From Methanothrix sp. (lineage in GTDB: Archaea > Halobacteriota > Methanosarcinia > Methanotrichales > Methanotrichaceae): DNA of 64,000 nt. The stretch covers positions 64,001 through 128,000 of the forward strand of contig OY821645.1 of assembly GCA_963682135.1 (NCBI GenBank), written 5' to 3'. Position 1 is the stretch's first letter. Each line of letters begins with the position of its first letter. The notes under the pieces are model-generated. The model was not told the DNA's origin. It did not search any database and saw only the letters and a list, made by a program, of their open reading frames with translations. Below, in pieces: positions 1 through 64,000 of the stretch. The translations under genes were made by a program, and so were the position numbers.

Positions 1-851
1 CTGTGCTCTATCAAAAGCATATCCATCAGCAGAAAGGCGTTTTTCACCGACTTGGATCGAGCATGGTTGTTAAAGTACACTCTCACCTTGGCGGCCTTCA
101 GCTCAGCCTCCTTGATGCGAGGCACCCAGGTCTCCAGTTGATCCTTCTTGTAGAGATAATCATATCTATTCAACCTGTGATCGTCCTCCTTTTCACCCTT
201 GTCCTCGCCCTGATACCAGATATCGTAGTTGCGGCCGTGAAAACGCACATAGGCGTGATCCGCGGTCTGCTTTCTGCCGGCATGAATCCCGGGGCCGTCG
301 ATCAGAACATTGGCGACATTCCTCTCTCTCAGAGCCTGCAGAGCATCGGGATCAATCTCCTTCTGGCCCATGCATAGCCAGCTCCTGTGCCGAAACTCGA
401 CTGCGTAGTTGTACTCTTTGTGAGAGACTGAATCCAGAAGGCCTTTTAATGCGGCAAGGGCAGAATCATCATTCTTGAAGTAGGGGGAGAGCTGGAGCAG
501 GACGCCACCCAGAAGGCCTGCTTCTGCCAGCGGCTTTATGCAGGTCTTCTCGAAAGAGGCGGCCCAGAAGACTGCTCGCTCTACATCCCCGTCCACGAGT
601 GCTTTGTGGGTGACGAGCTGAGGCACTTTGACTGAGTACTCGAAGCCCTTCAAATCTCTAGCCTTCTTTATCCAGGACTGGACCTGCTTCTCTCCTGGAG
701 GCCGGTAGAATGTGCTGTTGATCTCTACCGTCTGGAAGTAGTCTGCATAGTAAGAGAACCATTCGCCCTTCTTCCCGGCCAGATTCAACGGGTAGAATTT
801 CCCCACCCAATCATCGTAAGACCAGCCGCTGCATCCCACCAGGATTGTCAT
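1..851 (-). CDS. DUF72 domain protein (3' end runs off the window)
   Basis: Minus-strand frame from ATG at 851 reads MTILVGCSGWSYDDWVGKFYP...YADYFQTVEINSTFYRPP, the typical DUF72 N-terminal motifs. It is absent from the ORF track because there is no stop inside the window. Confidence 0.85.
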   Translation of the reverse strand, partial: MTILVGCSGWSYDDWVGKFYPLNLAGKKGEWFSYYADYFQTVEINSTFYRPPGEKQVQSWIKKARDLKGFEYSVKVPQLVTHKALVDGDVERAVFWAASFEKTCIKPLAEAGLLGGVLLQLSPYFKNDDSALAALKGLLDSVSHKEYNYAVEFRHRSWLCMGQKEIDPDALQALRERNVANVLIDGPGIHAGRKQTADHAYVRFHGRNYDIWYQGEDKGEKEDDHRLNRYDYLYKKDQLETWVPRIKEAELKAAKVRVYFNNHARSKSVKNAFLLMDMLLIEH

Positions 852-997
852 ATTATCTCTTTCGTACAGGTTCGTTAAACCTGCATTTATTACTATTTGA
901 AGTATTAAGATTCTGGACACTTTGATTGCGGACACTTTCGCTCCGCTTCCGGCTTGCCCTCATATCCTCGTAGCTTTTTTGTATGGGGTGATTAGCT

Positions 998-1231
998 ATG
1001 GGGCGAAGTTTCGAGAGTGTGAGGATGGGCGTAAAGGACGTCTCTCTCCGGTGGCTGAAGGCCAGCCGGGCTCTGAAGAAGGATGACCAGATTTACGGGC
1101 AAATGGTGGCACTGATGGCCAAGAAGCACTCCAGCGAGGCTTTCTATGCGCTGGATGATCCGCTGGAAGCAGCGGTGTTCTCGGTGCTGGTGGAGATGAA
1201 AAAGGAGCTGGAGAGGAGGCAAGAAGAATAA
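998..1231 (+). CDS. Small helical PolB2-associated protein (arCOG07300-like)
   Basis: 77 aa with DPLEAAVFSVLVEM, 4 nt upstream of polB2. Size and position match the small accessory gene that usually accompanies PolB2. Confidence 0.65.
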   Translation: MGRSFESVRMGVKDVSLRWLKASRALKKDDQIYGQMVALMAKKHSSEAFYALDDPLEAAVFSVLVEMKKELERRQEE

Positions 1232-1235
1232 GCAT

Positions 1236-3191
1236 ATGTGGATCTTCGACTCTTACTACAAGGGCTGCGTGGAGCTGTGGGGCCGGGAGAGAGGTCTCAC
1301 CAAAGCCAGTGCGACCTATCCTCAATCGTTCTACATGCATCTTCCGGACCCTCCCGCTCACAGGGAGATGATCGAGGCTCTGGAGAGTCGCTTCAAGGTA
1401 GAGGATTGTAGCTTTAAAACCATCTTCGGCACTTTTCAGGGCCACAGGATATATGCCGACCGAAAAGTTGCCGAGAAGATCGAGATCCAAACCCGCCACC
1501 AGGTCGAACTCTACAATGTCGATGTCCGCCAGGACCAGCGTTATCTGGCCGAGCACAATCTCTTCCCCTGTGGAGATGGTGATGATTCCCGGTTCTCGCC
1601 CGACTTTGCCGTTCCCCTGACCAGCCTGAAGCTGCAGCTGGCCGGTGATCCTTCTCTGCCCGGGGATATCAGCATCAGTCGCATTGAAATCCAGAATGGC
1701 CGCAAGCGAAGGCTGGAAGGATCGGAGAGAATGGTTCTCTGTGACCTCCTGGATCTCATCAAGGCTCATGATCCCGACCTGATCCTGTGTCCTCATGCCG
1801 ACACCTGGATTCCCATCATCCTCCGCAAGGCCAAAAGATACGGCCTGCAGTCCACCATCAGCCGCAGCGGCTTCTTCAAGCCGATGGCCTCCAAGTCCTA
1901 CTGGAGCTATGGAAAGGTGAGCCACAAAGAGGGCGCTCTCATCCCCGAGGGCCGGATACTCATAGACACTGCCAGGAGCTTCGTCTATGCCGAGAGCGGC
2001 CTGAAGGGCGTACTCATGGCCTCCCGGCTCTCCGGTCTCTCGCCGAACCTCACGGCCCGCTTCACGCCCGGAACACTCATCTCCAGCTACGAGGTCTTCG
2101 AGGCGCTGCGCCGGAACATAGCAGTGCCCTTTCGCAAGAGAGATGCAGAGGGCCACAGAAATATTTGCGAGCTGAGGGCCTGCGACAAAGGCGGCATGAT
2201 CTTCCAGCCCGAACCTGGGGTGTACGAGGCCGTCCACCAGATCGATTTCACATCCCTCTATCCCTCGATCATTGTGAAGTACAACCTCTCCCCCGAGACC
2301 ATCAGAGATCCCGAGCAGAAGGGCTTTTTGAGCACCGTTATCTCCTCGCTGCTCAATTTGCGCATCGAGACCAAGAGGCGAAAGAAGATCGACCCGGATT
2401 ATGCCGGCATAGACTCCATCCTTAAGTGGATGCTGGTAACCTGTTTCGGCTACACCGGCTACCGCAATGCCAAGTTCGGCCAGATCCAGGTCCATGAGCG
2501 GATCACTGGTATCTCCCGGGAGCTGCTCATGCAGATCAAGGAGCTGGCCGAGGTAATGGACTTTCAGGTCCTGCACGGCATTGTGGACTGTTTATGGGTT
2601 ATTGGTGAGCCCATAGCCGGCTTCAAGGAAGCTGTGGAGAAGGAGACCGGCATCCTGACGGAGGTGGATTCATACGATTGGATCGCTTTCCTGCCCATGG
2701 CAGACGGCTTTGGTGCCTACAACCGCTACTTTGGGCGGCTGGACACGGGCAAGATGAAGATCCGGGGAGTCATGGCCCGCAAAGCAGATACGCCTGAGTA
2801 CGTGCTGCGCATGCAAAAAGAGCTGTTCGAGATCCTGGCTGGGGCAGGGAGCCGGGAGGAGCTGAGGAGGATGCAGCCAGAGGCGCGAGAGGTGCGCCGG
2901 CGGTACTTGGAGGGGCTTGCAGGGGCAGGTGTAGACATCCGGGAGCTGGCCATTCATCGCCGGGTCAGCAGGCGCAGCTACTCCCGCAGGTGTGCTGAGG
3001 CTATGGCGGTAGCCGCTCACCAGAAGCAGGGTATTGCCCTGGAGCCGGGGATGGAGATAGGCTACGTGGTGAAGGATGCCAAAAGGTGGGAGGTGGAACC
3101 GGATAGGACTGCATCGGAGTACGATGCCGGGTATTACCGCAAACTTCTGGATAAGGCCTGGGAGGAGGTGGCGTATGTATTTACCGTTTGA
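1236..3191 (+). CDS. polB2: Family B DNA polymerase, PolB2 group
   Basis: Motif A QIDFTSLYPSII, motif B LKWMLVTCFGY, and motif C altered to HGIVDC (vs YGDTDS). The exonuclease domain is degenerate. These are PolB2 hallmarks. Confidence 0.88.
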   Translation: MWIFDSYYKGCVELWGRERGLTKASATYPQSFYMHLPDPPAHREMIEALESRFKVEDCSFKTIFGTFQGHRIYADRKVAEKIEIQTRHQVELYNVDVRQDQRYLAEHNLFPCGDGDDSRFSPDFAVPLTSLKLQLAGDPSLPGDISISRIEIQNGRKRRLEGSERMVLCDLLDLIKAHDPDLILCPHADTWIPIILRKAKRYGLQSTISRSGFFKPMASKSYWSYGKVSHKEGALIPEGRILIDTARSFVYAESGLKGVLMASRLSGLSPNLTARFTPGTLISSYEVFEALRRNIAVPFRKRDAEGHRNICELRACDKGGMIFQPEPGVYEAVHQIDFTSLYPSIIVKYNLSPETIRDPEQKGFLSTVISSLLNLRIETKRRKKIDPDYAGIDSILKWMLVTCFGYTGYRNAKFGQIQVHERITGISRELLMQIKELAEVMDFQVLHGIVDCLWVIGEPIAGFKEAVEKETGILTEVDSYDWIAFLPMADGFGAYNRYFGRLDTGKMKIRGVMARKADTPEYVLRMQKELFEILAGAGSREELRRMQPEAREVRRRYLEGLAGAGVDIRELAIHRRVSRRSYSRRCAEAMAVAAHQKQGIALEPGMEIGYVVKDAKRWEVEPDRTASEYDAGYYRKLLDKAWEEVAYVFTV

Positions 3192-3475
3192 TTTATATAG
3201 TATTACATTAAAAACATAATAAAGTTGTTCGACTCTTAATTCACATGTATTAATCAAATTGGAGTATACCATCATGATGTATTTATCTTGGTAGGGATGA
3301 GTATGGGGCGCCCCAGGAAAAACAGAGACAACTTGGTTGGCAGGGCAGGTCGGCAGGCTATAGAGCAGGAAGATCTGCAGCGTGAGTCGCAGAAGTGGAT
3401 GCGTAAGAAAGAGACGCTGGCCAGGTTTGCGCAGCGAATCGATAGAAGCCGCTAAAATGAGATAGGAGATATAAA

Positions 3476-3820
3476 ATGAGTGATGAAACGGTTAAGTCAA
3501 GGATTTGCCCTGCTATGGGTGTGTGCCATTTGGAAACGGGCGTGCAGGCGATCATCCCTATGCAGATAGAGCCGGAAAAGATTGTTGAGGCACTGGAAGC
3601 CGTTCTAAATGCCGTTAAAAACAATATAGCAGAGGGCGTTGGCTGTTATCAGATAGCATGTATGATGTCGAACGACGTTGGCGCGATGTTGGTGGTAAGC
3701 ACTGATACCGATGATGGCATACCTGAATCACTTGATGCGCTCCAAGTCGCGGCTAAGGCATTTGCCCAGGGTGCAGTCAATGCAAAAGCCAAATGGGAAA
3801 TGCAGAATAAGAATGAGTAA
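3476..3820 (+). CDS. Hypothetical protein
   Basis: 114-aa ORF preceded by AGGAGA, with protein-like composition but no recognised motif. Confidence 0.55.
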   Translation: MSDETVKSRICPAMGVCHLETGVQAIIPMQIEPEKIVEALEAVLNAVKNNIAEGVGCYQIACMMSNDVGAMLVVSTDTDDGIPESLDALQVAAKAFAQGAVNAKAKWEMQNKNE

Positions 3821-3843
3821 TTGTATGATTGTATGATTGTATG
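3820..3843. repeat. 8-bp tandem repeat (ATTGTATG)x3
   Basis: Three perfect copies directly after the 3476-3820 stop codon. Confidence 0.85.
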
Positions 3844-4216
3844 ATGGTTTTGGCCAGAGAGGCTAATTGCAATGGCCATGCGTGCTGCATGCTCCCACGT
3901 GGCAACCTGCGTGCCGGGCCTGGGGGCCACGGTGATTTTTTGCGATTTCTATAAAATGCAGTCTCAAAGATAGGCAAAGTCAACCATGAAGAGGGCTGCC
4001 AATTCAGCCGAATTAAGCTATAGTGGTTGCACACTTCTCATAATCGATAACCTCGATAACCGCAAAGTATATAATTGCCATAGTTCGTATCGTCATCTGT
4101 CGTAGAGTGGGACGGCATTTCGTGACTTGGGTAAATATACTCATGTTTGATCTAGCTTTGGCTCTATCGCAAAAATTAGAAGAACGACTGGAAAATGCAC
4201 ATGTGGGTGGTGTTAT

Positions 4217-4585
4217 ATGAAGTATTCGAAAAAAGCAGTATTTACAGCCCTTTTGATCGCCTTGATTGCCTTGATCGCACCCGTTCTTGCAGAATCGCCC
4301 TCGGAAGCTATAAAACCTAATCGTGATGCCAATAACCAGTCCATTAACAGGACTATAATAAATCCAATGGACCCGGGATATGTTTGGGGAAATCCGCGGG
4401 CCATAAATCTAACCAACTTGAATCCGGGCATATTTGAAAGCAGTGCTTTCAATAAGATTCCTGGCGGCTTGATGTCGGATATGTTCACTGCCAGCATCAA
4501 TAACTTCCGCAGCGCGGACCCCAAGGCAGGCGTCAGCAATGCCACCAGGAAAGCGGCAAAGGTAGGATTGGTTAACTGGCCTTGA
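4217..4585 (+). CDS. Secreted hypothetical protein
   Basis: Signal-peptide-like N-terminus MKYSKKAVFTALLIALIALIAPVLA. Confidence 0.65.
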   Translation: MKYSKKAVFTALLIALIALIAPVLAESPSEAIKPNRDANNQSINRTIINPMDPGYVWGNPRAINLTNLNPGIFESSAFNKIPGGLMSDMFTASINNFRSADPKAGVSNATRKAAKVGLVNWP

Positions 4586-4639
4586 AATGAAATATGATGC
4601 AGGTGAAAAGCTAATAAATCCCTTTGCATATTAGCTATC

Positions 4640-5365
4640 GTGAAATCCTCTGGCCCCCTGGTCTTTACCTTATCTCGGATTGAGAACCTCATGTATCAGG
4701 TGAGCTTTGATCCGGTGAAGATGAATGGAAAAATCATTACCAACACCTCTCTGGTAGAAAAGCAATACCTTAATGAGACGTTAGCCGTCTTTTATGATAT
4801 CATTCAAAGCGGCCTCTCCGTCTCGCCTTTGATTACGTTGGGAGAAGAGAGTGGACTGATACAGATTAAGACCGCTTGCAGTCTGACCATTAGCGGCGTT
4901 TTGCTCAAGTCCGGCATACCGGTGCGCCCCAAAGGCGGCGGCCTGATTGAGGTAATCGAGCGCGAGCCGATCAGATTCACAGACATGCTCATGTACTGGG
5001 CCACAACCATCGATCCCATAGACGTTCTCACCTCTCAGGAGCTGACGGACATCACGGGAATGATGCGTACGGGAAACGGTCGCATCCTGGGAAATCTGCA
5101 GGAGGCACCCATGCTGGCCAGGGAGAAAATCGAGGAGGTGCTTGAGCTTCTTTCTGCGGCAGAGTTTACCGGAGTCCTGGAGCTGTCTGAGCCGAATATG
5201 AATGTGTTGGGCGCTTCTGTGGAGAGGGATCACGTGGGAATAGCTCTAGTGGGCGGCACAAATCTGGTAGCGGCCGCTCGGGAATGTGGTATTTGTATTA
5301 AGCACGAGTCGATCAGTGGGCTGACCGATGTCGCTGAGATGAGGCATATTGAAGAGCTGATTTGA
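4640..5365 (+). CDS. NrpR regulatory-domain protein without HTH (NrpRII-like, DUF128)
   Basis: VFTLSRIENLMYQVSFDP, TACSLTISGVLLKSGIPV, RFTD..Y..TTIDP and GGTNL match the NRD domain. No N-terminal wHTH. Confidence 0.8.
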   Translation: MKSSGPLVFTLSRIENLMYQVSFDPVKMNGKIITNTSLVEKQYLNETLAVFYDIIQSGLSVSPLITLGEESGLIQIKTACSLTISGVLLKSGIPVRPKGGGLIEVIEREPIRFTDMLMYWATTIDPIDVLTSQELTDITGMMRTGNGRILGNLQEAPMLAREKIEEVLELLSAAEFTGVLELSEPNMNVLGASVERDHVGIALVGGTNLVAAARECGICIKHESISGLTDVAEMRHIEELI

Positions 5366-5385
5366 TTTTTGATTGAATTAGCCGT

Positions 5386-5774
5386 ATCCAAGCATGTCCT
5401 GCGTTCTGGGCGGCTCACGCCCTGCGGCGCGTTTTTTCGCGCGCGGCATCCCTGCATAGCGGATTACAGGAAATAACTTAAAAGGAAAAGTTAAGATAGT
5501 AGTAATGCCATCTCGCGGATGCACTAGATTTGGCGAGCATGCCCCTGCCGGGCAGGGCCGTCCGGGCCAGACGGATGGACTTAATGGGACGGAGAACGTC
5601 CCATTTTCACGCATCGAGGTGGTGTTCAGTTTCCTAGGAGATGCGTGAAAGGTCTGTGCATATCGAAAAGGGCCTTATGCAACTGTTAACTTTCTGAAAG
5701 TATTAGTATAAGTTGACATTATGCGTGAAAATCGTCTTTTTTTCGATATCTGTGAAGGCCGAAAAATGGCCGCC
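5386..5774 (+). promoter_or_regulatory. Extended leader of CRISPR array 1 (duplicated at 10786-11282)
   Basis: Near-identical to the region upstream of array 2. Contains BRE/TATA-like GGAAAAGTTAAGATA (~5484) and GAAAGTATTAGTATAA (~5696) and abuts the first repeat. Confidence 0.8.
5507..5674 (+). ncRNA. Candidate structured RNA element, copy 1
   Basis: Hairpins CCCTGC/GCAGGG, CCGTC/GACGG, AATGGGACG/CGTCCCATT and TTCACGCATC/GATGCGTGAA, with closing pairing ATGCAC/GTGCAT. It lies just downstream of a TATA-like box. Confidence 0.5.
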
Positions 5775-6471
5775 GTCTCCATGACTGAAAAGTCGTGGCC
5801 GAATTGAAACTAATGTACGTTCTGCGTATCAATGGTTCCCATGGTAGTCTCCATGACTGAAAAGTCGTGGCCGAATTGAAACTAAAAATCAGATACTAAC
5901 GTTTCGGACTCACGGTCAGGTCTCCATGACTGAAAAGTCGTGGCCGAATTGAAACCATTAGCTAACGCAAAAGAATACCTCGCGCTAACTAAGTCTCCAT
6001 GACTGAAAAGTCGTGGCCGAATTGAAACGCTCTGAAAGCTTGCGTTTCTCGCGTTCCATCTCTTTTGTCTCCATGACTGAAAAGTCGTGGCCGAATTGAA
6101 ACCTTTTATCAGCCATTATACAGCTTCTTGTAAACGAGTCTCCATGACTGAAAAGTCGTGGCCGAATTGAAACCTTGGTTCGGCAGGGAATTCTGTGAGG
6201 TTGTCTGACTGTCTCCATGACTGAAAAGTCGTGGCCGAATTGAAACGGAGAGCTCTGACATTAAATCGCCTCCGACCCTCGCCAGTCTCCATGACTGAAA
6301 AGTCGTGGCCGAATTGAAACCATCTACATCATGTAGTTTTTTCAAACTCACCACTTCCCTTGTCTCCATGACTGAAAAGTCGTGGCCGAATTGAAACTTG
6401 TCAAAGTTCTCTTTGAACTTCAACGAGTGGGCATTGTCTCCATGACTGAACAGTCGTGGCCGAACTGAAAC
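5775..6471 (+). CRISPR. CRISPR array 1: 10 repeats, 9 spacers; repeat GTCTCCATGACTGAAAAGTCGTGGCCGAATTGAAAC (36 bp)
   Basis: Identical repeats with 35-41-bp unique spacers and a degenerate last repeat (6436-6471). The ATTGAAAC 3' end and upstream leader give + orientation. Confidence 0.98.
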
Positions 6472-6559
6472 TCTCTATCGTTTTGATATACCTTCAGAAC
6501 GCTATTTGTAGATATGCAGTCAAAAATAAGACGTCCTGCTAATTGAGACGGCCGGGGAC

Positions 6560-6884
6560 GTGCGGCTGGAAAGTGGCGGCGATACCGATTATGAGCTATA
6601 TGAGCTTATAGGCAAACACCCTGGACAGGGCGCTTATGAGCTCTCTAAGCTGAACGGCTGGACTGCAGGCCGCACACACTCATCAATATTGCGATTGGAG
6701 AAAAAAGGGCTCGTATTTGTGGAGCGCATTGTTCAAGGTGGGAGGACAAAGCTTGTGGTTCGTCCCAGGCCATGGCAGAATTTCTTCACACGATGAAATG
6801 CGTCGGCCCGGATACTTCGATGATGTCGAAAAATGGCTGAGCGAACAGAGGGCTGAAGGGCCACTATCACCGTCGGATCATTGA
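6560..6884 (+). pseudogene. Winged-helix DNA-binding protein, probably frameshifted
   Basis: ELIGKHPGQGAYELSKLNGWTAGRTHSSILRLEKKGLV is a wHTH. The frame stops at 6796, but another frame continues DEMRRPGYFDDVEKWLSEQ to 6884. Confidence 0.55.
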
Positions 6885-8630
6885 GACCGCTTTGGAAAAT
6901 ATCTTTCCCAAACCAAATCCGCTCTCATCCTTTAAAGACCAATCCTTTCCCATCTTTGCATCAGTCTCGCAAGGTATGACCTTTAGCATCTCATTTCCTG
7001 CCTGTTCCATTACTTCTTTGAGGAGCTTAGATGCTTTCGTTGCCTGTTTATCCGGAACTTCCAAAAGAATGCTGTCATGAACTGCATTAATAAGCCGAAA
7101 GTCGCTGTACGCAGGGGAAGCAATCTTTTCGTAGAGCCTGCCCAGAGCGATCTTTTGGAGATCAGCCCCTGTCGCCTGCACAGGAGTGTTTATCAGAGCA
7201 TTTCTGTGCTGAGGATCAACATACCTTATGCGTCCCAATGCAGATCTGGAAATTTTGTATGTCTCACTGCCGATAGCAGTAAGCCTTGCTCTATCTGAGA
7301 CCATTTGCTGCCAGCTCTTCAAACCGGGATAGGCGGCATAAAATCTATATAAAAATTCTTTTGCATCATCCTCGGTCAGGCTAGGCAGATTGGAGAGAAT
7401 CATATTTACTCCGCCCCCATAAATGGTCCCATAATTTAAAGTCTTGGCTATCTGCCTCTCTTCATCTGAGATCCTTGTCTTTTGAAAGATGGCCTGTGCC
7501 GTCTGCTTATGGGGATCAAGACCTTTCTTGAAGATATTTTGCATGGCTTTATCTCCGGAGAGCACGGCAATAATCCTCATCTCAATGGCGGAGAAATCCG
7601 CCTCCACGAAAGTCATTCCCTGCGAGGCCACAAAGAGCTTTTTCAGATGCGGCTCCCTTGGGATCTGCTGAATGTTCGGCCTGGAACAGGTGATGCGACC
7701 ACTTCTGCCGCCCAGCTGGGTCAGCCTTGGATAAATTCGACCTTCTCGGGCATTGTCCGTCCAATTTTTTAAAAATCCGATCTGCTGTCTGAGCTTTCTG
7801 TATTCGAGAAGAGAATTTATGAATGTCTCCTCTGGATGCACCAATAATATTCTCTCCAGGTCCGCAGCCGAAGTGCTCTCCAAGTTATATCCGTGGCTAT
7901 GCAACAACTTCTTCACGTGAACTGGATTGCGGGGATTGAATCCGCTCATTTTCTTCGACTTTGCATATTGTTGCAGCTTCTTCTCCAGTCTGTCCTTTTC
8001 TTTGACCAGACTCTCCAAAAGCCGCCGGCCTTTATCTTCGTTGAAGCCTATCCCGTTGTATTCGATCTCCACTAATGCGGGCAGTGCCTCAAATTCGATT
8101 TTGGCAACTTTTTCCAAACCCTGCATCTTGAGGAGAGCCCTCTGTTTAGCCTGGATCCTCTCCAGAATTGCGCAGGCTCTGGCGGCATAATCCATCTCTC
8201 TCGCCGAAGGCTTGCTTCCTTTGTCTGATGCTTTAGGACTGTCGTCAAAATGCCATCCCAATAAATCCCTGCAAATTGATTGCAGAGAATATTCTTGATA
8301 GGAAAGGCCATTGTCTAGAAGCTGTGAGGCCAGCATGGTATCCCAGAGATTGGGAAGCTCAAGTCTACTGTCGAAAATCTTTCTGATGACACCTAGATCG
8401 AACAGCAGATTATATCCCACAACCTGACAAGACGGGCACTCCAACAAAGGGATGATCTCGTCAAGCAGCTCTGGAGCCAGCAAAGCCTGACCGTAGTCAC
8501 CTGCAATCGAGATGAACCTGAGATTGGATGAGCTTGGCATGGAACCTGCGTCTGTACTCAAATGCAGATAGAAGGTGGAGGGCTCACTACGGGGCTTGCA
8601 GGACCAGGAAGAAAGAAGCGCTTTGGCCAT
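6867..8630 (-). CDS. polA: Family A DNA polymerase (3'-5' exo-like + polymerase domains, no 5' nuclease), CRISPR-embedded
   Basis: SGRITCSRPNIQQIP, motif A ADFSAIEMRIIA, motif B RQIAKTLNYGTIYG, NTPVQATGAD and motif C VHDSILLEV. RBS GAGGAGGT before the ATG. Confidence 0.93.
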   Translation of the reverse strand: MAKALLSSWSCKPRSEPSTFYLHLSTDAGSMPSSSNLRFISIAGDYGQALLAPELLDEIIPLLECPSCQVVGYNLLFDLGVIRKIFDSRLELPNLWDTMLASQLLDNGLSYQEYSLQSICRDLLGWHFDDSPKASDKGSKPSAREMDYAARACAILERIQAKQRALLKMQGLEKVAKIEFEALPALVEIEYNGIGFNEDKGRRLLESLVKEKDRLEKKLQQYAKSKKMSGFNPRNPVHVKKLLHSHGYNLESTSAADLERILLVHPEETFINSLLEYRKLRQQIGFLKNWTDNAREGRIYPRLTQLGGRSGRITCSRPNIQQIPREPHLKKLFVASQGMTFVEADFSAIEMRIIAVLSGDKAMQNIFKKGLDPHKQTAQAIFQKTRISDEERQIAKTLNYGTIYGGGVNMILSNLPSLTEDDAKEFLYRFYAAYPGLKSWQQMVSDRARLTAIGSETYKISRSALGRIRYVDPQHRNALINTPVQATGADLQKIALGRLYEKIASPAYSDFRLINAVHDSILLEVPDKQATKASKLLKEVMEQAGNEMLKVIPCETDAKMGKDWSLKDESGFGLGKIFSKAVSMIRR

Positions 8631-8693
8631 TAGACCTCCTCAGATAAATCTTCATTATATGATTCTATTTCTGAAAACCTATATATCTTTCTG

Positions 8694-10451
8694 ATGATAG
8701 TAGTAGCTTGGGGTTTTTTGGTGATGGATAATTCTGGATCAAAAGCGGATGTGCCGGATCTAATCCCGGCCCGTATGCTCAGCGAGTTCGCCTACTGTCC
8801 ACGGCTCTGCTATATTGAGTGGATCGACGGCGAGTTCGCAGATAATGAAGAGACGGTGGATGGCAGGTTTGTGCATCGCCGGGTGGACGCAAAGGAAGAT
8901 ACTATTCCCGATGATGAGATCGAAACTGAGACCGAAACAGTTCACGCTCGATCTCTGTTTCTCACCGGCCCCAAGGTTGGAATTACCTGCCGGATAGATC
9001 TCCTGGAAGGTGATGGCGAAAGGGTGACGCCTGTAGATTACAAGAGAGGCAAAGCACCTAACATTCCCGAAGGAGCATATGAACCGGATCGCGTCCAGCT
9101 TTGCGCTCAGGGCCTGGTTCTGAGAGAGAACGGTTTCAAATGCGACAGTGGCATCGTCTACTTTGTCCGCTCCAAAAAGCGGATTTCTATAGCTTTTGAT
9201 AAAGCCCTGATTAAGAGGGCAAACGATCTTATCTCCGATCTGAGGAAAATTGCAGAAAAGCGAGAGATTCCTCCACCATTGCAGGATAGCCCCAAGTGCA
9301 ATCGCTGTTCTCTGGCGGGCATTTGCCTTCCTGACGAGGTAAACCTTCTGCGGGACTCGGATGGAAAAGAAGCTGGTGAGGGTGGGCTCCTGGGCAAGAT
9401 CAGGAGGCTTCTCCCGGCCAGAGACGACACTATGCCGGTCTACGTTGTGGGGCACGGCAATACCGTTCGCAAGAAAGGTGACCTCCTGGAGATATGTTCC
9501 CGAGATGACGTCGCAGCAGGCAAAGAAGGCAGAATAAAGGAAGTGAGGTTAAGAGAGATCTCTCAGGTGAACCTTTTTGGTGGAGTTGATGTCTCGATGC
9601 CTGCCCTTGTCGAGCTTATGCAGCGGGGCATCCCCGTCCTGCACTTCACAAGGGGTGGATGGTTTCAGGGATTGAGCGCCGGGCATACTCATAAAAATGT
9701 GCAGCTACGCATGCGACAGTTTGCCTGGGCTGAGGACCGCAAGAAATCTCTGTCCATCGCTCGCGCTATAGTCTACGGCAAGATCAAAAACTGCCGGATT
9801 CAGGTACGCAGGAACTACGCTAAAGCCAACGCCCAGTCTCCTGATAATGCACTGGACAGGCTGGAGCGTCTTTCCAAGGATGCCAGAAATGCGTCCGGCA
9901 TCGATAAGCTTCTGGGAATCGAAGGCGCGGCAGCCGAAGTTTACTTTGGCTGTCTTGGTCAAATGCTCAAAGCCGATCGTGGATTCTCCTTTGAAAACAG
10001 GAATAGGAGGCCGCCCAAAGACCCTGTTAACGCGGTTCTTTCCTATATCTATGCAGTGCTTGCCAAAGACATGTTTGTCTCCCTCCTGGCGGTAGGCTTC
10101 GATCCGTATCTCGGTTTCTACCACCAGCCCCGCTATGGCCGCCCGGCTCTGGCGCTGGACATGATGGAAGAGTTTCGGCCGGTGATTGCTGATGCCACTG
10201 CCATCACCCTATTCAACAAAGGTGAGCTATCAGATAAGGATTTTATCAAGACGGGAATCGGAGTGTCTCTGACCTCCAAGGGAAAGAAAAAGGTCATAGC
10301 AGGCTACGAGAGACGCATGGAGACGGAGATCACTCATCCCCTCTTCGGATACAGCGTCAGCTACAGGAGGGTTCAGGAAGTGCAGGCGCGGCTGTTGTCC
10401 AGAACAATTTCCGGTGAGATCAAGGAGTATCCTGCATTTTACAGGAAGTGA
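8694..10451 (+). CDS. cas4-cas1: Cas4-Cas1 fusion (type I-G/I-U-like); likely start at 8724
   Basis: Cas4 motifs: YCPR, RIDLL..PVDYKRG, QLCAQ, CNRCSLAGIC. Cas1 motifs: GIEGAAA, NRRPPKDPVNAVLS, FYH, DMMEEFRP. Confidence 0.95.
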   Translation: MIVVAWGFLVMDNSGSKADVPDLIPARMLSEFAYCPRLCYIEWIDGEFADNEETVDGRFVHRRVDAKEDTIPDDEIETETETVHARSLFLTGPKVGITCRIDLLEGDGERVTPVDYKRGKAPNIPEGAYEPDRVQLCAQGLVLRENGFKCDSGIVYFVRSKKRISIAFDKALIKRANDLISDLRKIAEKREIPPPLQDSPKCNRCSLAGICLPDEVNLLRDSDGKEAGEGGLLGKIRRLLPARDDTMPVYVVGHGNTVRKKGDLLEICSRDDVAAGKEGRIKEVRLREISQVNLFGGVDVSMPALVELMQRGIPVLHFTRGGWFQGLSAGHTHKNVQLRMRQFAWAEDRKKSLSIARAIVYGKIKNCRIQVRRNYAKANAQSPDNALDRLERLSKDARNASGIDKLLGIEGAAAEVYFGCLGQMLKADRGFSFENRNRRPPKDPVNAVLSYIYAVLAKDMFVSLLAVGFDPYLGFYHQPRYGRPALALDMMEEFRPVIADATAITLFNKGELSDKDFIKTGIGVSLTSKGKKKVIAGYERRMETEITHPLFGYSVSYRRVQEVQARLLSRTISGEIKEYPAFYRK

Positions 10452-10457
10452 TTTGAT

Positions 10458-10760
10458 TTGAGTGGAAGGAATTGTTATGTTGTAAGCTACGACATCATGG
10501 ACCAGAGACGATTACAGAAGGTCCACAAGACTATGAAGGGCTTCGGTGAGGCAATCCATTATTCGGTTTTTCGCTGTGATCTGACCGGCAAAGGCCGTGT
10601 GGAAATGGTGGCGGCGCTCACCGACCTGATCAAGCACGATCAGGACAGGATCATGATACTGGATCTTGGACCTATGGACGGCAGAGCGGATCAGAGGATT
10701 GAATTTCTCGGCATTCATGCCAAAGATCCGGACTCGCCCCGAAGGGCCGTTATCATATAA
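10458..10760 (+). CDS. cas2: CRISPR-associated endonuclease Cas2
   Basis: YVVSYDI..RRLQKVHKTMKGFG..IHYSVFRCDL, directly after cas1. Confidence 0.95.
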   Translation: MSGRNCYVVSYDIMDQRRLQKVHKTMKGFGEAIHYSVFRCDLTGKGRVEMVAALTDLIKHDQDRIMILDLGPMDGRADQRIEFLGIHAKDPDSPRRAVII

Positions 10761-10905
10761 ATTTTGGGTGCATCCAGCACGTTGAATCCAAGCCTGCCCG
10801 GCGTTAAGGGTGCCCGGGATCTACCGCGCGTTTTTTCGCGCGCGGCACCCCAGAAGATTGGATGAAATAAAACAAATAAGATCCATTGTAGTCCAATGCA
10901 GGTCA

Positions 10906-11012
10906 GACAATATCGCTGGGGAAAGTTTAGATAGTAGTAATCGCTAAAAGATCCTTCAAAATCTATTTCATGTTCCGACAATATCGCTGGGGAAAGTTTA
11001 GATAGTAGTAAT
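10906..11012. repeat. Perfect 36-bp direct repeat GACAATATCGCTGGGGAAAGTTTAGATAGTAGTAAT x2, separated by 35 bp
   Basis: Copies at 10906-10941 and 10977-11012. Confidence 0.92.
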
Positions 11013-11182
11013 GCCATCTCGCGGATGCACAAGATTTGGCGAGCATGCCCCTGCCGGGCAGGGCCGTCCGGGCCAGACGGATGGACTTAATGGGACGGAG
11101 AACGTCCCTTTTTTCCGCGCATCGAGGTGGTGTTCAGTTTCCCAGGAGATGCGCAGAAGGTCTGTGCATATCGAAAAAGACC
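11013..11182 (+). ncRNA. Candidate structured RNA element, copy 2
   Basis: Same hairpins as copy 1. ACGCATC/GATGCGT becomes GCGCATC/GATGCGC, a compensatory change. Confidence 0.5.
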
Positions 11183-11282
11183 ATTTGCAGACAGTAACTT
11201 TCTGAAAGTATTGTAATAAGTTAACAACATGCGCTGAAATTGACTTTTTTTCGATATCTGTGAAGGCCGAAAAATGGCCGCT

Positions 11283-12494
11283 GTCTCCATGACTGAAAAG
11301 TCGTGGCCGAATTGAAACCACCATATTGATAGCATGGTTGCAACTATATTTTTTTCATGTCTCCATGACTGAAAAGTCGTGGCCGAATTGAAACATTACC
11401 GGACGTTTTGTCCGTGTCTAACCCGAACATGGTTGTCTCCATGACTGAAAAGTCGTGGCCGAATTGAAACCTCAACGAATAGTTGTTCTTCTCTTCGTGC
11501 CTGTGGTCTCCATGACTGAAAAGTCGTGGCCGAATTGAAACGAGCCGGATTGGTCGAGGGGCATCCAGCTCATCAAGTCTCCATGACTGAAAAGTCGTGG
11601 CCGAATTGAAACCCTTTGATGTTTGTTTCAAGGAACAGAAGTAAGGTTGTCTCCATGACTGAAAAGTCGTGGCCGAATTGAAACGTCCGAGATTGTAAAG
11701 GAAAGACATAAATCTTGACGTCTCCATGACTGAAAAGTCGTGGCCGAATTGAAACACGTTTACCGTTACGATATCACATTCTGCATAAATGGTCTCCATG
11801 ACTGAAAAGTCGTGGCCGAATTGAAACTGGTTTGCATATGTAGTATCCCACAATGCCATAGCCTGAGTCTCCATGACTGAAAAGTCGTGGCCGAATTGAA
11901 ACCTTGTTCGAGCTGTGCAGATTACATGAATCCGCACCGTCTCCATGACTGAAAAGTCGTGGCCGAATTGAAACTTGCCAATTTTTTGGAGCTCTTCCAA
12001 AATATACCTGGTCTCCATGACTGAAAAGTCGTGGCCGAATTGAAACTCCATTGTTACTCTCACGATTGACACCTTCTATTTTTTCAGTCTCCATGACTGA
12101 AAAGTCGTGGCCGAATTGAAACTATTTCTCGGTGCAAGAACCTCAACTTTCGCCATCTGTCTCCATGACTGAAAAGTCGTGGCCGAATTGAAACCTTCTT
12201 TTCGGTTGTTTTGAATACCGAACTGAAAAATTGTGTCTCCATGACTGAAAAGTCGTGGCCGAATTGAAACGCAGAATATCAATTTTTAAGTTTTTCGCTT
12301 TCTTTGACCGTCTCCATGACTGAAAAGTCGTGGCCGAATTGAAACTTCTTTCACTTCCATAAAACTCACTCTCCGTGAACGTCTCCATGACTGAAAAGTC
12401 GTGGCCGAATTGAAACCATCCTCAATACCGAACTGCTTCATACTTTGTCTCATCCGGAGTCTCCATGACTGGAAAGTCGTGGTCGAATTGAAAT
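11283..12494 (+). CRISPR. CRISPR array 2: 17 repeats, 16 spacers, same 36-bp repeat
   Basis: Identical repeats with 35-42-bp spacers and a degenerate terminal repeat at 12459-12494. Confidence 0.98.
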
Positions 12495-12827
12495 AGCCAG
12501 ACGTTTGTGGGGGTCCAATCGCGTGAGATGAAAATAAAATATTAGATAATCTTTTCAAAATTAAAATTTAAATGCATTCAACAAAAAAACTTATCTATAA
12601 GTAAAAATATTGCTAGACGAGGAAGCAAAATTGAGCTGCGCTGAATTTGAAGGAAAATTTGACTTTAAGTTATTCTTCAAAGCAGATATAGTCCGCAAGC
12701 TTGTCTGTTCTCTGCATGCATTTACAGGAAGAAGTGCCGCATCAAACGCCATCCTTGGGCCGATAAATGCGTCAGTTGGAATTGAAACAATGATTAGTCA
12801 ATTGTCATTTCTTGGCAGCGCAAGAGG

Positions 12828-13616
12828 ATGCCGATGAGGCCCACAGTGGCTCGCTTTGCTGTGACCGGCCAGAAGCTACCGCATCTAACAGAGACCATTA
12901 TTCTGGCGGAGAGGGTCCATGCAGCTCTGGTTCGCCTCTCCGACGGCTCTACTGTTTTCTCGGGATGTGATGAGCAGGGAAAGCCATTAGATGGGCATGG
13001 CCATGCCCATATCTTTTGCGAATCCAATATTGAATCCGGAAAATCCAATGAAGGCAAGATTACTCATATTACCATTTACGCTTCAATGGGATTTAGCTCT
13101 GAAGATATGCAGGCTCTGGAGAACCTCAGAGAGATCTGGGGAAGTAAAGACCCAGCGGTTCGTCTCCTTTTGCAGGGGCTGGGCAGCAGGGAGAACTCTT
13201 GCGGCCCGGACCCTGAGCGAGGCCACTGCCCGCTCTTGGCGAAGTCGAGAACCTGGGTCTCTCGCACGCCCTTCCTGCCTACGCGCCACCCCAAGGTCAC
13301 GCGGGCGGGCGTGCCCAAGTGCAACGCGCGGGGCTTGCAGATCGGCTCCCCGGAGCACGATCTCTTGCGGCTGCTGGAGCTGGCAGGACTTCCGGCACCG
13401 GTGGTTCTGGAGCCGGTGGCCGGCACAATCTTGGGCGTACGGACGGTTCCCTGGGCGAGCTTCGCCTGCCGGAGGAGCGGAGATGAGGGAAGGCAGGCAG
13501 CGGGGGCGGCACGCGGCTTTCGCATGGAATTTGCGGAAGAGGTGCAGGGGCCGGTGGCGGTGGGGTATGCGAGCCACTTTGGGATGGGGGGATTTGGGGC
13601 GGGTAGACCCAAATAA
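12828..13616 (+). CDS. csb2: Csb2 (type I-G Cas5/Cas6) C-terminal, Cas6-like half
   Basis: FSGCDEQGKPLDGHGHAHI, SRTWVSRTPF and the C-terminal G-rich loop GPVAVGYASHFGMGGF. At 262 aa it is roughly half of a full Csb2. Confidence 0.8.
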   Translation: MPMRPTVARFAVTGQKLPHLTETIILAERVHAALVRLSDGSTVFSGCDEQGKPLDGHGHAHIFCESNIESGKSNEGKITHITIYASMGFSSEDMQALENLREIWGSKDPAVRLLLQGLGSRENSCGPDPERGHCPLLAKSRTWVSRTPFLPTRHPKVTRAGVPKCNARGLQIGSPEHDLLRLLELAGLPAPVVLEPVAGTILGVRTVPWASFACRRSGDEGRQAAGAARGFRMEFAEEVQGPVAVGYASHFGMGGFGAGRPK

Positions 13617-13734
13617 ATTAACCCTTGAGAAAATCTTATCACCAAAGGGATAGTAGTATTGGAGAGAGATCATGAGAGAAGAATCGACTATGAAGCCCAT
13701 CTAATATCTGAATACCTGGATTTGAAGTACATGT

Positions 13735-14055
13735 ATGATCTATTTGATCAAGCCTTCCTGGCAAGATCCTGAAGATGAGAACGTTATCAAATCTCCGAGA
13801 GCTGGAAATATCACTCCGAGATTGGGAAAGATACCGGCGCTATTCTTTACAGGACATCAAGAATTTTTTGGCGATATTGAAAAACGTCGCGCAATTGATT
13901 CGCCAATTCCTGTAATTACTTCAGATGGCTCATTTTCAGTAACTCAAGTACACGATCCAAATATCATGATTTATCATTGGCACCACCACGCTCGCACCAC
14001 CATAGGTGCACCAACTATGGAATCAACAGAACCATTTGACGCTATCTTTATATAG
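13735..14055 (+). CDS. Hypothetical protein or gene fragment
   Basis: 106-aa ORF in an AT-rich gap with no recognised motif. Confidence 0.3.
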   Translation: MIYLIKPSWQDPEDENVIKSPRAGNITPRLGKIPALFFTGHQEFFGDIEKRRAIDSPIPVITSDGSFSVTQVHDPNIMIYHWHHHARTTIGAPTMESTEPFDAIFI

Positions 14056-14104
14056 AAGCTCAAACAACACATAGCCGTTAAATTAGCATTTGTAGAGGTA
14101 ATTA

Positions 14105-15754
14105 ATGTCAGGACAATTCAGCGGCACACCCATATATATTCTCAGAGAAGGCAGCCAGAGGACTGCCGGAAGAGATGCACAGAGATCGAACATCATGGCA
14201 GCTAAGGCTGTTGCCGGCGCTGTGAGGACCACTCTCGGCCCCAAGGGCATGGACAAGATGCTGGTAGACACAATGGGCGACGTTGTGATCACCAACGACG
14301 GCGTAACCATTCTCAAGGAGATGGATATCGAGCATCCTGCGGCCAAGATGATGGTGGAGATTGCCAAGACCCAGGACCAGGAAGTCGGGGATGGCACGAC
14401 CACTGCCGTTGTGCTGGCTGGAGAGTTGCTTAAGCAAGCCGAGGAGCTGCTGGAGCAGGAGATCCATCCTACTGTAATTGCAGCCGGCTACAGAGCTGCG
14501 GCAGACAAATCAATGGAAATTCTCAAGGGGCTGGCCGTAGAAGTCTCGGCAAAAAATGTAGATCTTCTCAGGAAGATCGCCGTCACTGCCATGACCGGCA
14601 AGGGCTCTCAATCGGCTCGCGATGAGCTGGCTGAAATGGCGGTTAAAGCGGTCCAGTCGGTAGTGGATGAGGACGGGACAGTCGATACCGACAACATCAC
14701 CGTAGAGAAGAAGGTCGGGGGCGGAATCACCGATTCCATGATGGTGAGCGGAGTGGTCATTGACAAAGACCGGCTTCATCCCAACATGCCCAAATCCGTC
14801 ACTTCTGCCAGGATCGCTCTCCTGAATGCTGCCGTGGAGATCGAGAAGACAGAGGTTGATGCCAAGATTCAGATCACCTCTCCTGATCAGCTGCAGGCTT
14901 TTCTGGATCAAGAGGAGACTATGCTCAAGGGCATGGTCGATAGGATCGCGGCCACCGGCGCCAATGTACTCTTCGTTCAGAAGGGTATCGATGACCTGGC
15001 CCAGCACTTCCTGGCCAAGGCCGGCATTTACACAGTGCGCCGCATCAAGAAGAGCGACATGGATAAGCTGGCCCGCGCAACTGGCGGAAGAGTCGTCACC
15101 AGCATTCATGAGATCTCCAAGGACGACCTGGGCAAAGCCGGCCTGGTCGAGGAGAGAAAGGTCTCCGATGAGAAGATGACCTTCGTGGAAGACTGCGAGA
15201 ATCCCAAGTCCGTATCCATCATTCTGCGAGGCGGAACTGAGCATGTGGTCGATGAGCTGGACAGGGCCATGGAGGATGCTCTACGCGTTGTGGGCGTAGC
15301 AGTGCAGGACAAGATGCTGGTTGCCGGCGGCGGAGCACCTGAGGTAGAGCTGGCTCTCCGGCTTCGAGCCTATGCTTCCACCGTTGGTGGGCGCGAGCAG
15401 CTGGCCATTGAGGCCTTTGCCAATGCCATGGAGGTTATACCCAAGACCCTGGCCGAGAACGCAGGATTGGATCAGATCGATTCCCTGGTCTCGCTGAGAA
15501 GCCAGCACGAGAAGGGCATAAAGACTTCCGGCCTGGACATGGACACCGGCAAGCCGGTGGATATGCTCGAGCTGGGAGTTGTCGAGCCTCTGCGGGTCAA
15601 GACCCAGGCCATCAACTCAGCAGCCGAGGCAGCCATCATGATTCTGAGAATCGATGATGTCATCGCCTCCAAGTCCGGCGGACCGGGCGGCATGCCCGGA
15701 GGCGCAGGCGGCATGGGTGGAATGGGCGGTATGGGCGGCGAGGACTTCGAGTAG
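14105..15754 (+). CDS. thsA: Thermosome (group II chaperonin) subunit
   Basis: [17 protein letters not shown] and a GGM-repeat tail. Confidence 0.96.
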
Positions 15755-15766
15755 AGTCCTAGCACC

Positions 15767-15786
15767 CTTTTTCACATCTTTTTTCT
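15767..15786 (+). terminator. Oligo-T archaeal terminator after the thermosome gene
   Basis: TTTTTT-CACATC-TTTTTT directly after the stop codon. Confidence 0.5.
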
Positions 15787-15983
15787 AGAAGCAAATTAAT
15801 GCAGCCGGATTTTTGCCGGTCATCGAGCCCCGGCCCGAGGCCCTCTTGCCAACCTGAGCACGCAAAGCTCATATGCAAGGGTGCGGACAGGCGAGACGGT
15901 CCCGCCTTTCGTTAGCAGCGCATGGGAATGGGATGCGAGCCGAAGGCAAAGCATAATTACTCTTGAAGATATTCTCTTAATCC

Positions 15984-16259
15984 ATGAATTCGGTCGCAGA
16001 TACGAATCTATCCAAAGAGCTGGTTAGCGCCAAGTCAAGAGTTTATCGCTTCTCGGTAGTGATTGAGAAAGACAAAGAAGGCTATTTCGCCTTCGCTCCA
16101 GAACTGCAAGGATGTTATACTCAGGGCGATACCTATGAGGAAGCCTTAGAGAATATCAGAGAAGCCATACACCTTCATGTAGAAGATCGACTGGATAACG
16201 GAGAAGAAGTCCCTCAGCCGGAATCAGTCAGCCTGACATCTCTGGAAGTCGCTGTATGA
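15984..16259 (+). CDS. hicB: HicB family antitoxin (no intact hicA)
   Basis: VVIEKDKEGYFAFAPELQGCYTQGDTYEEALENIREAI. Confidence 0.88.
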   Translation: MNSVADTNLSKELVSAKSRVYRFSVVIEKDKEGYFAFAPELQGCYTQGDTYEEALENIREAIHLHVEDRLDNGEEVPQPESVSLTSLEVAV

Positions 16260-16329
16260 ACTTGGTTCCTATCTCAAAACATAGGTTGATAAGCGAAGAT
16301 TAGTATTCTCGCATAGGAAGGTTTTGCTC

Positions 16330-16827
16330 ATGTCCAACACAGAGAAGTTTCTAAAAGAGGCATTTGCCGGCGAGTCGCAGGCCAATCGCAAGTACAGCGC
16401 TTTTGCAGCCAAGGCGGATAAGGAAGGATTTGCCCAGGCAGCCAGGCTCTTTCGGGCGGCTGCGGCAGCAGAAGAGGTTCATGCCGTAAATCATCTGCGA
16501 GTCCTGAAAGGCATCAAATCCACCAAAGAGAATATGCAAGCTGCCATATCCGGAGAGGACGAAGAATGGGAAGCGATGTATCCGGAAATGATTGCCGCGG
16601 CCCAGGCGGAAGGCAATAAGGCGGCAGAAACATCCTTCCACTATGCCAATGAGGTGGAGAAGATTCATTCCCGGCTTTACAGGAAGCTACTGAGCGATCT
16701 GAGCCCGAGCCAGGAGACCTACCCCTACTACGTCTGCCCCTATTGCGGCAATACGGTGGAGCGAGAAGCGCCCGGCGTCTGTCCCGTCTGTGGAGCTGAG
16801 GGCAAGCTCTTCATGAGAGTGGACTGA
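16330..16827 (+). CDS. rbr: Rubrerythrin
   Basis: AFAGESQANRKY, EEVHA, EKIH and a C-terminal CPYCG...CPVCG rubredoxin-like domain. Confidence 0.93.
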   Translation: MSNTEKFLKEAFAGESQANRKYSAFAAKADKEGFAQAARLFRAAAAAEEVHAVNHLRVLKGIKSTKENMQAAISGEDEEWEAMYPEMIAAAQAEGNKAAETSFHYANEVEKIHSRLYRKLLSDLSPSQETYPYYVCPYCGNTVEREAPGVCPVCGAEGKLFMRVD

Positions 16828-16840
16828 TTTTTATTTTGAG

Positions 16841-18488
16841 CCTGACCTCCCCATTTTTTAGGCACACATATGAATGGCATCCAGAATTTGACGCTGTTTC
16901 TTAGTGATCTCGGTCGTGATTCTTTCTCCATCCGGCAAGACCATGATCTTGATTTTTTCGAGTTCAGTGAACAATCCCTCAACCGAGTATCTTTTATTCA
17001 GCTCGGCATCGATCATCATTCGCATGAGCTTCATCCTCAAGATCAGAGCAAGGAATGAAATGAATAGGTAGCCCCTTAGACTACTGTTGGTCCTCAGGTT
17101 CGCGGGCATCAAATCGATGTCGTTCTTCAGAACATCGAATCCCTTTTCAACGATATCCTTGCTTCTATAAAGCGCAAGACATTCCACCCACGTGAACTCG
17201 CCTCGATAAAGCAAGATAAACTTTCCCATTTTATTAATAGCCTGGGAGACCGCATTTTTTCTAAGTGATACCTGAAACTTACCGTCTATTGCTTTCCATT
17301 CTATAAACTTGGCATCTCTTTTCGCAGTCGCCCTGAAAACTTCTCCAGGATTCATCCAGGGTTTCAGGTTCTTGGACTTGAGCACTTCCATCAAATCGTA
17401 GAGTCGCTTATAAAACGTATTTCTTTCCTGCTGCTCTCTTTTCTGATCGTAATATGCATATCCGTTCAGCTTGTTTTCACCAACATCGATCTCTACAGGC
17501 ATCACAAACAGCGGCTCTTTTTCATAGAGTTTTAGATGCTCTGGATCGTCAATGCTTTTGTGGATAGCAGATATCGCTTCTTTGACGTTCTTGAGATTAC
17601 TCGTTGGCGGAATAATGAACGACAGATCTGCAGATATCATCTCCTCGATATTGTCGGTTGAAAAGAAGCCTCTATCCATGATCAGAGTATAATTTCTGAC
17701 GCCCTGTGCATTCATTTTCTTGATAGTATTCTTAAGCGTAGATACATCTGCGATGCTTCCTGGGTAGAGATCATACATCAACGGTATGCCCAGATCTTTG
17801 TCCACGACTAGAGACAGATTGATTTGAGGCAGGTCGAGGCCATCTCGATTATAGCCGTATTCAAGGAGGCTGATGCTCTGAGAGTAAGACGAAAAGGAGG
17901 TTATATCGTAGACTAGCGTGCTGGCTGTGGATACTTGCTCAATGAGTTTGCGAGAGAATTCCAGATTCACAGTACCTTCACCGATACTGCTTAGCATTCG
18001 TGAAAGGCTCTGTGATGATAAGGGAAGATTCGGATGGTCTTCAGACATGACCGTACCTTCATACCAGCTCTGGATATGGGTTAGTGCTCGGGGGTGTGTG
18101 GCATAGTTCATTGCCAGTGTCAAAATCGGCCGGACTTCTTTACCAGGAAGAACATCAGAGAGGATCTTTTCTAGCTTAAGGTCCTCTGTGATCTTCTTGA
18201 GTGGAACGAATTCGCCATGCGATAGCACTTTCTTGGGGATTTGGTCTTTGGCGCGAACCTTCACGGGAACTCCATTGACATTCTTTCCCAAGTATTTGCT
18301 TTTCTGCCGAATTTGCTTCTTTTCCTTATCGTAATAAGGTGTAATTTCATATATGTATTCCAGGCCATTTATCTTTTTGGTTCGAATAAAAGATTTCATG
18401 TTGTATTTAGGCACAGCATACTATTTATAGTTTTTGGTCATCGATGGCGAAAATTGATCAGATATGCCTAAATTTCGGGGAGCTTAGG
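16841..18488 (-). mobile_element. IS1634-family insertion sequence, complete
   Basis: Imperfect terminal inverted repeats CCTGACCTCCCC / CCTAAGCTCCCC and a 6-bp target duplication TTTGAG (16835-16840 and 18489-18494). Confidence 0.88.
16858..18414 (-). CDS. IS1634-family DDE transposase
   Basis: YDITS, GYNRDG..LPQINL, MDRGF and YRSKDIVEKGFDVLK. Confidence 0.92.
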   Translation of the reverse strand: MPKYNMKSFIRTKKINGLEYIYEITPYYDKEKKQIRQKSKYLGKNVNGVPVKVRAKDQIPKKVLSHGEFVPLKKITEDLKLEKILSDVLPGKEVRPILTLAMNYATHPRALTHIQSWYEGTVMSEDHPNLPLSSQSLSRMLSSIGEGTVNLEFSRKLIEQVSTASTLVYDITSFSSYSQSISLLEYGYNRDGLDLPQINLSLVVDKDLGIPLMYDLYPGSIADVSTLKNTIKKMNAQGVRNYTLIMDRGFFSTDNIEEMISADLSFIIPPTSNLKNVKEAISAIHKSIDDPEHLKLYEKEPLFVMPVEIDVGENKLNGYAYYDQKREQQERNTFYKRLYDLMEVLKSKNLKPWMNPGEVFRATAKRDAKFIEWKAIDGKFQVSLRKNAVSQAINKMGKFILLYRGEFTWVECLALYRSKDIVEKGFDVLKNDIDLMPANLRTNSSLRGYLFISFLALILRMKLMRMMIDAELNKRYSVEGLFTELEKIKIMVLPDGERITTEITKKQRQILDAIHMCA

Positions 18489-18617
18489 TTTGAGAGGAGA
18501 TTAGAGAAGAAACGAATAATCCGGTCTCCTCTCGCCTTATAATTTTTTTGCTTCGAGGCAATGTTGCTTTACTATTTGGTATCGAGACCATCTAATCCTG
18601 GAAAACTGCATTTCCCT

Positions 18618-19310
18618 TTACTTTCTGACTATTATCTCCACCCCGCCCGCTCTCGCCAGGTACAGCTCGTCCAGATTGTCGAATATGCCGTGCTCCACCA
18701 CCCCCGGAATGGGGCTGATCTTCGCCGCTAAAGCCGCCGGGTCTTCGATCACGCCGAAGTCCACATCCATCACGAAGTTGCCGTTGTCAGTGATCACCGG
18801 CCCGTCCTTCCTCACGCCCTGTCGCAGCACCGGCTTTCCGCCCAGCTCCATAAGCTGCCGCTCGACAAGCCGCGAGGCAAAGGGCAAGACCTCCACCGGC
18901 ACCGGCCAGGTGAGCTTCTCTACATACTTGCTCTCGTCGGCTACTATTACGAACCGCTTCGCAGAGCACGCTACCACCTTCTCTCGCGTGTGTGCCGCTC
19001 CCCCGCCCTTAATGACAGAAAGGTTATGGTCCACCTGATCGGCTCCATCAATGGCCAGATCCAGCACAGGGTGCAAATTGAGCGTGGTGAGCTTAATCCC
19101 AGAGGCGATAGCCAGGTTCTCGGCCTGAAAGGAGGTGGGAATCCCCAGAAAATCCAAGCCCTCCTCTTTCACTCTCTCGCCCAGCCGCTTGATGGTCCAG
19201 GCAACTGTGGAGCCCGTGCCCAGTCCCACCACCATGCCGCTCTTTACGAGCTTTGCCGCCGCTTCACCAGCTGCTTTTTTGGCATCTGTGTTGGCAGAAA
19301 CATCTTTCAT
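18618..19310 (-). CDS. rpiA: Ribose-5-phosphate isomerase A
   Basis: GLGTGST, DGAD, IKGGGAA, TDNGN and GVVEHGIF. Confidence 0.96.
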
Positions 19311-19328
19311 TGCATACCTCTGAAACCT

Positions 19329-20942
19329 TCAGCTCACGATCTCGCTCTTCACCGTGGTGAACACCGGCCCACGCAGGTCCATTTTGTGCTTGTAGCTGGT
19401 GATGTACCTCTCCAGCGCCGGATGAATTCTGATGTTGATATCACCAGGGCTTCTCACGATCCGGGCGCGCGTCTCCGATTCTTTTCCGGCCATGGTGGCC
19501 ACCTCGATCTCGTAAGCGGCAAGAGCTGCAAAAGCATCGATATACTTGATGCCCGTGGTCACACCCTCGTTAAAAGCCTCCTCCCAGCGTGAAGTGTGGG
19601 GAATGCCCATGATGTTCTGTTTATGCACCACGATCTCGTTTTGGGCCGCCGGACCGCATAGCTTGGTGTTCTCCTCCGGCTCGACCACGGATACCTTGAC
19701 ATTTCGTCCGAACAGCTCCCCCTCCCAGGCTGCAAACTCGCAGGGCGAGGGTGTCTCCCCGTACTCGGTTGAGACGGCCACCACAGCATCAGCAATGGCC
19801 TGACCGGATGGTGTCGTGGGCAGCTTCTCGACGGATATCATCTGTGCCATCTCGCGAGCGGAAAGCTGCCAATTGGTCTGAAACTGCGGATAGGATAGGG
19901 CCCGCATATCCTGGGAGTTATGCAAAATCATGGCCAGCCTCTCTACTCCCAGCCCCAGGTTCATGACCGAATAGGGAATGTCGTACTGCGAGAGAGCTGT
20001 GGGCGAGTAGATGCCGAAGGTGGCCACCTCTACCCATCCGCTCGTGTACTTCGTGGCCGAGCCGACCAGGCCAGGGTGATAGGCATAGACCTCGATCTGC
20101 GTTCCCGGCGTGTAGTACTTGCTTCTCTTGTCGTCCGGCCGGAACTGAAACTTCTCAAAGCCAAACTGGCTGAGCAGGCCGTCTGCAACAGCTTTTCCAT
20201 CCTCGACGCTTACCTCTTCACCCATGATGACGCAGCTTGCCGAATAGTAGCTCATCAGCCTGGCGGCATCCTCCGCCTGCTCGCGCCGGAAGCAGCGGTC
20301 CACAGAGAATAGCTTGAGAGGCAGCTTGCTGCGGTGATAAAGATTGGAGAGCGACAAAAACCACCCCGAGGTCATGTGGCTTCTCAGAGTGCGAGTGGTG
20401 GCCTCGGCCTTCAGCTCCCGAAACTCAGGGAATACCTTCTCCAGGACGACGGATATGAGAGCATCGTGCGCTCCCAGAGCTGCGGCGATTTCCTGTACGA
20501 GATCGTCGCCTTCCACCTTGCCCTTCTTGTAGCCATGCAAAATATGGCGCAGGGCCTCCGCCTCTTCCCCGGAAATCTCCCTGCCCAAAAGGGCGCTTAC
20601 CTGAGAGATCCTCTCATCAGACATGCCGATGTCCGGCCTCGGCAGGCCGGCCAGGTAAAAGCAGCGATCCAGTACAGCCAGAGCCTCCGAACCGAACTGG
20701 CGGTAAACATCCGATGCATCGACCATCACCGGGTTCATGGCCTCGCTGAAGCCCAGGCGAATGTAGGCCTCTCGAAGCTTCTGAACGGTATCGAATATGG
20801 GGTGCACTGTCCCGAAAGAATAGCTATTTCTGGGATATCTCTCGTTCAGGGAAGGCTTGCCGAGATACTCCCTCCCCTGCTGCCATGCCTTATCGAAATC
20901 CTCTTTGGCAGCCTCTTTAATAATGCTGGGATCAAACTTCAT
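19329..20942 (-). CDS. sepS: O-phosphoseryl-tRNA(Cys) synthetase
   Basis: QFGSEALAVLDRCFYLAGLPRP, TLRSHMTSGWF, DRCFRREQ and MNLGLGVERLAM. Confidence 0.96.
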   Translation of the reverse strand: MKFDPSIIKEAAKEDFDKAWQQGREYLGKPSLNERYPRNSYSFGTVHPIFDTVQKLREAYIRLGFSEAMNPVMVDASDVYRQFGSEALAVLDRCFYLAGLPRPDIGMSDERISQVSALLGREISGEEAEALRHILHGYKKGKVEGDDLVQEIAAALGAHDALISVVLEKVFPEFRELKAEATTRTLRSHMTSGWFLSLSNLYHRSKLPLKLFSVDRCFRREQAEDAARLMSYYSASCVIMGEEVSVEDGKAVADGLLSQFGFEKFQFRPDDKRSKYYTPGTQIEVYAYHPGLVGSATKYTSGWVEVATFGIYSPTALSQYDIPYSVMNLGLGVERLAMILHNSQDMRALSYPQFQTNWQLSAREMAQMISVEKLPTTPSGQAIADAVVAVSTEYGETPSPCEFAAWEGELFGRNVKVSVVEPEENTKLCGPAAQNEIVVHKQNIMGIPHTSRWEEAFNEGVTTGIKYIDAFAALAAYEIEVATMAGKESETRARIVRSPGDINIRIHPALERYITSYKHKMDLRGPVFTTVKSEIVS

Positions 20943-20987
20943 GCGTTCAAGCTCCTGAAAATTGGTCTTTTCTAATTCTATTACCCT

Positions 20988-21620
20988 CTATTTTTTGGAC
21001 TGCTCACGGTAGCTGCAGAGCGCTTCTTGCATCTTGGCCTGCTCCAGAGCATTTGTGAGGTCTCCGCGCGTCCTTTCCAGCATGCTCCTGGCGAGGTCGC
21101 TCTTGCGGCGCAGGCCGCGGGTTATGGCATCCGGATAATCGAAGAGCATGAGCAGGTGATAAATCTCCTCGATGATGTTCAGGAAATACTCGCCTTCCGC
21201 GGCTCTTCCGGCACGAATGAGATCCAGAATATGGCGACGCAGCTCTCCGGTGACATCTCCCAGGCCTGCCAGATAGTTGACGGCATCGACTCCCACCTCG
21301 TCGGGAGTCAGGATCTGGCGGCGTGTGGTTATGGAATAGACACACCTGGCTTCCGCATATTCCTGCTCGGCTCCATCCACAAATCCGGCGTAGCGTACAT
21401 CCTGGTGATCCAACAACACCTCTCGGATTCGCTCCAGGCCGATGGCAGCTTCCTCGATGTGCTTTTCTGCCAGGGCCAGGTCATTCCTGTGCACAGACCG
21501 GATGGAGGAAGAGCAGAGACGAATAACCTTGCGGGAGAGACGGTAGGCCTCTTCCCGGGCACGGTCTTTGCAGTCAAAACCGTCCAGCATGCTTTGGGAT
21601 AAATTATCGAAGATTGACAT
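20988..21620 (-). CDS. Translin/TRAX family protein
   Basis: QEYAEA, YLAGLGDVTGELRR and LRRKSD. Confidence 0.88.
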   Translation of the reverse strand: MSIFDNLSQSMLDGFDCKDRAREEAYRLSRKVIRLCSSSIRSVHRNDLALAEKHIEEAAIGLERIREVLLDHQDVRYAGFVDGAEQEYAEARCVYSITTRRQILTPDEVGVDAVNYLAGLGDVTGELRRHILDLIRAGRAAEGEYFLNIIEEIYHLLMLFDYPDAITRGLRRKSDLARSMLERTRGDLTNALEQAKMQEALCSYREQSKK

Positions 21621-21628
21621 GTGTGTCT

Positions 21629-22399
21629 CTAGTCGAGGTTCATCATCTTCTTCAAGCGATTTACGGATCTTTGTCCCTCCTCTAAAGAGCGGGACTCTGT
21701 GACAATGCGGCCTTTATAATCCTTTAAGGCCGCAGTAACTTTCTTCCAGGGTACGGTGCCGTTTCCTACCGGCAGGTGCTCGTCTCTCTCTCCGTGATTG
21801 TCATGCACATGAGTATGAATCATCTTGTCCATAAGTGGCAAGAAGTTCTCTACATTCCCATTGGTATTGGCATGGCCCACATCAAAGATTAAGCCCACAT
21901 TCTCACGGTCTACCGTCTCTATTATCCCCATAATCTCTTCCGGCCGGCGGCCCAATATAGCGGGCATGTTCACCATGTTCTCCACGGCAATTCTCATGTC
22001 CAAATTCAGGGCATGATCGCAGATCTGCTGGATGCCCAGGATGCTCTGCGACCAGGCGGCATCGGGCATATGTGCTCCCAGCGGCGAGAAATGACCGGGA
22101 TGGAGCACGGCCAGGCGGGCAAAATCGCTGGCAAGATCCAGGCACTCTTTCATCTGCCGCACCGTCTCCTCCCAGATGGGCTGGTTCACAGAGGCCAGAT
22201 TCAGGTCGGAGTAGGGCAGATGAATGGTAATAATAAGGTCCGAGGTCTCAACGATCTGTTTTGCTTCTGCCAGGTTTTCACGCGTTAGCTTCTGCTTTCC
22301 TTCGTTTACGATCTCCCAGCCGCTGTAGCCCAGATCTTTCAATTGATAGGCCCAGTCAAAGGGCCTGTCCACCAGTTTACTGGAGGAGAAGCTAAACAT
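21629..22399 (-). CDS. Sugar phosphate isomerase/epimerase (xylose-isomerase-like TIM barrel)
   Basis: HLPYSDLNLAS, HPG, VENM, FDVGHA and HVHDNHGERDEHLPVG. Confidence 0.88.
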   Translation of the reverse strand: MFSFSSSKLVDRPFDWAYQLKDLGYSGWEIVNEGKQKLTRENLAEAKQIVETSDLIITIHLPYSDLNLASVNQPIWEETVRQMKECLDLASDFARLAVLHPGHFSPLGAHMPDAAWSQSILGIQQICDHALNLDMRIAVENMVNMPAILGRRPEEIMGIIETVDRENVGLIFDVGHANTNGNVENFLPLMDKMIHTHVHDNHGERDEHLPVGNGTVPWKKVTAALKDYKGRIVTESRSLEEGQRSVNRLKKMMNLD

Positions 22400-22835
22400 C
22401 TGCTCCTTCCTGCATAGCTTCTACGATCTCGCTCAGTTCAACCTCTCGGACCGGTATGCCATTCTCGGTCTCAGGCGCCAGCCAATTGATAACGCTCTCG
22501 CCTCCCGTAATCTGCACATGCAATGATCCCAAGGCCTCCTCTTCCGGAGGAAAGCTCACAACTCCCATCAATGCAGCTTGCTTGCTAAGCTGGAATGTTG
22601 TGGCACTGCCCACCAGTCCGCGCAGCAATACCTTTCGGGCGGTGTCCAGAATCTTTTGCCTTCTCAATAGCTCATGCAACGTCTTCAGGCTATCCGGGCC
22701 GTTGTAGGCCTCAATCTTGTCGGCGCGAATGTCCATGATCAGACCGGGAAAGAGGTTCTCAATGGCTGATACAACCTTTTCCACCCGTTCTGTAGACCGA
22801 ACCGATGAGCAAATAGTAACCTCTATCGTTCTCAT
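22392..22835 (-). CDS. UPF0201/DUF54 RNA-binding domain protein
   Basis: TERVEKVVSAIENLFP, LRRQKILDTAR, LSKQAA and WLAPETENG. Confidence 0.85.
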   Translation of the reverse strand: MRTIEVTICSSVRSTERVEKVVSAIENLFPGLIMDIRADKIEAYNGPDSLKTLHELLRRQKILDTARKVLLRGLVGSATTFQLSKQAALMGVVSFPPEEEALGSLHVQITGGESVINWLAPETENGIPVREVELSEIVEAMQEGADV

Positions 22836-22840
22836 CGCCC

Positions 22841-24082
22841 CTAGATATGGCTGGTCTTGTATCTGAGGATAGCAGCAATCCCGCCAAAGGCCTTGTAAAG
22901 CTGTTCTCCCTCTTCAAACTCCGTGGAGATGATCTTGACCTCTGTTTTACTCTGATCAGCCAGTTTTGATAATTCAGAGACAATATCTTCTTCTTCGGTC
23001 ATGGCGAGAGCTGCTCCACACTTTAAGCAGTTACCTAAAGGCGCAGCTACTGTGCTGCGAGTCTGATACTCAGAAAAGTCGCAACTTCTGCTGGTGCATT
23101 CGATCTTAGCTCGCGTCTTTCTCAGATCCTCAGAGAGAAGAAGAATCTCCACTGCCCCTAGCTCCAGGTTATGGCGGACCTCATCTTCACCGTAAGATGC
23201 CAGGCCTTTATCGGAAACCAGCTCCTTCATGAAGCGGCGCATGAGCATTTTGTCTTGAGTTACCTCCAAATCGGAGAGTTGCTCTTGAGCGGCATCCACC
23301 AGCTCGAACAATCCTGATTCGTCGGTATAAGATACATCCAGGGCACCCAGAATCTTCTTTTGCAGTTCATGATGCAAAAAGCCTCCCTCCACAAACTCCT
23401 CTTTGGTAGGGGATGGTCCACCAACCAGGATGCCCTGCAGATCCTTGGCATCGATGGCTAGGAATGCTTCGTTAGCCGATTCACCCACCCGTTTGTAAAA
23501 TTCATGAATGGCGATGAGACGCAGTTGCTGGAACCTGTGGCTGGACTGGCCGCCTTTTCTCTGTTTGCCAGGCACGGTGGAGGTTAGGTGCTTTATCGGT
23601 TCTGTGTACTTGCCTTTCAGAACGCCGATGGTCGCCTCTCGACGGTCCAGTACGATGAGACCGAAGGTTTTCTTATCGGCCAGCATCTCTTCCAGCGGCT
23701 CCAGGAGAAATGAAGAATTGCAGTGGTATCGATAAGTGACGATGGGATCGGGTGGCTCCAAAGCCACGCTGTACATCTCCGTCTTATTGGCTCCGGCATC
23801 CACGCTGCCAATGAATATGACTACCCCGTTGGCAGGTGGCTTGGGAATGAGCTTGAGCCGAGACATGGCCGACTCAAGTGAACCCTGCACGGAAAGTCTG
23901 GTGACGCGAGATTTTATGTTGGCTGCCTGGCCGTACTCCTCACGTAGCTGGCTTGTGACATCATGAATCTGCTTATCGGGGGGGATATAGAGAGAAATCA
24001 GCTCCGTCCCTCGACCCGTCTTGCTTCTCAGGCCATCGAGAAGACGCTTAAATTCGTATTTTTCCTGTGCAGTGAACTCCAT
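22841..24082 (-). CDS. prf1: Peptide chain release factor aRF1
   Basis: GRGTELISLYIP, NIKS, YHC and GGQS. Start placed at MEFTAQEKY (24082). Confidence 0.96.
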   Translation of the reverse strand: MEFTAQEKYEFKRLLDGLRSKTGRGTELISLYIPPDKQIHDVTSQLREEYGQAANIKSRVTRLSVQGSLESAMSRLKLIPKPPANGVVIFIGSVDAGANKTEMYSVALEPPDPIVTYRYHCNSSFLLEPLEEMLADKKTFGLIVLDRREATIGVLKGKYTEPIKHLTSTVPGKQRKGGQSSHRFQQLRLIAIHEFYKRVGESANEAFLAIDAKDLQGILVGGPSPTKEEFVEGGFLHHELQKKILGALDVSYTDESGLFELVDAAQEQLSDLEVTQDKMLMRRFMKELVSDKGLASYGEDEVRHNLELGAVEILLLSEDLRKTRAKIECTSRSCDFSEYQTRSTVAAPLGNCLKCGAALAMTEEEDIVSELSKLADQSKTEVKIISTEFEEGEQLYKAFGGIAAILRYKTSHI

Positions 24083-24193
24083 CGGGAATCTCCCAAAAAC
24101 ACTCACGGCCAAGATATAAAAGGCTTCTTCAAGACAGGAATTATAAAAAGAAGCCTTAAGTAAGCGGTCACCCTCATTAGATGCCGTGATAAT

Positions 24194-25006
24194 ATGGATT
24201 ACCTATCAAGTGGATTCTCAGATATCGATCATTCAAGTGATTCCTCTTTTTTCACATCCTGCCTGGCTACCCTGAACTCGCTGCCCTACTTCCAGGAATA
24301 CAAGAGAAAAAGCTTCGATCTTATGAATGCCCAAGAGGGTTCCAGGGTCTTGGAAGTGGGCTGCGGCCTGGGCTTTGATGCCATTGCCCTGGCCAGGATC
24401 GTGGGAAGCACCGGACGGGTAGTGGCGGTGGACTGCAGCCAGACTATGCTGGAGGCGGCCTGGTCTTGTGCTGAGGACCTCGGCCTTTGCATAGATTTCA
24501 CGCTTGCAGATGCCGGCCATTTGGACTATGATGATGGATCATTCGACTGCGCCAGAGTGGACCGAACTCTTCAACATATACCCGAGCCGAAGAAGGTTCT
24601 AGCAGAGATGGCCAGGGTCACGAAGAGCGGCGGGCGTATCGTGGCCTATGAACCTGACTGGGGTACTTTCACCATAGGGTCTGTGGACCGACAGGTTACT
24701 CGCAAGATAACCGACTTCTGGTGCGACACATTCAAGAGCGGCTGGATGGGGCGTTACCTCTACGGGCATTTCATGGCGATGGGACTGGAGGGGGTTCAGG
24801 TTTACCCAAGCACCCTGGTGATCACTGATCTTGACCTTGCCGAAAAGGTCTTCGATCTCTTCAAAAACGCAGAGAAAGCTATGAATTTAGGCCTGGTATC
24901 AAGCTCTGAAGTTGCTGTCTGGTTAAAGGGACTCAGGGAGGATAACCTCAAAGGCAGGTTCTTCTGCTCCTATACCGGCTTTCTGGCCTATGGCAGGAAG
25001 CGATAA
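24194..25006 (+). CDS. Class I SAM-dependent methyltransferase
   Basis: VLEVGCGLG, DRTLQH and EPDW. Confidence 0.88.
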   Translation: MDYLSSGFSDIDHSSDSSFFTSCLATLNSLPYFQEYKRKSFDLMNAQEGSRVLEVGCGLGFDAIALARIVGSTGRVVAVDCSQTMLEAAWSCAEDLGLCIDFTLADAGHLDYDDGSFDCARVDRTLQHIPEPKKVLAEMARVTKSGGRIVAYEPDWGTFTIGSVDRQVTRKITDFWCDTFKSGWMGRYLYGHFMAMGLEGVQVYPSTLVITDLDLAEKVFDLFKNAEKAMNLGLVSSSEVAVWLKGLREDNLKGRFFCSYTGFLAYGRKR

Positions 25007-25542
25007 ATTGAAGCTATGGGGCCTGGCCAGCCATCAAGCCCCTCGCTCCGACCAAAATTGCCTTCCTCCTCTTAATGGCTGACGTTCCGGAAAGTGTGAA
25101 GGTGCAGTCAGGCTATAAGCTTTTCTTTTGAATTAATATAAAGATAAGAAGGAGGGAGGCAAAAGTCAATTGGGTGTAGGAGGGAGAAAATAGTCTATCG
25201 ACCTTTGCCAATACACTATACGTCAATCGTCGAATAAATAGTTTTCGGTCCCTTCTGGAAAAGATCACTTTCAGAACTACCTCTTCGGGCCGCACGCCCT
25301 CACGCCCGGTTAAAAGGAATCCAGAAATCGTGGAGTCGTCGTTGTTCAGATCCACTTGATCTGCATGAATCGAACTCTGTTTTCGCGTTTCCCTGAGATC
25401 CCCTATTTCAAGCAGAAGTATAAGATGTTAATAATTGGGTAAAAATTTGGGGCAGTCATCACCACATTATGAACGAGATTAGCATTAGGTCTCCCAACAC
25501 CTTTATTAATCAAGTTACCATTTCCAGAAAGAGGCTTGAATT

Positions 25543-26286
25543 ATGGAATTCCTTGACATTATGAGCATCTCACACCGCTATATGGAGATACTAAATCCTT
25601 CCACGCCTGAAAAGATCATCAAACTTGGCAAATTACTCAATTTGAAAAAAGGAAAACGGGTCATTGACTTCGGTTGTGGTTGTGCCGGCCCCCTTACTCT
25701 CTGGGCGGAGGAATTCGGTATTACAGGTATTGGAATAGATATATCCGAGGATTTCTGCGACAGAGCTAGGCAAAAACTGGCTTCGAAAGGTTTATCGGAC
25801 CGAATCGAAATCGTTTGCTCCAATGGGGCGGATTACATATTCGAAGAAGGGGTTTTCGATGCCGCAACGTGTATTGGGTCAACGTTTATCTTTGGCGGCT
25901 TCCCGCAGACACTCCAAGTACTGAAGCGAGCTATTCATCAGAATGGACGCCTTGGCATCGGTGAAACCCACTGGCTTAGCAATCAGGTACATCCGGTATA
26001 CGCCCAAAAACAGACAACTACCCATACGGAAACGCAACTAACACAATTTATCCGGGATGACGGCTTTGAACTCGAATACATCATTCGTGCCAGCTACGAC
26101 GACTGGGACAGGTACATTTCCGATGGTTGGTATGGACTGATACGTTGGCTCGAAGAAAATCCCACCCACACTGACTATGAACAGGTATTCAAGCATTTGC
26201 GTACTGACCAGGATGATTATTTACAGTTCCAACGCCAATATATGGGTTGGGCCATGTATTGCCTCGCTCCCATGAAATCTCGTTGA
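25543..26286 (+). CDS. Class I SAM-dependent methyltransferase (YjhP-like)
   Basis: ILNP, VIDFGCGCAG, GIDIS, CIGSTFI and DDWDRY. Confidence 0.88.
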   Translation: MEFLDIMSISHRYMEILNPSTPEKIIKLGKLLNLKKGKRVIDFGCGCAGPLTLWAEEFGITGIGIDISEDFCDRARQKLASKGLSDRIEIVCSNGADYIFEEGVFDAATCIGSTFIFGGFPQTLQVLKRAIHQNGRLGIGETHWLSNQVHPVYAQKQTTTHTETQLTQFIRDDGFELEYIIRASYDDWDRYISDGWYGLIRWLEENPTHTDYEQVFKHLRTDQDDYLQFQRQYMGWAMYCLAPMKSR

Positions 26287-26458
26287 AATGCAGTCATTTA
26301 CGAAAATATTTTTTATTGACACTGCCTAAACACACTTGTATATGCTACCACCCTAGAGCAGACTGTTTTTATATAATAATTTTCCGAATAAATACTCAAA
26401 AAATAAGTTATCATGTCTCAGGACGGGTTTGCAGCGCATGCAAAATGCCTCTTCAGGC

Positions 26459-26866
26459 TTATGCGGTAATCTTGGTCCTGGCGATGTACTTGATCAGCTC
26501 CGGGCCGATCCTGGCTTTTCTCTGAATTTGATCGGCTACCTCGTCAGCAGATGCACCGCTGGCTGCCAGGGTGTGAATCTCCGCGAGTGTGGCATCGTCC
26601 ACGGTGAAATACTCATCCAGGTCCTTTCTGTGGCCCCATACGTCGCCTTCCAGCATATCAATGCCCTGCATCTCCAGGAAGACCTGAATGGCATTGGACA
26701 TGGTCTTGCGGTAGGATGGCGGAACCTGAATCATTCTCAGCCTGGGGCATCTCTGCATCAGATTAAGGAAATCTACATTACTGGCCCGAAAAGCCAGATG
26801 AACTGTCTTCTCATTGGGATTCAAATTGGGGATCTCATTTCTGGCGCTGATTACTCTTAGTCTCAT
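26459..26866 (-). CDS. DUF1699 family protein
   Basis: MRLRVISARNEI..LNPNEK.VHLAFRASN and EGDVWGHRKDLDEY. Confidence 0.9.
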   Translation of the reverse strand: MRLRVISARNEIPNLNPNEKTVHLAFRASNVDFLNLMQRCPRLRMIQVPPSYRKTMSNAIQVFLEMQGIDMLEGDVWGHRKDLDEYFTVDDATLAEIHTLAASGASADEVADQIQRKARIGPELIKYIARTKITA

Positions 26867-26939
26867 TTTATCACTCCAGACCATAAAAGGCATTCATAAT
26901 ATTAATAGACACTTTCGCTGTACACATCAGACGCGATTC

Positions 26940-27857
26940 TCAGAGCCCGGTTCCCAGAGACAGGCCGGTTCGCAGCAGCACATCGAGGATGATGGCTGCA
27001 AAGAGCACAGCGCGGTAGTTGGCCGACTGGTAGAACAGCTCTTCACCCCTCTTTGCCGTGGGATGGCGCACGAAGTCCAGGTTTTGCAGCAACAGCCAGC
27101 CGCCTGCGGCTGCGGCTGCAGCCAGGTAGAGCCATCCGAGATCAGCAGAAAGTCCCAGAGCCAGGGAGAGAATTATGCCCACGACCCAAAAGCCGGCCAC
27201 CATCTTTGCCGTGGCTGCAATGCCGTAGGTGGCAGGGGTGGTGGGAATGCCTTTCTCTTTATCGCCGGCCACATCCCGTGAGGCATCGCAGTTGGTGAAG
27301 CCCCAATCGGTAATGACGATCATGGCCGCCAGGACTAGAGCTGCCGGATGCAGGCCAGGGCCCGCTTTGAGCAGTCCGGCCGGCTCCAGTGCCAGCCAGA
27401 CGCCCAGGGGCACCAGGCCGAAGGAGAGTCCCACAAAAATCCAGGAGAAAGGCGTATTTCTCTTGGCCCAGGCTGAATAGATGGTGATGAGCAGTGTGGC
27501 GACCAGAAGGATGACGAAGCTCTCCGGATTGAGATACAGGGCTATGGCCGCAGCCACAAGAAAAAGAAATAGAGACCAGAGCTGTGCCTCACGCTTGCTC
27601 AGCATGGCAGAGGGCAGGGGCCGATCAGGCATGGCGATGCTGTCCACATCGATGTCGCAGCAGTCGTTATAGACATAGGAGCTGGTGATGGCGCAGTAAG
27701 CTCCAATGGAGGCTATGATGAATGGAAGCATTGGCGGCAGAGCCCCCTGCACGGCGTAAACGGCTAATAGGGCAGCGGCGGCGGGCATGGCCAGATCCAT
27801 TGGCGCGAGGGGAGGGCGCAAGAGCCTGATATGGGCCTTAAGTCGATTCATTGGCAA
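26940..27857 (-). CDS. UbiA family prenyltransferase
   Basis: NDCCDIDVD..PDRPLPS, D.AGDKEKGIPT and multiple TM segments. Confidence 0.9.
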   Translation of the reverse strand: MPMNRLKAHIRLLRPPLAPMDLAMPAAAALLAVYAVQGALPPMLPFIIASIGAYCAITSSYVYNDCCDIDVDSIAMPDRPLPSAMLSKREAQLWSLFLFLVAAAIALYLNPESFVILLVATLLITIYSAWAKRNTPFSWIFVGLSFGLVPLGVWLALEPAGLLKAGPGLHPAALVLAAMIVITDWGFTNCDASRDVAGDKEKGIPTTPATYGIAATAKMVAGFWVVGIILSLALGLSADLGWLYLAAAAAAGGWLLLQNLDFVRHPTAKRGEELFYQSANYRAVLFAAIILDVLLRTGLSLGTGL

Positions 27858-27873
27858 AAGCTCCCGAAACCAT

Positions 27874-28594
27874 TCAGATGATTTCCGCGAAGATCTCCAG
27901 ATGCTCCTCGGGCTTTGTCAGGTAATCCAGAAGACCCGGCTCTCTGAGCAGCGGATACATCTCTCTCTTCTTGGTCAGGCCAAGTCTGCGAAGGCTACTG
28001 CTATCAGGTGCCTGCACTCGGCGCAGCTCTCCCGCTTCAGGGCATCGCTCGTTCTTAATCCAGCCGTCTTTTGTGAAGAAGTAAGCTCCGCCCTTTTTCT
28101 CTCGGTAGGGTTCATAAAGTGATGAGAAGCTCCTGGCCACATAGTTGGCCATCTTCAGCGTCTTATTGGAGCGATTTATGGTGATATGGCCGTAACCTGG
28201 CGGTACGAGGACCTTGTCTCCTGCCGTGGCAGAGATCGCCACCACATCGCTGAGGTCCTGGTTTTGCAGAAGGTAGAGGGCATCTCCCTCGATTACCTCG
28301 TATAGCTCCGGATAGGTGACAGCGCTGCCGGGCACATTGGGATGATAATGACCGGCTGTCTTGATGTATTCGCATCCGAGCATACTTGGCGGGATAATAG
28401 TGATATCATAGCGCAGGTTATTTTGCAGGAGCTTCTCATTATCTGCTCGGCTCAAGGAAAGGTCGCGATACATATAATAGAGCTCAAAATCCTCAGCTCC
28501 GGCAAGCCAGTTCTGATCCAGGATGACTTCCTTCATGTCGATTAGTCTACGAACATCTGGCGTTAGTATTTTGCCGCTAAACTCCATTTGCATT
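27874..28594 (-). CDS. Cupin-type glucose-6-phosphate isomerase family protein
   Basis: LYYMYR, LRYDITII, KTAGHYH, YPELYEV and VPPGYGHITIN. The start is uncertain; the ORF extends to 28686. Confidence 0.85.
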
Positions 28595-28762
28595 TTTTGT
28601 GCCACCAATTGATATTGTGTATTTTCAGGAATAAATATGATCGCATCTTCTCCCTTTCTTTCATTCCGGCAAAAGATCACCAGCACAGCTAGGATCGACT
28701 AATCGCCAAGGCAAAATCCTTTTTATTCGGATGTACCTGGTGGCTTTTTCGCTGCAACTGCT

Positions 28763-29212
28763 TTAGCAGGCTTCTGGGCTGGTGATGGTGAAGTACTCCG
28801 TAAGCACCTTTCTGTAGTCCACGATCACGTCCACCTTCCAGGTTCCCGGCAGGCGAGCAACATCAGTCCCCTTGATCTTCAGGCAACTCCAGACCGGTGC
28901 AGCCCACATTCCCGTAAATCCATCGATGGGCGGTATGGTGCTAAAAGACCGGGCATATGTCCTGCCTTCTGGCCAGTACCATCTCCACTCCACACTGTGT
29001 ACCTTGGCATCTCGCCAGATGAGCAGCCAGGAAGCGGCCTGCTCGTCATCGGAGGTAAATGTATACGTCCGGTAAAGCGGCATGCCGTTTTGGCTGATCT
29101 CTTTGGCGATGGTATGTTCGGAAAGCGGAAAGAACATGGGATGGGATGCCTGGCCTACCCCGCCCATGATTAAAACCGCCAGAACGACGATTGCTAGAAC
29201 TCTTTCACTCAT
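28763..29212 (-). CDS. Secreted hypothetical protein (beta-rich)
   Basis: Signal-like N-terminus, WRWYWPEG and PGTWKVDV. RBS AGGTGAGGAG. Confidence 0.65.
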   Translation of the reverse strand: MSERVLAIVVLAVLIMGGVGQASHPMFFPLSEHTIAKEISQNGMPLYRTYTFTSDDEQAASWLLIWRDAKVHSVEWRWYWPEGRTYARSFSTIPPIDGFTGMWAAPVWSCLKIKGTDVARLPGTWKVDVIVDYRKVLTEYFTITSPEAC

Positions 29213-29341
29213 TGCTCCTCACCTATAACTTTGTAAGTTTATTGTAACCCCAATAGTATAATAATTTAATGTACCATAAAAAGATGACGATTGGATCTTT
29301 CCCGGAACAATCCTTGTGAAGGCTTTTTTTGCAGAGAACCA

Positions 29342-29974
29342 TTAAATCAATAGCGGTCGTATGCAACGTCCTCTGGCAATTTCTCCCGGAAGATCTATCA
29401 CACTCGATGCGGCATCAATCACATTTCCGTCACTGCTGGCAATTATGCTGCCGCAGACCTTGAGCTGATGGTCGACATCCCGAGCACACCTGGCCGCGCC
29501 CGAAAGAGCTCGCTTTGCCATCATGCTGCGCACTTCTCTGGCCAGTTCTCCGCTGCGGCTGATTTGCTGATCCAATAACACCTCCACGCGAGAAGTCCCG
29601 GCATAGGCCAGCAGATCTAATATCTCAGAAAACGCACAACAGGCAACAATCGATTCTTTTTCGCGTCTGAAAAATCCTCGCGTATCCCGCAAAAAGCCGT
29701 CATCGCAGAGATACACCGGATACCCGGCCAAGAGGCTGTGGGTGGTGATGGAGGTGTTGTATCCGTCCACAAACACAACCCTGTCACGCAAAGCATGCAA
29801 TCGCAGGGCTTTGGCCATTCTGGCGAGTGCCGTATCAGCAGATAGGATGGTTCTTTGCAGAACAAACCTCAGCTCATCCGGCAGGCGATGATGATCCGAA
29901 ACATAGCGAATTGCCGAGTCAGTGGGATAGCCGCGATCTATCAGGTACCTGGCCTCACTGGCGGCTGCTTTCAG
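29342..29974 (-). CDS. DUF434 domain protein (probable CTG start)
   Basis: The frame is open upstream of the listed ATG and reads LKAAASEARYLIDRGYP..AIRYVSDHHRL. Also VDGYN and DDGFLRD. Confidence 0.8.
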   Translation of the reverse strand: MKAAASEARYLIDRGYPTDSAIRYVSDHHRLPDELRFVLQRTILSADTALARMAKALRLHALRDRVVFVDGYNTSITTHSLLAGYPVYLCDDGFLRDTRGFFRREKESIVACCAFSEILDLLAYAGTSRVEVLLDQQISRSGELAREVRSMMAKRALSGAARCARDVDHQLKVCGSIIASSDGNVIDAASSVIDLPGEIARGRCIRPLLI

Positions 29975-30504
29975 TCTTCCTCCTTCACCCTGGCCGACCT
30001 TCTCACCTCCTGATAAAGGTCCTTTCCGTGAGCGTCTACGGCTACAATCATGGGGCCGAACTCTTTTGCCTCAAAGACCCAGAGTGACTCAGCCATGCCC
30101 AGCTCCGGCAAGTGCACGCCCAGTATCCTCAGTTGCTGCGCAGCAGCGGCTCCGCATCCGCCAGGATAGGCCAGGTAGACAGCTCTGTCCCGGAAGGGCT
30201 CGCCAGGCAGGCCACCTTTGCCGATGATGGCCCGTACACCCAACTCCAGGATCTCGTCAGTGTAACGGGCCATGCGTCCGCTAGTGGTCGGTCCGGCGGA
30301 TAGGACCCGGTTGTCCATGATAAGCGGACCACAGTGGTAAAGGGCGGCCCCATCAAGAGATACAGGGCTTCCCGCGCGGCGTATCAGGGCATGAGCTTTA
30401 TCACGAGCGGTAAAGAGCTGACCGCTTAAATATACCACATCTCCGGCTACGAGCTTTTCCACATCAGCGCCTGAAAGGGGTGTTTGCATATGATATTTCG
30501 TCAT
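29971..30504 (-). CDS. Class I fumarate hydratase/tartrate dehydratase, beta subunit
   Basis: GDVVYLSG..TARDKAH, YHCGP, AGPTTSGRM, IGKGG and ELGMAES. Confidence 0.9.
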   Translation of the reverse strand: MTKYHMQTPLSGADVEKLVAGDVVYLSGQLFTARDKAHALIRRAGSPVSLDGAALYHCGPLIMDNRVLSAGPTTSGRMARYTDEILELGVRAIIGKGGLPGEPFRDRAVYLAYPGGCGAAAAQQLRILGVHLPELGMAESLWVFEAKEFGPMIVAVDAHGKDLYQEVRRSARVKEED

Positions 30505-31307
30505 TGGACCGCCTCCGTTGCGCTGCGGTTGGCCCAGCACTGAAAGTTTATGGCTACCGGCAGGCTGGCAGTGTGGCAAAAGGCCTTCTCAATTTTTACG
30601 CCAAGAGCTGTGGTATCTCCGCCCAGGCCCATGGGGCCGATGCCTAGCGAATTAATTCTCTTTAGGAGCTGCAACTCCTCCTGAGTTTCGCCGGGCATGG
30701 TCAGCAGAGCCCGCTTGGCCATGCGGGCTGCCAGGTCGAAGCTGCCGCCCAGGCCAATGCCCAGGAAAAGAGGCGGGCAGGCGTTGGCAGCTCGCTTTGC
30801 CACCGTCCTCACAATGAAATCAAAGGGATCGTCCGCCGGATTGAGCATACCCACAAGGCTCATGTTCTCTGAGCCTGCCCCCTTGGGAAAGGCAGTGAGA
30901 GACAGGCCCCGGCCATCTACATAATCCAGAATAACATCGGGCATGCCTGGACCGGTGTTGTCTTTGCTGTTCTTGCGGGTTAGGGGATCCACGGCATTGG
31001 GTCGCAATGGGATCTTGTCCGTGGCGATTCTTACGCCCTCTGCTATCGCCTCGGAGAGGCTGAAGTCCAGAGACAGATCGCGACCGATCTTAACATGAAA
31101 TATGGTAAGGCCCGTGTCCTGACAGAGGGGCAGGCCTTTGGCGGTGGCAACCGCTACATTCTCCAGCATGAACTGCAGATGCTGCCTGGCGAGAGGCAGG
31201 CTCTCCCGGTCCGCTGCCTCTTGGATTCTCAGCAGGACCCAATCGGGCAGAGATGTCTCCGCTCTTTGCAAGGCACGCACTGTGGCCTGCACCACCCGAT
31301 CTCTCAT
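30501..31307 (-). CDS. Class I fumarate hydratase/tartrate dehydratase, alpha subunit
   Basis: PLCQDTG, LRPN, KGAGSEN, ACPP, GIGPMGLGG, HTASLPVA and CWANR. Confidence 0.92.
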   Translation of the reverse strand: MRDRVVQATVRALQRAETSLPDWVLLRIQEAADRESLPLARQHLQFMLENVAVATAKGLPLCQDTGLTIFHVKIGRDLSLDFSLSEAIAEGVRIATDKIPLRPNAVDPLTRKNSKDNTGPGMPDVILDYVDGRGLSLTAFPKGAGSENMSLVGMLNPADDPFDFIVRTVAKRAANACPPLFLGIGLGGSFDLAARMAKRALLTMPGETQEELQLLKRINSLGIGPMGLGGDTTALGVKIEKAFCHTASLPVAINFQCWANRSATEAVQ

Positions 31308-32038
31308 GCCTTTTGCCCCTTCTTGCCAGGCTGGATCTTAATGGGTTTGGACTGTTCAGGCAGCTTGAGGTTGGTAAGCTTGCCAAGAGCCCTTTCCATG
31401 GCGTCCTTGTGCAGGTCTCCTGAGGTGTGAATGCCCCCCGGAGTTCCGCGAACGGCACGACAGGGATACTGCTGGCAGAAGAGACCGGTCATGGACGCCG
31501 CTTCTTCTACAGTCTTTCCCTTTATACCTGCGGCAGCATGCCAGGTAGCTCCGCAGGGCGAGCCGCGCACGACTTTTACATCGCTGATGCGCCCGTCCTT
31601 CGTTTCTACCTCCAGCTCCGGTTTGCCCAATTTCCTGGCAAACTGGTCGATAACGGGAACGCCGCATTCCTCCAGGGTGCAACAGATCTCATCCACCTCG
31701 ATGTGGATGCCGTACTCTTCTGCAATCCTCTCTAGTTCGCCTATCGAGCCAGCCCGGCCAATGCCGCCGGGAATTATGGCCGCTTTGACTCCTCCTTTCG
31801 CCGCCAGTCGCACTATCTCCGGAGTCAGGTCGGGATGAAAAGTGTAGAGAATGAGCAAGTCCGCCTGGAAGATCCTGGGATCAAGGTTCAGCTCTTTGAC
31901 AAACTCTTCCGGATCCTCGATAAAGCCGGGCAGCACCTGGGGAACATCGACTGAGACGACCGCAAAGTCGGTTCTAGTCTTGATGGTCTCCAACAGGCGC
32001 TCACCGTATTTTCCTCTTTTAACTACGCCAACCAGCAT
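31304..32038 (-). CDS. DUF166 family protein
   Basis: RGKYGER, HPDLT, ICC, RGSPCGATW and YPCRA. Confidence 0.82.
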   Translation of the reverse strand: MLVGVVKRGKYGERLLETIKTRTDFAVVSVDVPQVLPGFIEDPEEFVKELNLDPRIFQADLLILYTFHPDLTPEIVRLAAKGGVKAAIIPGGIGRAGSIGELERIAEEYGIHIEVDEICCTLEECGVPVIDQFARKLGKPELEVETKDGRISDVKVVRGSPCGATWHAAAGIKGKTVEEAASMTGLFCQQYPCRAVRGTPGGIHTSGDLHKDAMERALGKLTNLKLPEQSKPIKIQPGKKGQKA

Positions 32039-32093
32039 GAATCATTGGATGAATGCTGGTGTTAATAGAGATTTGGCTGGGAAATCAAAAGAT

Positions 32094-32201
32094 GGTCATG
32101 TACTTGAGTTACAGAAAAGGTATCTTGAATCCCATCAGCTCCTTGATAGTCCATACATGATCAGTCATTCCTTCTGCCATTGCAGGTGTTCTTTGCTGCC
32201 A
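32094..32201 (-). mobile_element. IS1-family remnant (transposase C-terminus and end)
   Basis: Minus strand reads [30 protein letters not shown], typical of archaeal IS1 transposase tails. It is followed by a GGT-starting terminus. Confidence 0.7.
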
Positions 32202-32395
32202 CACACTGTGCCCGAACGCGCCCGCCCGGGGGCCCGCGAGCAGCTTTACGCAGTCTCATCGACACCTGGCTACCCTAATTTATGCGCAAGATTTTATAAT
32301 CATTAATCAGTAACCTTAATAATATTAACGTTCACTATTAGCTTTCAGCGTGCTGAAAGCTAAGAATTTAGAGCCCGCATGCAAGAGGTAAGAAT

Positions 32396-33283
32396 ATGAA
32401 ATCCAATAGAATAGCTGTCGGTATTATCATGATTGCCATGCTTGTCTCCCTTCTATCAATTTCATTGGTAGAAGGAAAAGATTTGACTCAATCGGATTAT
32501 GAGGAGTACATTTTGAATTTTATCGGGGCAGCCTCTTATCAGTTGCCTGAACCGCCTTCTACTCTGTCGTCCCTTATCATGAGTTCCCCGAACCTCACGA
32601 TGGGTGCTCTAAGAAATTGGGCATACAATAATATGCTGTCAACGACGCGTAACCTTTTGGATGCAGATCAGAGCGGCAACAAGGAGCAAATAGACTACTA
32701 CAATAATCAGCTGGACCGCTGGCAAGCTGTGTATTCCTGCCTCAATGGAGATTGCGGGCATATGCAACAATTGGAGGCAGGTTCGGGGGCAGAACAGGCA
32801 GGAACAGTACAGGCCACAACTGTCGCAACACCTGCCACAGGAAGACTTGCCGCCAATGGAACCAGTTATCAGAAAGGGGCGCTCCTCATTGGGCCCGTAT
32901 CTCTTACAGCCGAATGGACCGATCCCCAAGATATCTTATTTCTTGATCAGGGCCGGCCTTATATCATTGTGGGAGAGGGGACATGCAGCCTCTGGGACAA
33001 CCCACCTGAACCGGATGGCGTGGATTCCTGCTTCGTTTATGCCAAATGGCGAATTGGAGATGTACCGCAAGTATGGGGTCAACTGGAATTGGTCGATCCT
33101 TCGGCTCACCTGAGCGATCTCATCGAGAGGAATACCGGAAAGCCGGCAGAATACAATCCATCCCATATCTATGAGGCAGTTGTCTTTGGAGAAGGAAAGA
33201 TGCTCAAAGCCCGTGTCTTCGATGGCGGAGGCTACAGCGATAATCACGGAGAATTGAGAATCAGTGTCTACCAGGCAATCTAA
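32396..33283 (+). CDS. Secreted hypothetical protein
   Basis: Signal peptide, helical N-domain, Thr/Ala linker and a beta-sandwich-like C-terminus ending YSDNHGELRISV. Confidence 0.7.
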   Translation: MKSNRIAVGIIMIAMLVSLLSISLVEGKDLTQSDYEEYILNFIGAASYQLPEPPSTLSSLIMSSPNLTMGALRNWAYNNMLSTTRNLLDADQSGNKEQIDYYNNQLDRWQAVYSCLNGDCGHMQQLEAGSGAEQAGTVQATTVATPATGRLAANGTSYQKGALLIGPVSLTAEWTDPQDILFLDQGRPYIIVGEGTCSLWDNPPEPDGVDSCFVYAKWRIGDVPQVWGQLELVDPSAHLSDLIERNTGKPAEYNPSHIYEAVVFGEGKMLKARVFDGGGYSDNHGELRISVYQAI

Positions 33284-33713
33284 TGCTACAAATGGATTGG
33301 GATAGATGGATTGAGATGAGATATAATTTCAATTGCGCACGGCAGGCATACTGTACGCGCCCTGTAATCCATCGTCACTTATTTTTGGGCCACCGCGCAC
33401 TGTTCTCACGTCCTCAGCCTGAAATGGCACACCCTGCCGCCCCGATCTCTTGGGATCAAGAGGTGCTGAAACGATAATCGCAATCGTCTATATCTATTAT
33501 AAGTTATACGGCTGGTTGGCGATCCGCGGCAAACACTGTTTTTATCTTCCCTCCTTTACCCGGATCGCCATCCCTCATTTTATCTCTCGATCCTTTCATT
33601 AGTTCAAATATCCCAGCCCTTCGACTTGGTGGGGAGCTAGCCTAAGTCCGCCTCAATAACATTCATCATACCTTCTTTTGCATTCTGCCAAGTCGTCAAA
33701 GCGCGAGCCGCTC

Positions 33714-33806
33714 TGTCGGTCGTAGCGTCGCCTCGTCTTTTTCATGTGCTTCCCTCCATGAGTTGATGTTGCTTAACTCATTGTCTACTCGGAGGGGTTC
33801 ACTTCA
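33714..33806 (-). mobile_element. IS3-family left-end remnant
   Basis: Minus strand TGAAGTGAACCCCTCCGAGTAGACA (IS3-like IR), then an RBS and MKKTRRRYDR (orfA-like start) that breaks off. Confidence 0.55.
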
Positions 33807-33842
33807 ATTCTGATGCTATAGGGTTTCGAGACATTCAGGACT

Positions 33843-36542
33843 CTATAATGAATTGGTTTTTTCGCGAAGCTGTCTTCTACCAATCCCCAAATAATCCTCA
33901 AATATGCGGTACTCCAGGTTATACAAAGCTGCCAGATCGTAACTCTCTCTGTCCACCATGCTCGGATCAGCCTTAGGATATCCCATAAAGCCTGGCCTGG
34001 CAAATAGGCCGTCCTTAAATACCTGAGATTCTGTAAATAACAGGAACTTGCCTTTGCCGTAATGCGCTTCTGCCAATACCACCCGCCCCTCAATGGCAAG
34101 AAGTGGCCTGCCTCCTTTGATGGCCAATCCCCAGGGCTTTATGGGCAATCCATCTTTCCACGCCCAAACCGTGTCCCTCAAGGAATCGTTTGCAGCAATA
34201 TCAGCAGGCTCTTGTAGATCATATGTTTGCATGCCGAAATTTTTTATTACATCCGACCAGGCCCCCTCTGAAGAAACCATGAGCAAAACGTTGTTTCCGC
34301 CTTTGATGTAATCTTGCAGTGATGCCAATTCTTCTCGTGACAATTCCGCCACTGGATCGATCACCACCATCGCTCTACCCTTGGCCATAGCATCCTGCAT
34401 CCGCTCTTCCATCGCCGGCGTCAAATTGACCCTCTGCGTCCATATGTAAAAGGTCTCATACTCTCCCTGCAAGTCTCCCCGGCTGGTAATATTTCCAGAA
34501 TGCTCCCCGTCAAATCCGACCGTATGGTTGTAATCATAGAACTGGCTGGGGATGGTGTTCTCCCCTTTTGTGGAAAATATCTGCAGCGCCCCGCCGACAG
34601 CAAGGGCTCCTATGGCCAGCACGACCAGCAGCGCTGCCATCTTCCGCTCTCCCCAGCTCTCTCTTCCCAGCAGGAATAGAGCCAGGCATGCGAAGATCAA
34701 TCCCAAGAGGAATAGGATCTGCTTTTCATTCTCATAGGAATTCTTGCGATTGAGGTACTCCATAGCCCCGATGACAAAATTGCAGGAGCCACCGAAGAAT
34801 ATCCTAAAATTGGATATGATGGTGGAATCGGCAAATGCCACAACTCTTCCTTTTCCATATTTCACTGCCACCGCCTGATTTAGGAGACCCCAAGCTGTGT
34901 CCGTGACTTGCGTGGGATCGTTCTCCCTTGTCTCTCTGAAAAATCCCACCGAGGCAAACTCGCCGGGATCGGCACGAAGGCCTGAGCCCACGATCACAGG
35001 CTCGCTCCAGAGAGGTGCCTCAAGGCTGCAGCCGGTCATGAAATCCAGATTGGGCATATACTTGATGACCGGATGCAGAAAGTTTTCTCGCTGGAAGTAA
35101 AATAGTCTTCCCTTGATGGTATTGACGGCATCAAACCCGAATTCTATTCCGAATTTCCCGGATAGTTGGTTCAGATTAGTGCCGATGCCGGCGAAGTTGG
35201 TATGATCGCCGATCAGGAAGAGTCCGCCTCCGTTCTCCACAAAACGCACTATAGCGTTAATTTCGGATGGTTGATAAGCGGAAGGAGTCTTTATTATTAA
35301 TATATCATAATTCGTTAGAATCTCATCAGTTATACGATCTGATATAATATCGGGGACGACTTTCGTTGCGCCTGTTACATTCCATTCCTCAAAAGACGGG
35401 CTTACGATACGGTCCACCTGATAGGTATCATTGAGCCATTCGATCATGCTGTAGGAATTGTAGGTGGAATTTTCCCCATACCAATTCCGGTCAAGCTTGA
35501 GTGTGGAGAACTCCCAGATGGAATGGATCTCATCCACCAAAACCCGTCCCTCCTTCTCTGTACCAGTATCCAGAAAGAGTGCTGAGGAGGTCAAACAGAA
35601 AACGCTTAGAATTGCCACCGTGAGAGCCATGGCCTTCTTTCTGTCCACCTGCATCTGGAAATCAAGCTTGAGTACTTCGGGAATTTTCAAACGGAGGAAC
35701 AGCAGCACCAGTGGCACAAAACTCAATATCAGCCACCAGGAGTCTGTGAAGATATCATTCCTCACACCAGCTGCTTCAGGTAAATCTCTGTAAAAAAATA
35801 TATGTACAAGAATGACATACCTCAGCAAGGAGTAGAGAATGCTGACGATAATGGTCAGAAGAGCACGTTTTAAGAAAGAAAAAATATTTTGCGATATTAT
35901 GAATAATATTAATAATGAACCAACGTATATCAAGATCCATGGATAGAAGCCAAGCTTTTCGAAGGTTACCGTAAAGGGGAACACCTTCTCTTGGGCAAGG
36001 ATAAAGACCACACCCCCATTTGCTGCTGCATCAATGCCCGTCAGGTCAAGGATGTATGCTATGCCGGAGGCCAGAGCCCCAGCAAAGTGATAATTTGCAG
36101 CCAGGATATAGTAGATGGAAAGGGCCAGAGACTGCAAGATAAGGACTGTCCCGGAAAATATGGCAGCCAGCCAGATCATAACCAATCTGGGAGCGACCAG
36201 AGCGACCGCAAGACCAACGATACAGATGATCAGGCCTGCATTATAAGGATAAGGGATCGCCCAGCTGGAGAGAAGCAGGGGGGGTAAAATGGCGCCGTAT
36301 TTCTGATCAATAGATGCATCAGTCCTCCAAAAGGATATGACGGAAATTGCTATCCCCAGCAGAAGGGATGATATGCCCAGAATAGAGCTGGTTGTCTGGC
36401 CGTAAATATCAACAGAGAACAACCAGAATGCAGCTAATGGTATCACTGCCAACCATAATAATTGCTTCATGCTTTGCATCATGTCATCCCAAATTTTTAC
36501 ATAGTTAGAATCTTCTGCAATAGCTCGATATTTCCCAACCAC
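33843..36542 (-). CDS. Large polytopic membrane protein with an exosortase-like segment and two GATase-like (DUF4350/GldG-like) extracellular domains; start probably near 36482
   Basis: About 10 N-terminal TMs. RVLVDEIHSIWE, YDILIIKTP, FVENGGGLFLIGDHT and YGKGRVVAFADS. Confidence 0.7.
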   Translation of the reverse strand: MVGKYRAIAEDSNYVKIWDDMMQSMKQLLWLAVIPLAAFWLFSVDIYGQTTSSILGISSLLLGIAISVISFWRTDASIDQKYGAILPPLLLSSWAIPYPYNAGLIICIVGLAVALVAPRLVMIWLAAIFSGTVLILQSLALSIYYILAANYHFAGALASGIAYILDLTGIDAAANGGVVFILAQEKVFPFTVTFEKLGFYPWILIYVGSLLILFIISQNIFSFLKRALLTIIVSILYSLLRYVILVHIFFYRDLPEAAGVRNDIFTDSWWLILSFVPLVLLFLRLKIPEVLKLDFQMQVDRKKAMALTVAILSVFCLTSSALFLDTGTEKEGRVLVDEIHSIWEFSTLKLDRNWYGENSTYNSYSMIEWLNDTYQVDRIVSPSFEEWNVTGATKVVPDIISDRITDEILTNYDILIIKTPSAYQPSEINAIVRFVENGGGLFLIGDHTNFAGIGTNLNQLSGKFGIEFGFDAVNTIKGRLFYFQRENFLHPVIKYMPNLDFMTGCSLEAPLWSEPVIVGSGLRADPGEFASVGFFRETRENDPTQVTDTAWGLLNQAVAVKYGKGRVVAFADSTIISNFRIFFGGSCNFVIGAMEYLNRKNSYENEKQILFLLGLIFACLALFLLGRESWGERKMAALLVVLAIGALAVGGALQIFSTKGENTIPSQFYDYNHTVGFDGEHSGNITSRGDLQGEYETFYIWTQRVNLTPAMEERMQDAMAKGRAMVVIDPVAELSREELASLQDYIKGGNNVLLMVSSEGAWSDVIKNFGMQTYDLQEPADIAANDSLRDTVWAWKDGLPIKPWGLAIKGGRPLLAIEGRVVLAEAHYGKGKFLLFTESQVFKDGLFARPGFMGYPKADPSMVDRESYDLAALYNLEYRIFEDYLGIGRRQLREKTNSL

Positions 36543-39019
36543 TGGAGCTGATACTGCTCCCGGTTTTCTTTTCCTACTCCTTGCGACAGATGTTCCAGAT
36601 TTTCATTGAGAAGGAACCTTGAGTCTCCGATGAGGATCACATTCCCCTGGCCTACATTTTTCTGAATAATCAGATTATAGGCGACGCCATTGTAGCGCAT
36701 CCATGCAATCGGCTTATACTCACCATCCGCCTGGACCGGATAGGCCTCCATGAACTTGGGTTTATGCCAGTACCGTTTCAGATTTTCCTGGGATACGATT
36801 GCCTGTCCTCCGGTAGCGTGGGTTTCTTCAATCCAGGGAAACGAGCCCAGAGGAAGGTCTCCAATCCCAAGGCCAAAAGACTTCAATATCAAGTCCATGG
36901 GACCGGCGCTTTTATGACCGGCGCACAGGATCAGCAAACCACCAGCCTCTACGAATTCTTTGATTTCCAGGGCATCTTTTGCAGTATAGTCTTCATTGGG
37001 AGCAATTATGATCGCAACCGACCCTTTGTGGATATCGGAAATGCTATTGTCTTTCTGCAAAATCTGAGGCAAAAAACCATTTCGAAAGAGATTCAAGGTC
37101 AATCCTGCCACGCCGTCATCTCGGTAGTTCTCCAGATTGAACTGGTTTAGATGAGTGTAATCTATCCAGGCCACGTCCACCAGAGGCTCTTCTGCAGCTT
37201 TCATCAAAGAATTATTGATGCTTGCGGCAAGTCCCAGTGAGAGGGCCGCTGCCAAAGCGAGATATATCAGGAATCGCAGAGAAATTTTAATTCTATATAT
37301 ATAAGCTGCAAGGGCAAAAAGAAGGAAAATGGATGCATAGTATTGATAGGCAGCATAATCTGATTCGCGGCTTGTCAACCAGGATGCGGAATTGTAGACC
37401 AGGTTATATCTAAACGGCAATTCATTATTGAATATATAAGATGTGTCCCCAAATACCAGCACCTTTCCCTTGCCATAGGTATCGCATGCTGCAATGACCA
37501 GGTCGCCTAGGACTTCGCCTGGTTCATAAATCCTGTCTCCGAGGTGTCCTGGCGTACTCTGATTGGATTTGTCCGAAAAAGCGAACCGTCCTATGATCAG
37601 GGGCCTGGCCTTGCCGCTAAGACTTAGAGATGCGCCTACGGATGATGTGGTCAGATCAAAATCCAAATCTCTGGTGACCGGATGGGGAAGGGCTGTGGCA
37701 GCGTACTGCCAGTGTTCCGGGATATAGTCCGCGGTGTCGGAATTGATTCTAATTCCGGTTGGGTCAAGCACATCATTCAGATAATCTCTTCCGGATGCAA
37801 AATCTTGATCCGGGACAAACATAGATGTATGCTCGGCAAAGACCAGAAGGCTCCCGCCATTTTTCACAAATTCTCTAATTCTCTGCAGATCGGTGGATGA
37901 GAATCCCTTTTTGAGGTTGAGCAGTATTAGAATATTGGCATCTTTTAGGGCGTCTTTCAATTCACGAGAATTTGTCGAGTTCAGGCTCTCTACCACTCCG
38001 CCCATATTCTCCAAATATCGCTTTATAGCTCCCACGGAAAAACCATCGTTCGGTGCAAAGGATTGATTTGCCTCTGGAAAGTTTGGAATATCAAATCCCA
38101 TCTCACTGTCCTTTTCATAAATCACTGCCCTGCCTATCCCCTCAGAATTAGAATAGGGAACTGTCGCTATTAGTAATATGGCAAAGAAGAGTGCTATTAA
38201 GATGGCCCCCTGCCCTGGCGATGGGACCCAGTTTCCAGGGTCAAGTGATTTGATCTTCATCTTTGATACAAAAATCAAGAATGGTATCATTAGCACAAAA
38301 AATATGAGAAATATGTGGTCAATATATTTATCCGCGCTGGACCAAATCCCAAGAACGGTCAGGAAATAGACCGCATAGAGCATTGCAAACCCCATCATGA
38401 CCGCAATTAATGCCTTGATCGGATGGGATGATCTCTTTTCGGATAATATAAAAAAGGAGACGACGCAGCAGAGAAACGTCAGAAAAATAAATGTGCCGCT
38501 GATAGTAGGACCGAGAGAGAGGGGGATGCCCTCAAGTCTGCCAAAAAAAGCAGATGCGGTTAATGATAATGATGTGAAGAATCTCCCGAAGAATGAATCA
38601 TTAATATTATATATATACAAGATTGAGTAAAATAGACTGCCCAATGCCAGAGCGGATATATATGGCTCATCTTCTCCTGCCGATCTCAAGAGCAGATCAA
38701 ATCCACAGATGAATATAATTAAGCTTAATATCCAGAATTCCGGTTTATCTATGCTTACCAGAGCTGCAAATGATAATAATATCAGAGATACGCCGGCAAC
38801 AGAAATAGAATTGATCTGTAGCTTTGTTAATGAGCTAATGTATGCTATCAGTAGTACGACCAGGCACAATATTCCGCAGACCCGCAGAAATATTGGCGAA
38901 GCGTACCCCATGTTGAGAGAAAAAAGGTTCAGGGAAAGCATAATTAATATAATTGAGGCCAATCTTTTGATAACGATAATTGCCTCCGTTGATGGACCTA
39001 TCATGAAATAGTCAAGCAC
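36497..39019 (-). CDS. Large polytopic membrane protein with two GATase-like domains
   Basis: About 9 N-terminal TMs. FVKNGGSLLVFAEHT, YGKGKVLVFGDTS, FVEAGGLLI and GQGNVILIGDSRFL. Same architecture as its neighbour. Confidence 0.7.
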   Translation of the reverse strand: MLDYFMIGPSTEAIIVIKRLASIILIMLSLNLFSLNMGYASPIFLRVCGILCLVVLLIAYISSLTKLQINSISVAGVSLILLSFAALVSIDKPEFWILSLIIFICGFDLLLRSAGEDEPYISALALGSLFYSILYIYNINDSFFGRFFTSLSLTASAFFGRLEGIPLSLGPTISGTFIFLTFLCCVVSFFILSEKRSSHPIKALIAVMMGFAMLYAVYFLTVLGIWSSADKYIDHIFLIFFVLMIPFLIFVSKMKIKSLDPGNWVPSPGQGAILIALFFAILLIATVPYSNSEGIGRAVIYEKDSEMGFDIPNFPEANQSFAPNDGFSVGAIKRYLENMGGVVESLNSTNSRELKDALKDANILILLNLKKGFSSTDLQRIREFVKNGGSLLVFAEHTSMFVPDQDFASGRDYLNDVLDPTGIRINSDTADYIPEHWQYAATALPHPVTRDLDFDLTTSSVGASLSLSGKARPLIIGRFAFSDKSNQSTPGHLGDRIYEPGEVLGDLVIAACDTYGKGKVLVFGDTSYIFNNELPFRYNLVYNSASWLTSRESDYAAYQYYASIFLLFALAAYIYRIKISLRFLIYLALAAALSLGLAASINNSLMKAAEEPLVDVAWIDYTHLNQFNLENYRDDGVAGLTLNLFRNGFLPQILQKDNSISDIHKGSVAIIIAPNEDYTAKDALEIKEFVEAGGLLILCAGHKSAGPMDLILKSFGLGIGDLPLGSFPWIEETHATGGQAIVSQENLKRYWHKPKFMEAYPVQADGEYKPIAWMRYNGVAYNLIIQKNVGQGNVILIGDSRFLLNENLEHLSQGVGKENREQYQLQWLGNIELLQKILTM

Positions 39020-39226
39020 TCCTCAAGGCGATCTATTACCGTTCGTGTGTTCTTTAAGGTATTATATTTTTTTTTGTTATCTTCTTTGTAGATATAAGTC
39101 TTCCGCCTTTTATCAATTCCGAAAGGTACTTATATGGAACAGTGCAAAAAGATGTAAAGGTTCATTGAGCGCTTCAATTGTATTTGCATCCGTTGGGCTG
39201 GAGTCATATCTGCGGGAGGGTTAGGA

Positions 39227-40504
39227 ATGATACGGGAACGATTGTCGTTGGTCATAGTCTTTTCTTTATTATCAATATGTATCGCTACAGCTTCGTCGGA
39301 GGCGGGATCTGATGCTAATTCAATTTCAGCAAGCAACACGCCTCTATTTGATTACAGATACAATCAGGTTGCAGAAGATTTAGGACTCTTGAAAAACGGC
39401 GCTTCCGAAAGCAAACTTGAATATGGGAGCATTGAGACTGCAAGCTTAACCCCTCTGGATATCCCTCAGAAAAAAGGCTGTAGACTCCAAATCAAGCAAG
39501 CTGACCTCACAATGGGTGTCTGCCAGTGGGAGACCGAGCAGACCTGCTTTGATAGCTGCGGCAGCACCTGTTCTGGTACCTGCGGCGGAACTTGCGGTAA
39601 CACATGTGGTGACACTTGTAGTGGTACCTGTTTGCTCAGCTGCCGGACTTGCATTCTCTCGTGCGGTGCAGACACCTGCGGCAGCACCTGCCAGGATAGC
39701 TGCGGTGGTTGCGGTCAAACATTGAGTTACACATGTGGGGATACTTGCGGGAATACCTGCAGAGACACTTGCATACGCACCTGTAGCAACACCTGTGCAA
39801 ATACATGTGGGCAAACGTGTCGCGGCACTTGTGCACGCACTTGCAGCAACACCTGTGCAAACACTTGTGGTCAAACTTGTGCCAATACATGTGGACAAAC
39901 CTGTCACAACACTTGCTTTGCCACCTGTCAGATGACCTGTGCCCGAACATGTCTGGCGACATGCTCGGCTACTTGCGCAGCTACTTGCCTGGCCACCTGC
40001 CAGCCGACATGTTCCGCTACTTGCGGCCCATATTGCGCAGGATCTCAAGCGGCTGCTCCTCTCAGTTCAAACGCTCCCCCGATGGCAAAGTCATCAACCA
40101 AGGCCCCTTTAATGGCGGAACAAAATTCGCTCAGGTCCTACAATGTTGTGGCAAATCCGCCGACATCGGTCAGTTATTTGGGAGCATATATTCCCTGGAC
40201 AGTCTTCCAGCAAAGCTTCTCTGGAAAAGAGATCTACGCCTGGGTTGAGACTGAGGGTGGCTGGGATATAGTCGCAAAGACACCAAAAGGCACATGGGTG
40301 CGCGAGTTCGTTTTCGTTCCGTCAAATGGAAATATGATCTTAAATGAAATCGCACCTGATGGAAATACTCGCAGCCAGAAATTCGAACAGGTAGTAGAGG
40401 GATACAAATATATCTGGATCTATGCGGGAAATCCGGGATATTACGTAAGCACTTTCGGAAATATTGACCAAAAAGGCAACAATGTGACCCTCGAAGTTTA
40501 CTGA
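39227..40504 (+). CDS. Secreted protein with a long CXXX (mostly T-C-x-x) repeat tract and a C-terminal beta domain
   Basis: Signal peptide and ~42 Cys at 4-residue spacing (about 39520-40036). C-terminus ends GNNVTLEVY. Confidence 0.8.
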   Translation: MIRERLSLVIVFSLLSICIATASSEAGSDANSISASNTPLFDYRYNQVAEDLGLLKNGASESKLEYGSIETASLTPLDIPQKKGCRLQIKQADLTMGVCQWETEQTCFDSCGSTCSGTCGGTCGNTCGDTCSGTCLLSCRTCILSCGADTCGSTCQDSCGGCGQTLSYTCGDTCGNTCRDTCIRTCSNTCANTCGQTCRGTCARTCSNTCANTCGQTCANTCGQTCHNTCFATCQMTCARTCLATCSATCAATCLATCQPTCSATCGPYCAGSQAAAPLSSNAPPMAKSSTKAPLMAEQNSLRSYNVVANPPTSVSYLGAYIPWTVFQQSFSGKEIYAWVETEGGWDIVAKTPKGTWVREFVFVPSNGNMILNEIAPDGNTRSQKFEQVVEGYKYIWIYAGNPGYYVSTFGNIDQKGNNVTLEVY

Positions 40505-40606
40505 AAAAAGCAATCAGGGTGTCCCAATGAGACATTAAGTGCGAAACCGCGCTCAAGGGATGCTCCCCTATTTCTTTGCTCCAATTAAAAGCTTTGGCAG
40601 TACTCC

Positions 40607-41803
40607 CTAAACGCAGATGTTGTCGATATCGGAAAACGTGTGCTGTACAGTATTCTTTTTCAGGTTCAGGCACCTTCTGGCCGCTTGCACTGCTTTTTCT
40701 CGATCTTCATCCCGACAGTAGATGCCGAAGCGCCAGGTAGCCCTGTGGGCTCTCTCCAGAATGCTGACCAGAGGAGAGACATCTCGCAGGGGTCTTACTT
40801 CTCCTTCCACAAGAGCCGGAAAGTTGCCCTCTGGTGTATCCATAAGCGCCGGATTATCCACCAGAATGTAATCGGCATCTATCCCAGCTTCATGGGCAAT
40901 CTCCTGGCCCAGCGTCTTCTCACTTACCTTGAGAATTGAGGGGTCAAGACGTTCCAGGCCAACGTAAACCGCCCGCTTGAATATTCTCCTCGATCGGATG
41001 CGCCAAGCCATCTCAGCCGCATAGCCGCCAGACCGATCCAGGGAATTGAAGAGCTCTATGTCATCCATATCTTTCACGCTGCAAGCACTGGTCCCCTCTT
41101 CAATCATGTGCCGGATGGCTGCGGCTATCATGCACTCCGATATGCGGCAGACATGATGATAATAAACGGATGGATGCATGAGCAGCCGAGAAATGAGCAG
41201 AGATGTCGCCGCCTGCACGCCTCCTGCCTCCACCACCAGCTCTCCACTGTGCAGAGTCATCTTTTGCAGCAGACGCAGTCGATCTATTACTCCGTAAGCT
41301 ACGCCCGTGTAATGAGCATCTCTGATCAAGTAGTCCATCCTATCCACATCGATCTCGCCGCTCACGATCTGCCCCAGGCCGACTCCATTTACAGCGGCCT
41401 GGATCTCGGAGGCTTTCAGGCCGTATTTGTCTAAAACCGCCCGCAGTTCGCCTTTCTTCAGAATATCAATGATGCTCTCGTGCTCCTTTCGCAGGTAGGG
41501 GGCAAGAGCTGCTTCTGTGGCATGAGATAGCGGTCCATGGCCTACGTCATGCAGAAGCGCTGCGGCGCCTACCAGCATCCTATCCTCTTCCGGCAGGCCA
41601 AGATGGTTCGCGAGCAGATCCGCCAGGTGATAGGCACCCAGGCTGTGCTCGAAGCGAGTATGGTTGGCACCGGGATAGACCAGGCTTGCCAGTCCTAGCT
41701 GCTTAATCCAGCGCAATCGCTGCATCTGGGGTGTGTCTGCGATTTCCAGGGCAAGGCCTTCCAGCAACACATAACCGTGCACGGGGTCTCGGATCTCGGT
41801 CAT
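40607..41803 (-). CDS. HD-domain phosphohydrolase (dNTPase/YdhJ-like)
   Basis: RDPVHG, QRLRWIKQLG, HTRFEHSLG, LLHDVGHGPLSH and DVDRMDYL. Confidence 0.92.
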   Translation of the reverse strand: MTEIRDPVHGYVLLEGLALEIADTPQMQRLRWIKQLGLASLVYPGANHTRFEHSLGAYHLADLLANHLGLPEEDRMLVGAAALLHDVGHGPLSHATEAALAPYLRKEHESIIDILKKGELRAVLDKYGLKASEIQAAVNGVGLGQIVSGEIDVDRMDYLIRDAHYTGVAYGVIDRLRLLQKMTLHSGELVVEAGGVQAATSLLISRLLMHPSVYYHHVCRISECMIAAAIRHMIEEGTSACSVKDMDDIELFNSLDRSGGYAAEMAWRIRSRRIFKRAVYVGLERLDPSILKVSEKTLGQEIAHEAGIDADYILVDNPALMDTPEGNFPALVEGEVRPLRDVSPLVSILERAHRATWRFGIYCRDEDREKAVQAARRCLNLKKNTVQHTFSDIDNICV

Positions 41804-42056
41804 CAGGCATAGCTGTGAGTTTCCTTACATTAAATATTAGTGTCCCAAATTTTTAGATACATTTATATACCAATGCCGGATTGTCCATTCCTCTCATGGA
41901 GTCAATTCCTGGCATGGCAGGTGTCTTTGTGAGGATTTGCAGACATTCTTCTTTGTCAAGAGATTCTATATCCGGCCAACGTGCCTGATAATTTCAGAAA
42001 CAATTAAGTCTGATAAGATAATCTCCTTAATATTATTTCATCCGAAGGCGACATAA

Positions 42057-43760
42057 ATGTCAATGGAATTTGGTTACATTATCCTGTTGTTAGGCACCCT
42101 GATAGTTCTGGCGTTGCCTGCGGGAAGATATATTGCGAAAATCTTCAACGGCGAGCCCACCCCAGTTACACCTCTCATTCGGCCAGTCGAACGGGCGTTT
42201 TACAGGATGGCGGGTGTGGATGAGACGAGAGAGATGTCCTGGAGGAGATACGTTGCCGCCCTCCTGATCTTCAATGCCCTGGGTCTGGCTGCCGTATTTT
42301 TGCTGCAGGAACTGCAGGGCTTTTTTCCTCTCAATCCTCAAAACCTGGGGGCAGTTCGTTGGGATACGGCTATCAACACCGCCGTCTCCTTCACCACCAA
42401 CACCAACTGGCAGGCTTATAGCGGGGAACAGACGATGAGCTACCTCACCCAAATGCTGGGCTTGACTGTGCAAAATTTCCTCTCGGCTGCTGTGGGGCTA
42501 TCTGCAGCCATGGCCGTCATTCGAGGCTTCACCCGCAAGAATGCCGCCACCCTGGGGAATTTCTGGGTCGACCTCACCCGGTCGGTGCTCTATCTGCTGC
42601 TTCCCCTGGCATTCATCTGGGCTCTACTATTTGCATCCCAAGGCGTAATTCAGACCCTGGGACCCAATGTCATCGCCCATACGATCGAGGGAGATGAGCA
42701 GGTTATCTCTTTGGGGCCCGTAGCTTCGCAGGAGGCCATTAAGCTCCTGGGAACCAACGGAGGCGGCTTCTTCAATGCCAACTCCGCCCATCCTTTTGAG
42801 AATCCCACACCTATCACGGATTTCCTGGAGGTGTTGGCCATGCTGCTCATAGCGGCATCGCTTCCTTTCGCCTTTGGCGCATTGGTCAATAATCCAAAAC
42901 AGGGTTGGGCCATATTTGCGGCCATGTTCATTCTCTATCTCATGGGCTTGGGCTTCGCCCTCTGGGCAGAAGGACAGGGGAGCCCTCTGCTGGAGAAGCT
43001 GGGCGTGGCCGGCGGAGTCAATATGGAAGGAAAAGAGGTACGCTTCGGCGTAGCGGCATCGGTGCTCTTTGCCCATTCCACTACAGTAACCTCCGATGGG
43101 GCTGTGAACAGCATGCACGAGAGCATGATGCCTCTAACCGGCCTGGTTCTGCTATTCAATATGGTCATCGGCGAGGTGATATTCGGCGGAGTCGGTGTGG
43201 GACTGATAGGCATTTTCTTCTATGCCATCATGACCATGTTCTTGGCCGGCCTCATGATAGGCCGCACTCCTGAGCTCTTCGGCAAAAAACTTGAGCCCTT
43301 CGAGATGAGAATGGCAGTCATCGGTCTGCTGGCTCCTTCCATCGTTCTGCTGATGCTTGCCAGCCTGGCCATAATCCTGCCCCAGGGTCTCTTTAGTCTG
43401 AACAACGGCGGGCCGCATGGACTCACAGAGATACTCTATGCCTTCGCCTCAGCCTGCGGCAATAACGGGTCCGCCTTTGCCGGCCTGAATGCCAATACCG
43501 CCTTTTACAATCTTACTCTGGCACTGGCTATGCTGGTAGGCAGATTTGCCACGATATTGCCGGCACTGGCCATAGCCGGCTCCCTGGCGGCAAAGAGGAT
43601 AGTGCCTGCCAGCACGGCTACCTTCCCTGTCGCCAGTCCGCTCTTCGTGATCATGTTGGTCGGCACGATCATCATAGTCGGGGCTCTGACCTTCTTCCCC
43701 GTCTTTGTGCTTGGACCCATACTCGAGCACCTGATGATGTCGGCAGGCAGGACTTTTTGA
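42057..43760 (+). CDS. kdpA: K+-transporting ATPase subunit A
   Basis: [24 protein letters not shown] and NNGSAFAG. Confidence 0.97.
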
Positions 43761-43771
43761 GGAGGGATCAT

Positions 43772-45808
43772 ATGCACATCAATAAGTCCGATTTATGGCA
43801 GACGTCCCAGATAAAACAGGCCATTTCGAATTCCATCCCCAAGCTGGACCCGCGCCGCCTCTGGCGCAGCCCAGTAATGCTCGCCGTGGAGATGGGTGCC
43901 ATCCTGACCACTCTGATCACGGCGCGCGATTTGATCTGGGGTGGGGACGCGGCATTGGACGGCCAGATCAGCCTTTGGCTGTGGTTTACTGTACTCTTTG
44001 CCAACTTCGCTGAGGCTCTGGCAGAAGGACGGGGCCGGGCTCAGGCTGAGACTCTTCGTCAGGCGAAGAGCGAGGCCGTAGCCAGCAGACTGTTGGCTAA
44101 TGGCAAGATCGAGCAGGTAGCGGCTCAGCTGCTTGTTAAAGGCGATCTTGTCCTGGCTAAGGACGGCGATACCATTCCCAGCGACGGCGAGATCGTAGAG
44201 GGGGTCTCGCTGGTAGACGAATCAGCCATCACGGGCGAATCAGCGCCCGTAGTTCGCGAGGCCGGAGGCGACCTGTGTGGCGTCACAGGCGGCACAAGAG
44301 TCCTCTCCGGGAAGGTCAAGATCCTCATCACAGCGCAGCCTGGTAATACCTTCCTGGACCAGATGATAGGAATGGTGGAGAGCGCCAAACGCCAGAAAAC
44401 TCCCAATGAGCAGGCCCTGGAGATACTGCTCATAGGTCTTACCGGGCTATTCATGGTGGTTGTAATCACCCTCAATGTCTTTGCCGGGTACATGGGTATC
44501 ATCGTTCCCGTACCTGTACTGGTGGCGCTGCTGGTTTGCCTGATGCCTACCACAATCGGAGGCCTGTTGCCCGCCATCGGCATCGCCGGCATGGACCGGC
44601 TGCTTTCTCATAATGTCATCGCCATGAGCGGCAGGGCCGTGGAGGCCTCGGGCGACGTGGATGTGGTGCTCATGGACAAGACCGGTACCATCACCCTGGG
44701 AAACAGGATGGCCACCCAGTTCCTGCCCGCTGAGGGAGTGACGAAGGAGGAGCTGGCTTTGGCGGCGATGTACTCCTCCCTGGCGGACGAGACGCCTGAA
44801 GGCCGCAGCATAGTGGACTTATGCAAGGAGACTCTGGGTATCCGCGGCAGGGATATACGGGCGCCAGAGGCTAGCGTATTTATCCCCTTCAGCGCTGAGA
44901 CCCGCATGAGCGGCATAGACTGGGATAGTCGGCTGATCAGAAAAGGTGCACACGATGCCATAGGGCAATATGTAGAGAATCTAGGTGGCAGTATGCCGGA
45001 GGGCATCAGGGTTGCCGTGGAGAGCATCGCCCGGGAAGGCGGAACGCCATTGGTTGTGGCGGAAGGATCCAGAATCTTGGGTGCCATTCGATTGAAGGAT
45101 GTGCTGAAAACCGGTATCAAAGATCGATTGTCAAATTTGCGAAAAGTCGGCATTCGCTCCGTCATGATCACAGGAGACAATCCCATGACGGCAGCAGCCA
45201 TCGCCGCAGAAGCGGGAATCGATGACTTTATCGGCCAGGCTCGTCCCGAGGTCAAGCTGGAGGCCATTCGAAAGTATCAGAGGGAAGGTCACCTGGTGGC
45301 AATGATTGGAGACGGCACCAACGATGCTCCGGCTCTGGCCCAGGCCGATGTGGCCGTGGCCATGAATGCAGGAACACAGGCTGCCAGAGAGGCGGCCAAC
45401 ATGGTGGACCTGGATTCCAATCCTGCTAAACTGCTGGACATAGTGGAGATCGGTAAACAGATCCTGATCACACGAGGGGCGCTGACCACATTTAGCGTGG
45501 CCAATGATGTCTCCAAGTACTTTGCCATTATTCCTGCCATATTTGCGGCCGAATATCCCATGCTAAGTGTGCTGAACATCATGCATCTGGCAACTCCGAG
45601 CAGCGCTGTGCTTTCTGCGATTATATTCAATGCCATTATCATCCCTCTCTTGATACCGCTATCATTGCGGGGTGTGCGCTATACACCCACGACGGCCTCA
45701 CAACTGCTGAGACGCAATTTGCTATTCTATGGCCTGGGCGGACTGGCCGTGCCTTTTGTGGGCATCAAGCTGATCGATATGCTGGTTATTTTCCTGCATT
45801 TGGAGTGA
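43772..45808 (+). CDS. kdpB: K+-transporting ATPase subunit B
   Basis: TGES, PTTIG, DKTGT, TGDN and GDGTND. Confidence 0.97.
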
Positions 45809-46398
45809 GGAAGATGTTCGAATATGCCAAAGAAATAAGGCCTGCAGTGATTCTGTTTATGGCCTTCTCTCTGCTCACCGGTCTTGCCTATCCTTTATTC
45901 ATAACCGGCATAGTCCAGACTGCCCTGCCTGCCAAGGCAGCAGGGAGCCTGTTGATAGTTGACGGCAGAATCGTAGGCTCAGAACTCATCGGCCAGACTT
46001 TCCAGAGCCCCGGTTACTTCCATGGACGGCCTTCGTATGTCAACTACAGTGCCAGCGACTCAGGTGCCAGCAACCTCGGGCCAACCAGTGTCAGGCTCAT
46101 GGAAGAGGTGAGCCGAAGGATAGATCAAGTCCGGCGCGAGAATAGTCTGCCTAATGATCTGAGCGTGCCCGCCGATCTGGTCATGAATTCCGGCAGCGGC
46201 CTGGACCCGCACATAAGCCGACAGGGTGCATTGGATCAGGTGGCGCGCGTGGCCGAAGCGAGAGGTCTGGCGCATTCTGTGGTGCAGGCGCGAATCGACC
46301 AGAATGTTGAGCCTGCCATGCTTGGCATACTGGGGCAGGAGAGGGTGAATGTGCTCAAGCTTAACCTGAACCTGGATGACATGACAAAGGAGAGTTAG
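45805..46398 (+). CDS. kdpC: K+-transporting ATPase subunit C
   Basis: [24 protein letters not shown] and VNVLKLN. Confidence 0.96.
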
Positions 46399-46401
46399 AG
46401 A

Positions 46402-48408
46402 ATGGCGAAGGATTTCCGTCCGGACCCGGATCAATTATTAGAGCGACTAACGCACGAGGAAAAAGTGGCCAGCAGCAGCCGTGGACATCTCAAGATTTTG
46501 CTGGGCGCGGCGGCGGGCGTCGGCAAGACATATCAAATGCTGGAAGAGGCGCAGCAACTAAAAAAGAGCTGTGTGGATGTCGTCGTTGCACTGGTGGAGA
46601 CACATGGACGGCATGAGACCGAGGTTCTGCTGGAGGGGCTGGAGGTTATTCCTCGCTGCCGTCTCAATCGAGGCGGTCTGGAGATAGAAGAGATGGATCT
46701 GGACGCAGTCCTGGCACGCCATCCGGCTGTCGCCCTGGTGGATGAGCTGGCTCATGCCAATGCACCGGACCTTCGCCATGCCAGGCGCTACCAGGATGTA
46801 GAAGAGCTGCTTGTTGCGGGCATAAGCGTCTACACAACCCTGAACGTCCAGCACATTGAGAGCCTCAATGATATCATATTTCAGATAACAGGAGTTCGAG
46901 TTCGAGAGACTCTGCCGGACAGGATATTAGAGCAGGCCGATGAGATTGAAGTTGTAGACCTGACTCCGGAGGATCTGCTGCAGCGGTTTAAGGATGGCAA
47001 AGTGTACGTACCCTCCCAGGCAGAGCAAGCCATTCAGCGCTTTTTCCGCAAAGGCAACCTGCTGGGACTAAGAGAGATAGCTCTGAGATATGCTGCTCGC
47101 ATGGTTGATGAGGACATGCGCACCTACATGGATGGGCATGGCATCCTGGGACCCTGGCCGGCTGGATCGAGATTGCTGGTCTGCATAAATGCCAGTGCCT
47201 TCTCCGAGCGTCTGATACGCATAGGGCAGCGCATGGCTGCAGACCAGGATGCCGAGTGGTTTGCGGTTTATGTAGAATCTCCTCAAGATACATCATCCAC
47301 GGAGACTGCTCGGGATCAACTGGCGCGCAACTTGACGCTGGCAAGAGAGCTGGGGGCAGAGGTCCAGGTTCTGAGCTCCCAGAATATAGCTGAGGAGGTC
47401 ATGGCCTTCTCCAGAGAACACAATATCACGGTAATCGTCGTCGGACTGCCGCGTCGCCGTTTTTGGAACCAATTGCGAAGTGGATCAGTGGTAAACGAGA
47501 TTATAAAACGGAGCGGACTGATCCATGTGCTCGTCATAGGCGGCGCACAAGCCGATCAGGCCGAACATGAGGCAGCGTCGCTTGCAGGCGACATGAACTG
47601 GCGGCAGTTTTTCGGCAGCCTCCTAATTGTAGCGGCAACAGTCGCTTTTTGCTGGCCGCTGCAAAATCCCCTGGGCCTCATTAACATCGCCATGATCCTG
47701 CTTTTGCCTGTGATCTACAGCGGAATGACCTGGGGCAAGCGCTCAGGTCTGATCACGTCGCTACTGGCCGTAGTCGCCCTGGATTTCTTCTTCGTGCCAC
47801 CTAAGATGACATTGGCAGTCGAAGATCTGCACTATTTGCCCGTGTTCATAGTCTTCGTTATAGTAGGAATAATAACCAGCTTTCTGGCGGATCTGGTAAG
47901 ATGGCAGGGCGAGAGCGCTCGTCAAAGGGAACGTTTTGTCTCCGCTCTTTATTCCTTCAGTCGCAACCTCATGGCAGCCGGAAACGGGCAGGAGCTCTTA
48001 AGCTGCGCCGCCCGAGAGATTGCCCAGGTCTTCGAATGTGTTGTGATGATCCTTCTGCCTGATGAAACCGGACGGCTCAGGGAACGGGCCAAGATGGGAG
48101 AACACCTGATATTTGATGAACGCAAGCTGGGTGTGGCCACCTGGGTCCTCAGACACGGCCAGGAAGCAGGACACGGCACGCAGACACTTTCCTCCGCGAC
48201 CCTCTCTTACCTGCCGCTCAAGACCAAAGAGGTCACCATTGGTGTTTTGGGTGTGGGACTGGGTAAGGAGGAGCAGCTCTTGCAGCCTGAGCAGAAGAGG
48301 TTGCTGGAAGCATTCACGAACATCCTGGCCCTGGCTTTAGACCGGAGAAATGAATTAGGCGTGCACACAGATGCAAATAAAAATCAAGCGGAAACTCTTA
48401 TATCCTAA
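46402..48408 (+). CDS. kdpD: KdpD sensor lacking the histidine kinase domain (KdpD-USP-TM-GAF)
   Basis: GAAAGVGKT, VDELAH, NVQHIESLND, DFFFVPP and a GAF domain. The ORF ends before any SHDLRTPL H-box. Confidence 0.88.
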   Translation: MAKDFRPDPDQLLERLTHEEKVASSSRGHLKILLGAAAGVGKTYQMLEEAQQLKKSCVDVVVALVETHGRHETEVLLEGLEVIPRCRLNRGGLEIEEMDLDAVLARHPAVALVDELAHANAPDLRHARRYQDVEELLVAGISVYTTLNVQHIESLNDIIFQITGVRVRETLPDRILEQADEIEVVDLTPEDLLQRFKDGKVYVPSQAEQAIQRFFRKGNLLGLREIALRYAARMVDEDMRTYMDGHGILGPWPAGSRLLVCINASAFSERLIRIGQRMAADQDAEWFAVYVESPQDTSSTETARDQLARNLTLARELGAEVQVLSSQNIAEEVMAFSREHNITVIVVGLPRRRFWNQLRSGSVVNEIIKRSGLIHVLVIGGAQADQAEHEAASLAGDMNWRQFFGSLLIVAATVAFCWPLQNPLGLINIAMILLLPVIYSGMTWGKRSGLITSLLAVVALDFFFVPPKMTLAVEDLHYLPVFIVFVIVGIITSFLADLVRWQGESARQRERFVSALYSFSRNLMAAGNGQELLSCAAREIAQVFECVVMILLPDETGRLRERAKMGEHLIFDERKLGVATWVLRHGQEAGHGTQTLSSATLSYLPLKTKEVTIGVLGVGLGKEEQLLQPEQKRLLEAFTNILALALDRRNELGVHTDANKNQAETLIS

Positions 48409-48621
48409 GATCGCTATTGAGGCGAGCTTCAGATGGAATCAATGGCACATTGGAGGGATTTATTACTACAGCTTTCGACAGGATGAATACCGTTGGAGGC
48501 TGCTCTCGATCCGCATGAGTGATCTTTTTTCACAAAATGGTATATCAATTCCTATATGTTCGAACCTAGGTTCTCCATTCCTAATGCTTGAATCCTGGGT
48601 TTGAATTATGGGGAGGGATAA

Positions 48622-50184
48622 ATGAAGCTTCGAATCGTCTTTGATATAATAGGCACCGTGCTGAAGATCATGGGTTTGTTGCTCTTAGTGCCGGGAATGG
48701 TCTCGGCTTACTACCATGAAACCAGTGGAATTGCCGCCTTTGCTCTGACATCTCTCTTCTCTATAGGCACAGGCATCATCCTCAGTCGGCTGGGGACAAA
48801 AGGAGATGTGGGTGGTAAAGAAGCCTTCGCCGCCGTCTCTTTGGGGTGGCTTGCTGCCACGTTCTTCGGGGCTTTGCCCTTTGCATTTCTGGGCCTGGGG
48901 CCAGTCGATGCTCTCTTTGAATCCGTATCGGGCTTCTCGGCAACCGGGGCTACGATTCTTGTCGAGTCAAACGCCCTGGGGTACTACATTGTCAATTCCA
49001 CTCTGGTCAATAATAGTATCTGCGCCGATCTTATTAATGGGGTGACAGGCGATATGGCAGGCTACAATATCGCCTTGCGGGCCATAAATAGCCAGACATT
49101 TTACGGCCTGCTCTTCTGGCGCTCCTTCCAGCAACTCATCGGGGGTTTGGGCATAATTTTGATGGTTGTGGCCATCTTTCCCCAACTGCGCGTGGCCGGT
49201 CGCCAGCTTTACCGGGCCGAGACTGTTGGGCCCAGCAAGGATACCATCACGCCGCGGGCCACAGCCACTGCCAGAATTCTCTGGAAGGTGTATCTGCTCT
49301 TCAACGGCCTGCAAATAATACTGCTTTACGCAGCAGGCATGCCTTTTTATGATGCAGTATGCACTGCTTTTTCCACACTGGCCACGGGCGGCTTCTCTCC
49401 CCAGGCTTCCAGCCTAGTAGCCTACAACAGCCCCATCATCGAAGCAATTGTCGCCGTTTTTATCGTCCTGGGCATGTCTAGTTTCACTCTGCACTACAAA
49501 GTCCTCACCTCAGAGCGGCTGGCCTGGTTCAAAGATGAGGAATTCAGGTTCATGATCACCATCCTGGTCATCGCCACCGCAGTCCTGCTCTTCTTTGGCG
49601 GGATTGATGGGGGGCTGACGGAGCGTTTTCGGTTTGCCTCTTTCCAGGTCATATCATTCATGGGAACGTGCGGCTTTGTCAATTCCCTGGATTACGATAA
49701 ATGGTCTACTGCTGCTAAGCTGGCTATGATCATGGTCATGCTCATCGGGGGGTGCATCGGCTCGACTGCAGGTGGCATCAAAGTGGGACGGCTTCTGGTG
49801 GGCTGCAAGTATGCTTACAACGAACTTCGCCATATGATTCATCCCCATCTAGTGATGTCGGTTCGTCTGGGTGAGGCTCGTGTCCAGGAAGAGGTTCTCC
49901 GTCCCATGCTCTTCTATTCTTTCTTCTACCTGGCAATCTGGCTGGCACTATCTCTGGTTCTGGCCATGGTCTCGTCCGGTGATTCGCGAGTTGATCTCAC
50001 GGTCGTGGCCTCGGCAATTGCCTCCTGCATGGGTGGGGTGGGTCCGGGCTTTGGCATTATCACCTTTGACTGGTCGCAGATGTCGAATGCTGCCAAGATG
50101 ATCGGCTTCTTTGCCATGTACATCGGACGGCTGGAGCTGATGCCCATATTCTTATTATTTATTCCAGAACTATGGAGGAAATAA
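48622..50184 (+). CDS. trkH: TrkH K+ uptake membrane protein (divergent pore motifs)
   Basis: FESVSGFSATG, GGLGII, ATGGF, GSTAGGIK and GRLE. Confidence 0.93.
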   Translation: MKLRIVFDIIGTVLKIMGLLLLVPGMVSAYYHETSGIAAFALTSLFSIGTGIILSRLGTKGDVGGKEAFAAVSLGWLAATFFGALPFAFLGLGPVDALFESVSGFSATGATILVESNALGYYIVNSTLVNNSICADLINGVTGDMAGYNIALRAINSQTFYGLLFWRSFQQLIGGLGIILMVVAIFPQLRVAGRQLYRAETVGPSKDTITPRATATARILWKVYLLFNGLQIILLYAAGMPFYDAVCTAFSTLATGGFSPQASSLVAYNSPIIEAIVAVFIVLGMSSFTLHYKVLTSERLAWFKDEEFRFMITILVIATAVLLFFGGIDGGLTERFRFASFQVISFMGTCGFVNSLDYDKWSTAAKLAMIMVMLIGGCIGSTAGGIKVGRLLVGCKYAYNELRHMIHPHLVMSVRLGEARVQEEVLRPMLFYSFFYLAIWLALSLVLAMVSSGDSRVDLTVVASAIASCMGGVGPGFGIITFDWSQMSNAAKMIGFFAMYIGRLELMPIFLLFIPELWRK

Positions 50185-50185
50185 C

Positions 50186-51505
50186 ATGCGTATCTTAATT
50201 ACCGGAGCTGGCGAGGTAGGTTTTCTCATAGCCAGCGAGCTTTACGCGGATCATGATGTAACCGTCATAGACAAGAACCCGGCTGCCTGTGCCAGGCTGC
50301 AGGACATGGACGTGAAGGTCTTGCAGGGCAATTCTGCCAACGCCCGTCTGCTCATTATGGCCGGCATCAATAAAGCGGACATAGTAGCGGCTGTGACAGG
50401 CAACGATGAGGTGAATGTGATCACCTGCATCATAGCCAGTCACCTGGGCGTGCGCCAGACCATTGCTAGAGTAAGCAACCCGGAGTACATTGATCAGCCG
50501 GTCCAGGATCGAAAGGAGATAGGCATAAGCTACATGATATGTCCGGAGCTGGCCATGGCTGAGGATCTGGCTAGATCTCTGTATTTTCCGTCCATGCTCC
50601 TGGATAGGGAGCTGGCGGGGGGCAAGGTCGAGCTGATCGAGTTCAAGGTCACCGAAGAAATGCCTCTGCAGGGGCCAGTCGGTGAGGTCAATGTCAACCT
50701 TCCGGATGGCTGCAAAATCATGGCCATAAACAGAAAGGGTGATATCAGCATACCTTTGAAAGAAGATCTGATCATTTCCGAGGATCACCTTTTCCTCCTT
50801 TGCGACCCGAAATCGCTTCCCGATTTGAGAAGAATGCTTCACGAGGAGTCCTCGCCACATAAGGCCCTCATCGTCGGAGGTGGAATGGTTGGATTTTATC
50901 TGGCGAGCCGGCTGGAGAAGATGGGACTGGATGTGAAACTGATCGAAGTGAATACAGAGCGGTGCATAGAGATTGCAGACAAGCTCTCCCGCACAATGAT
51001 CCTCAACGGAGACGGAACTGACATCTCGCTCTTGAAAGAAGAGGGTGCAGAATTTATGGATGTGGTCTTCGCTGTCACCGGCCTGGATGAAAAGAACCTT
51101 CTCTGCTCATTGCTCGCCAAGCAACTGGGTACAAAAAAAATCCTCTCTCGAGTAAACAGGTATGATTACATAAAGCTCTTCGAACTGGTGGGAGTAGACA
51201 GAGCTGTCAGCCCTGGTCAGGTAACTGCCGATGCCGTGCTGCAGAGAGTTAGCGGAGGAGAAGAGGTTATAACCCTGAGCGACGAGAGAATGGAACTGGT
51301 GGATTTCATAGCCAAGGCGGGTGCTAAAATCATAGGAAAGAACGTCTGCAAAGAACTGCCCAAGGACTCCATGGTGGGCATGATCTTGAGAGATGGAAGA
51401 CCGATGATGCCCGATGATGGCTTTAAGGTCAAAGAAGGTGACCGCGTATTTGTGATGTCCATGCCCGAGGTCGTCGCCAAGGTAAAGAAGCTCTTCATAT
51501 CCTGA
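50186..51505 (+). CDS. trkA: TrkA RCK regulatory subunit
   Basis: Two Rossmann motifs GAGEVG and GGGMVG, plus DEVN and DEKN. Confidence 0.94.
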   Translation: MRILITGAGEVGFLIASELYADHDVTVIDKNPAACARLQDMDVKVLQGNSANARLLIMAGINKADIVAAVTGNDEVNVITCIIASHLGVRQTIARVSNPEYIDQPVQDRKEIGISYMICPELAMAEDLARSLYFPSMLLDRELAGGKVELIEFKVTEEMPLQGPVGEVNVNLPDGCKIMAINRKGDISIPLKEDLIISEDHLFLLCDPKSLPDLRRMLHEESSPHKALIVGGGMVGFYLASRLEKMGLDVKLIEVNTERCIEIADKLSRTMILNGDGTDISLLKEEGAEFMDVVFAVTGLDEKNLLCSLLAKQLGTKKILSRVNRYDYIKLFELVGVDRAVSPGQVTADAVLQRVSGGEEVITLSDERMELVDFIAKAGAKIIGKNVCKELPKDSMVGMILRDGRPMMPDDGFKVKEGDRVFVMSMPEVVAKVKKLFIS

Positions 51506-51598
51506 TTTCAGTCCAGGCACATATTTTTATAGCAGGGTGAACGGAGAGTTGTCGACAAAAGGAGGATGCACCCCGGCCCCCTAGGGTGATATTGTTCA

Positions 51599-53167
51599 AT
51601 GAGGATCAGGGTATTTCTTCGGCTTTTTGCCTCGCTTCTTAAGATTCTAGCGGTCTTGCTGCTTATACCCGGAGCCGTTGCTGCCTATTATGGAGAGACG
51701 GGGGGGGTCATCGCCTTCGCCGTAACTTCTCTTCTCACCCTAGCCTCTGGAATTGCTCTGGGGCGTCTCTCTTCGAGTGAGGAGCCGGGCCTCAAAGAGG
51801 GCTTTGCCCTTGTCTCTTTGGGCTGGCTTGGTGCTGCCTTCTTCGGCAGCCTGCCTTACGTCTTCCTAGGGCTCAGCCTCATTGACGGTCTATTCGAATC
51901 CATGTCGGCCTTTACCACTACCGGCTCCTCAATACTGACGGAGTCAAATGCAGAAGGCTACTGGATTATCAACAGCGCGTTAGCCAACAGCAGCCTGGCG
52001 CATAGCCTGGAGCTTGGCGTAAGGAGCCTGACTGCCAACAGCACATGGCTGCAGATCAGCAGCAGCCCGGATAAGACCTATATGGGACTGCTCTTTTGGC
52101 GGTCTTTTGCCCAGTGGCTGGGCGGAATGGGTATAATACTACTATTCGTGGCTATATTGCCGCGCCTGGGAGTGGCTGGACGACAGCTCTACCGGGCAGA
52201 GGTGCCAGGTCCGGATAAGGATGCACTCACTCCGCGCATAAAACAGACCGCCCGGGTGCTCTGGGTGGTCTACATCTTTATGACAGTGGCTGAGATCGTG
52301 TTCCTCTATGCGGTAGGAATGCCCCTCTTCGACTCGCTTTGCAATACCTTTGCCTCCATGGCCACAGGCGGCTTCTCTCCCCAGGCCCTCAGCATAGCCG
52401 CGTATAAAAGCGGGATTATTGACGGCATTATCACACTGTTCATGTTTTTAGCCGGAGCCAACTTCGCCCTTCATTACAAATTCCTAAACTCCGATCGAAA
52501 GGCCCTTTTCAAGGACGCAGAGTTTCGATTTTACAGCCTGATAGTCCTGGCGACTACCGCCATTATCGTTCTCTGGGGGGGCCTGCAGGGCGACATCATC
52601 CGTAAGATCCAGCTGGCCGGCTTCCAGGTGGTCTCCGTCATGACCACTACCGGCTTTGCCACGACGGATTTCGATCAGTGGACGGCTGCCGCCAAATTCA
52701 CTCTGCTGCTGCTCATGCTTATCGGCGCATGTGCCGGTTCCACGGGTGGAGCCATTAAGGTGGTAAGAATACTGTTGGTTCTAAAAAGCGTCTACCGCGA
52801 GCTGCTTCATTCCCTGCATCCCAAGGCCGTGATTCCCCTGAAGCTGGGGGGAATTTCGGTCAAGGATGAGGTGCTGCGGCCCAGCAACATTTTCGTGGCC
52901 ACATACTTATTCATCTTTGCCGTAGCCTCGCTGCTCCTGGCCATCATCTGCTACGACGATCCGCGCATGAATATCGAGTCCATCCTTTCTGCGGTGGCGA
53001 CAACGCTTGGCAATGCTGGACCGGGATTTGGCAGCGTGGGACCGATGTTGAGCTTTGCCGAAATTCATCCTGCCGGAAAGATGCTGCTCTTCTTTTGCAT
53101 GTGGATCGGTCGGCTGGAGATAGTGACAGCCCTGATGCTGCTGGTGCCTGAGTTTTGGAGGAAATAA
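51599..53167 (+). CDS. trkH: TrkH K+ uptake membrane protein
   Basis: FTTTG, QWLGGMG, ATGGF, TTTGF, GNAGPG and GRLE. Confidence 0.95.
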   Translation: MRIRVFLRLFASLLKILAVLLLIPGAVAAYYGETGGVIAFAVTSLLTLASGIALGRLSSSEEPGLKEGFALVSLGWLGAAFFGSLPYVFLGLSLIDGLFESMSAFTTTGSSILTESNAEGYWIINSALANSSLAHSLELGVRSLTANSTWLQISSSPDKTYMGLLFWRSFAQWLGGMGIILLFVAILPRLGVAGRQLYRAEVPGPDKDALTPRIKQTARVLWVVYIFMTVAEIVFLYAVGMPLFDSLCNTFASMATGGFSPQALSIAAYKSGIIDGIITLFMFLAGANFALHYKFLNSDRKALFKDAEFRFYSLIVLATTAIIVLWGGLQGDIIRKIQLAGFQVVSVMTTTGFATTDFDQWTAAAKFTLLLLMLIGACAGSTGGAIKVVRILLVLKSVYRELLHSLHPKAVIPLKLGGISVKDEVLRPSNIFVATYLFIFAVASLLLAIICYDDPRMNIESILSAVATTLGNAGPGFGSVGPMLSFAEIHPAGKMLLFFCMWIGRLEIVTALMLLVPEFWRK

Positions 53168-53221
53168 AATAGCATAATTTCGGTTTTAGAGAGCATCGTC
53201 ATTTTGGGGCGCATATTCTTT

Positions 53222-54094
53222 TTACTTTTCCCGGATTCGCGCGTTGATTACCCTGTCCGACCTCAACAGAGCCTCATGCGTTCCCCCATAGTGCCTGGCC
53301 GCCTCTACCATAATCTGCTTGAAGCCCTCCAGATCACCAGCGTCTGCTTTTTCACTAAGCCGCATGCATTCCGCCACAAAAGTCTGCCGAACGGCTGCCG
53401 CCTTGGGATTCTTCTGGATGGAGGCATAAAGCTCAGGATTCTGATCCAAGATTCGGCCCACAAAATCGATCATGATCTCGTAGACCGGAGACATGAATTT
53501 TCTGGATCTTTGCACATCAAAGTCCAGAGTGCGCAGCGCCGCTCCTATGCCGATGTAGGCAAAATGAGTGAGCGCCTGCACCACCGCCATGATCTCGTCG
53601 TGCTCCTCTGCATCCAGGATTTCCACGTTGGCTCCGTCCGACGCGAAGAGCGACTGCATGATGGAAAGCCACTTTCCCGTCTTTCCCTCCACCGGCGTGA
53701 GGATGATGGTCTGGCCGCGAAGCGTCGGCATGGTAGGCCCGAACATGGGGTGCGTGCCCAAAACCTCCACACCCTTGGGGGCATAGGTCTTCATGGCCTT
53801 TACAGGCCCGGACTTGATGGAGGTCACATCCATGATCAGGCTGCCGGGATGCATGTGGGGCGCTACCTCACGGATTATCTCCACGGTCTTCTCGATAAGC
53901 ACACTGACCAGGACGATGTCGCTTTTTTCGACTTCCTGCATCATGTCCTGAGCATAGCGTACTCCCAGTCGCTCGGCTACCTCCACCTTGCCGCTCGGTC
54001 CCCAGACCGCCACATCAAAGCCCTTTTCCTTAAAGTAGCGGGCAAACCAGGAACCGGTCTCGCCCGTGCCACCCAAAATCAGTATGCTAGCCAT
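53222..54094 (-). CDS. tyrA: Prephenate dehydrogenase
   Basis: ILGGTGETG, DVTSIK, HPMFGP and EHDEIMAVVQALTH. Confidence 0.93.
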   Translation of the reverse strand: MASILILGGTGETGSWFARYFKEKGFDVAVWGPSGKVEVAERLGVRYAQDMMQEVEKSDIVLVSVLIEKTVEIIREVAPHMHPGSLIMDVTSIKSGPVKAMKTYAPKGVEVLGTHPMFGPTMPTLRGQTIILTPVEGKTGKWLSIMQSLFASDGANVEILDAEEHDEIMAVVQALTHFAYIGIGAALRTLDFDVQRSRKFMSPVYEIMIDFVGRILDQNPELYASIQKNPKAAAVRQTFVAECMRLSEKADAGDLEGFKQIMVEAARHYGGTHEALLRSDRVINARIREK

Positions 54095-54592
54095 TGCGCC
54101 ATCGCCCTCCACGTCATCTGGTTATGAAGATGCATTTAAGCTTCCTAAAGCTTTGCATTTTGCCCATCTTCGAGCCAGTCGAGACTTTGCGCGAGATTCA
54201 ACCGTGTCCGGGTTCACGCGAAGGCGCAAAGTCGCGAAGTCCCGACGACACATGCCCATCGTCCAACCAGATTTCGCCTTCAAACAGACCGGGAGCCTGA
54301 GGGCCCCGGCCTCTTCCTAGGCAATGTCTCCCGCCCTTGTAGACTCCATGCACTTCACTTGCGAGCCGCTGGGTGAGCGGGCAGCCTTCTGCAAGGTCCT
54401 TCCTGCAGTTGCCTGAAACGGACCGGTGCATGAAAGGTGGTTCTATGGCACTGTTTAAAATTTGTAAATATGCTATAGAATTATAGGAGACAAGCAGGCC
54501 AAAATTCACGATTTTCTAAGCGTCACTCTATTTCTCGCAGACAGGCACATGAATGCAAAGATATACATAACTATCGCATAACATTAGAGCAC

Positions 54593-54766
54593 ATGAGCGA
54601 GATAGTCTTACAGGTGCCAGATGATGCTGGAAGACTATCATCCGGAGCAGCAGCCAGACTGGCAGGAATACCAAGAACGCTTTTCCTTACCAGATTGGCG
54701 AACTATGGTGTTGATACCTTTCGCCTGACAGAAGAAGACCTCAAGGCGGAGGCATCTCTTGCCTGA
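54593..54766 (+). pseudogene. UPF0175 family antitoxin-like gene, apparently internally deleted
   Basis: MSEIVLQVPDDA joins directly to GRLSSGAAARLAGIPRTLFL..LANYGV (57 aa). The overlapping TTG CCT GAG start of a partner toxin diverges at once. Confidence 0.6.
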
Positions 54767-54845
54767 GATCAGGTGCATCATCTATCTCAAGACACTCCAT
54801 CAGCACCAGCAAATTGACCCCAAGCCGAGCACGATCATCTGTCAT

Positions 54846-55946
54846 CTATTCCTCTCTCATCTCCGTCTGCCCCCGCGCCAGCCTTATGGCCTCGTGCAGC
54901 TTTGCCTCCAGCAATCCCTTTGGCGGCAGCTCCACCAGATATTCAGCCACCCGGATCTCGCCCCGGTCGAGCTGCAACAGCTCAATCTGCTCCCGGTTCT
55001 TCTCGCCGCACAGTATCAGGCCAATGGGCAGATCCTCGCCCGGCCGGCGCTCGTACCTATCCAGCCAACGTAGGTAGAGTTCCATCTGCCCCTTGTGAGC
55101 GGGATCGAAACCCCCCAGCTTTAACTCTATGGCCACCAGGCGACGCAAGCTGCGATGGTAGAAGAGCATATCCAGGTAAAAGTCCCGATCGCCAATGGTC
55201 ATGCGTTTCTGGCGGGCGATGAAAGAAAAGTCGGTGCCCAGCTCCAGCAGAAACCTCTCCAGCTCCCTCAGTATGGCCGCCTCTAAATCGCGCTCACTGT
55301 AGGTGTCCTCCAGCCTCAGGAAGTCCAGTAGATAAGGGTCCCGAAAGACCAGATCGGGCGTCATGAGGTCCTCTTCCTGTAAGGCTTCCAGTTCCTGTCT
55401 GGCCAGTTTCTCGGGCTTGCGGGAGATGGCGGTGCGCTCATAAAGCATGCCCTGAATCTTCCGTCGCAGCGTTCGCACGCTCCAGCGTTCCACCCTTGTC
55501 ATCTCTGCGTAAAACTGGCGTTGCAGAGGGTCCTTGAGGTAGATGATTTCAATGAAATGGGACCACGACAATAGTCCAGACAGTGTCTGGACTATCTTGG
55601 GATCGTCGAAAACCTCGGCAAAACGGATCATGTGAAACACATTGCTGCGGCGAAATCCCTTGCCGTACTCTGCAGTCAGCCTCTCGCTCACCAATTCGAC
55701 AACTTTCGCTCCATACTCGGCCCGGTTCTCGGCTGGCAAGTCCTCGAAGATGCGCTTTCCTATCTGCCAGTAGAGCATGACCAGCTCGGAGTTAACCGAC
55801 TGTGCTACACGGCGGCGTGAATTTTCGACTAAGAAGCTGATATCGTCAAGGAGTCGCTTGGAGTCGATGGCATCGGTGTTTATCCCGGATTCTTTCATCT
55901 TGCCTGCCGATGGTAGCTCATCTTTAACCTTGAGATCTTTCGTCAT
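54846..55946 (-). CDS. YhcG/DUF1016 PD-(D/E)XK nuclease family protein
   Basis: LYWQIGKRI, LSWSH, RDPYLLDFL, FLLELG, DMLFYHRSLRRLVAIELK and GQMELYL. Confidence 0.92.
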   Translation of the reverse strand: MTKDLKVKDELPSAGKMKESGINTDAIDSKRLLDDISFLVENSRRRVAQSVNSELVMLYWQIGKRIFEDLPAENRAEYGAKVVELVSERLTAEYGKGFRRSNVFHMIRFAEVFDDPKIVQTLSGLLSWSHFIEIIYLKDPLQRQFYAEMTRVERWSVRTLRRKIQGMLYERTAISRKPEKLARQELEALQEEDLMTPDLVFRDPYLLDFLRLEDTYSERDLEAAILRELERFLLELGTDFSFIARQKRMTIGDRDFYLDMLFYHRSLRRLVAIELKLGGFDPAHKGQMELYLRWLDRYERRPGEDLPIGLILCGEKNREQIELLQLDRGEIRVAEYLVELPPKGLLEAKLHEAIRLARGQTEMREE

Positions 55947-56666
55947 GCCTTCACCGCTTGTCTTGGCCAGATTTCAGCTCAGCTTTTATTTTATCCCTTC
56001 GTCAGGAAGTCTCTGCCATTGATTCTTTTTGTTTCTTTCTTGTCGTCCTCGCGCCAGGAGGCCATTTCAGTTAGGTGCAAGTCTTGCAGTCCCTTCTGGC
56101 TCTCGTTGACTGATCTCAATTATCCCACATGGTCAGATCCTCCGACCTGTCTTGGACCTTGAGGGCCGCCTCCGCCTCTCCTTGCAGCCCTTGCCCCTCG
56201 CAGAGGCGGGCCCGCAGGCGCACGGGCGGCCTTCTGCAGGGCTCGGGCGTGCCTGACCAGCTACCAGGCGGTTCTTCTCAGGGCCTTCCTGCGCTAGCCG
56301 GCAGCGGTGTCGTGCATGAGAATAGTTTTAAGGCATTTTACTTAATGCTTATTATAATGTCATAGAACTATTTGGACTGGCATGCTGAAGACCTGCAAGT
56401 TATATGTACTACATTATACAAACCTCTCAACTCGGCTTAAATCGCCTTTAGCCTAACTTCCCATTTCACTACACTATGGAATGATTTATCGACAATTGCC
56501 CGTTATCGGATTTTCGGTGTCAGTGAGGATAAAAAGTCCCTGCAGAATCCGCCGTGCAACATCTGGGGGTCTGGCTCAGAAAGTATTCTTATAATAACAT
56601 CCCTGTGGTAAAAAAGTTATCAAAAAAGAGGGGATAAAAGTATAGGTTACACATATATAGCCTCTT

Positions 56667-58003
56667 CTAGTGAGGGATGCCTCCTACACGAAGTGACGGA
56701 TCTCCAAACAGTGGGAGCCTCCAAGGCTCAAGATAGCAATATACATCCTGTACAGTGACATCTCCTTTTTTGGGGGGAGCATACTTCTTGTAATGCTCTT
56801 GGACCATATAAAACCACATATCTCCCAAAATATTCTTACCATCTTGGAAAGCCTTAAAAAATAGTTTGAGCAAATCAGGTGCGGGGGAATTCCCAGTAAT
56901 TGTACTTCCCATATAAGCGATTGCGCCCGTATCCTTGGACATTGTCATTTCTTCAGCCATGCTATCATAATCGTGGTTGGCCTGGATGCAAGCGGGCTGC
57001 GGGGGCGTGGCGTTGAACTTTTCAGATTTTTCGGTTCCATCGTGTGGAATTCCAGCAGTGTCTAGATAGCTATTTAGCGGAGGTATTGGGGCAAATCTTC
57101 CTGTATCGCATGCTGCCGCTACAACCACAGGCAACCTATTTGAGTTCTTCAGATTTTGTACATGGGTAGTTGAATATCCTCCGTTAGGAATTCCCCAGCC
57201 TTTTGTGCCGCCATGACCCATATAGCTAACGAATCCGACTCCTTGGTCTATATAGAAATTAATCCATTCTGGACTAATTGGTTCCGTCGGGGATATCCCA
57301 TTAGCGATCGTACTTTGACAACAATTTCCTTTCTGATAAAGTTTATGCGTAATGAACCCCGGAAGATTCTCAGCTATGTATTCTTGCTTTTTGCAGATAT
57401 CAGAGACCCAGTTTGTAGTAGCAATAAGCAAAGCGGATTTTGCCCAAGATGACCTGTAGGCATTGCTTTCATAGTATATTAACTTTGACACATAATTTTC
57501 AACATCCTTTTTCGTGGAAGCCGGAATTCGTCCTACTGCAATGTTAGGAAATAGGTGTACATTGTCTGGATTTAAATCAAACTTATTAGGTATATTACCG
57601 ATATACACTTCCCCAAAAGATCCATCTTTATCTTCATCCCAGTCATCAAATGATTTACTAAGATATTCTTTAAAGATACACGCATAATAAAGATCTACGG
57701 GAACAAAGATGGTATGAAAATCTTTCTCATACTTTACAGGATCCCAGGTCCATTTTACATAGCGTACCGGGAATCTATCCACGTCGCCCAGGAGCATTAC
57801 GTATTTAATATTATCGGAAATGCAAAATGAATGGATACAACGCTTAACTTTTTCAGCCTCATCTCTGCCAGGATATGTTTTATAAATATGTTCAAGGCTG
57901 ATAAGCATAGTAGGGATACCGGTGCAGTTCTTGTGATCCGCAAGCGGCATCACGGCTTCCGCGAATTCCAGTGGAGTAATAATAATAATGAAATATTGGA
58001 CAT
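56667..58003 (-). pseudogene. Peptidase C25 (gingipain-like), with a 1-nt frameshift near the 5' end
   Basis: VMLLGD, VGRIP, GHG, AACDTG and LFGDPSL. The RBS-led ATG at 58003 is out of frame with IITPLEFAEAVMPLADHK. An in-frame GTG/ATG at ~57953 exists. Confidence 0.7.
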
Positions 58004-58299
58004 ATATATTCCGACCTCCTAACTTAATTTTGCCTTTTGAATGTCTGTATATATAAATGTTTTTCTATTCGTATCTAAGCTGACAGATATTCAGGGATGG
58101 CCTTTTGGGGCCTTTGACCGGAGGCCGCATCTTGCCTTGAGCCAGAGGAGAGCTGCCTCTTGTGACGTGTGAGGAAATCCTCTTGATGCATAGTTCGAGT
58201 GTGCATGTCGGTTTATATCAAATAAGATGACATAACAGAAGGTTGCGTTGGAACCGTATAAGAAGAGCATTGGGTGGAATTTGATTTTGTACCGGATTG

Positions 58300-58461
58300 T
58301 GTTTGACTGAGTCAAACAGCGGCGTCCCACTCCGATGCAACAAGTATCGGGGCATACAAGATGTCGCCGCATGAAAGTGGAATCAGGTTAATCTGATCCA
58401 AAATCCTAAGTTGAATACGCATGCCCTTTATCCCAGCCGCAGCAGGCAGTCGGGTATTACG
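58300..58461. other. Multi-hairpin element ending in an IS200/IS605-like terminal palindrome
   Basis: Hairpins TGTTTGAC/GTCAAACA, GCGGCG/CGCCGC enclosing CCGATGC/GTATCGG, and ATCAG/CTGAT, then TTTATCCC..GGGTATTACG. Confidence 0.4.
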
Positions 58462-58477
58462 TTTAAAAATAGAATTT

Positions 58478-59473
58478 TTAACATATTAACCTTTCATCTT
58501 TTTGAGTCTCTAATGATTGATAATATATACGGTTATTTATTCCGGTATGAAATAGATAAATTGAAGCATTACCTTTAGAAGGAACGCCAATTCCTGCCGC
58601 TAAGAGATTATTTGTAACTCCTCCACCGGGCACTTCTTTCCAGCCCGTCCACGTTTCAATAAAACCTGTTGCTTTTGTACATTTTAATATATTATAGTAT
58701 ATTCGTCTAGAATTTTCATTTGTTTCGTGGGATTTTGAACTGAATAGGTACAACTTATCCCAAATGCGGCAAGTTTCTGGTGGAAATAGAGCTCCCACTG
58801 AGGTTGAGTCTAATTCGCTCCATCCGCTCCATATTTGATCTCTCCCCATGTGACTATAATATATACTGTATCTGCTGAGGGCGTTTATTCCACGATAAAA
58901 AAGGTAGAGTTTGTCTTTATCTGGGGAATATGGTACATGATAATATTCTGCAGCCAATGGGGTAAATGTTGAACCTCTTCCTGGAACTTCATACCAACCA
59001 TCCCAGGTTTGGCTATTGTTCTTGGAGTTCATTTCCAAGGTACTCATATAGATGCAATCATTATCTCCAGTATGAAAGAGCCAAAGTTTCCCGAAAACGC
59101 GTGCAGCTAGCCTCATAGCTGTAGAACCTCTAATTGGTACTTCCTTCCAATTGCTCCAAGAACCGCCCTCCTCATAATTGTATAAAATTCTAGATTTGTT
59201 ATCCCTAAGGAAAAGGTAAATCCTATCATAATAAAAGCATGCCCTTAAACCCACATCTGTTGTAGCTCCACCTGGCACTTCGCTCCAATTGCCCCAAATC
59301 TCTCCTGCTTTCATGACGTTGTAATAAACGCGTTTATTTATGCCTTTGAAGAAGAGATACAAATCCTTTCCATCTGCCACAGCTGATAAAGCTCCATCGG
59401 TTCTGACTCCACCAGGGACCTCTTTCCAGATTCCATCCATAATGTTGTATCTCCGTATAATTCCTCGATGCAA
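58478..59473 (-). CDS. Trp-rich repeat beta-propeller (lectin-like) protein
   Basis: About 6 repeats of W..W.EVPGGG.T...L.A....LYLF..G..RIYY. Confidence 0.7.
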   Translation of the reverse strand: MHRGIIRRYNIMDGIWKEVPGGVRTDGALSAVADGKDLYLFFKGINKRVYYNVMKAGEIWGNWSEVPGGATTDVGLRACFYYDRIYLFLRDNKSRILYNYEEGGSWSNWKEVPIRGSTAMRLAARVFGKLWLFHTGDNDCIYMSTLEMNSKNNSQTWDGWYEVPGRGSTFTPLAAEYYHVPYSPDKDKLYLFYRGINALSRYSIYYSHMGRDQIWSGWSELDSTSVGALFPPETCRIWDKLYLFSSKSHETNENSRRIYYNILKCTKATGFIETWTGWKEVPGGGVTNNLLAAGIGVPSKGNASIYLFHTGINNRIYYQSLETQKDERLIC

Positions 59474-59841
59474 AATGCTATTAAACTATAAGAAAATATC
59501 CATTGAATCCTTTATTGGTTCACGTATGGTAGTGGACATGTCACAACTGGCAGGTCGTGAATAAGGATCTATTGGAGAAATCCGGATCGTTATATACTGA
59601 TTTTCTCAGGATAGTACTTAGTGAAGCTCAAAGTGTGCATGTCATCTTATATCAATATTATGACATCAATATCTTTAGATGGGATGATTTGTGAGCTATG
59701 GAAATGATGATTCAGGGTATATAAAGGAGGCATGTTTTCAGCATACAGATAAGTAGGATTTTATGTCGTAAGGACTAGCGGAGAGATCACTAGGTTGAGG
59801 CAATTTATTAGACGAGACAGACCAGATAGATCGTCAGGATA

Positions 59842-60233
59842 TCATTTAAAATCTTCGAAGTCGTGTATTCCATCGAGTAATCTCTTTATCGCTTTGGTAT
59901 TGCTCCAGACCTCGATGATCTCTGCTTTTTTGATTCTGTTGAAATGGTTATCGTTAGTAATCAGAACCGCATTGGCATAAAGGCAAGTCGCAGCATGAAC
60001 GATATCCGAAAATTCGCTCTCTGGAAAGAACGCTGCACAGATATCTATTTCCTCCTGAGACGGATTCACTTGGCATATTTCTCATATTCAAAAATAAGGA
60101 GTTCATTGGCAAAAAGCTCCGCTGAGCTATCCAGAAGATGATAGATAAGTTCCGTGCTCTTGGTCTATCTATGCTTTACTGCTGCGATAAAGACGGTGTT
60201 ATCGAGAAGATATCTTGAACTTTTGGCGGGCAA
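59842..60233 (-). pseudogene. PIN-domain toxin pseudogene
   Basis: MPAKSSRYLLDNTVFIAAVKHR* has an in-frame TAG, then a frameshift into SDIVHAATCL..AVLITNDNHF. Confidence 0.78.
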
Positions 60234-60462
60234 GCTGGTTGCTCTCCTCTTCGATTTCGCTTTCGAGCTTATCAAGATCGATTGACTTAGCTTTTTCTAT
60301 TGCATCTTCAAGCAGCAATCGCAGGTTGATCTTCTTGAGGACGATCGTATCTTCTCCCAGATCCTCCGCTACGAACTCATCACCCTCTTTCAGCTTCATC
60401 CTGTGTCGAAGGTTGCTGGGTAGCTGCACTCTTCCCCTATCATCTACTTTAGCGAGCGGCAT
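60199..60462 (-). CDS. AbrB/MazE/SpoVT antitoxin
   Basis: KVDDRGRVQLPSNLRHRMKLKEGD, overlapping the PIN gene. Confidence 0.88.
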   Translation of the reverse strand: MPLAKVDDRGRVQLPSNLRHRMKLKEGDEFVAEDLGEDTIVLKKINLRLLLEDAIEKAKSIDLDKLESEIEEESNQLARQKFKISSR

Positions 60463-60741
60463 TCTTACCCATTTTACCCATCTATATTATAAATATTTAT
60501 GGCCTAAGACTCAAGGTTCCCGGCTATGAACTATCCGAATCTGCTCAGGCACGTTTTTGCGGTCTAGAGCCTGGATGACAGCGTACCTGTGGGTGACCGC
60601 AAGGACCGACATGGACATGCCTCCCTGGAGGCGCAAGGGCGAGAAGCAGCTGGACCTGCGTGGAAATTTCGTCGCATCGCTCTGACTTGATCCCAGAGGT
60701 CGCAAAGGGCAAAGACCGCACAACGTGCCCCTTTTCAATCC

Positions 60742-61566
60742 CTACCTCGCAGCCAGAGCCTCTCGAACCGCCCTCTCCATCACATCCACCGGAGCCTTTT
60801 TGCTCGTCCAGATCTCCAGAGCCCTGGCGCCCTGATAGACCAGCATCATGACCCCGTCCACTGCCACCGCTCCGGCGGCGCGGGCATCCTGAAGAAGCTG
60901 CGTCTCCCGGTTGTAGACGATATCAAAGACCGCCTGACTGCTCTGCAAAAGGCCACCGTCCAGAAGTCTCGGGTCGCCTGCTCGCATGCCTACCGATGTG
61001 CAGTTTATTATTATGTCCGCCTGAGGTACGAGCCTCTCCAGCTCTTGCAGAGAAAAGCCCCCGGCACCGACGCAGGCCGCCAGCTCCAAAGCTCTCTTTA
61101 GGCTGCGGTTGGCGATGGATATCTCTGCCCCTTCCTGCGCCAGAGTGTAGGCAATGGCCCGCGCGCCGCCACCCGCACCAATTATCAGCACATTCTTGCC
61201 CCTGATTTCGACGCCCGCATCCTGCAATGCCAAAAGCGCGCCCCATCCGTCTGTGTTGTAGCCCGCGACGACCTGCGGGCCGAAGGCCACTGTGTTCACC
61301 GCGCCTATAGCCCTGGCGAGAGGATCGGGCTGCAAGAAATCAAATTCAAGCGCTTTTTCCTTGAGGGGAATGGTCAGATTAAGCCCGGAAAATCCCATGG
61401 CTGCGGCACCACGAAGGGCATCTTGCAGATCCGCACAGCTTACCCGAAAGGCATGGTAGCAGGCATCTTCACCCAGCGCCCGCAAGGCAGCGTTCTGCAT
61501 GGCGGGAGATAGGCTGTGCGTTATTGGATCACCAAATATGCCGAAGATCTTCATAATAATCATCAA
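60742..61566 (-). CDS. aroE: Shikimate dehydrogenase
   Basis: GDPITHSLSP, NLTIPLK, GAVNT, NTDG, GAGGGARA and MLVYQG. Start may be 61554. Confidence 0.95.
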   Translation of the reverse strand: MMIIMKIFGIFGDPITHSLSPAMQNAALRALGEDACYHAFRVSCADLQDALRGAAAMGFSGLNLTIPLKEKALEFDFLQPDPLARAIGAVNTVAFGPQVVAGYNTDGWGALLALQDAGVEIRGKNVLIIGAGGGARAIAYTLAQEGAEISIANRSLKRALELAACVGAGGFSLQELERLVPQADIIINCTSVGMRAGDPRLLDGGLLQSSQAVFDIVYNRETQLLQDARAAGAVAVDGVMMLVYQGARALEIWTSKKAPVDVMERAVREALAAR

Positions 61567-62783
61567 ATAATTTGCAGAATATACCCGAGGAGGCCACCCA
61601 CCAGAGCGCCGAAGGCCGTCGCTACGAGGTTCACGCCATTGTTGCTTAAAATGCCCCGGCTTTGCAGCGTTGCCCCGAGAAGGCTGTCAAAGTTCGTGCC
61701 CAGGAATCCGCCGATAGCAGCGACGACTATGCCGAAAACGCCTGCCATTCCCATGCCCGTGGCCAGCAGGCCGATGATAACGGCTCCGGCAAGAGAGGCG
61801 GCTTCGCCCAGAGGCGTTACGCCTCCATCCACACCCGGCTCTGTCTCTTTTAGAGTGGTTATCATGCGGGGTTTGGATCTACTGGTCTCACCAATCTCGC
61901 TGGCCAGAGTGTCCCCGTTGGCGGTAGCCACCGAGGCAATGAAGGCGAAGATGAAGACATCATTGCCATAGACTCCGTAGCAAATGGCCAGAACAAGAGG
62001 CACCAGGCTGTTGCTATAGACGTTCTTGTAGCCGCGTCTGCCTCCGTGAGACTGAGCTATTCCCAGCTTATGTTTATGGGAGTATCCGTAGCGAGTAAAA
62101 GCCCCTCCCAGCAAATAGAACGCGAGCAGAAGGATAAACCAGGAGATGCCGGCAAAGAGTATCACCAGCAGGCAGACTATGGTCTCGCTCAGCACGGCAT
62201 CCGAGTCCGCGGCTTTGGCCCAGTAGGCACCAATGCCCAGCACCAGGGCGAAGATGCAGATGAGAAGAATGCGCTGCAGCTCAGGCAGCGGGTAATCGAA
62301 AGAGAAGAGCCACATCACCATAGCGGTGCCAAAGGGTACTGTAAAGTCCCGCTCTTTGGAGACGTGATGCAGAAAAGCTCCGGAGAGTCCTCCCAAGATG
62401 ACCAGGAACAGTATCCTCTCAGAGGAGAGACTGCCTGCGGAGATCAGGCTCGCGACGGGATAGCCCAGACCAACATTGATGAGCAGATACATGATGCTGC
62501 CCGTCAGGGAATCGAACTTGCGAAAAGCGAGAGGGGCAAACGTTGAGGCCACAAAAGAGATGGCTATGACGTATTCCGGCAGATTGGTGTCCGTGAGTAT
62601 AAGCGCCGGCCTCATGATGAGCAGCATGGCCAGGGATGCACAGAGCAGGCGAGATCCCCGGTCCAGGAAGAATACGGCTGCTAGGGGAATGACTGTGAAA
62701 GAACCGGCATAAGGCAGCAACAGGACCATCAATCCGATAGCTATCCGGGCTATATCTTCCCGCTCCATAGGACTACATGACAA
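61563..62783 (-). CDS. DUF92 (TIGR00297-like) membrane protein
   Basis: RGYKNVYSN, DTLASEIG, PGVDGGVT, DSLLGATLQ and NNGVN. Confidence 0.9.
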   Translation of the reverse strand: MSCSPMEREDIARIAIGLMVLLLPYAGSFTVIPLAAVFFLDRGSRLLCASLAMLLIMRPALILTDTNLPEYVIAISFVASTFAPLAFRKFDSLTGSIMYLLINVGLGYPVASLISAGSLSSERILFLVILGGLSGAFLHHVSKERDFTVPFGTAMVMWLFSFDYPLPELQRILLICIFALVLGIGAYWAKAADSDAVLSETIVCLLVILFAGISWFILLLAFYLLGGAFTRYGYSHKHKLGIAQSHGGRRGYKNVYSNSLVPLVLAICYGVYGNDVFIFAFIASVATANGDTLASEIGETSRSKPRMITTLKETEPGVDGGVTPLGEAASLAGAVIIGLLATGMGMAGVFGIVVAAIGGFLGTNFDSLLGATLQSRGILSNNGVNLVATAFGALVGGLLGYILQII

Positions 62784-62834
62784 TTTTCATTGCAAAAATA
62801 CTTTGCCTATGGGAGAAGTGCATCAAGACCAACT

Positions 62835-63446
62835 ATGATTTACCGCCTCTACGAGCATCTCCTACAATCCAGGATCGCAAAGAGCAATCTGCCAGGCTGT
62901 GTAGCTGTTGTTCTTTGCAGCGGCGATCTATTGGATGAAGGTCTGTTGCGCCTTAGCCAGCTGCTGGAATGGAGCCGATCCATTGGTCTAACCTCCCTGG
63001 TGCTCTATGTGAACGATGATGCGCCCCTGCTTCTGCGCAAGATTGCCGCAGAGCTTGCGGCCGCGCCCGCCCAAATCAGCTTGCACACCGCAGAGGGCGT
63101 AGAGCAAACTGGCACCGGTGGCCCGCTCAAGGTAGTAATATCTCTGGGATTGGGAGGCAAGCGCGAGGTGACAGAGGCATTCCGAGGCATTCTCAAGGAG
63201 GTGGAAAAGGGAAATCTAAATCCCGAACAGATCGACGAAAAGGCCATTGAATCACATCTGCGATTTTCCCAGAAGCCTGATCTGGTGATTCGGGCGGGCG
63301 GAAAGAGACTGAGCGACTTCATGATCTGGCAGGCGGCTTATTCAGAGCTTTATTTTACCGATGTCAACTGGCAGGAGCTGAGAAAGATCGATTTCCTGCG
63401 AGCCATACGGGATTGCCAGAGAAGGAAGAGACGCTTCGGACGCTAG
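62835..63446 (+). CDS. cis-prenyltransferase (UppS) family protein lacking the N-terminal catalytic motif (Nus1/NgBR-like subunit)
   Basis: PDLVIRAGGKRLSDFMIWQAAYSELYF and a C-terminal RRFGR, with no DGNRR motif. Confidence 0.82.
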   Translation: MIYRLYEHLLQSRIAKSNLPGCVAVVLCSGDLLDEGLLRLSQLLEWSRSIGLTSLVLYVNDDAPLLLRKIAAELAAAPAQISLHTAEGVEQTGTGGPLKVVISLGLGGKREVTEAFRGILKEVEKGNLNPEQIDEKAIESHLRFSQKPDLVIRAGGKRLSDFMIWQAAYSELYFTDVNWQELRKIDFLRAIRDCQRRKRRFGR

Positions 63447-63467
63447 TCTACTAATATTCGGATATTC

Positions 63468-64000
63468 CTATGGCTTTGGTTTAGCAATGTCTTTCGCGGC
63501 AAGGATGGAAAGGAACCGGGCTGGAATCGTATCCGAGATGATGATATCATCGTTCACGGTCATCATCTTCACACCGGCCATTTGCGCCGCGGCGGCATCG
63601 GCCTGAATCACTCTGGGGTTGCCGGTACGAAATGTCGCTACATGCCAGGCTTTCTCGGGAGTGGTGGACAGATGAACATACCTTTGTGATGCAGATTTGA
63701 TGCCGATCTCCAGGATCCTGTCCGCTTCCTCTTCGCTTGCTCCATAATAGAGTTTGGGCAGCTTATTTTCCGGGTGATCAAGCTCCACATCTACAGAATG
63801 GCCATATCTGGCTCTGACTTTATCATCTACTATCTCATATCGCTGCTTGGAGTCAGACATTACGAGCGCAATCACCAATTCTTTGCTGGCCCAGCGATGC
63901 CTGCTCGTCACCACCTGGCCGAGCTTGTTGAGATCTACCCAACCGCGCGAGTCCATAACCAGGCCCAGGTCACCAGGGAAATGCCGCAGGCCTCCCGCGA
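63468..64000 (-). CDS. kptA: RNA 2'-phosphotransferase (Tpt1/KptA), 5' end outside the window
   Basis: LRHFP..LGL.MDSRGWV, KQRYE, RARYGHS and RYVHLS. Confidence 0.92.
   Translation of the reverse strand, partial: AGGLRHFPGDLGLVMDSRGWVDLNKLGQVVTSRHRWASKELVIALVMSDSKQRYEIVDDKVRARYGHSVDVELDHPENKLPKLYYGASEEEADRILEIGIKSASQRYVHLSTTPEKAWHVATFRTGNPRVIQADAAAAQMAGVKMMTVNDDIIISDTIPARFLSILAAKDIAKPKP

Follow-up and report, generated by a model that had tools for sequence, protein, structure and literature searches.

A conserved, base-paired CRISPR leader, probably a regulatory RNA, in one family of methanogenic archaea

CRISPR leaders are usually regarded as a promoter together with DNA signals for spacer integration, and the few leader RNA elements known to us are small hairpins that touch the first repeat. 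The leader RNA of type II-A systems reportedly serves spacer prioritisation, while boxA antitermination acts on bacterial CRISPR arrays. Leader-repeat hairpins of type VI systems are described in PMC13187072, and the sRNA PhrS is reported to repress Rho termination in a type I-F leader (PMC6700203). Conserved DNA motifs of archaeal CRISPR leaders and their part in histone-assisted integration are treated for Thermococcales and Methanococcales in PMC13748974. In Synechocystis, the helicase CrhR binds a 125-nt transcript from the leader of the type III-Dv array (bioRxiv 10.1101/2023.12.07.570523).

The window analysed here, a stretch of 64,000 nt from a Methanothrix sp. contig (OY821645.1), harbors two CRISPR arrays with closely related leaders, as shown in Table 1. 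With the type VI and II-A hairpins, the likeness lies in a cis-acting structure, here a proposed one, within a transcribed CRISPR leader that is conserved across related systems. However, those hairpins are described as forming between the leader and the first repeat and acting on repeat processing, whereas leader-repeat complementarity is here at chance level, with a longest complementary run of 8 nt (G-U counted) that 816 of 1000 shuffles reach and a duplex energy of -21.6 against -22.9 +/- 2.9 in shuffles. A leader-repeat hairpin of that style is thereby ruled out, as is a tracrRNA, in line with the first-pass annotation, which had seen no anti-repeat. The structure here is wholly inside the leader and about ten times larger; it comprises a pseudoknot module and a pair of alternative helices, and cas genes too are preceded by its 5′ module. 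With PhrS/Rho and boxA control it has in common a leader RNA as the decision point for transcription into an untranslated array; those cases are bacterial, need Rho, Nus factors or an sRNA and are not known to have a large conserved fold, whereas here the host is archaeal, an oligo-T tract is present and the proposed switch would be intrinsic to the leader, with termination as a prediction. Like riboswitches and attenuators, the leader has a conserved structured 5′ domain (pseudoknot, H1 and H2, with covariation among 95 distinct sequences), followed by mutually exclusive helices with a common strand upstream of a U-tract, all in the 5′ leader of putatively controlled units. Unlike them, it matches no Rfam family, the shared strand is the 5′-most one, the 'terminator' helix S1:S3 closes a loop of ~105 nt where a terminator hairpin would be compact, and the U-tract is missing in sister leader families.

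The leaders treated in PMC13748974 are likewise long and archaeal, with conserved blocks hundreds of bases upstream, including a BRE/TATA box, and a strong motif beside the repeat; these motifs are treated there as DNA, whereas the present blocks covary as base pairs, show a wobble bias and are situated on the downstream side of the promoter. The Synechocystis case is similar in that a discrete leader transcript meets a host protein after transcription, and it differs in being bacterial and unrelated in sequence, with no covarying structure or module shared with cas genes mentioned in the abstract of the preprint. No published structured leader RNA was found for this archaeal family in a full-text literature search; the motif tables that supplement PMC13748974 and the survey of leader structures that supplements PMC13187072 lie outside that search and may bear on novelty.

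Table 1. Coordinates of the features of the two leaders and their neighbourhood in the window.
Feature	Position	Strand	Description
GC-rich palindromic box with T6	5389-5452	+	GGCGCGTTTTTTCGCGCGCGGC; directly upstream of leader 1 promoter; the two leaders align here
BRE/TATA-like promoter box, leader 1	5484-5498	+	GGAAAAGTTAAGATA
Pseudoknot 5′ strand	5529-5533	+	UUUGG (consensus UCUGG); partner is H2 loop CCAGA, 5567-5571
Hairpin H1	5543-5557	+	CCCUGC-CGG-GCAGGG
Hairpin H2	5558-5578	+	CCGUCCG / CGGAUGG; nearly invariant loop GGCCAGA
Hairpin H3	5583-5605	+	AAUGGGACG-GAGAA-CGUCCCAUU; optional, absent or replaced in some lineages
S1	5604-5615	+	UUUUCACGCAUC; 5′ strand common to two mutually exclusive helices
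S2	5640-5650	+	GAUGCGUGAAA; first S1 partner; local hairpin, conserved loop GAGGUGGUG..CCNGGGAG
P-LR 5′ strand	5660-5669	+	AUAUCGAAAA; pairs with 5740-5749
Two GTYRAC palindromes round AT-rich stretch	5685-5717	+	GTTAAC..AAAGTATTAGTATAA..GTTGAC
S3	5721-5731	+	AUGCGUGAAAA; second S1 partner, 81 nt downstream of S2
T7 tract (5737-5743) and CGATAT	5737-5749	+	3′ strand of P-LR (5740-5749)
Leader-repeat junction motif	5755-5774	+	AAGGCCGAAAAATGGCCGCC; most conserved leader part (A2 conservation line)
CRISPR array 1	5775-6471	+	10 repeats of GTCTCCATGACTGAAAAGTCGTGGCCGAATTGAAAC, last degenerate
PolA-like gene	6867-8630	minus	Exonuclease and polymerase domains; between array 1 and cas4-cas1
cas4-cas1 fusion	8694-10451	+	Between both arrays; Pfam Cas_Cas1 1.5e-90, Cas_Cas4 1.2e-20
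cas2	10458-10760	+	Between both arrays; Pfam CRISPR_Cas2 1.3e-15
Leader 2	10990-11282	+	Pseudoknot strand 11035-11039; H1 11049-11063; H2 11064-11084; H3 11089-11111; S1 11110-11123; S2 11148-11158; P-LR 11168-11177 with 11248-11257; S3 11229-11239; T7 11245-11251; junction 11263-11282
BRE/TATA-like box, leader 2	10990-11004	+	GGGAAAGTTTAGATA
CRISPR array 2	11283-12494	+	17 repeats, last degenerate

The GC-rich blocks that the first-pass annotation had placed upstream of both arrays (5507-5674 and 11013-11182) were recovered, with 159 of 168 aligned positions identical (~95%), a 2-nt insertion in the second copy and GC contents of 58% and 59%, whereas the remainder of leader 1 (5675-5774) has 36% and the window as a whole 51%; the BRE/TATA-like box reported before each block is likewise present. 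The limits of ~170 nt given to the block were too narrow, as the conserved unit extends to the first repeat (~5520-5774, ~250 nt; second copy ~11026-11282), and the block is the 5′ two-thirds of this structured leader rather than a separate element. Both copies have the properties of CRISPR leaders, in that they adjoin the first repeat (at 5775 and 11283), lie away from the degenerate repeat at the opposite array end, carry a conserved TATA-like box and have homologs ahead of related repeats. A protein-coding reading was rejected, since leader 1 contains no ORF of at least 80 aa and the ORFs that cross leader 2, all of them minus-strand, have no counterpart in leader 1. The + strand RNA fold of 5500-5690 reaches -75.9 kcal/mol (z = -3.2; equalled by 0 of 200 shuffles) and the minus strand fold is similar (-67.7 kcal/mol, z = -3.9), so folding energy cannot choose the strand. 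The Rfam search that had been proposed for the block yielded no family, with no match to Rfam 15 at gathering score over the whole window and none at E ≤ 10 for 5450-5850.

The TATA-like box was found at the same columns (~29-38 of alignment A2) across 54 leaders, reading TTTAGATAG in close relatives and ATTTAAAC or ATATAAAC elsewhere, and leader 2 has a second copy of the promoter box ~70 nt upstream. Archaeal transcription starts at a usual spacing from the TATA box, and from this spacing the start of leader 1 is predicted at ~5520-5526. The palindromic box upstream of the promoter has a second copy at ~10783-10850, 7 genome matches at E ≤ 1 and recurrences downstream of orphan leaders in relatives; it looks like a candidate terminator or insulator for the upstream gene. 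At the other end of the leader, a motif related to the junction motif, GACCGAAA, precedes solo repeats in short leaders, and the junction motif is probably an integration (DNA) signal, by analogy with the leader-proximal motifs described in PMC13748974. Csb2, which the first-pass annotation had named as a possible partner, was not found among the 30 window ORFs scanned against Pfam, and Cas6 (PF01881) was not found in the genome. Cas3 and a second Cas1 are located at 2.29 Mb of the genome.

A covariance model of the 5′ module (R1) matched 53 of the 105 genomes of the host's methanogen family, and a second comparison gave 36 of 74 family genomes versus none of 76 genomes from four other (sister) families of the class. 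The first of these surveys gave ~120 places, part of which were inspected in detail. At the loci examined, 52 of the 101 R1 matches are followed by at least two repeats and 13 by one repeat-like sequence, while 10 lie ahead of cas4-cas1 and 8 are cut by a contig end; the other 18 comprise 6 full leaders with one truncated repeat, 4 remnants and 8 other contexts. In a short form, the module stands directly before a repeat or cas4-cas1, and it is also found before cas4-cas1 at places without an array.

The first-pass annotation had drawn covariation from the two window copies, which, being 95% alike, cannot show it alone, so that the support must come from relatives; compensatory changes were indeed found in 54 to 95 homologs, and they hold the helices of what had been proposed as a functional structured RNA tied to CRISPR arrays. 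Hairpins H1, H2 and H3 are kept through compensatory changes in 54 leaders. Of the four hairpins and closing stem of the first-pass annotation, the last hairpin and the closing stem are not conserved, the stem ATGCAC/GTGCAT with its extension having 68% of cells paired and a score of 0.217 against 0.194 in shuffles (16 of 500 reach it). The A-U to G-C change described in ACGCATC..GATGCGT is real, with the pair being GC in 27, AU in 22, GU in 4 and other in 1 of the 54 homologs, whereas the covariation described for the GGTCT/GGGCC hairpin is not general, with 61% of cells paired across homologs.

The 5′ module of 95 distinct sequences is 90.4% paired, with a covariation score of 0.205 against 0.146 in shuffles (reached by 0 of 500); alignment A4 was fitted to the model, and the related sequences compared in this analysis are not independent of one another. 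The pseudoknot has 94.9% of cells paired and at least five contiguous complementary bases in 87 of the 95 sequences; a lineage of four sequences carries a UCUGC or UCUGU 5′ strand opposite a GCAGAG or ACAGAG loop, and CCGGA loops retain U-G wobble pairs. Changes on both sides were observed at all six pairs of H1 (78.8% of cells paired), the inner columns of which are poorly aligned because the loop length varies. H2 is paired in 97.6% of cells, and its pair 61:85 occurs as AU in 52, GU in 25 and GC in 17 sequences. For H3, the basis is alignment A2 and MFE folds, with a helix scan of 135-138 with 157-160 showing 4, 3, 2 and 1 pair types. G-U combinations exceed A-C ones by 48 to 2 in H2, which points to RNA of the + strand, and by 28 to 7 in the pseudoknot.

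The strands of S2 and S3 are near-identical, and S1 is able to pair with either. In the 54-leader alignment, which was made with MAFFT with no structure fitted, the S1 core occurs as 17 distinct sequences. The S1:S2 helix is 91.6% paired, with both-side changes at 9 of 11 pairs and at least 7 of 8 core pairs in 45 of the 54 leaders, while S1:S3 has all 7 core pairs in 36 of 54, including pair 192:299 (UA 28, GC 14, CG 12, zero unpaired cells) and pair 188:303 (CG 45, AU 9). Both S1:S2 (at least 7/8 pairs) and S1:S3 (at least 6/7) are retained in 45 of 54 leaders, across the 17 S1 sequences, and S1, S2 and S3 differ by one coordinated change between this genome's two leaders. Unaided, RNAalifold chose H2 with S1:S3, and the top mutual-information pairs were 192:299 and 192:219. 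The helix set of H2, S1:S2, P-LR and 'H6' (in the GTYRAC region) is 90.0% paired and scores 0.203, where shuffles give 0.119 (0 of 500 reach the score) and slid partners no more than 0.081; the set with S1:S3 scores 0.270, where shuffles give 0.139 (0 of 500) and slid partners no more than 0.104. The fold energies are -96.9 kcal/mol for S1:S2 with P-LR and -84.8 kcal/mol for S1:S3. The ratio of G-U to A-C is 20 to 14 in S1:S2 and 14 to 11 in S1:S3, and without a wobble bias, pairing specifically as RNA is not proven for the S helices. Among other repeat families, 10 of 13 leaders contain an S1 of 7-11 nt that has two exact reverse complements on its downstream side, the partners being S2/S3 homologs 79 nt apart in 7 of them and AT-rich runs with other spacings in 3; such a triple arose in 36 of 2600 shuffles.

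The long-range helix P-LR joins ATATCGAAAA to the T-tract, with 92% of cells paired over 10 pairs, of which 3 change on both sides, and 9 of 9 pairs in 37 of the 54 leaders; a second leader family shows comparable pairing of GCATAACGAAAAT with ATTTTGCCGATATGC, as judged by eye. The tract has seven Ts in 40 leaders and six in the other 14, lies 5 nt after S3 in all 54, and is replaced by T4 or A6 in other leader families. Oligo-T terminates archaeal transcription, and the RNA polymerase of archaea would be expected to halt at seven Ts; the tract at 5737-5743 is a candidate site of oligo-U termination or pausing.

Several further candidate motifs were considered. As an RNA helix, 'H6' (GTTAACTT/AAGTTGAC) was discarded, being 79.2% paired with A-C exceeding G-U by 49 to 13, and the GTYRAC region may be a DNA motif or, conceivably, a second, proximal promoter rather than an RNA helix. 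By eye, the S and P-LR helices are continuous, which speaks against a bulge-helix-bulge motif for the splicing endonuclease, and the GA/GA step of a K-turn atop S1:S2 is not conserved in long leaders. A K-turn-like UGAGC-N3-5-GCGAU, a candidate L7Ae site, was observed, by eye only, in ~7 of 9 inspected short leaders ahead of cas4-cas1. The spacing of S2 and S3 would fit relics of degenerate repeats, a possibility not supported by the S sequences, which differ freely (17 variants) among leaders of a single repeat family and fail to follow the repeat itself.

Contigs from four RNA-library runs (three studies) cover 5526-5770; such contigs show neither strand, ends nor level, and such libraries can include DNA. 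They are short (151-237 nt), with four of five wholly inside 5526-5770; one has its first base at 5526, comparable to the predicted start, one stops at 5750, the final base of the P-LR helix, and one begins at 5710, crosses the T-tract and repeat 1, and reaches a spacer. The four runs contain only 4-8% of the sampled words, and the uncovered parts (upstream of 5526 and beyond 5810) are uninformative. Contig ends coincide between studies at 5534 in two and at 5770 in two, which is at most a weak hint and concerns the RNA runs only.

The conservation, the base pairing, the strand, the linkage to CRISPR arrays and cas4-cas1, and the presence in RNA libraries are established, and the best reading of them is a new cis-acting, possibly switching, leader RNA, of which the start site, the switch, U7 termination and any ligand are predicted elements. 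We hold it on balance probable that a structured, two-domain + strand RNA runs from the distal BRE/TATA box into the array and acts in cis as a regulatory 5′ leader; it would probably control CRISPR expression in a not yet described way, and 'regulator of array transcription', one of the roles suggested by the first-pass annotation, is the best guess. Transcription on the + strand would begin from the conserved distal box and run into the CRISPR array, and the first transcript bases (UCUGG) would form the pseudoknot with the invariant CCAGA loop of H2, beside H1 and H3. The 3′ domain would be bistable, with one fold combining the local hairpin S1:S2 and the long-range helix that ties ATATCGAAAA to the U-tract, and the other consisting of the long-range S1:S3 helix, ending 5 nt before the U-tract. 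The fold picked during transcription would then set the passage of the transcript through U7 into the array, or its survival, while the 5′ module would be the part read by a putative protein or small molecule, and array expression would be coupled to that of the adaptation genes through the copies of this module before cas4-cas1. As U7 is specific to this leader family, with T4 or A6 elsewhere, read-through control at U7 cannot be the general mechanism, and hairpin-dependent termination is, to our knowledge, not established in archaea. The AT-rich stretch at 5685-5717, as a second promoter, could make most of the leader dispensable for array transcription, which would tell against the cis-regulatory reading.

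That stretch is also central to a rather unlikely alternative, a stand-alone sRNA gene, in which the distal promoter would give a discrete RNA of ~220-250 nt that stops at the U-tract or directly behind it and whose 3′ end is shielded by the P-LR helix, and the array would be transcribed from a proximal promoter at 5697-5712; the RNA would work in trans and might, for instance, scaffold or regulate Cas4-Cas1-Cas2 or further Cas proteins. The short contigs, mostly inside 5526-5770 and one ending at 5750, and the expected stop at T7 would fit this, as would the likeness, by eye, of the proximal stretch GAAAGTATTAGTATAAG to the distal box GAAAAGTTAAGATAGTAG. However, contig ends are not RNA ends and one contig reads through the T-tract into repeat 1 and a spacer; the proximal stretch shows no sequence conservation, the T-tract is absent from other leader families, and several short-form loci leave no room for a second promoter before the repeat or cas4-cas1. 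A function at the DNA level, by which the conserved parts would place histones, the Cas4-Cas1-Cas2 integrase or some other factor so that spacers are integrated at repeat 1, is quite unlikely as the whole explanation. S1, S2 and S3 would then be inverted and direct repeats, possibly extruded as a cruciform and spaced like repeat-spacer units, and the distances agree, with S2 to S3 at 79-81 nt, S3 to the matching place in repeat 1 at 73 nt and a repeat period of 72-76 nt. In the same direction point the missing wobble bias of the S helices and its reversal in 'H6', the final 45 nt before the repeat as the most conserved part, and archaeal leader DNA motifs up to ~500 bp upstream, including imperfect inverted repeat pairs, that affect integration according to PMC13748974. 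Against it stand the strong + strand wobble bias of H2 and the pseudoknot, the position of the whole region downstream of a conserved TATA box, its presence in RNA libraries, and the occurrence of the module before cas4-cas1 where no array exists. Moreover, S1, S2 and S3 differ in concert between the two leaders of this genome, which has one nearby integrase, and neither this coordinated change nor the 17 S1 variants within one repeat family is explained by a sequence-reading protein. The DNA and RNA readings are nevertheless compatible with each other and not exclusive.

The remaining explanations concern the neighbourhood and origin of the leaders. That the leader RNA provides the adjacent family A DNA polymerase with a template or primer, as the first-pass annotation suggested, is very improbable: a PolA-like gene does lie between array 1 and cas4-cas1, and PolA homologs occur near leaders at ~7 distinct places in relatives, but most leaders have none within the ~3 kb examined round each locus, as against cas2 beside 54 loci. 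Family A polymerases are DNA-templated, and no retron-like or reverse-transcriptase features were seen. A MITE (mobile repeat) or recent duplication without a function of its own would account for the 95% identity of the window copies and for a 74-nt fragment upstream of a glycosyltransferase-like ORF elsewhere in the genome; it retains scarcely any probability and is refuted by copy number and context. The 3.04-Mb host genome contains two full copies, that one fragment and one divergent leader of a third array (three places by BLAST; two leaders and the third array's leader by R1), far from the many CRISPR-unlinked copies that the first-pass annotation had expected of a MITE, and most copies lie ahead of CRISPR repeats or cas4-cas1. 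The helices are retained by compensatory change in homologs down to ~70% identity, and neither terminal inverted repeats nor target duplications were seen.

The cis-acting leader RNA, as proposed above, gives one methanogen family a large leader RNA of many helices with a 5′-terminal pseudoknot and two alternative folds, the 5′ module of which is reused before the spacer-acquisition genes. It is a tentative possibility that the leader is a riboswitch-like or protein-responsive sensor, which through its 5′ pseudoknot module would sense a signal from the cell or from infection and would co-regulate in cis the crRNA from every array together with cas4-cas1-cas2; if so, it would be the first RNA sensor found to govern CRISPR-Cas and would join the few archaeal RNA switches that work at the level of transcription. 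Even if it were only transcript-stabilising, the leader would be an undescribed RNA family, well supported by sequence comparison and suited to an Rfam entry and structure probing. If regulatory, it would offer a defined RNA of ~60 nt to be tested for a ligand or protein partner, and a direct handle on how archaea turn CRISPR expression and adaptation on and off.

The window encodes SepRS, NrpR and thermosome subunit genes, the host being a methanogenic archaeon with a genome assembled as a single 3.04-Mb contig, and its CRISPR locus is laid out in the table below. No further cas genes were found among the other scanned window ORFs, while Cas3 and a second Cas1 are located at 2.29 Mb of the genome, in which no Cas6 (PF01881) match was found. 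All 27 genome copies of the repeat GTCTCCATGACTGAAAAGTCGTGGCCGAATTGAAAC lie within the two arrays, and because degenerate repeats occupy the far ends of both, the leaders are placed on their 5′ sides. In relatives, homologs of the exonuclease-bearing polymerase adjoin leaders at about seven distinct places, so that CRISPR adaptation genes and a polymerase may be linked. The locus is flanked by mobile or degraded elements. The GC-rich box directly upstream of both leader promoters resembles an intergenic repeat of terminator-like type; it has seven matches in the genome, and in relatives it also follows orphan leaders. Compared with leader 1, leader 2 has a 97-nt insertion, in which its promoter box occurs twice at a distance of about 70 nt.

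Features of the CRISPR locus, its leaders and matching RNA-library contigs (window coordinates)
Feature	Position	Strand	Remarks
651-aa ORF	1236-3191	+	short family B DNA polymerase match, residues 317-360 only
GC-rich upstream box	5389-5452; 10783-10850		AAGCCTGCCCGGCGTT..GGGTGCCCGGG..GCGCGTTTTTTCGCGCGCGGC
GC-rich block, leader 1	5507-5674		copy 1
S1	5604-5615		pairs with S2 or S3
P-LR	5661-5669 with 5740-5748		UAUCGAAAA with UUUUCGAUA; column scan of A2
H6	5685-5717		two GTYRAC palindromes around an AT-rich stretch
S3	5721-5731		
Candidate pseudoknot			UCUGG near the 5′ end with H2 loop CCAGA; column scan of A2
CRISPR array 1	5775 (first repeat)	+	10 repeats of GTCTCCATGACTGAAAAGTCGTGGCCGAATTGAAAC
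Family A DNA polymerase gene	6867-8630	minus	3′-5′ exonuclease domain; between arrays 1 and 2, between array 1 and cas4-cas1
cas4-cas1 fusion	8694-10451		between arrays 1 and 2
cas2	10458-10760		between arrays 1 and 2
Promoter box, leader 2	10918-10943; 10987-11012		CAATATCGCTGGGGAAAGTTTAGATAGTAGTAAT
GC-rich block, leader 2	11013-11182		copy 2
CRISPR array 2	11283 (first repeat)	+	17 repeats of GTCTCCATGACTGAAAAGTCGTGGCCGAATTGAAAC
DDE transposase gene	16858-18414	-	near CRISPR locus
RNA contig, run X1	5534-5770		
RNA contig, run X2	5534-5750		
RNA contig, run X3	5553-5770		9-nt overhang matches H1 loop variant
RNA contig, run X4	5526-5674		
RNA contig, run X4	5710-5810		followed by 49 nt of another strain's spacer

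The original observation was partly confirmed. The two GC-rich blocks described in the first-pass annotation are real: they agree at 159 of 168 aligned bases, copy 2 carrying an extra 2 nt. Each is preceded by a BRE/TATA-like box, and their GC content is 58–59%, whereas the 100 nt nearest the array have 36%. The proposed boundary at 5674 did not hold, the leaders being alignable from the promoter box through to the repeat. The leader 1 block outdoes shuffled sequences in folding on both strands, with z = -3.2 for the + strand and z = -3.9 for the minus strand. Covariation, which had been read from the two copies, is unprovable from sequences 95% alike, and relatives were collected for that reason; among them it was seen. 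A dispersed mobile repeat (a MITE) was ruled out by a BLAST search of the genome, which gave only the two leaders and one 74-nt fragment, standing ahead of a glycosyltransferase-like ORF elsewhere.

A BLAST search with 5480-5790 as query against 101 genomes of the family Methanotrichaceae, the window's own included, gave matches in 57, with full-length matches down to about 70% identity. The 54 matches reaching the repeat, whose adjacency to it is therefore by construction, were aligned with MAFFT (A2) and not fitted to any structure; in all 54, a TATA-like box occupies the same alignment columns, some 285 nt ahead of the repeat. On its own, RNAalifold recovered hairpin H2 and a long-range S1:S3 helix. 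Mutual information ranked the S1:S3 pair 192:299 first, with 192:219 (S1:S2) and 219:299 (S2 to S3) jointly second, and a scan for stacked complementary columns returned S1:S2, S1:S3, the hairpins H2 and H3, the candidate pseudoknot and P-LR, a long-range helix reaching the T-tract.

Pairing was scored for both arrangements of S1: H2, S1:S2, P-LR and H6 are paired in 90.0% of cells with a covariation score of 0.203 (shuffled 0.119, best slid 0.081), and H2, S1:S3 and H6 in 85.2% with a score of 0.270 (shuffled 0.139, best slid 0.104), either score being reached by 0 of 500 shuffles. This control is not a probability, and the relatives are not independent; more weight falls on the slid controls and on how many distinct variants occur. 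Changes on both sides were observed at nine of the 11 S1:S2 pairs, and pair 192:299 occurs as UA in 28 leaders, GC in 14 and CG in 12, with none of the 54 unpaired. The S1:S2 core keeps 8/8 pairs in 27 leaders and 7/8 in 18, the S1:S3 core 7/7 in 36 and 6/7 in 17, and despite 17 different S1 core sequences, both helices (≥7/8 and ≥6/7) occur together in 45 of the 54. Within the window itself, S1, S2 and S3 have changed in concert, with CAC/GTG in leader 1 versus CGC/GCG in leader 2.

The 5′ module, running from UCUGG through H2, was aligned from 61 places (A3), and a covariance model, R1, was built on it with hairpins H1 and H2. R1 matches 53 of 105 family genomes at E ≤ 0.001; in a sample of the class, it was found in 36 of the 74 genomes belonging to the family, not counting that of the window, and in none of 76 genomes from four other families (0/3, 0/67, 0/4 and 0/2). 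A total of 101 matches, 95 of them distinct, were aligned to the model (A4, which hence leans towards it), and there 90.4% of the cells in the module structure are paired; the score is 0.205, compared with 0.146 for shuffled alignments (0/500) and ≤0.081 for slid ones. H2 is 97.6% paired in A4, one of its pairs being AU 52, GU 25 and GC 17 times, and the pseudoknot 94.9%. Double changes in the pseudoknot are few because both strands are highly conserved: in a four-sequence lineage, UCUGC or UCUGU stands opposite a loop reading GCAGAG or ACAGAG, in one sequence UCCGG stands opposite CCGGA, and three CCGGA loops keep U-G wobbles. The pseudoknot is rated as probable rather than proven.

The 101 matches lie in 100 loci, including 40 of about 49 newly found places. 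Two or more repeats follow within 450 nt downstream in 52, one repeat-like sequence in 13 (often where a short stretch was retrieved), and a contig end cuts the locus in eight. Ten others stand 135–640 nt ahead of a cas4-cas1 fusion, four with a solo repeat between. The remaining 18, sorted by eye, comprise six full leaders with a single truncated repeat, four truncated remnants and eight various contexts, two of which are ahead of one homologous small ORF. That ORF (L113 and L121; about 100 aa, with a signal-peptide-like start) follows a lower-scoring module (43–48 bits) by about 165–180 nt and is among the few contexts without a CRISPR link. The full-length orphan leaders (L020, L035, L047, L026, L045 and L050), with one truncated repeat and then unrelated sequence, are remains after array loss with the leader still intact. 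In the short leader of the cas4-cas1 form (L102/L068, L107, L110, L112, L114, L115, L116, L117, L125 and L126), the module is followed by a conserved GGUCAGAG/CUCUGGCC helix, GACCGAAA and the repeat or gene. The helix encloses a conserved UGAGC-N3-5-GCGAU step whose tandem G-A pairs resemble a K-turn or K-loop; an L7Ae site, or a mini-array with an autoregulatory role, is conceivable here.

Through the module, leaders were found of arrays whose repeats differ from GTCTCCATGACTGAAAAGTCGTGGCCGAATTGAAAC yet are related to it, and ten of 13 such leaders contain an S1 of 7–11 nt whose exact reverse complement occurs twice downstream, as against 36 of 2600 shuffled leaders. The partners are S2 and S3 homologs exactly 79 nt apart in seven of these, and AT-rich runs at other spacings in three. 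One of the 13 heads a third array of the genome that holds the window, near 2.949 Mb (about 2949295-2950600), with at least 10 repeats of ATTTCCATTTCTGAAAAGAAGTGGCTCCATTGAAAC; its leader is divergent with the same module and S1/S2/S3 design, and the array is also preceded by 38 aa from the C-terminus of a Cas1 and by a cas2 homolog of 60% identity. A near-identical leader with at least five repeats was also found on a 30.6-kb IMG/VR contig (L146, 1-640 minus), which, filed as viral, may be a host fragment or provirus-bearing piece.

Whether these elements act as RNA or DNA was addressed by wobble counts (G-U/A-C), which are 48/2 for H2, 28/7 for the pseudoknot, 52/27 for H1, 20/14 for S1:S2, 14/11 for S1:S3, 15/10 for P-LR and 13/49 for H6. 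On these counts, the 5′ module is under selection as an RNA that is read off the + strand. Pairing of the S helices is clear, and the counts do not settle between RNA and DNA for them; H6 is more plausibly a feature of the DNA, possibly a second promoter. Close relatives of the leader occur as short contigs in four metatranscriptome runs from three studies, one bridging the T-tract and repeat 1. These support transcription of the leader, in libraries where DNA can occur and from which strand, ends and level are not derivable; the contig ends are a weak hint about transcript ends.

The functional RNA reading of the annotation was supported, and its idea of a template or primer for PolA was not. 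The leader has no Rfam match, and, as the annotation had held, is no tracrRNA: lacking an anti-repeat and any leader-to-repeat pairing, it is of neither the tracrRNA nor the leader-repeat hairpin kind (PMC13187072). The closest ideas are control of termination within bacterial leaders (PMC6700203), the binding of leader transcripts by proteins of the host (bioRxiv 10.1101/2023.12.07.570523) and long archaeal leaders whose conserved DNA motifs serve histone-assisted integration (PMC13748974), a paper that itself allows for leader motifs working either as DNA or as RNA in cis. Full-text literature searches listed no structured leader RNA in Methanotrichaceae.

In the proposed RNA, the pseudoknot strand (about +5 to +12) would be followed by H1, H2, H3 and S1, then by the conserved loop GAGGUGGUG..CCNGGGAG, S2, AUAUCGAAAA, a variable part and S3, and lastly by GAAAAUCGNC, U7, CGAUAU, a junction motif and repeat 1. 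The computed fold with S1:S2 and P-LR (5522-5774) is the more stable, at -96.9 kcal/mol, compared with -84.8 kcal/mol for the S1:S3 fold, which leaves the U-tract unpaired and ends its helix 5 nt before it. The simplest reading would be a switch resembling an attenuator: S1:S2 could form first, letting RNA polymerase read on in a fold then locked by P-LR, while an S1 still free when S3 emerges would form the long helix ahead of U7, leading to a transcription stop or RNA processing. The 5′ module, common to the cas4-cas1 leaders, would be the sensed part; alternatively or in addition, the terminal pseudoknot may protect the 5′ end. Three points weigh against the read-through switch as a general mechanism: sister families have T4 or A6 where every one of the 54 leaders of the window's leader family has T7 or T6, hairpin-assisted termination is not known to be established in archaea, and a proximal promoter may exist. 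We lean slightly towards a cis-acting structured regulatory leader RNA, with perhaps half of that confidence falling to the specific read-through switch. That the leader is a genuine RNA switch governing CRISPR expression is reasonably likely, and it is a new, family-specific, modular leader RNA that takes its place among the cis-acting CRISPR leader elements.

Follow-up and report, generated by a model that had tools for sequence, protein, structure and literature searches.

CRISPR-associated primase-polymerases (CAPP) are AEP/PrimPol enzymes that are able to prime, are encoded with cas1/cas2 and are implicated in adaptation. Casposons have a family B polymerase together with a solo casposase-type Cas1, flanked by terminal inverted repeats, and no arrays. 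In type III systems elsewhere, prespacers are made by reverse transcriptases that are either fused to Cas1 or encoded next to it. Archaea, to our knowledge, normally lack Pol I, and we know of no work on the polymerase that completes spacer integration in them. In Escherichia coli, adaptation, whether naive or primed, depends on polA, and the reason proposed is gap filling (PMC4678826; PMC9048733). The assignment of a polymerase to the completion of spacer integration has so far rested largely on this one E. coli genetic result. A large-scale clustering study of 2023 linked adaptation modules with DNA polymerases, and its main text gives no polymerase family, host or architecture (PMC10910872).

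We found a family A DNA polymerase gene within a CRISPR adaptation locus of Methanothrix sp. The gene, whose product we call PolA1, lies between two CRISPR arrays in the window, the whole stretch of 64,000 nucleotides that was analyzed (Table 1).

Table 1. Features of the CRISPR adaptation locus, in window coordinates.
Feature	Position	Strand	Evidence or remarks
Array 1 leader	5484..5774	+	Homology to L056 leader
CRISPR array 1	5775..6471	+	10 repeats (36 nt), 9 spacers (35-41 nt); final repeat with 2 mismatches
Small wHTH-like ORF, between array trailer and polA 3' end	6560..6796	+	MarR_2 E=0.0047, below cut-off
polA (PolA1), 587 aa	6867..8630	-	Pfam DNA_pol_A 1.7e-66, DNA_pol_A_exo1 5.8e-9
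Divergent intergenic region, 63 bp, AT-rich	8631..8693	.	Two TATA-like stretches; GGAGG before polA ATG
cas4-cas1 fusion, type I-G kind (cas4g/cas1g)	8694..10451	+	NF049935 (NCBIfam cas4g_cas1g) 737 bits, cut-off 560; Pfam Cas_Cas4 and Cas_Cas1
cas2	10458..10760	+	Pfam and NCBIfam profile matches
Array 2 leader	10977..11282	+	Homology to L056 leader
CRISPR array 2	11283..12494	+	17 repeats, 16 spacers (35-42 nt); final repeat with 3 mismatches
Stand-alone Csb2 (Cas5-Cas6g) C-terminal half	12828..13616	+	TIGR02165 positions 252-487 of 492, 64.6 bits, cut-off 45
MntA (last 45 aa) and HepT (30 aa) remnants	13635..13861	+	Found with L061 queries

The elements follow the order given in a first-pass annotation of this DNA (array 1, wHTH, polA on the minus strand, cas4-cas1, cas2, array 2, half of csb2), each where that annotation had placed it. 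The locus as a whole is flanked by the conserved chromosomal genes NrpR and thermosome. There are 27 copies of the 36-nt repeat in the window, all on the plus strand (0 expected from 100 shuffles), and none outside the two arrays in the 3.04-Mb genome. The last repeat of each array is degenerate. Window positions 5484-5669 (93%) and 10977-11183 (98.5%) align to the same L056 leader, and the leaders of the two arrays are therefore homologous. Alignment of Cas4-Cas1 showed the conserved Cys and catalytic columns to be present.

polA and cas4-cas1 are head-to-head, and the ORF coordinates put 63 bp between them, within the 100 bp first estimated. Two TATA-like stretches were read by eye in this AT-rich spacer, which suggests that the genes may share a divergent promoter. 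A sigma-70 and terminator scan gave the same counts as in shuffles; the sigma-70 model does not apply to archaea.

Two of the smaller genes had been described as a wHTH remnant and a csb2 half. The first is instead a conserved small gene, 91-94% identical in two other genomes (93.5% in L056, and 91% in L063, where it adjoins a second polymerase, PolA2b, described below). For the second, the extent was correct, and the PADLOC Cas56g match (1.6e-50) likewise covers positions 225-447 of 449. However, it is not merely a remnant, as its orthologues in relatives are conserved stand-alone genes of ~262-279 aa (full-length at 267-279 aa in L041, L061, L063 and L065). These loci probably use the Csb2 C-terminal half as the RAMP that processes crRNA, with a presumed Cas6-like role. 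The MntA/HepT remnants mark a deletion; cmr1-cas10-cmr3-cmr4 occupy this position in relatives.

The window locus has a Cas4-Cas1 fusion and Cas2 of the I-G kind without I-G effector genes. Using tblastn with queries from Methanotrichaceae, we found Cas3g, Csx17, Csb1 and the N-terminal half of Csb2 to be absent from this locus and from all 27 PolA-clade loci. Effector genes of type I-G were present in 0/27 PolA-clade loci, compared with 7/13 loci of the PolA-less clade. A genome search with TIGR02570 gave no match, as did the control searches. Genuine type I-G loci of Methanotrichaceae (Cas3g, Csx17, Csb1 and full Csb2) have their own Cas4-Cas1 clade, and none of 13 contained PolA. cmr1, cas10/cmr2, cmr3 and cmr4 are absent from the window; they lie elsewhere in the same genome at ~800.4-805.6 kb, ~730 kb from the locus. 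In relatives these genes occur in the loci themselves (L061, L063, L092 and L095), and Cmr genes were seen among the PolA-clade loci in L045, L061, L063, L089 and L092. From this gene content, the PolA-bearing adaptation modules appear to be derived from type I-G and to serve type III-B (Cmr) effectors, and PolA is carried only by such III-B-linked modules. The type III-B context had been missed by the first-pass annotation, as had the dead exonuclease described below.

We found that PolA1 is linked to cas4-cas1 across the Methanotrichaceae. In 105 genomes of the family, all 15 near-full-length PolA1 genes had cas4-cas1 within 64-1387 bp, and 14 of these 15 pairs were divergent, with a spacing of 64-293 bp. 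Metagenome loci were counted as informative if they had at least 286 bp of upstream sequence; in 20/20 of these PolA1 lay beside cas4-cas1, at 71-299 bp. This gene order persisted as protein identity fell from 100% to 58%. Since the PolA1 orthologues are kin, the 15/15 linkage may stem from one ancestral arrangement. Eight further PolA matches on short contigs (G053:C303, G040:C180, G062:C188, G069:C158, G074:C199, G058:C197, G037:C142 and G058:C319) were viewed to ~1.5 kb of flank only, and PolA fragments without cas neighbors occur in L053, L054, L055 and L057.

A tree of 40 full-length Cas4-Cas1 proteins placed all 13 PolA1-linked copies in one clade (support 99), together with two copies without PolA. 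PolA1 and its Cas4-Cas1 lineage have thus been co-inherited. The first-pass annotation had taken the enzyme for a dedicated CRISPR-associated PolA. The genome and metagenome counts, and the tracking of one Cas4-Cas1 clade by PolA1, bear this out, and close homologues are all cas-linked rather than mostly unlinked. Related genomes with the same cas locus and no polA, which that annotation had counted against a dedicated enzyme, are found marginally: they are the 2 of 15 members of the PolA1-linked clade, the separate PolA-less clade being genuine I-G. Because of these two members PolA is dispensable at least sometimes, although one of them (L074) has a truncated Cas4-Cas1, its deletion having taken PolA plus the first 39 codons of cas4-cas1.

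These counts also bear on whether PolA1 is an ordinary host repair polymerase that lies near CRISPR genes by chance, which we consider very improbable. Pfam DNA_pol_A is unusually common in Methanotrichaceae (43/104 genomes, vs 18/196 in other families of the class), as might be expected of a host gene. However, PolA is patchy within the family and is therefore not a core gene, and all intact PolA1 genes are cas-linked. Furthermore, the exonuclease motifs are intact in 12 PolA genes of other families of the class, and none of these lies within ~9 kb of a cas4-cas1 or cas2 homologue.

PolA1 has the features of a polymerase that has lost proofreading. Residues 207-565 match Pfam PF00476 (DNA_pol_A) with 225 bits (cut-off 34.3). 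Catalytic residues, mapped by alignment to PDB 8jrb and 5dku, are D345 and E350 (motif A), K396 and Y404 (motif B) and D519 (motif C). This Asp/Glu/Lys/Tyr/Asp set is retained in 51-52 of 52 members of the PolA1 clade; in cluster P0016 the motif A Asp is replaced by Asn. The second acidic residue of motif C is Ser (HDS) in 52/52 PolA1 and in 6/6 exonuclease-active sisters, and Glu (HDE) in 7/7 outgroups. The 3'-5' exonuclease domain (PF01612; about residues 1-200) is still recognizable (36.4 bits, cut-off 23.6). In the window PolA1, ExoI Asp has become His, ExoI Glu Ser and ExoIII Asp Ala, and only the ExoII Asp is retained. Across PolA1, the ExoI Asp is His in 40/40, the ExoIII Asp is gone in 51/51 and the ExoI Glu is retained in 1/43. 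These residues indicate that the 3'-5' exonuclease of PolA1 is catalytically dead and that polymerase motifs A, B and C are intact. dN/dS was 0.10-0.22, dead exonuclease domain included (pairs with dS up to 1.7), and the polymerase motifs are under purifying selection. The best-scoring NCBIfam model for PolA1, NF011539 (PRK14975, 'bifunctional 3'-5' exonuclease/DNA polymerase'), gave 359 bits, below the equivalog cut-off of 640.

An AlphaFold model of PolA1 (pLDDT 88.2, pTM 0.87) has a Klenow-like fold. Foldseek matched it to the apicoplast polymerase (apPol, 9qsc; TM 0.80), 8jrb (0.78) and Klenow 1d8y (0.77), and to Aquifex Pol I, KlenTaq and Bst (TM 0.7-0.8 overall). Among the Pfam/NCBIfam matches there was no RVT (reverse transcriptase) domain in PolA1 or Cas4-Cas1, and no AEP/PrimPol domain in PolA1. 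A predicted complex of Cas4-Cas1, Cas2 and PolA1 residues 1-205 (the dead exonuclease domain as sole PolA1 partner) scored 0.00 against a mark of 0.32, which is neither for nor against binding.

A second polymerase lineage, PolA2b, is found in similar surroundings. It is ~31% identical to PolA1 and is not its sister in the PolA tree. In Methanotrichaceae, PolA2b is found in type III-B (Cmr) loci, at the trailer side of arrays. In 15/20 loci it is no more than 5.6 kb from cas4-cas1/cas2 or 3.5 kb from an array; the typical order is cas4cas1-cas2-array-polA2b(-)-csb2C-cmr1-cas10-cmr3-cmr4. PolA1 and PolA2b occupy the same slot, as the adjoining wHTH region is 85% identical in DNA (window 6483-6862, L063 9399-9789). 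The ExoII and ExoIII Asp are absent in 10/10 PolA2b, and every exonuclease residue is kept in 5/5 mobile-element sisters (2a) and in 5/6 sisters of PolA1. This distribution suggests that proofreading was lost twice independently, in PolA1 and in PolA2b. dN/dS of PolA2b was 0.11-0.20, and this lineage too retains its polymerase motifs under purifying selection. The gene is broken in L095, L097, L098 and L104.

The nearest PolA relatives sit in mobile-element replication modules, with a tyrosine integrase, a DUF3854/DUF927 primase-helicase, or a D5_N helicase fused to the polymerase. Both PolA1 and PolA2b appear to descend from polymerases of integrative mobile elements. The fusion closest to PolA1 is P0122, whose N-terminal 530 residues had no Pfam or PHROG match and no BLAST similarity to other N-terminal modules. 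A viral-contig search with the exonuclease-active relatives P0057 and P0069 gave matches that were only 28-30% identical.

This origin, and the fact that several copies are fragmentary or frameshifted, might also indicate that polA is a passenger, left over from mobile elements that integrated beside the arrays and without any CRISPR role. We think this quite unlikely. An integrase or primase-helicase accompanied PolA1 in 0/15 loci, and the low dN/dS, the gene order kept over wide divergence, the co-divergence of PolA1 with Cas4-Cas1 and the two PolA lineages in the same slot all argue against it.

A polymerase derived from elements that infect the same hosts could instead act in defense outside adaptation, for example as an error-prone polymerase, captured and then used to poison replication in related elements, or as a type III signaling partner. 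The III-B loci with PolA also hold SAVED-domain and MntA/HepT genes, and a PADLOC model of PolA tied to defense reverse transcriptases matches (1.9e-37), although this may be general PolA similarity. However, PolA1 is tied, divergently and closely, to cas4-cas1 and not to the effector genes, which in this genome are distant. The spacers gave no support either. Neither the genome nor any of the fetched loci contained a match to the 25 window spacers. Spacers of all fetched-locus arrays, compared with the array-masked loci and the genome, had only leader, trailer or stray-repeat matches, and none matched the fetched PolA-bearing elements. We give a role of this kind little credence.

A functional link of some kind between PolA1 and CRISPR adaptation is likely. 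PolA1 is encoded beside the spacer-capturing genes and the pairing recurs across the family, so it probably does DNA synthesis for storing new spacers. Polymerization of DNA by PolA1, its action in adaptation and the step at which it works are our inferences from these data. Our main reading, to which we assign a probability of roughly 0.4, is that PolA1 fills the repeat gaps left by spacer integration. PolA1 would have been captured from the replication module of a Methanotrichaceae integrative mobile element and then inherited with one lineage of the Cas4-Cas1/Cas2 spacer-acquisition genes. Once Cas1-Cas2 has joined a new spacer to the first repeat, two repeat-length single-stranded gaps are left. 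Starting from the free 3' ends, PolA1 would carry out templated synthesis across both, and a ligase would then seal the duplicated repeat.

Gap filling is a need of every CRISPR system, yet the 13 genuine I-G loci of Methanotrichaceae are without PolA. A pure gap-filling role therefore leaves the III-B restriction unexplained. The restriction and the two losses of proofreading would fit an enzyme that acts before integration, turning invader ssDNA or RNA into double-stranded prespacers for Cas4-Cas1/Cas2. In nature, several family A enzymes that can act as reverse transcriptases have no proofreading. Such a prespacer maker would be analogous to RT-Cas1, itself a feature of CRISPR adaptation modules (PMC5513706). 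On the other hand, the PolA1 sequence bears no sign of RNA-template use, and a family A polymerase needs a primer while no primase is encoded in the locus. We regard prespacer making as possible but doubtful. Somewhat less likely still is the broader proposal that Methanotrichaceae twice made a Cas protein from a mobile-element replicative PolA, losing proofreading each time and only in adaptation modules that feed III-B, and that the result is a family A equivalent of RT-Cas1, a non-proofreading enzyme copying invader RNA or ssDNA into prespacers. If true, such an equivalent would let type III systems draw memory from transcripts with no reverse transcriptase involved.

Having become tied to Cas4-Cas1/Cas2 twice in evolution, PolA is a defined candidate for completing spacer integration, the reading that we prefer. 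The III-B restriction and the repeated loss of proofreading bear on how RNA-targeting systems without a reverse transcriptase choose and build their spacers. The capture of PolA would also be a clear case of a defense system taking a replication gene from the elements it fights.

The association in the 2023 clustering study may or may not be the PolA1/cas4-cas1 pairing; exonuclease loss, two lineages and restriction to III-B do not appear in its main text (PMC10910872). Apart from the unspecified 'DNA polymerases' of that study, we found no description of a family A polymerase with cas genes in the open literature, subscription journals being outside our scope.

Compared with described systems, the PolA1 locus is distinct in several respects. 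Casposons also encode Cas1 beside a DNA polymerase. However, the PolA1 locus has a bona fide CRISPR Cas4/Cas1g, Cas2, leaders and two arrays, its polymerase is of family A, and it lies between NrpR and thermosome; a casposon was thus ruled out. The 3'-5' exonuclease domains of Taq and Bst are vestigial and inactive, and their Pol I large fragments share the Klenow-like two-domain fold (TM 0.7-0.78 to the PolA1 model). Unlike the cas-linked PolA1, these are bacterial housekeeping Pol I enzymes that are not cas-linked and in full length carry a 5' nuclease domain as well. CAPP are likewise DNA-synthesizing enzymes encoded with adaptation genes, but PolA1, without an AEP domain, presumably depends on a primer. 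Like PolA1, RT-Cas1 and Cas1-adjacent reverse transcriptases are polymerases with a genetic link to Cas1 in type III settings, as accessories to adaptation (PMC5513706). RT-Cas1 has a group II intron-like reverse transcriptase, whereas PolA1 is of family A, has no RVT domain and is not fused to Cas1, and for PolA1 the templating by RNA is a conjecture. E. coli Pol I is of the same family as PolA1, is needed for spacer acquisition and is the proposed filler of the repeat gaps made by Cas1-Cas2 (PMC4678826). This housekeeping enzyme, whose gene is not near cas genes, has both its 5'-3' and its 3'-5' exonuclease active. In contrast, PolA1 is encoded in a CRISPR locus, is without the 5' nuclease domain, has an apparently dead 3'-5' exonuclease and probably came from a mobile element.

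We found that the layout of the CRISPR adaptation locus reported in the first-pass annotation was correct. The order given there was array 1, wHTH remnant, polA (minus strand), cas4-cas1, cas2, array 2 and the Csb2 half (a stand-alone gene for the C-terminal half of the protein), and all of these elements are present. polA had also been described as head-to-head with cas4-cas1 and less than 100 bp away from it; the two ORFs are divergent and we measured 63 bp between them. The 36-nt repeat of the arrays is present in 27 copies in the window, versus 0 in 100 shuffles, and no copies were found elsewhere in the genome, which is complete (3.04 Mb).

Features of the adaptation locus (window positions)
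Feature	Position	Strand	Remarks
Array 1	5775-6471	+	36-nt repeats, final copy degenerate
Small wHTH-like ORF	6560-6796		between arrays
PolA1, 587 aa	6867-8630	-	DNA_pol_A 1.7e-66; DNA_pol_A_exo1 5.8e-9
Cas4-Cas1 fusion	8694-10451	+	NCBIfam cas4g_cas1g, 737 bits (cut-off 560)
Cas2	10458-10760	+	between arrays
Array 2	11283-12494	+	36-nt repeats, final copy degenerate
Csb2 half, 262 aa	after array 2		matches C-terminal half of Csb2 only
MntA antitoxin (last 45 residues) and HepT toxin (30 residues) remnants	13635-13861		directly after Csb2 half, before thermosome gene

Elsewhere in the window, a short stretch (residues 317-360) of a 651-aa ORF (1236-3191) matches DNA_pol_B (9e-16), and residues 402-634 match a homing endonuclease in PADLOC (1.6e-7); the ORF may be part of a family B polymerase that carries an intein. 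At 39538-39915, where G+C is lower, there are imperfect tandem repeats with units of 24 and 60 nt (72-80% matches).

Near-full-length copies of PolA1 (the 587-aa family A polymerase and its orthologues) were close to cas4-cas1 wherever enough flanking sequence was available. A PolA-like match was present in 44 of 105 Methanotrichaceae species genomes, and 15 loci, including the window, contained near-full-length PolA1 (58-100% identical). cas4-cas1 was within 64-1387 bp in 15/15 of these loci, divergent at 64-293 bp in 14 and tail-to-tail in one. Since the orthologues are kin, this linkage may represent one ancestral arrangement. Three partial copies were also cas-linked (the deletion derivatives L052 and L056, and L077, which is cut by a contig end), and four fragments of 70-303 residues (L053, L054, L055 and L057) were not. 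Many loci end at arrays owing to contig ends. A scan of metagenome contigs, whose loci partly duplicate those from genomes, gave 21 near-full-length PolA1 genes, and a divergent cas4-cas1 was found at 71-299 bp in all 20 that had at least 286 bp of upstream sequence. Among 185,579 species (one genome each), a PolA1-type polymerase was found in Methanotrichaceae records only, apart from four bacterial matches of 26-31% identity. At one locus, L040 (G081:C1:549230-550885), an intact PolA1 adjoins a cas4-cas1 that stops and frameshifts have broken into four or more pieces; either the polymerase can outlive its partner or the assembly is in error.

We found a second CRISPR-linked lineage, PolA2b, at approximately 20 further Methanotrichaceae loci. 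It is ~31% identical to PolA1. cas4-cas1/cas2 was within 5.6 kb at 12 of these loci and an array within 3.5 kb at 3 more; 5 had neither, 3 of them being cut by contig ends. The gene order seen repeatedly is cas4cas1-cas2-array-(small ORF)-polA2b(-)-csb2 C-half-(MntA/HepT)-cmr1-cas10/cmr2-cmr3-cmr4. This is a type III-B locus in which the adaptation module descends from I-G and the Csb2 half is a gene of its own. In the window, the wHTH region leading up to the 3' end of PolA1 has 85% DNA identity to the region preceding PolA2b in L063, and the similarity ends at the polymerase gene, which places PolA1 and PolA2b in the same slot. Other proteins recur at these loci: c24 (250-300 aa, L072:6084-6839), adjoining polA or cas4-cas1 in at least eight loci; c41 (132 aa, L061:8378-8776), between array and polA2b in five loci; and a 183-aa SAVED-domain protein (L063:11892-12443). 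Neither c24 nor c41 had a match in Pfam, NCBIfam, PADLOC or PHROGs.

For Cas4-Cas1, we built an unrooted tree by quick search from the 40 proteins in which 500 or more residues were aligned (truncated or frameshifted copies excluded; the labels of L077 and L092 reassigned on locus evidence). One clade of 15 (support 99) took in 13/13 PolA1-linked copies, and two members without PolA were nested within it. In L074, a PolA-less exception, cas4-cas1 resembles that of the window from codon 40 onwards only; losing polA therefore damaged Cas4 too. The 13 loci of a PolA-less clade are those of genuine type I-G systems; in L076 and L080, NCBIfam models identified Cas3g, Csx17, Csb1 and Csb2 at full length. 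I-G effector genes were found at 7/13 loci of this clade versus 0/27 loci of the PolA-linked clades, a contrast that is not weak, although absence from any single locus is weak evidence since flanks were limited. Cmr genes were found only in the PolA-linked clades (L045, L061, L063, L089 and L092).

The window lacks cmr genes. Relatives of its locus have an intact MntA/HepT pair followed by cmr1-cas10-cmr3-cmr4, and the MntA/HepT remnants of the window occupy the spot where relatives continue into the cmr genes, indicating that the effector operon was deleted. The only type III-B effector operon of the genome is at 800.4-805.6 kb, and beside its cmr1 is a 107-residue C-terminal remnant of PolA2b (G000:C1:806716-807039; 76% identical to L061). 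At a third CRISPR locus (G000:C1:2947916-2950432) we found Cas2, a complete Csb2 C-half (55% identical), a remnant of Cas4-Cas1 (38 residues) and an array of 10 repeats. The repeat of this array is related to that of the window, and both end in ATTGAAAC. The window holds the sole intact Cas4-Cas1 of its kind in the genome, and a second, unrelated Cas1 at 2.298 Mb is near arrays of a different repeat. Based on the state of these loci and the missing cmr genes, we infer that PolA1 and its adaptation module are probably in the service of the distant III-B effector.

PolA1 resembles the large fragment of bacterial Pol I. Residues 21-564 align with Aquifex pyrophilus Pol I (8jrb, 5.6e-59) and also with the apicoplast polymerase; the 5' nuclease domain is absent. 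An AlphaFold model (31-sequence alignment; pLDDT 88.2, pTM 0.87) superposes on apPol, 8jrb, Klenow, KlenTaq and the Bst large fragment with TM 0.7-0.8. We scored residue conservation over 52 cluster representatives of the PolA1 clade. The polymerase motifs are conserved: motif A Asp (51/52) and Glu (52/52), motif B Lys and Tyr (52/52) and motif C Asp (52/52). Ser replaces the second acidic residue of motif C in 52/52, as it does in 6/6 exonuclease-active sister sequences. Judged from its residues, the exonuclease site of the clade is destroyed: ExoI Asp is His in 40/40 (the other 12 gene calls are truncated at that position), ExoI Glu is retained in 1/43, ExoIII Asp is gone in 51/51 and ExoII Asp is retained in only 31/52. 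The representative of cluster P0016 (19 member sequences) is the sole one with Asn for the motif A catalytic Asp, and this polymerase may be inactive.

Loss of the exonuclease site was found in both CRISPR-linked lineages. ExoII and ExoIII Asp were lost in 10/10 PolA2b sequences, 8 of which also lacked ExoI Asp. All exonuclease residues were intact in 5/5 PolA2a (mobile-element sisters of PolA2b) and in 5/6 sisters of PolA1. Among PolA genes of other families in the class, 12/12 kept ExoII and ExoIII, and 11/11 with that region kept ExoI; no cas4-cas1/cas2 homologues were found within ~9 kb of them. In an unrooted PolA tree (71 rows, quick search, LG+G4), PolA1 and PolA2 each formed one clade (support 100), with exonuclease-active sequences between them. 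Intact sequences between two dead clades, together with the improbability that a dead site is regained, argue for two separate captures, with proofreading lost after each. In its operon (5 loci), PolA2a is accompanied by a wHTH protein, a tyrosine integrase and a DUF3854/DUF927 protein of 919 aa with an additional match to a phage primase family, and a helicase (D5_N, DUF5906)-PolA fusion from the PolA1-side group adjoins the same integrase family. A 41%-identical, exonuclease-active relative is 2.3 kb from a primase-helicase homologue, with no cas gene nearby. CRISPR-like arrays were seen near exonuclease-intact PolA of other families in L132 (4.8 kb away) and L139 (65 repeats, 3.4 kb), and a 74-repeat array is 3.0 kb from PolA2a in L064. 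No cas4-cas1/cas2 homologues were found near these three PolA genes, and the proximity may be coincidental or part of a broader trend.

Pairwise dN/dS (NG86) was 0.10-0.22 for PolA1 (ten pairs), the dead exonuclease domain being like the polymerase domain, and 0.11-0.20 for PolA2b (seven pairs). At the level of sequence, both are functional genes rather than insertions in decay, and constraint still acts on the dead exonuclease domain.

When Cas1-Cas2 has integrated a spacer, two gaps of repeat length are left, which must be closed by a polymerase and a ligase. We suggest that PolA1 would fill these gaps. We favor this step because a locus-encoded, non-proofreading, Klenow-like enzyme suits short fill-in synthesis, and hold it tentatively as the single most likely one (probability roughly 0.4). 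A family A enzyme is rare in the class outside Methanotrichaceae (18/196 genomes). In E. coli, according to two reports, polA is needed for naive and primed adaptation, with gap closing proposed as its role (PMC4678826; PMC9048733). However, the I-G loci of the same organisms do without PolA. This is the weak point of gap filling, and it favors the main rival, that PolA uses single-stranded DNA or RNA to produce prespacers for III-B-linked modules, like RT-Cas1 elsewhere, which we consider rather unlikely. Readings of PolA as a passenger, a decoy or a housekeeping enzyme are less likely. Gap filling remains our preferred reading.

Full-text literature searches turned up no account of a family A polymerase accompanied by cas genes. 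In a preprint on genes linked to CRISPR (10.1101/270033), the only mention of DNA polymerase concerns the Cas10 palm domain. Altae-Tran et al. (PMC10910872) link adaptation modules with unspecified DNA polymerases, which may overlap with the PolA described here. Given this possible overlap, and because polymerases attached to adaptation modules are already a known kind, the CRISPR-linked PolA is not categorically new.
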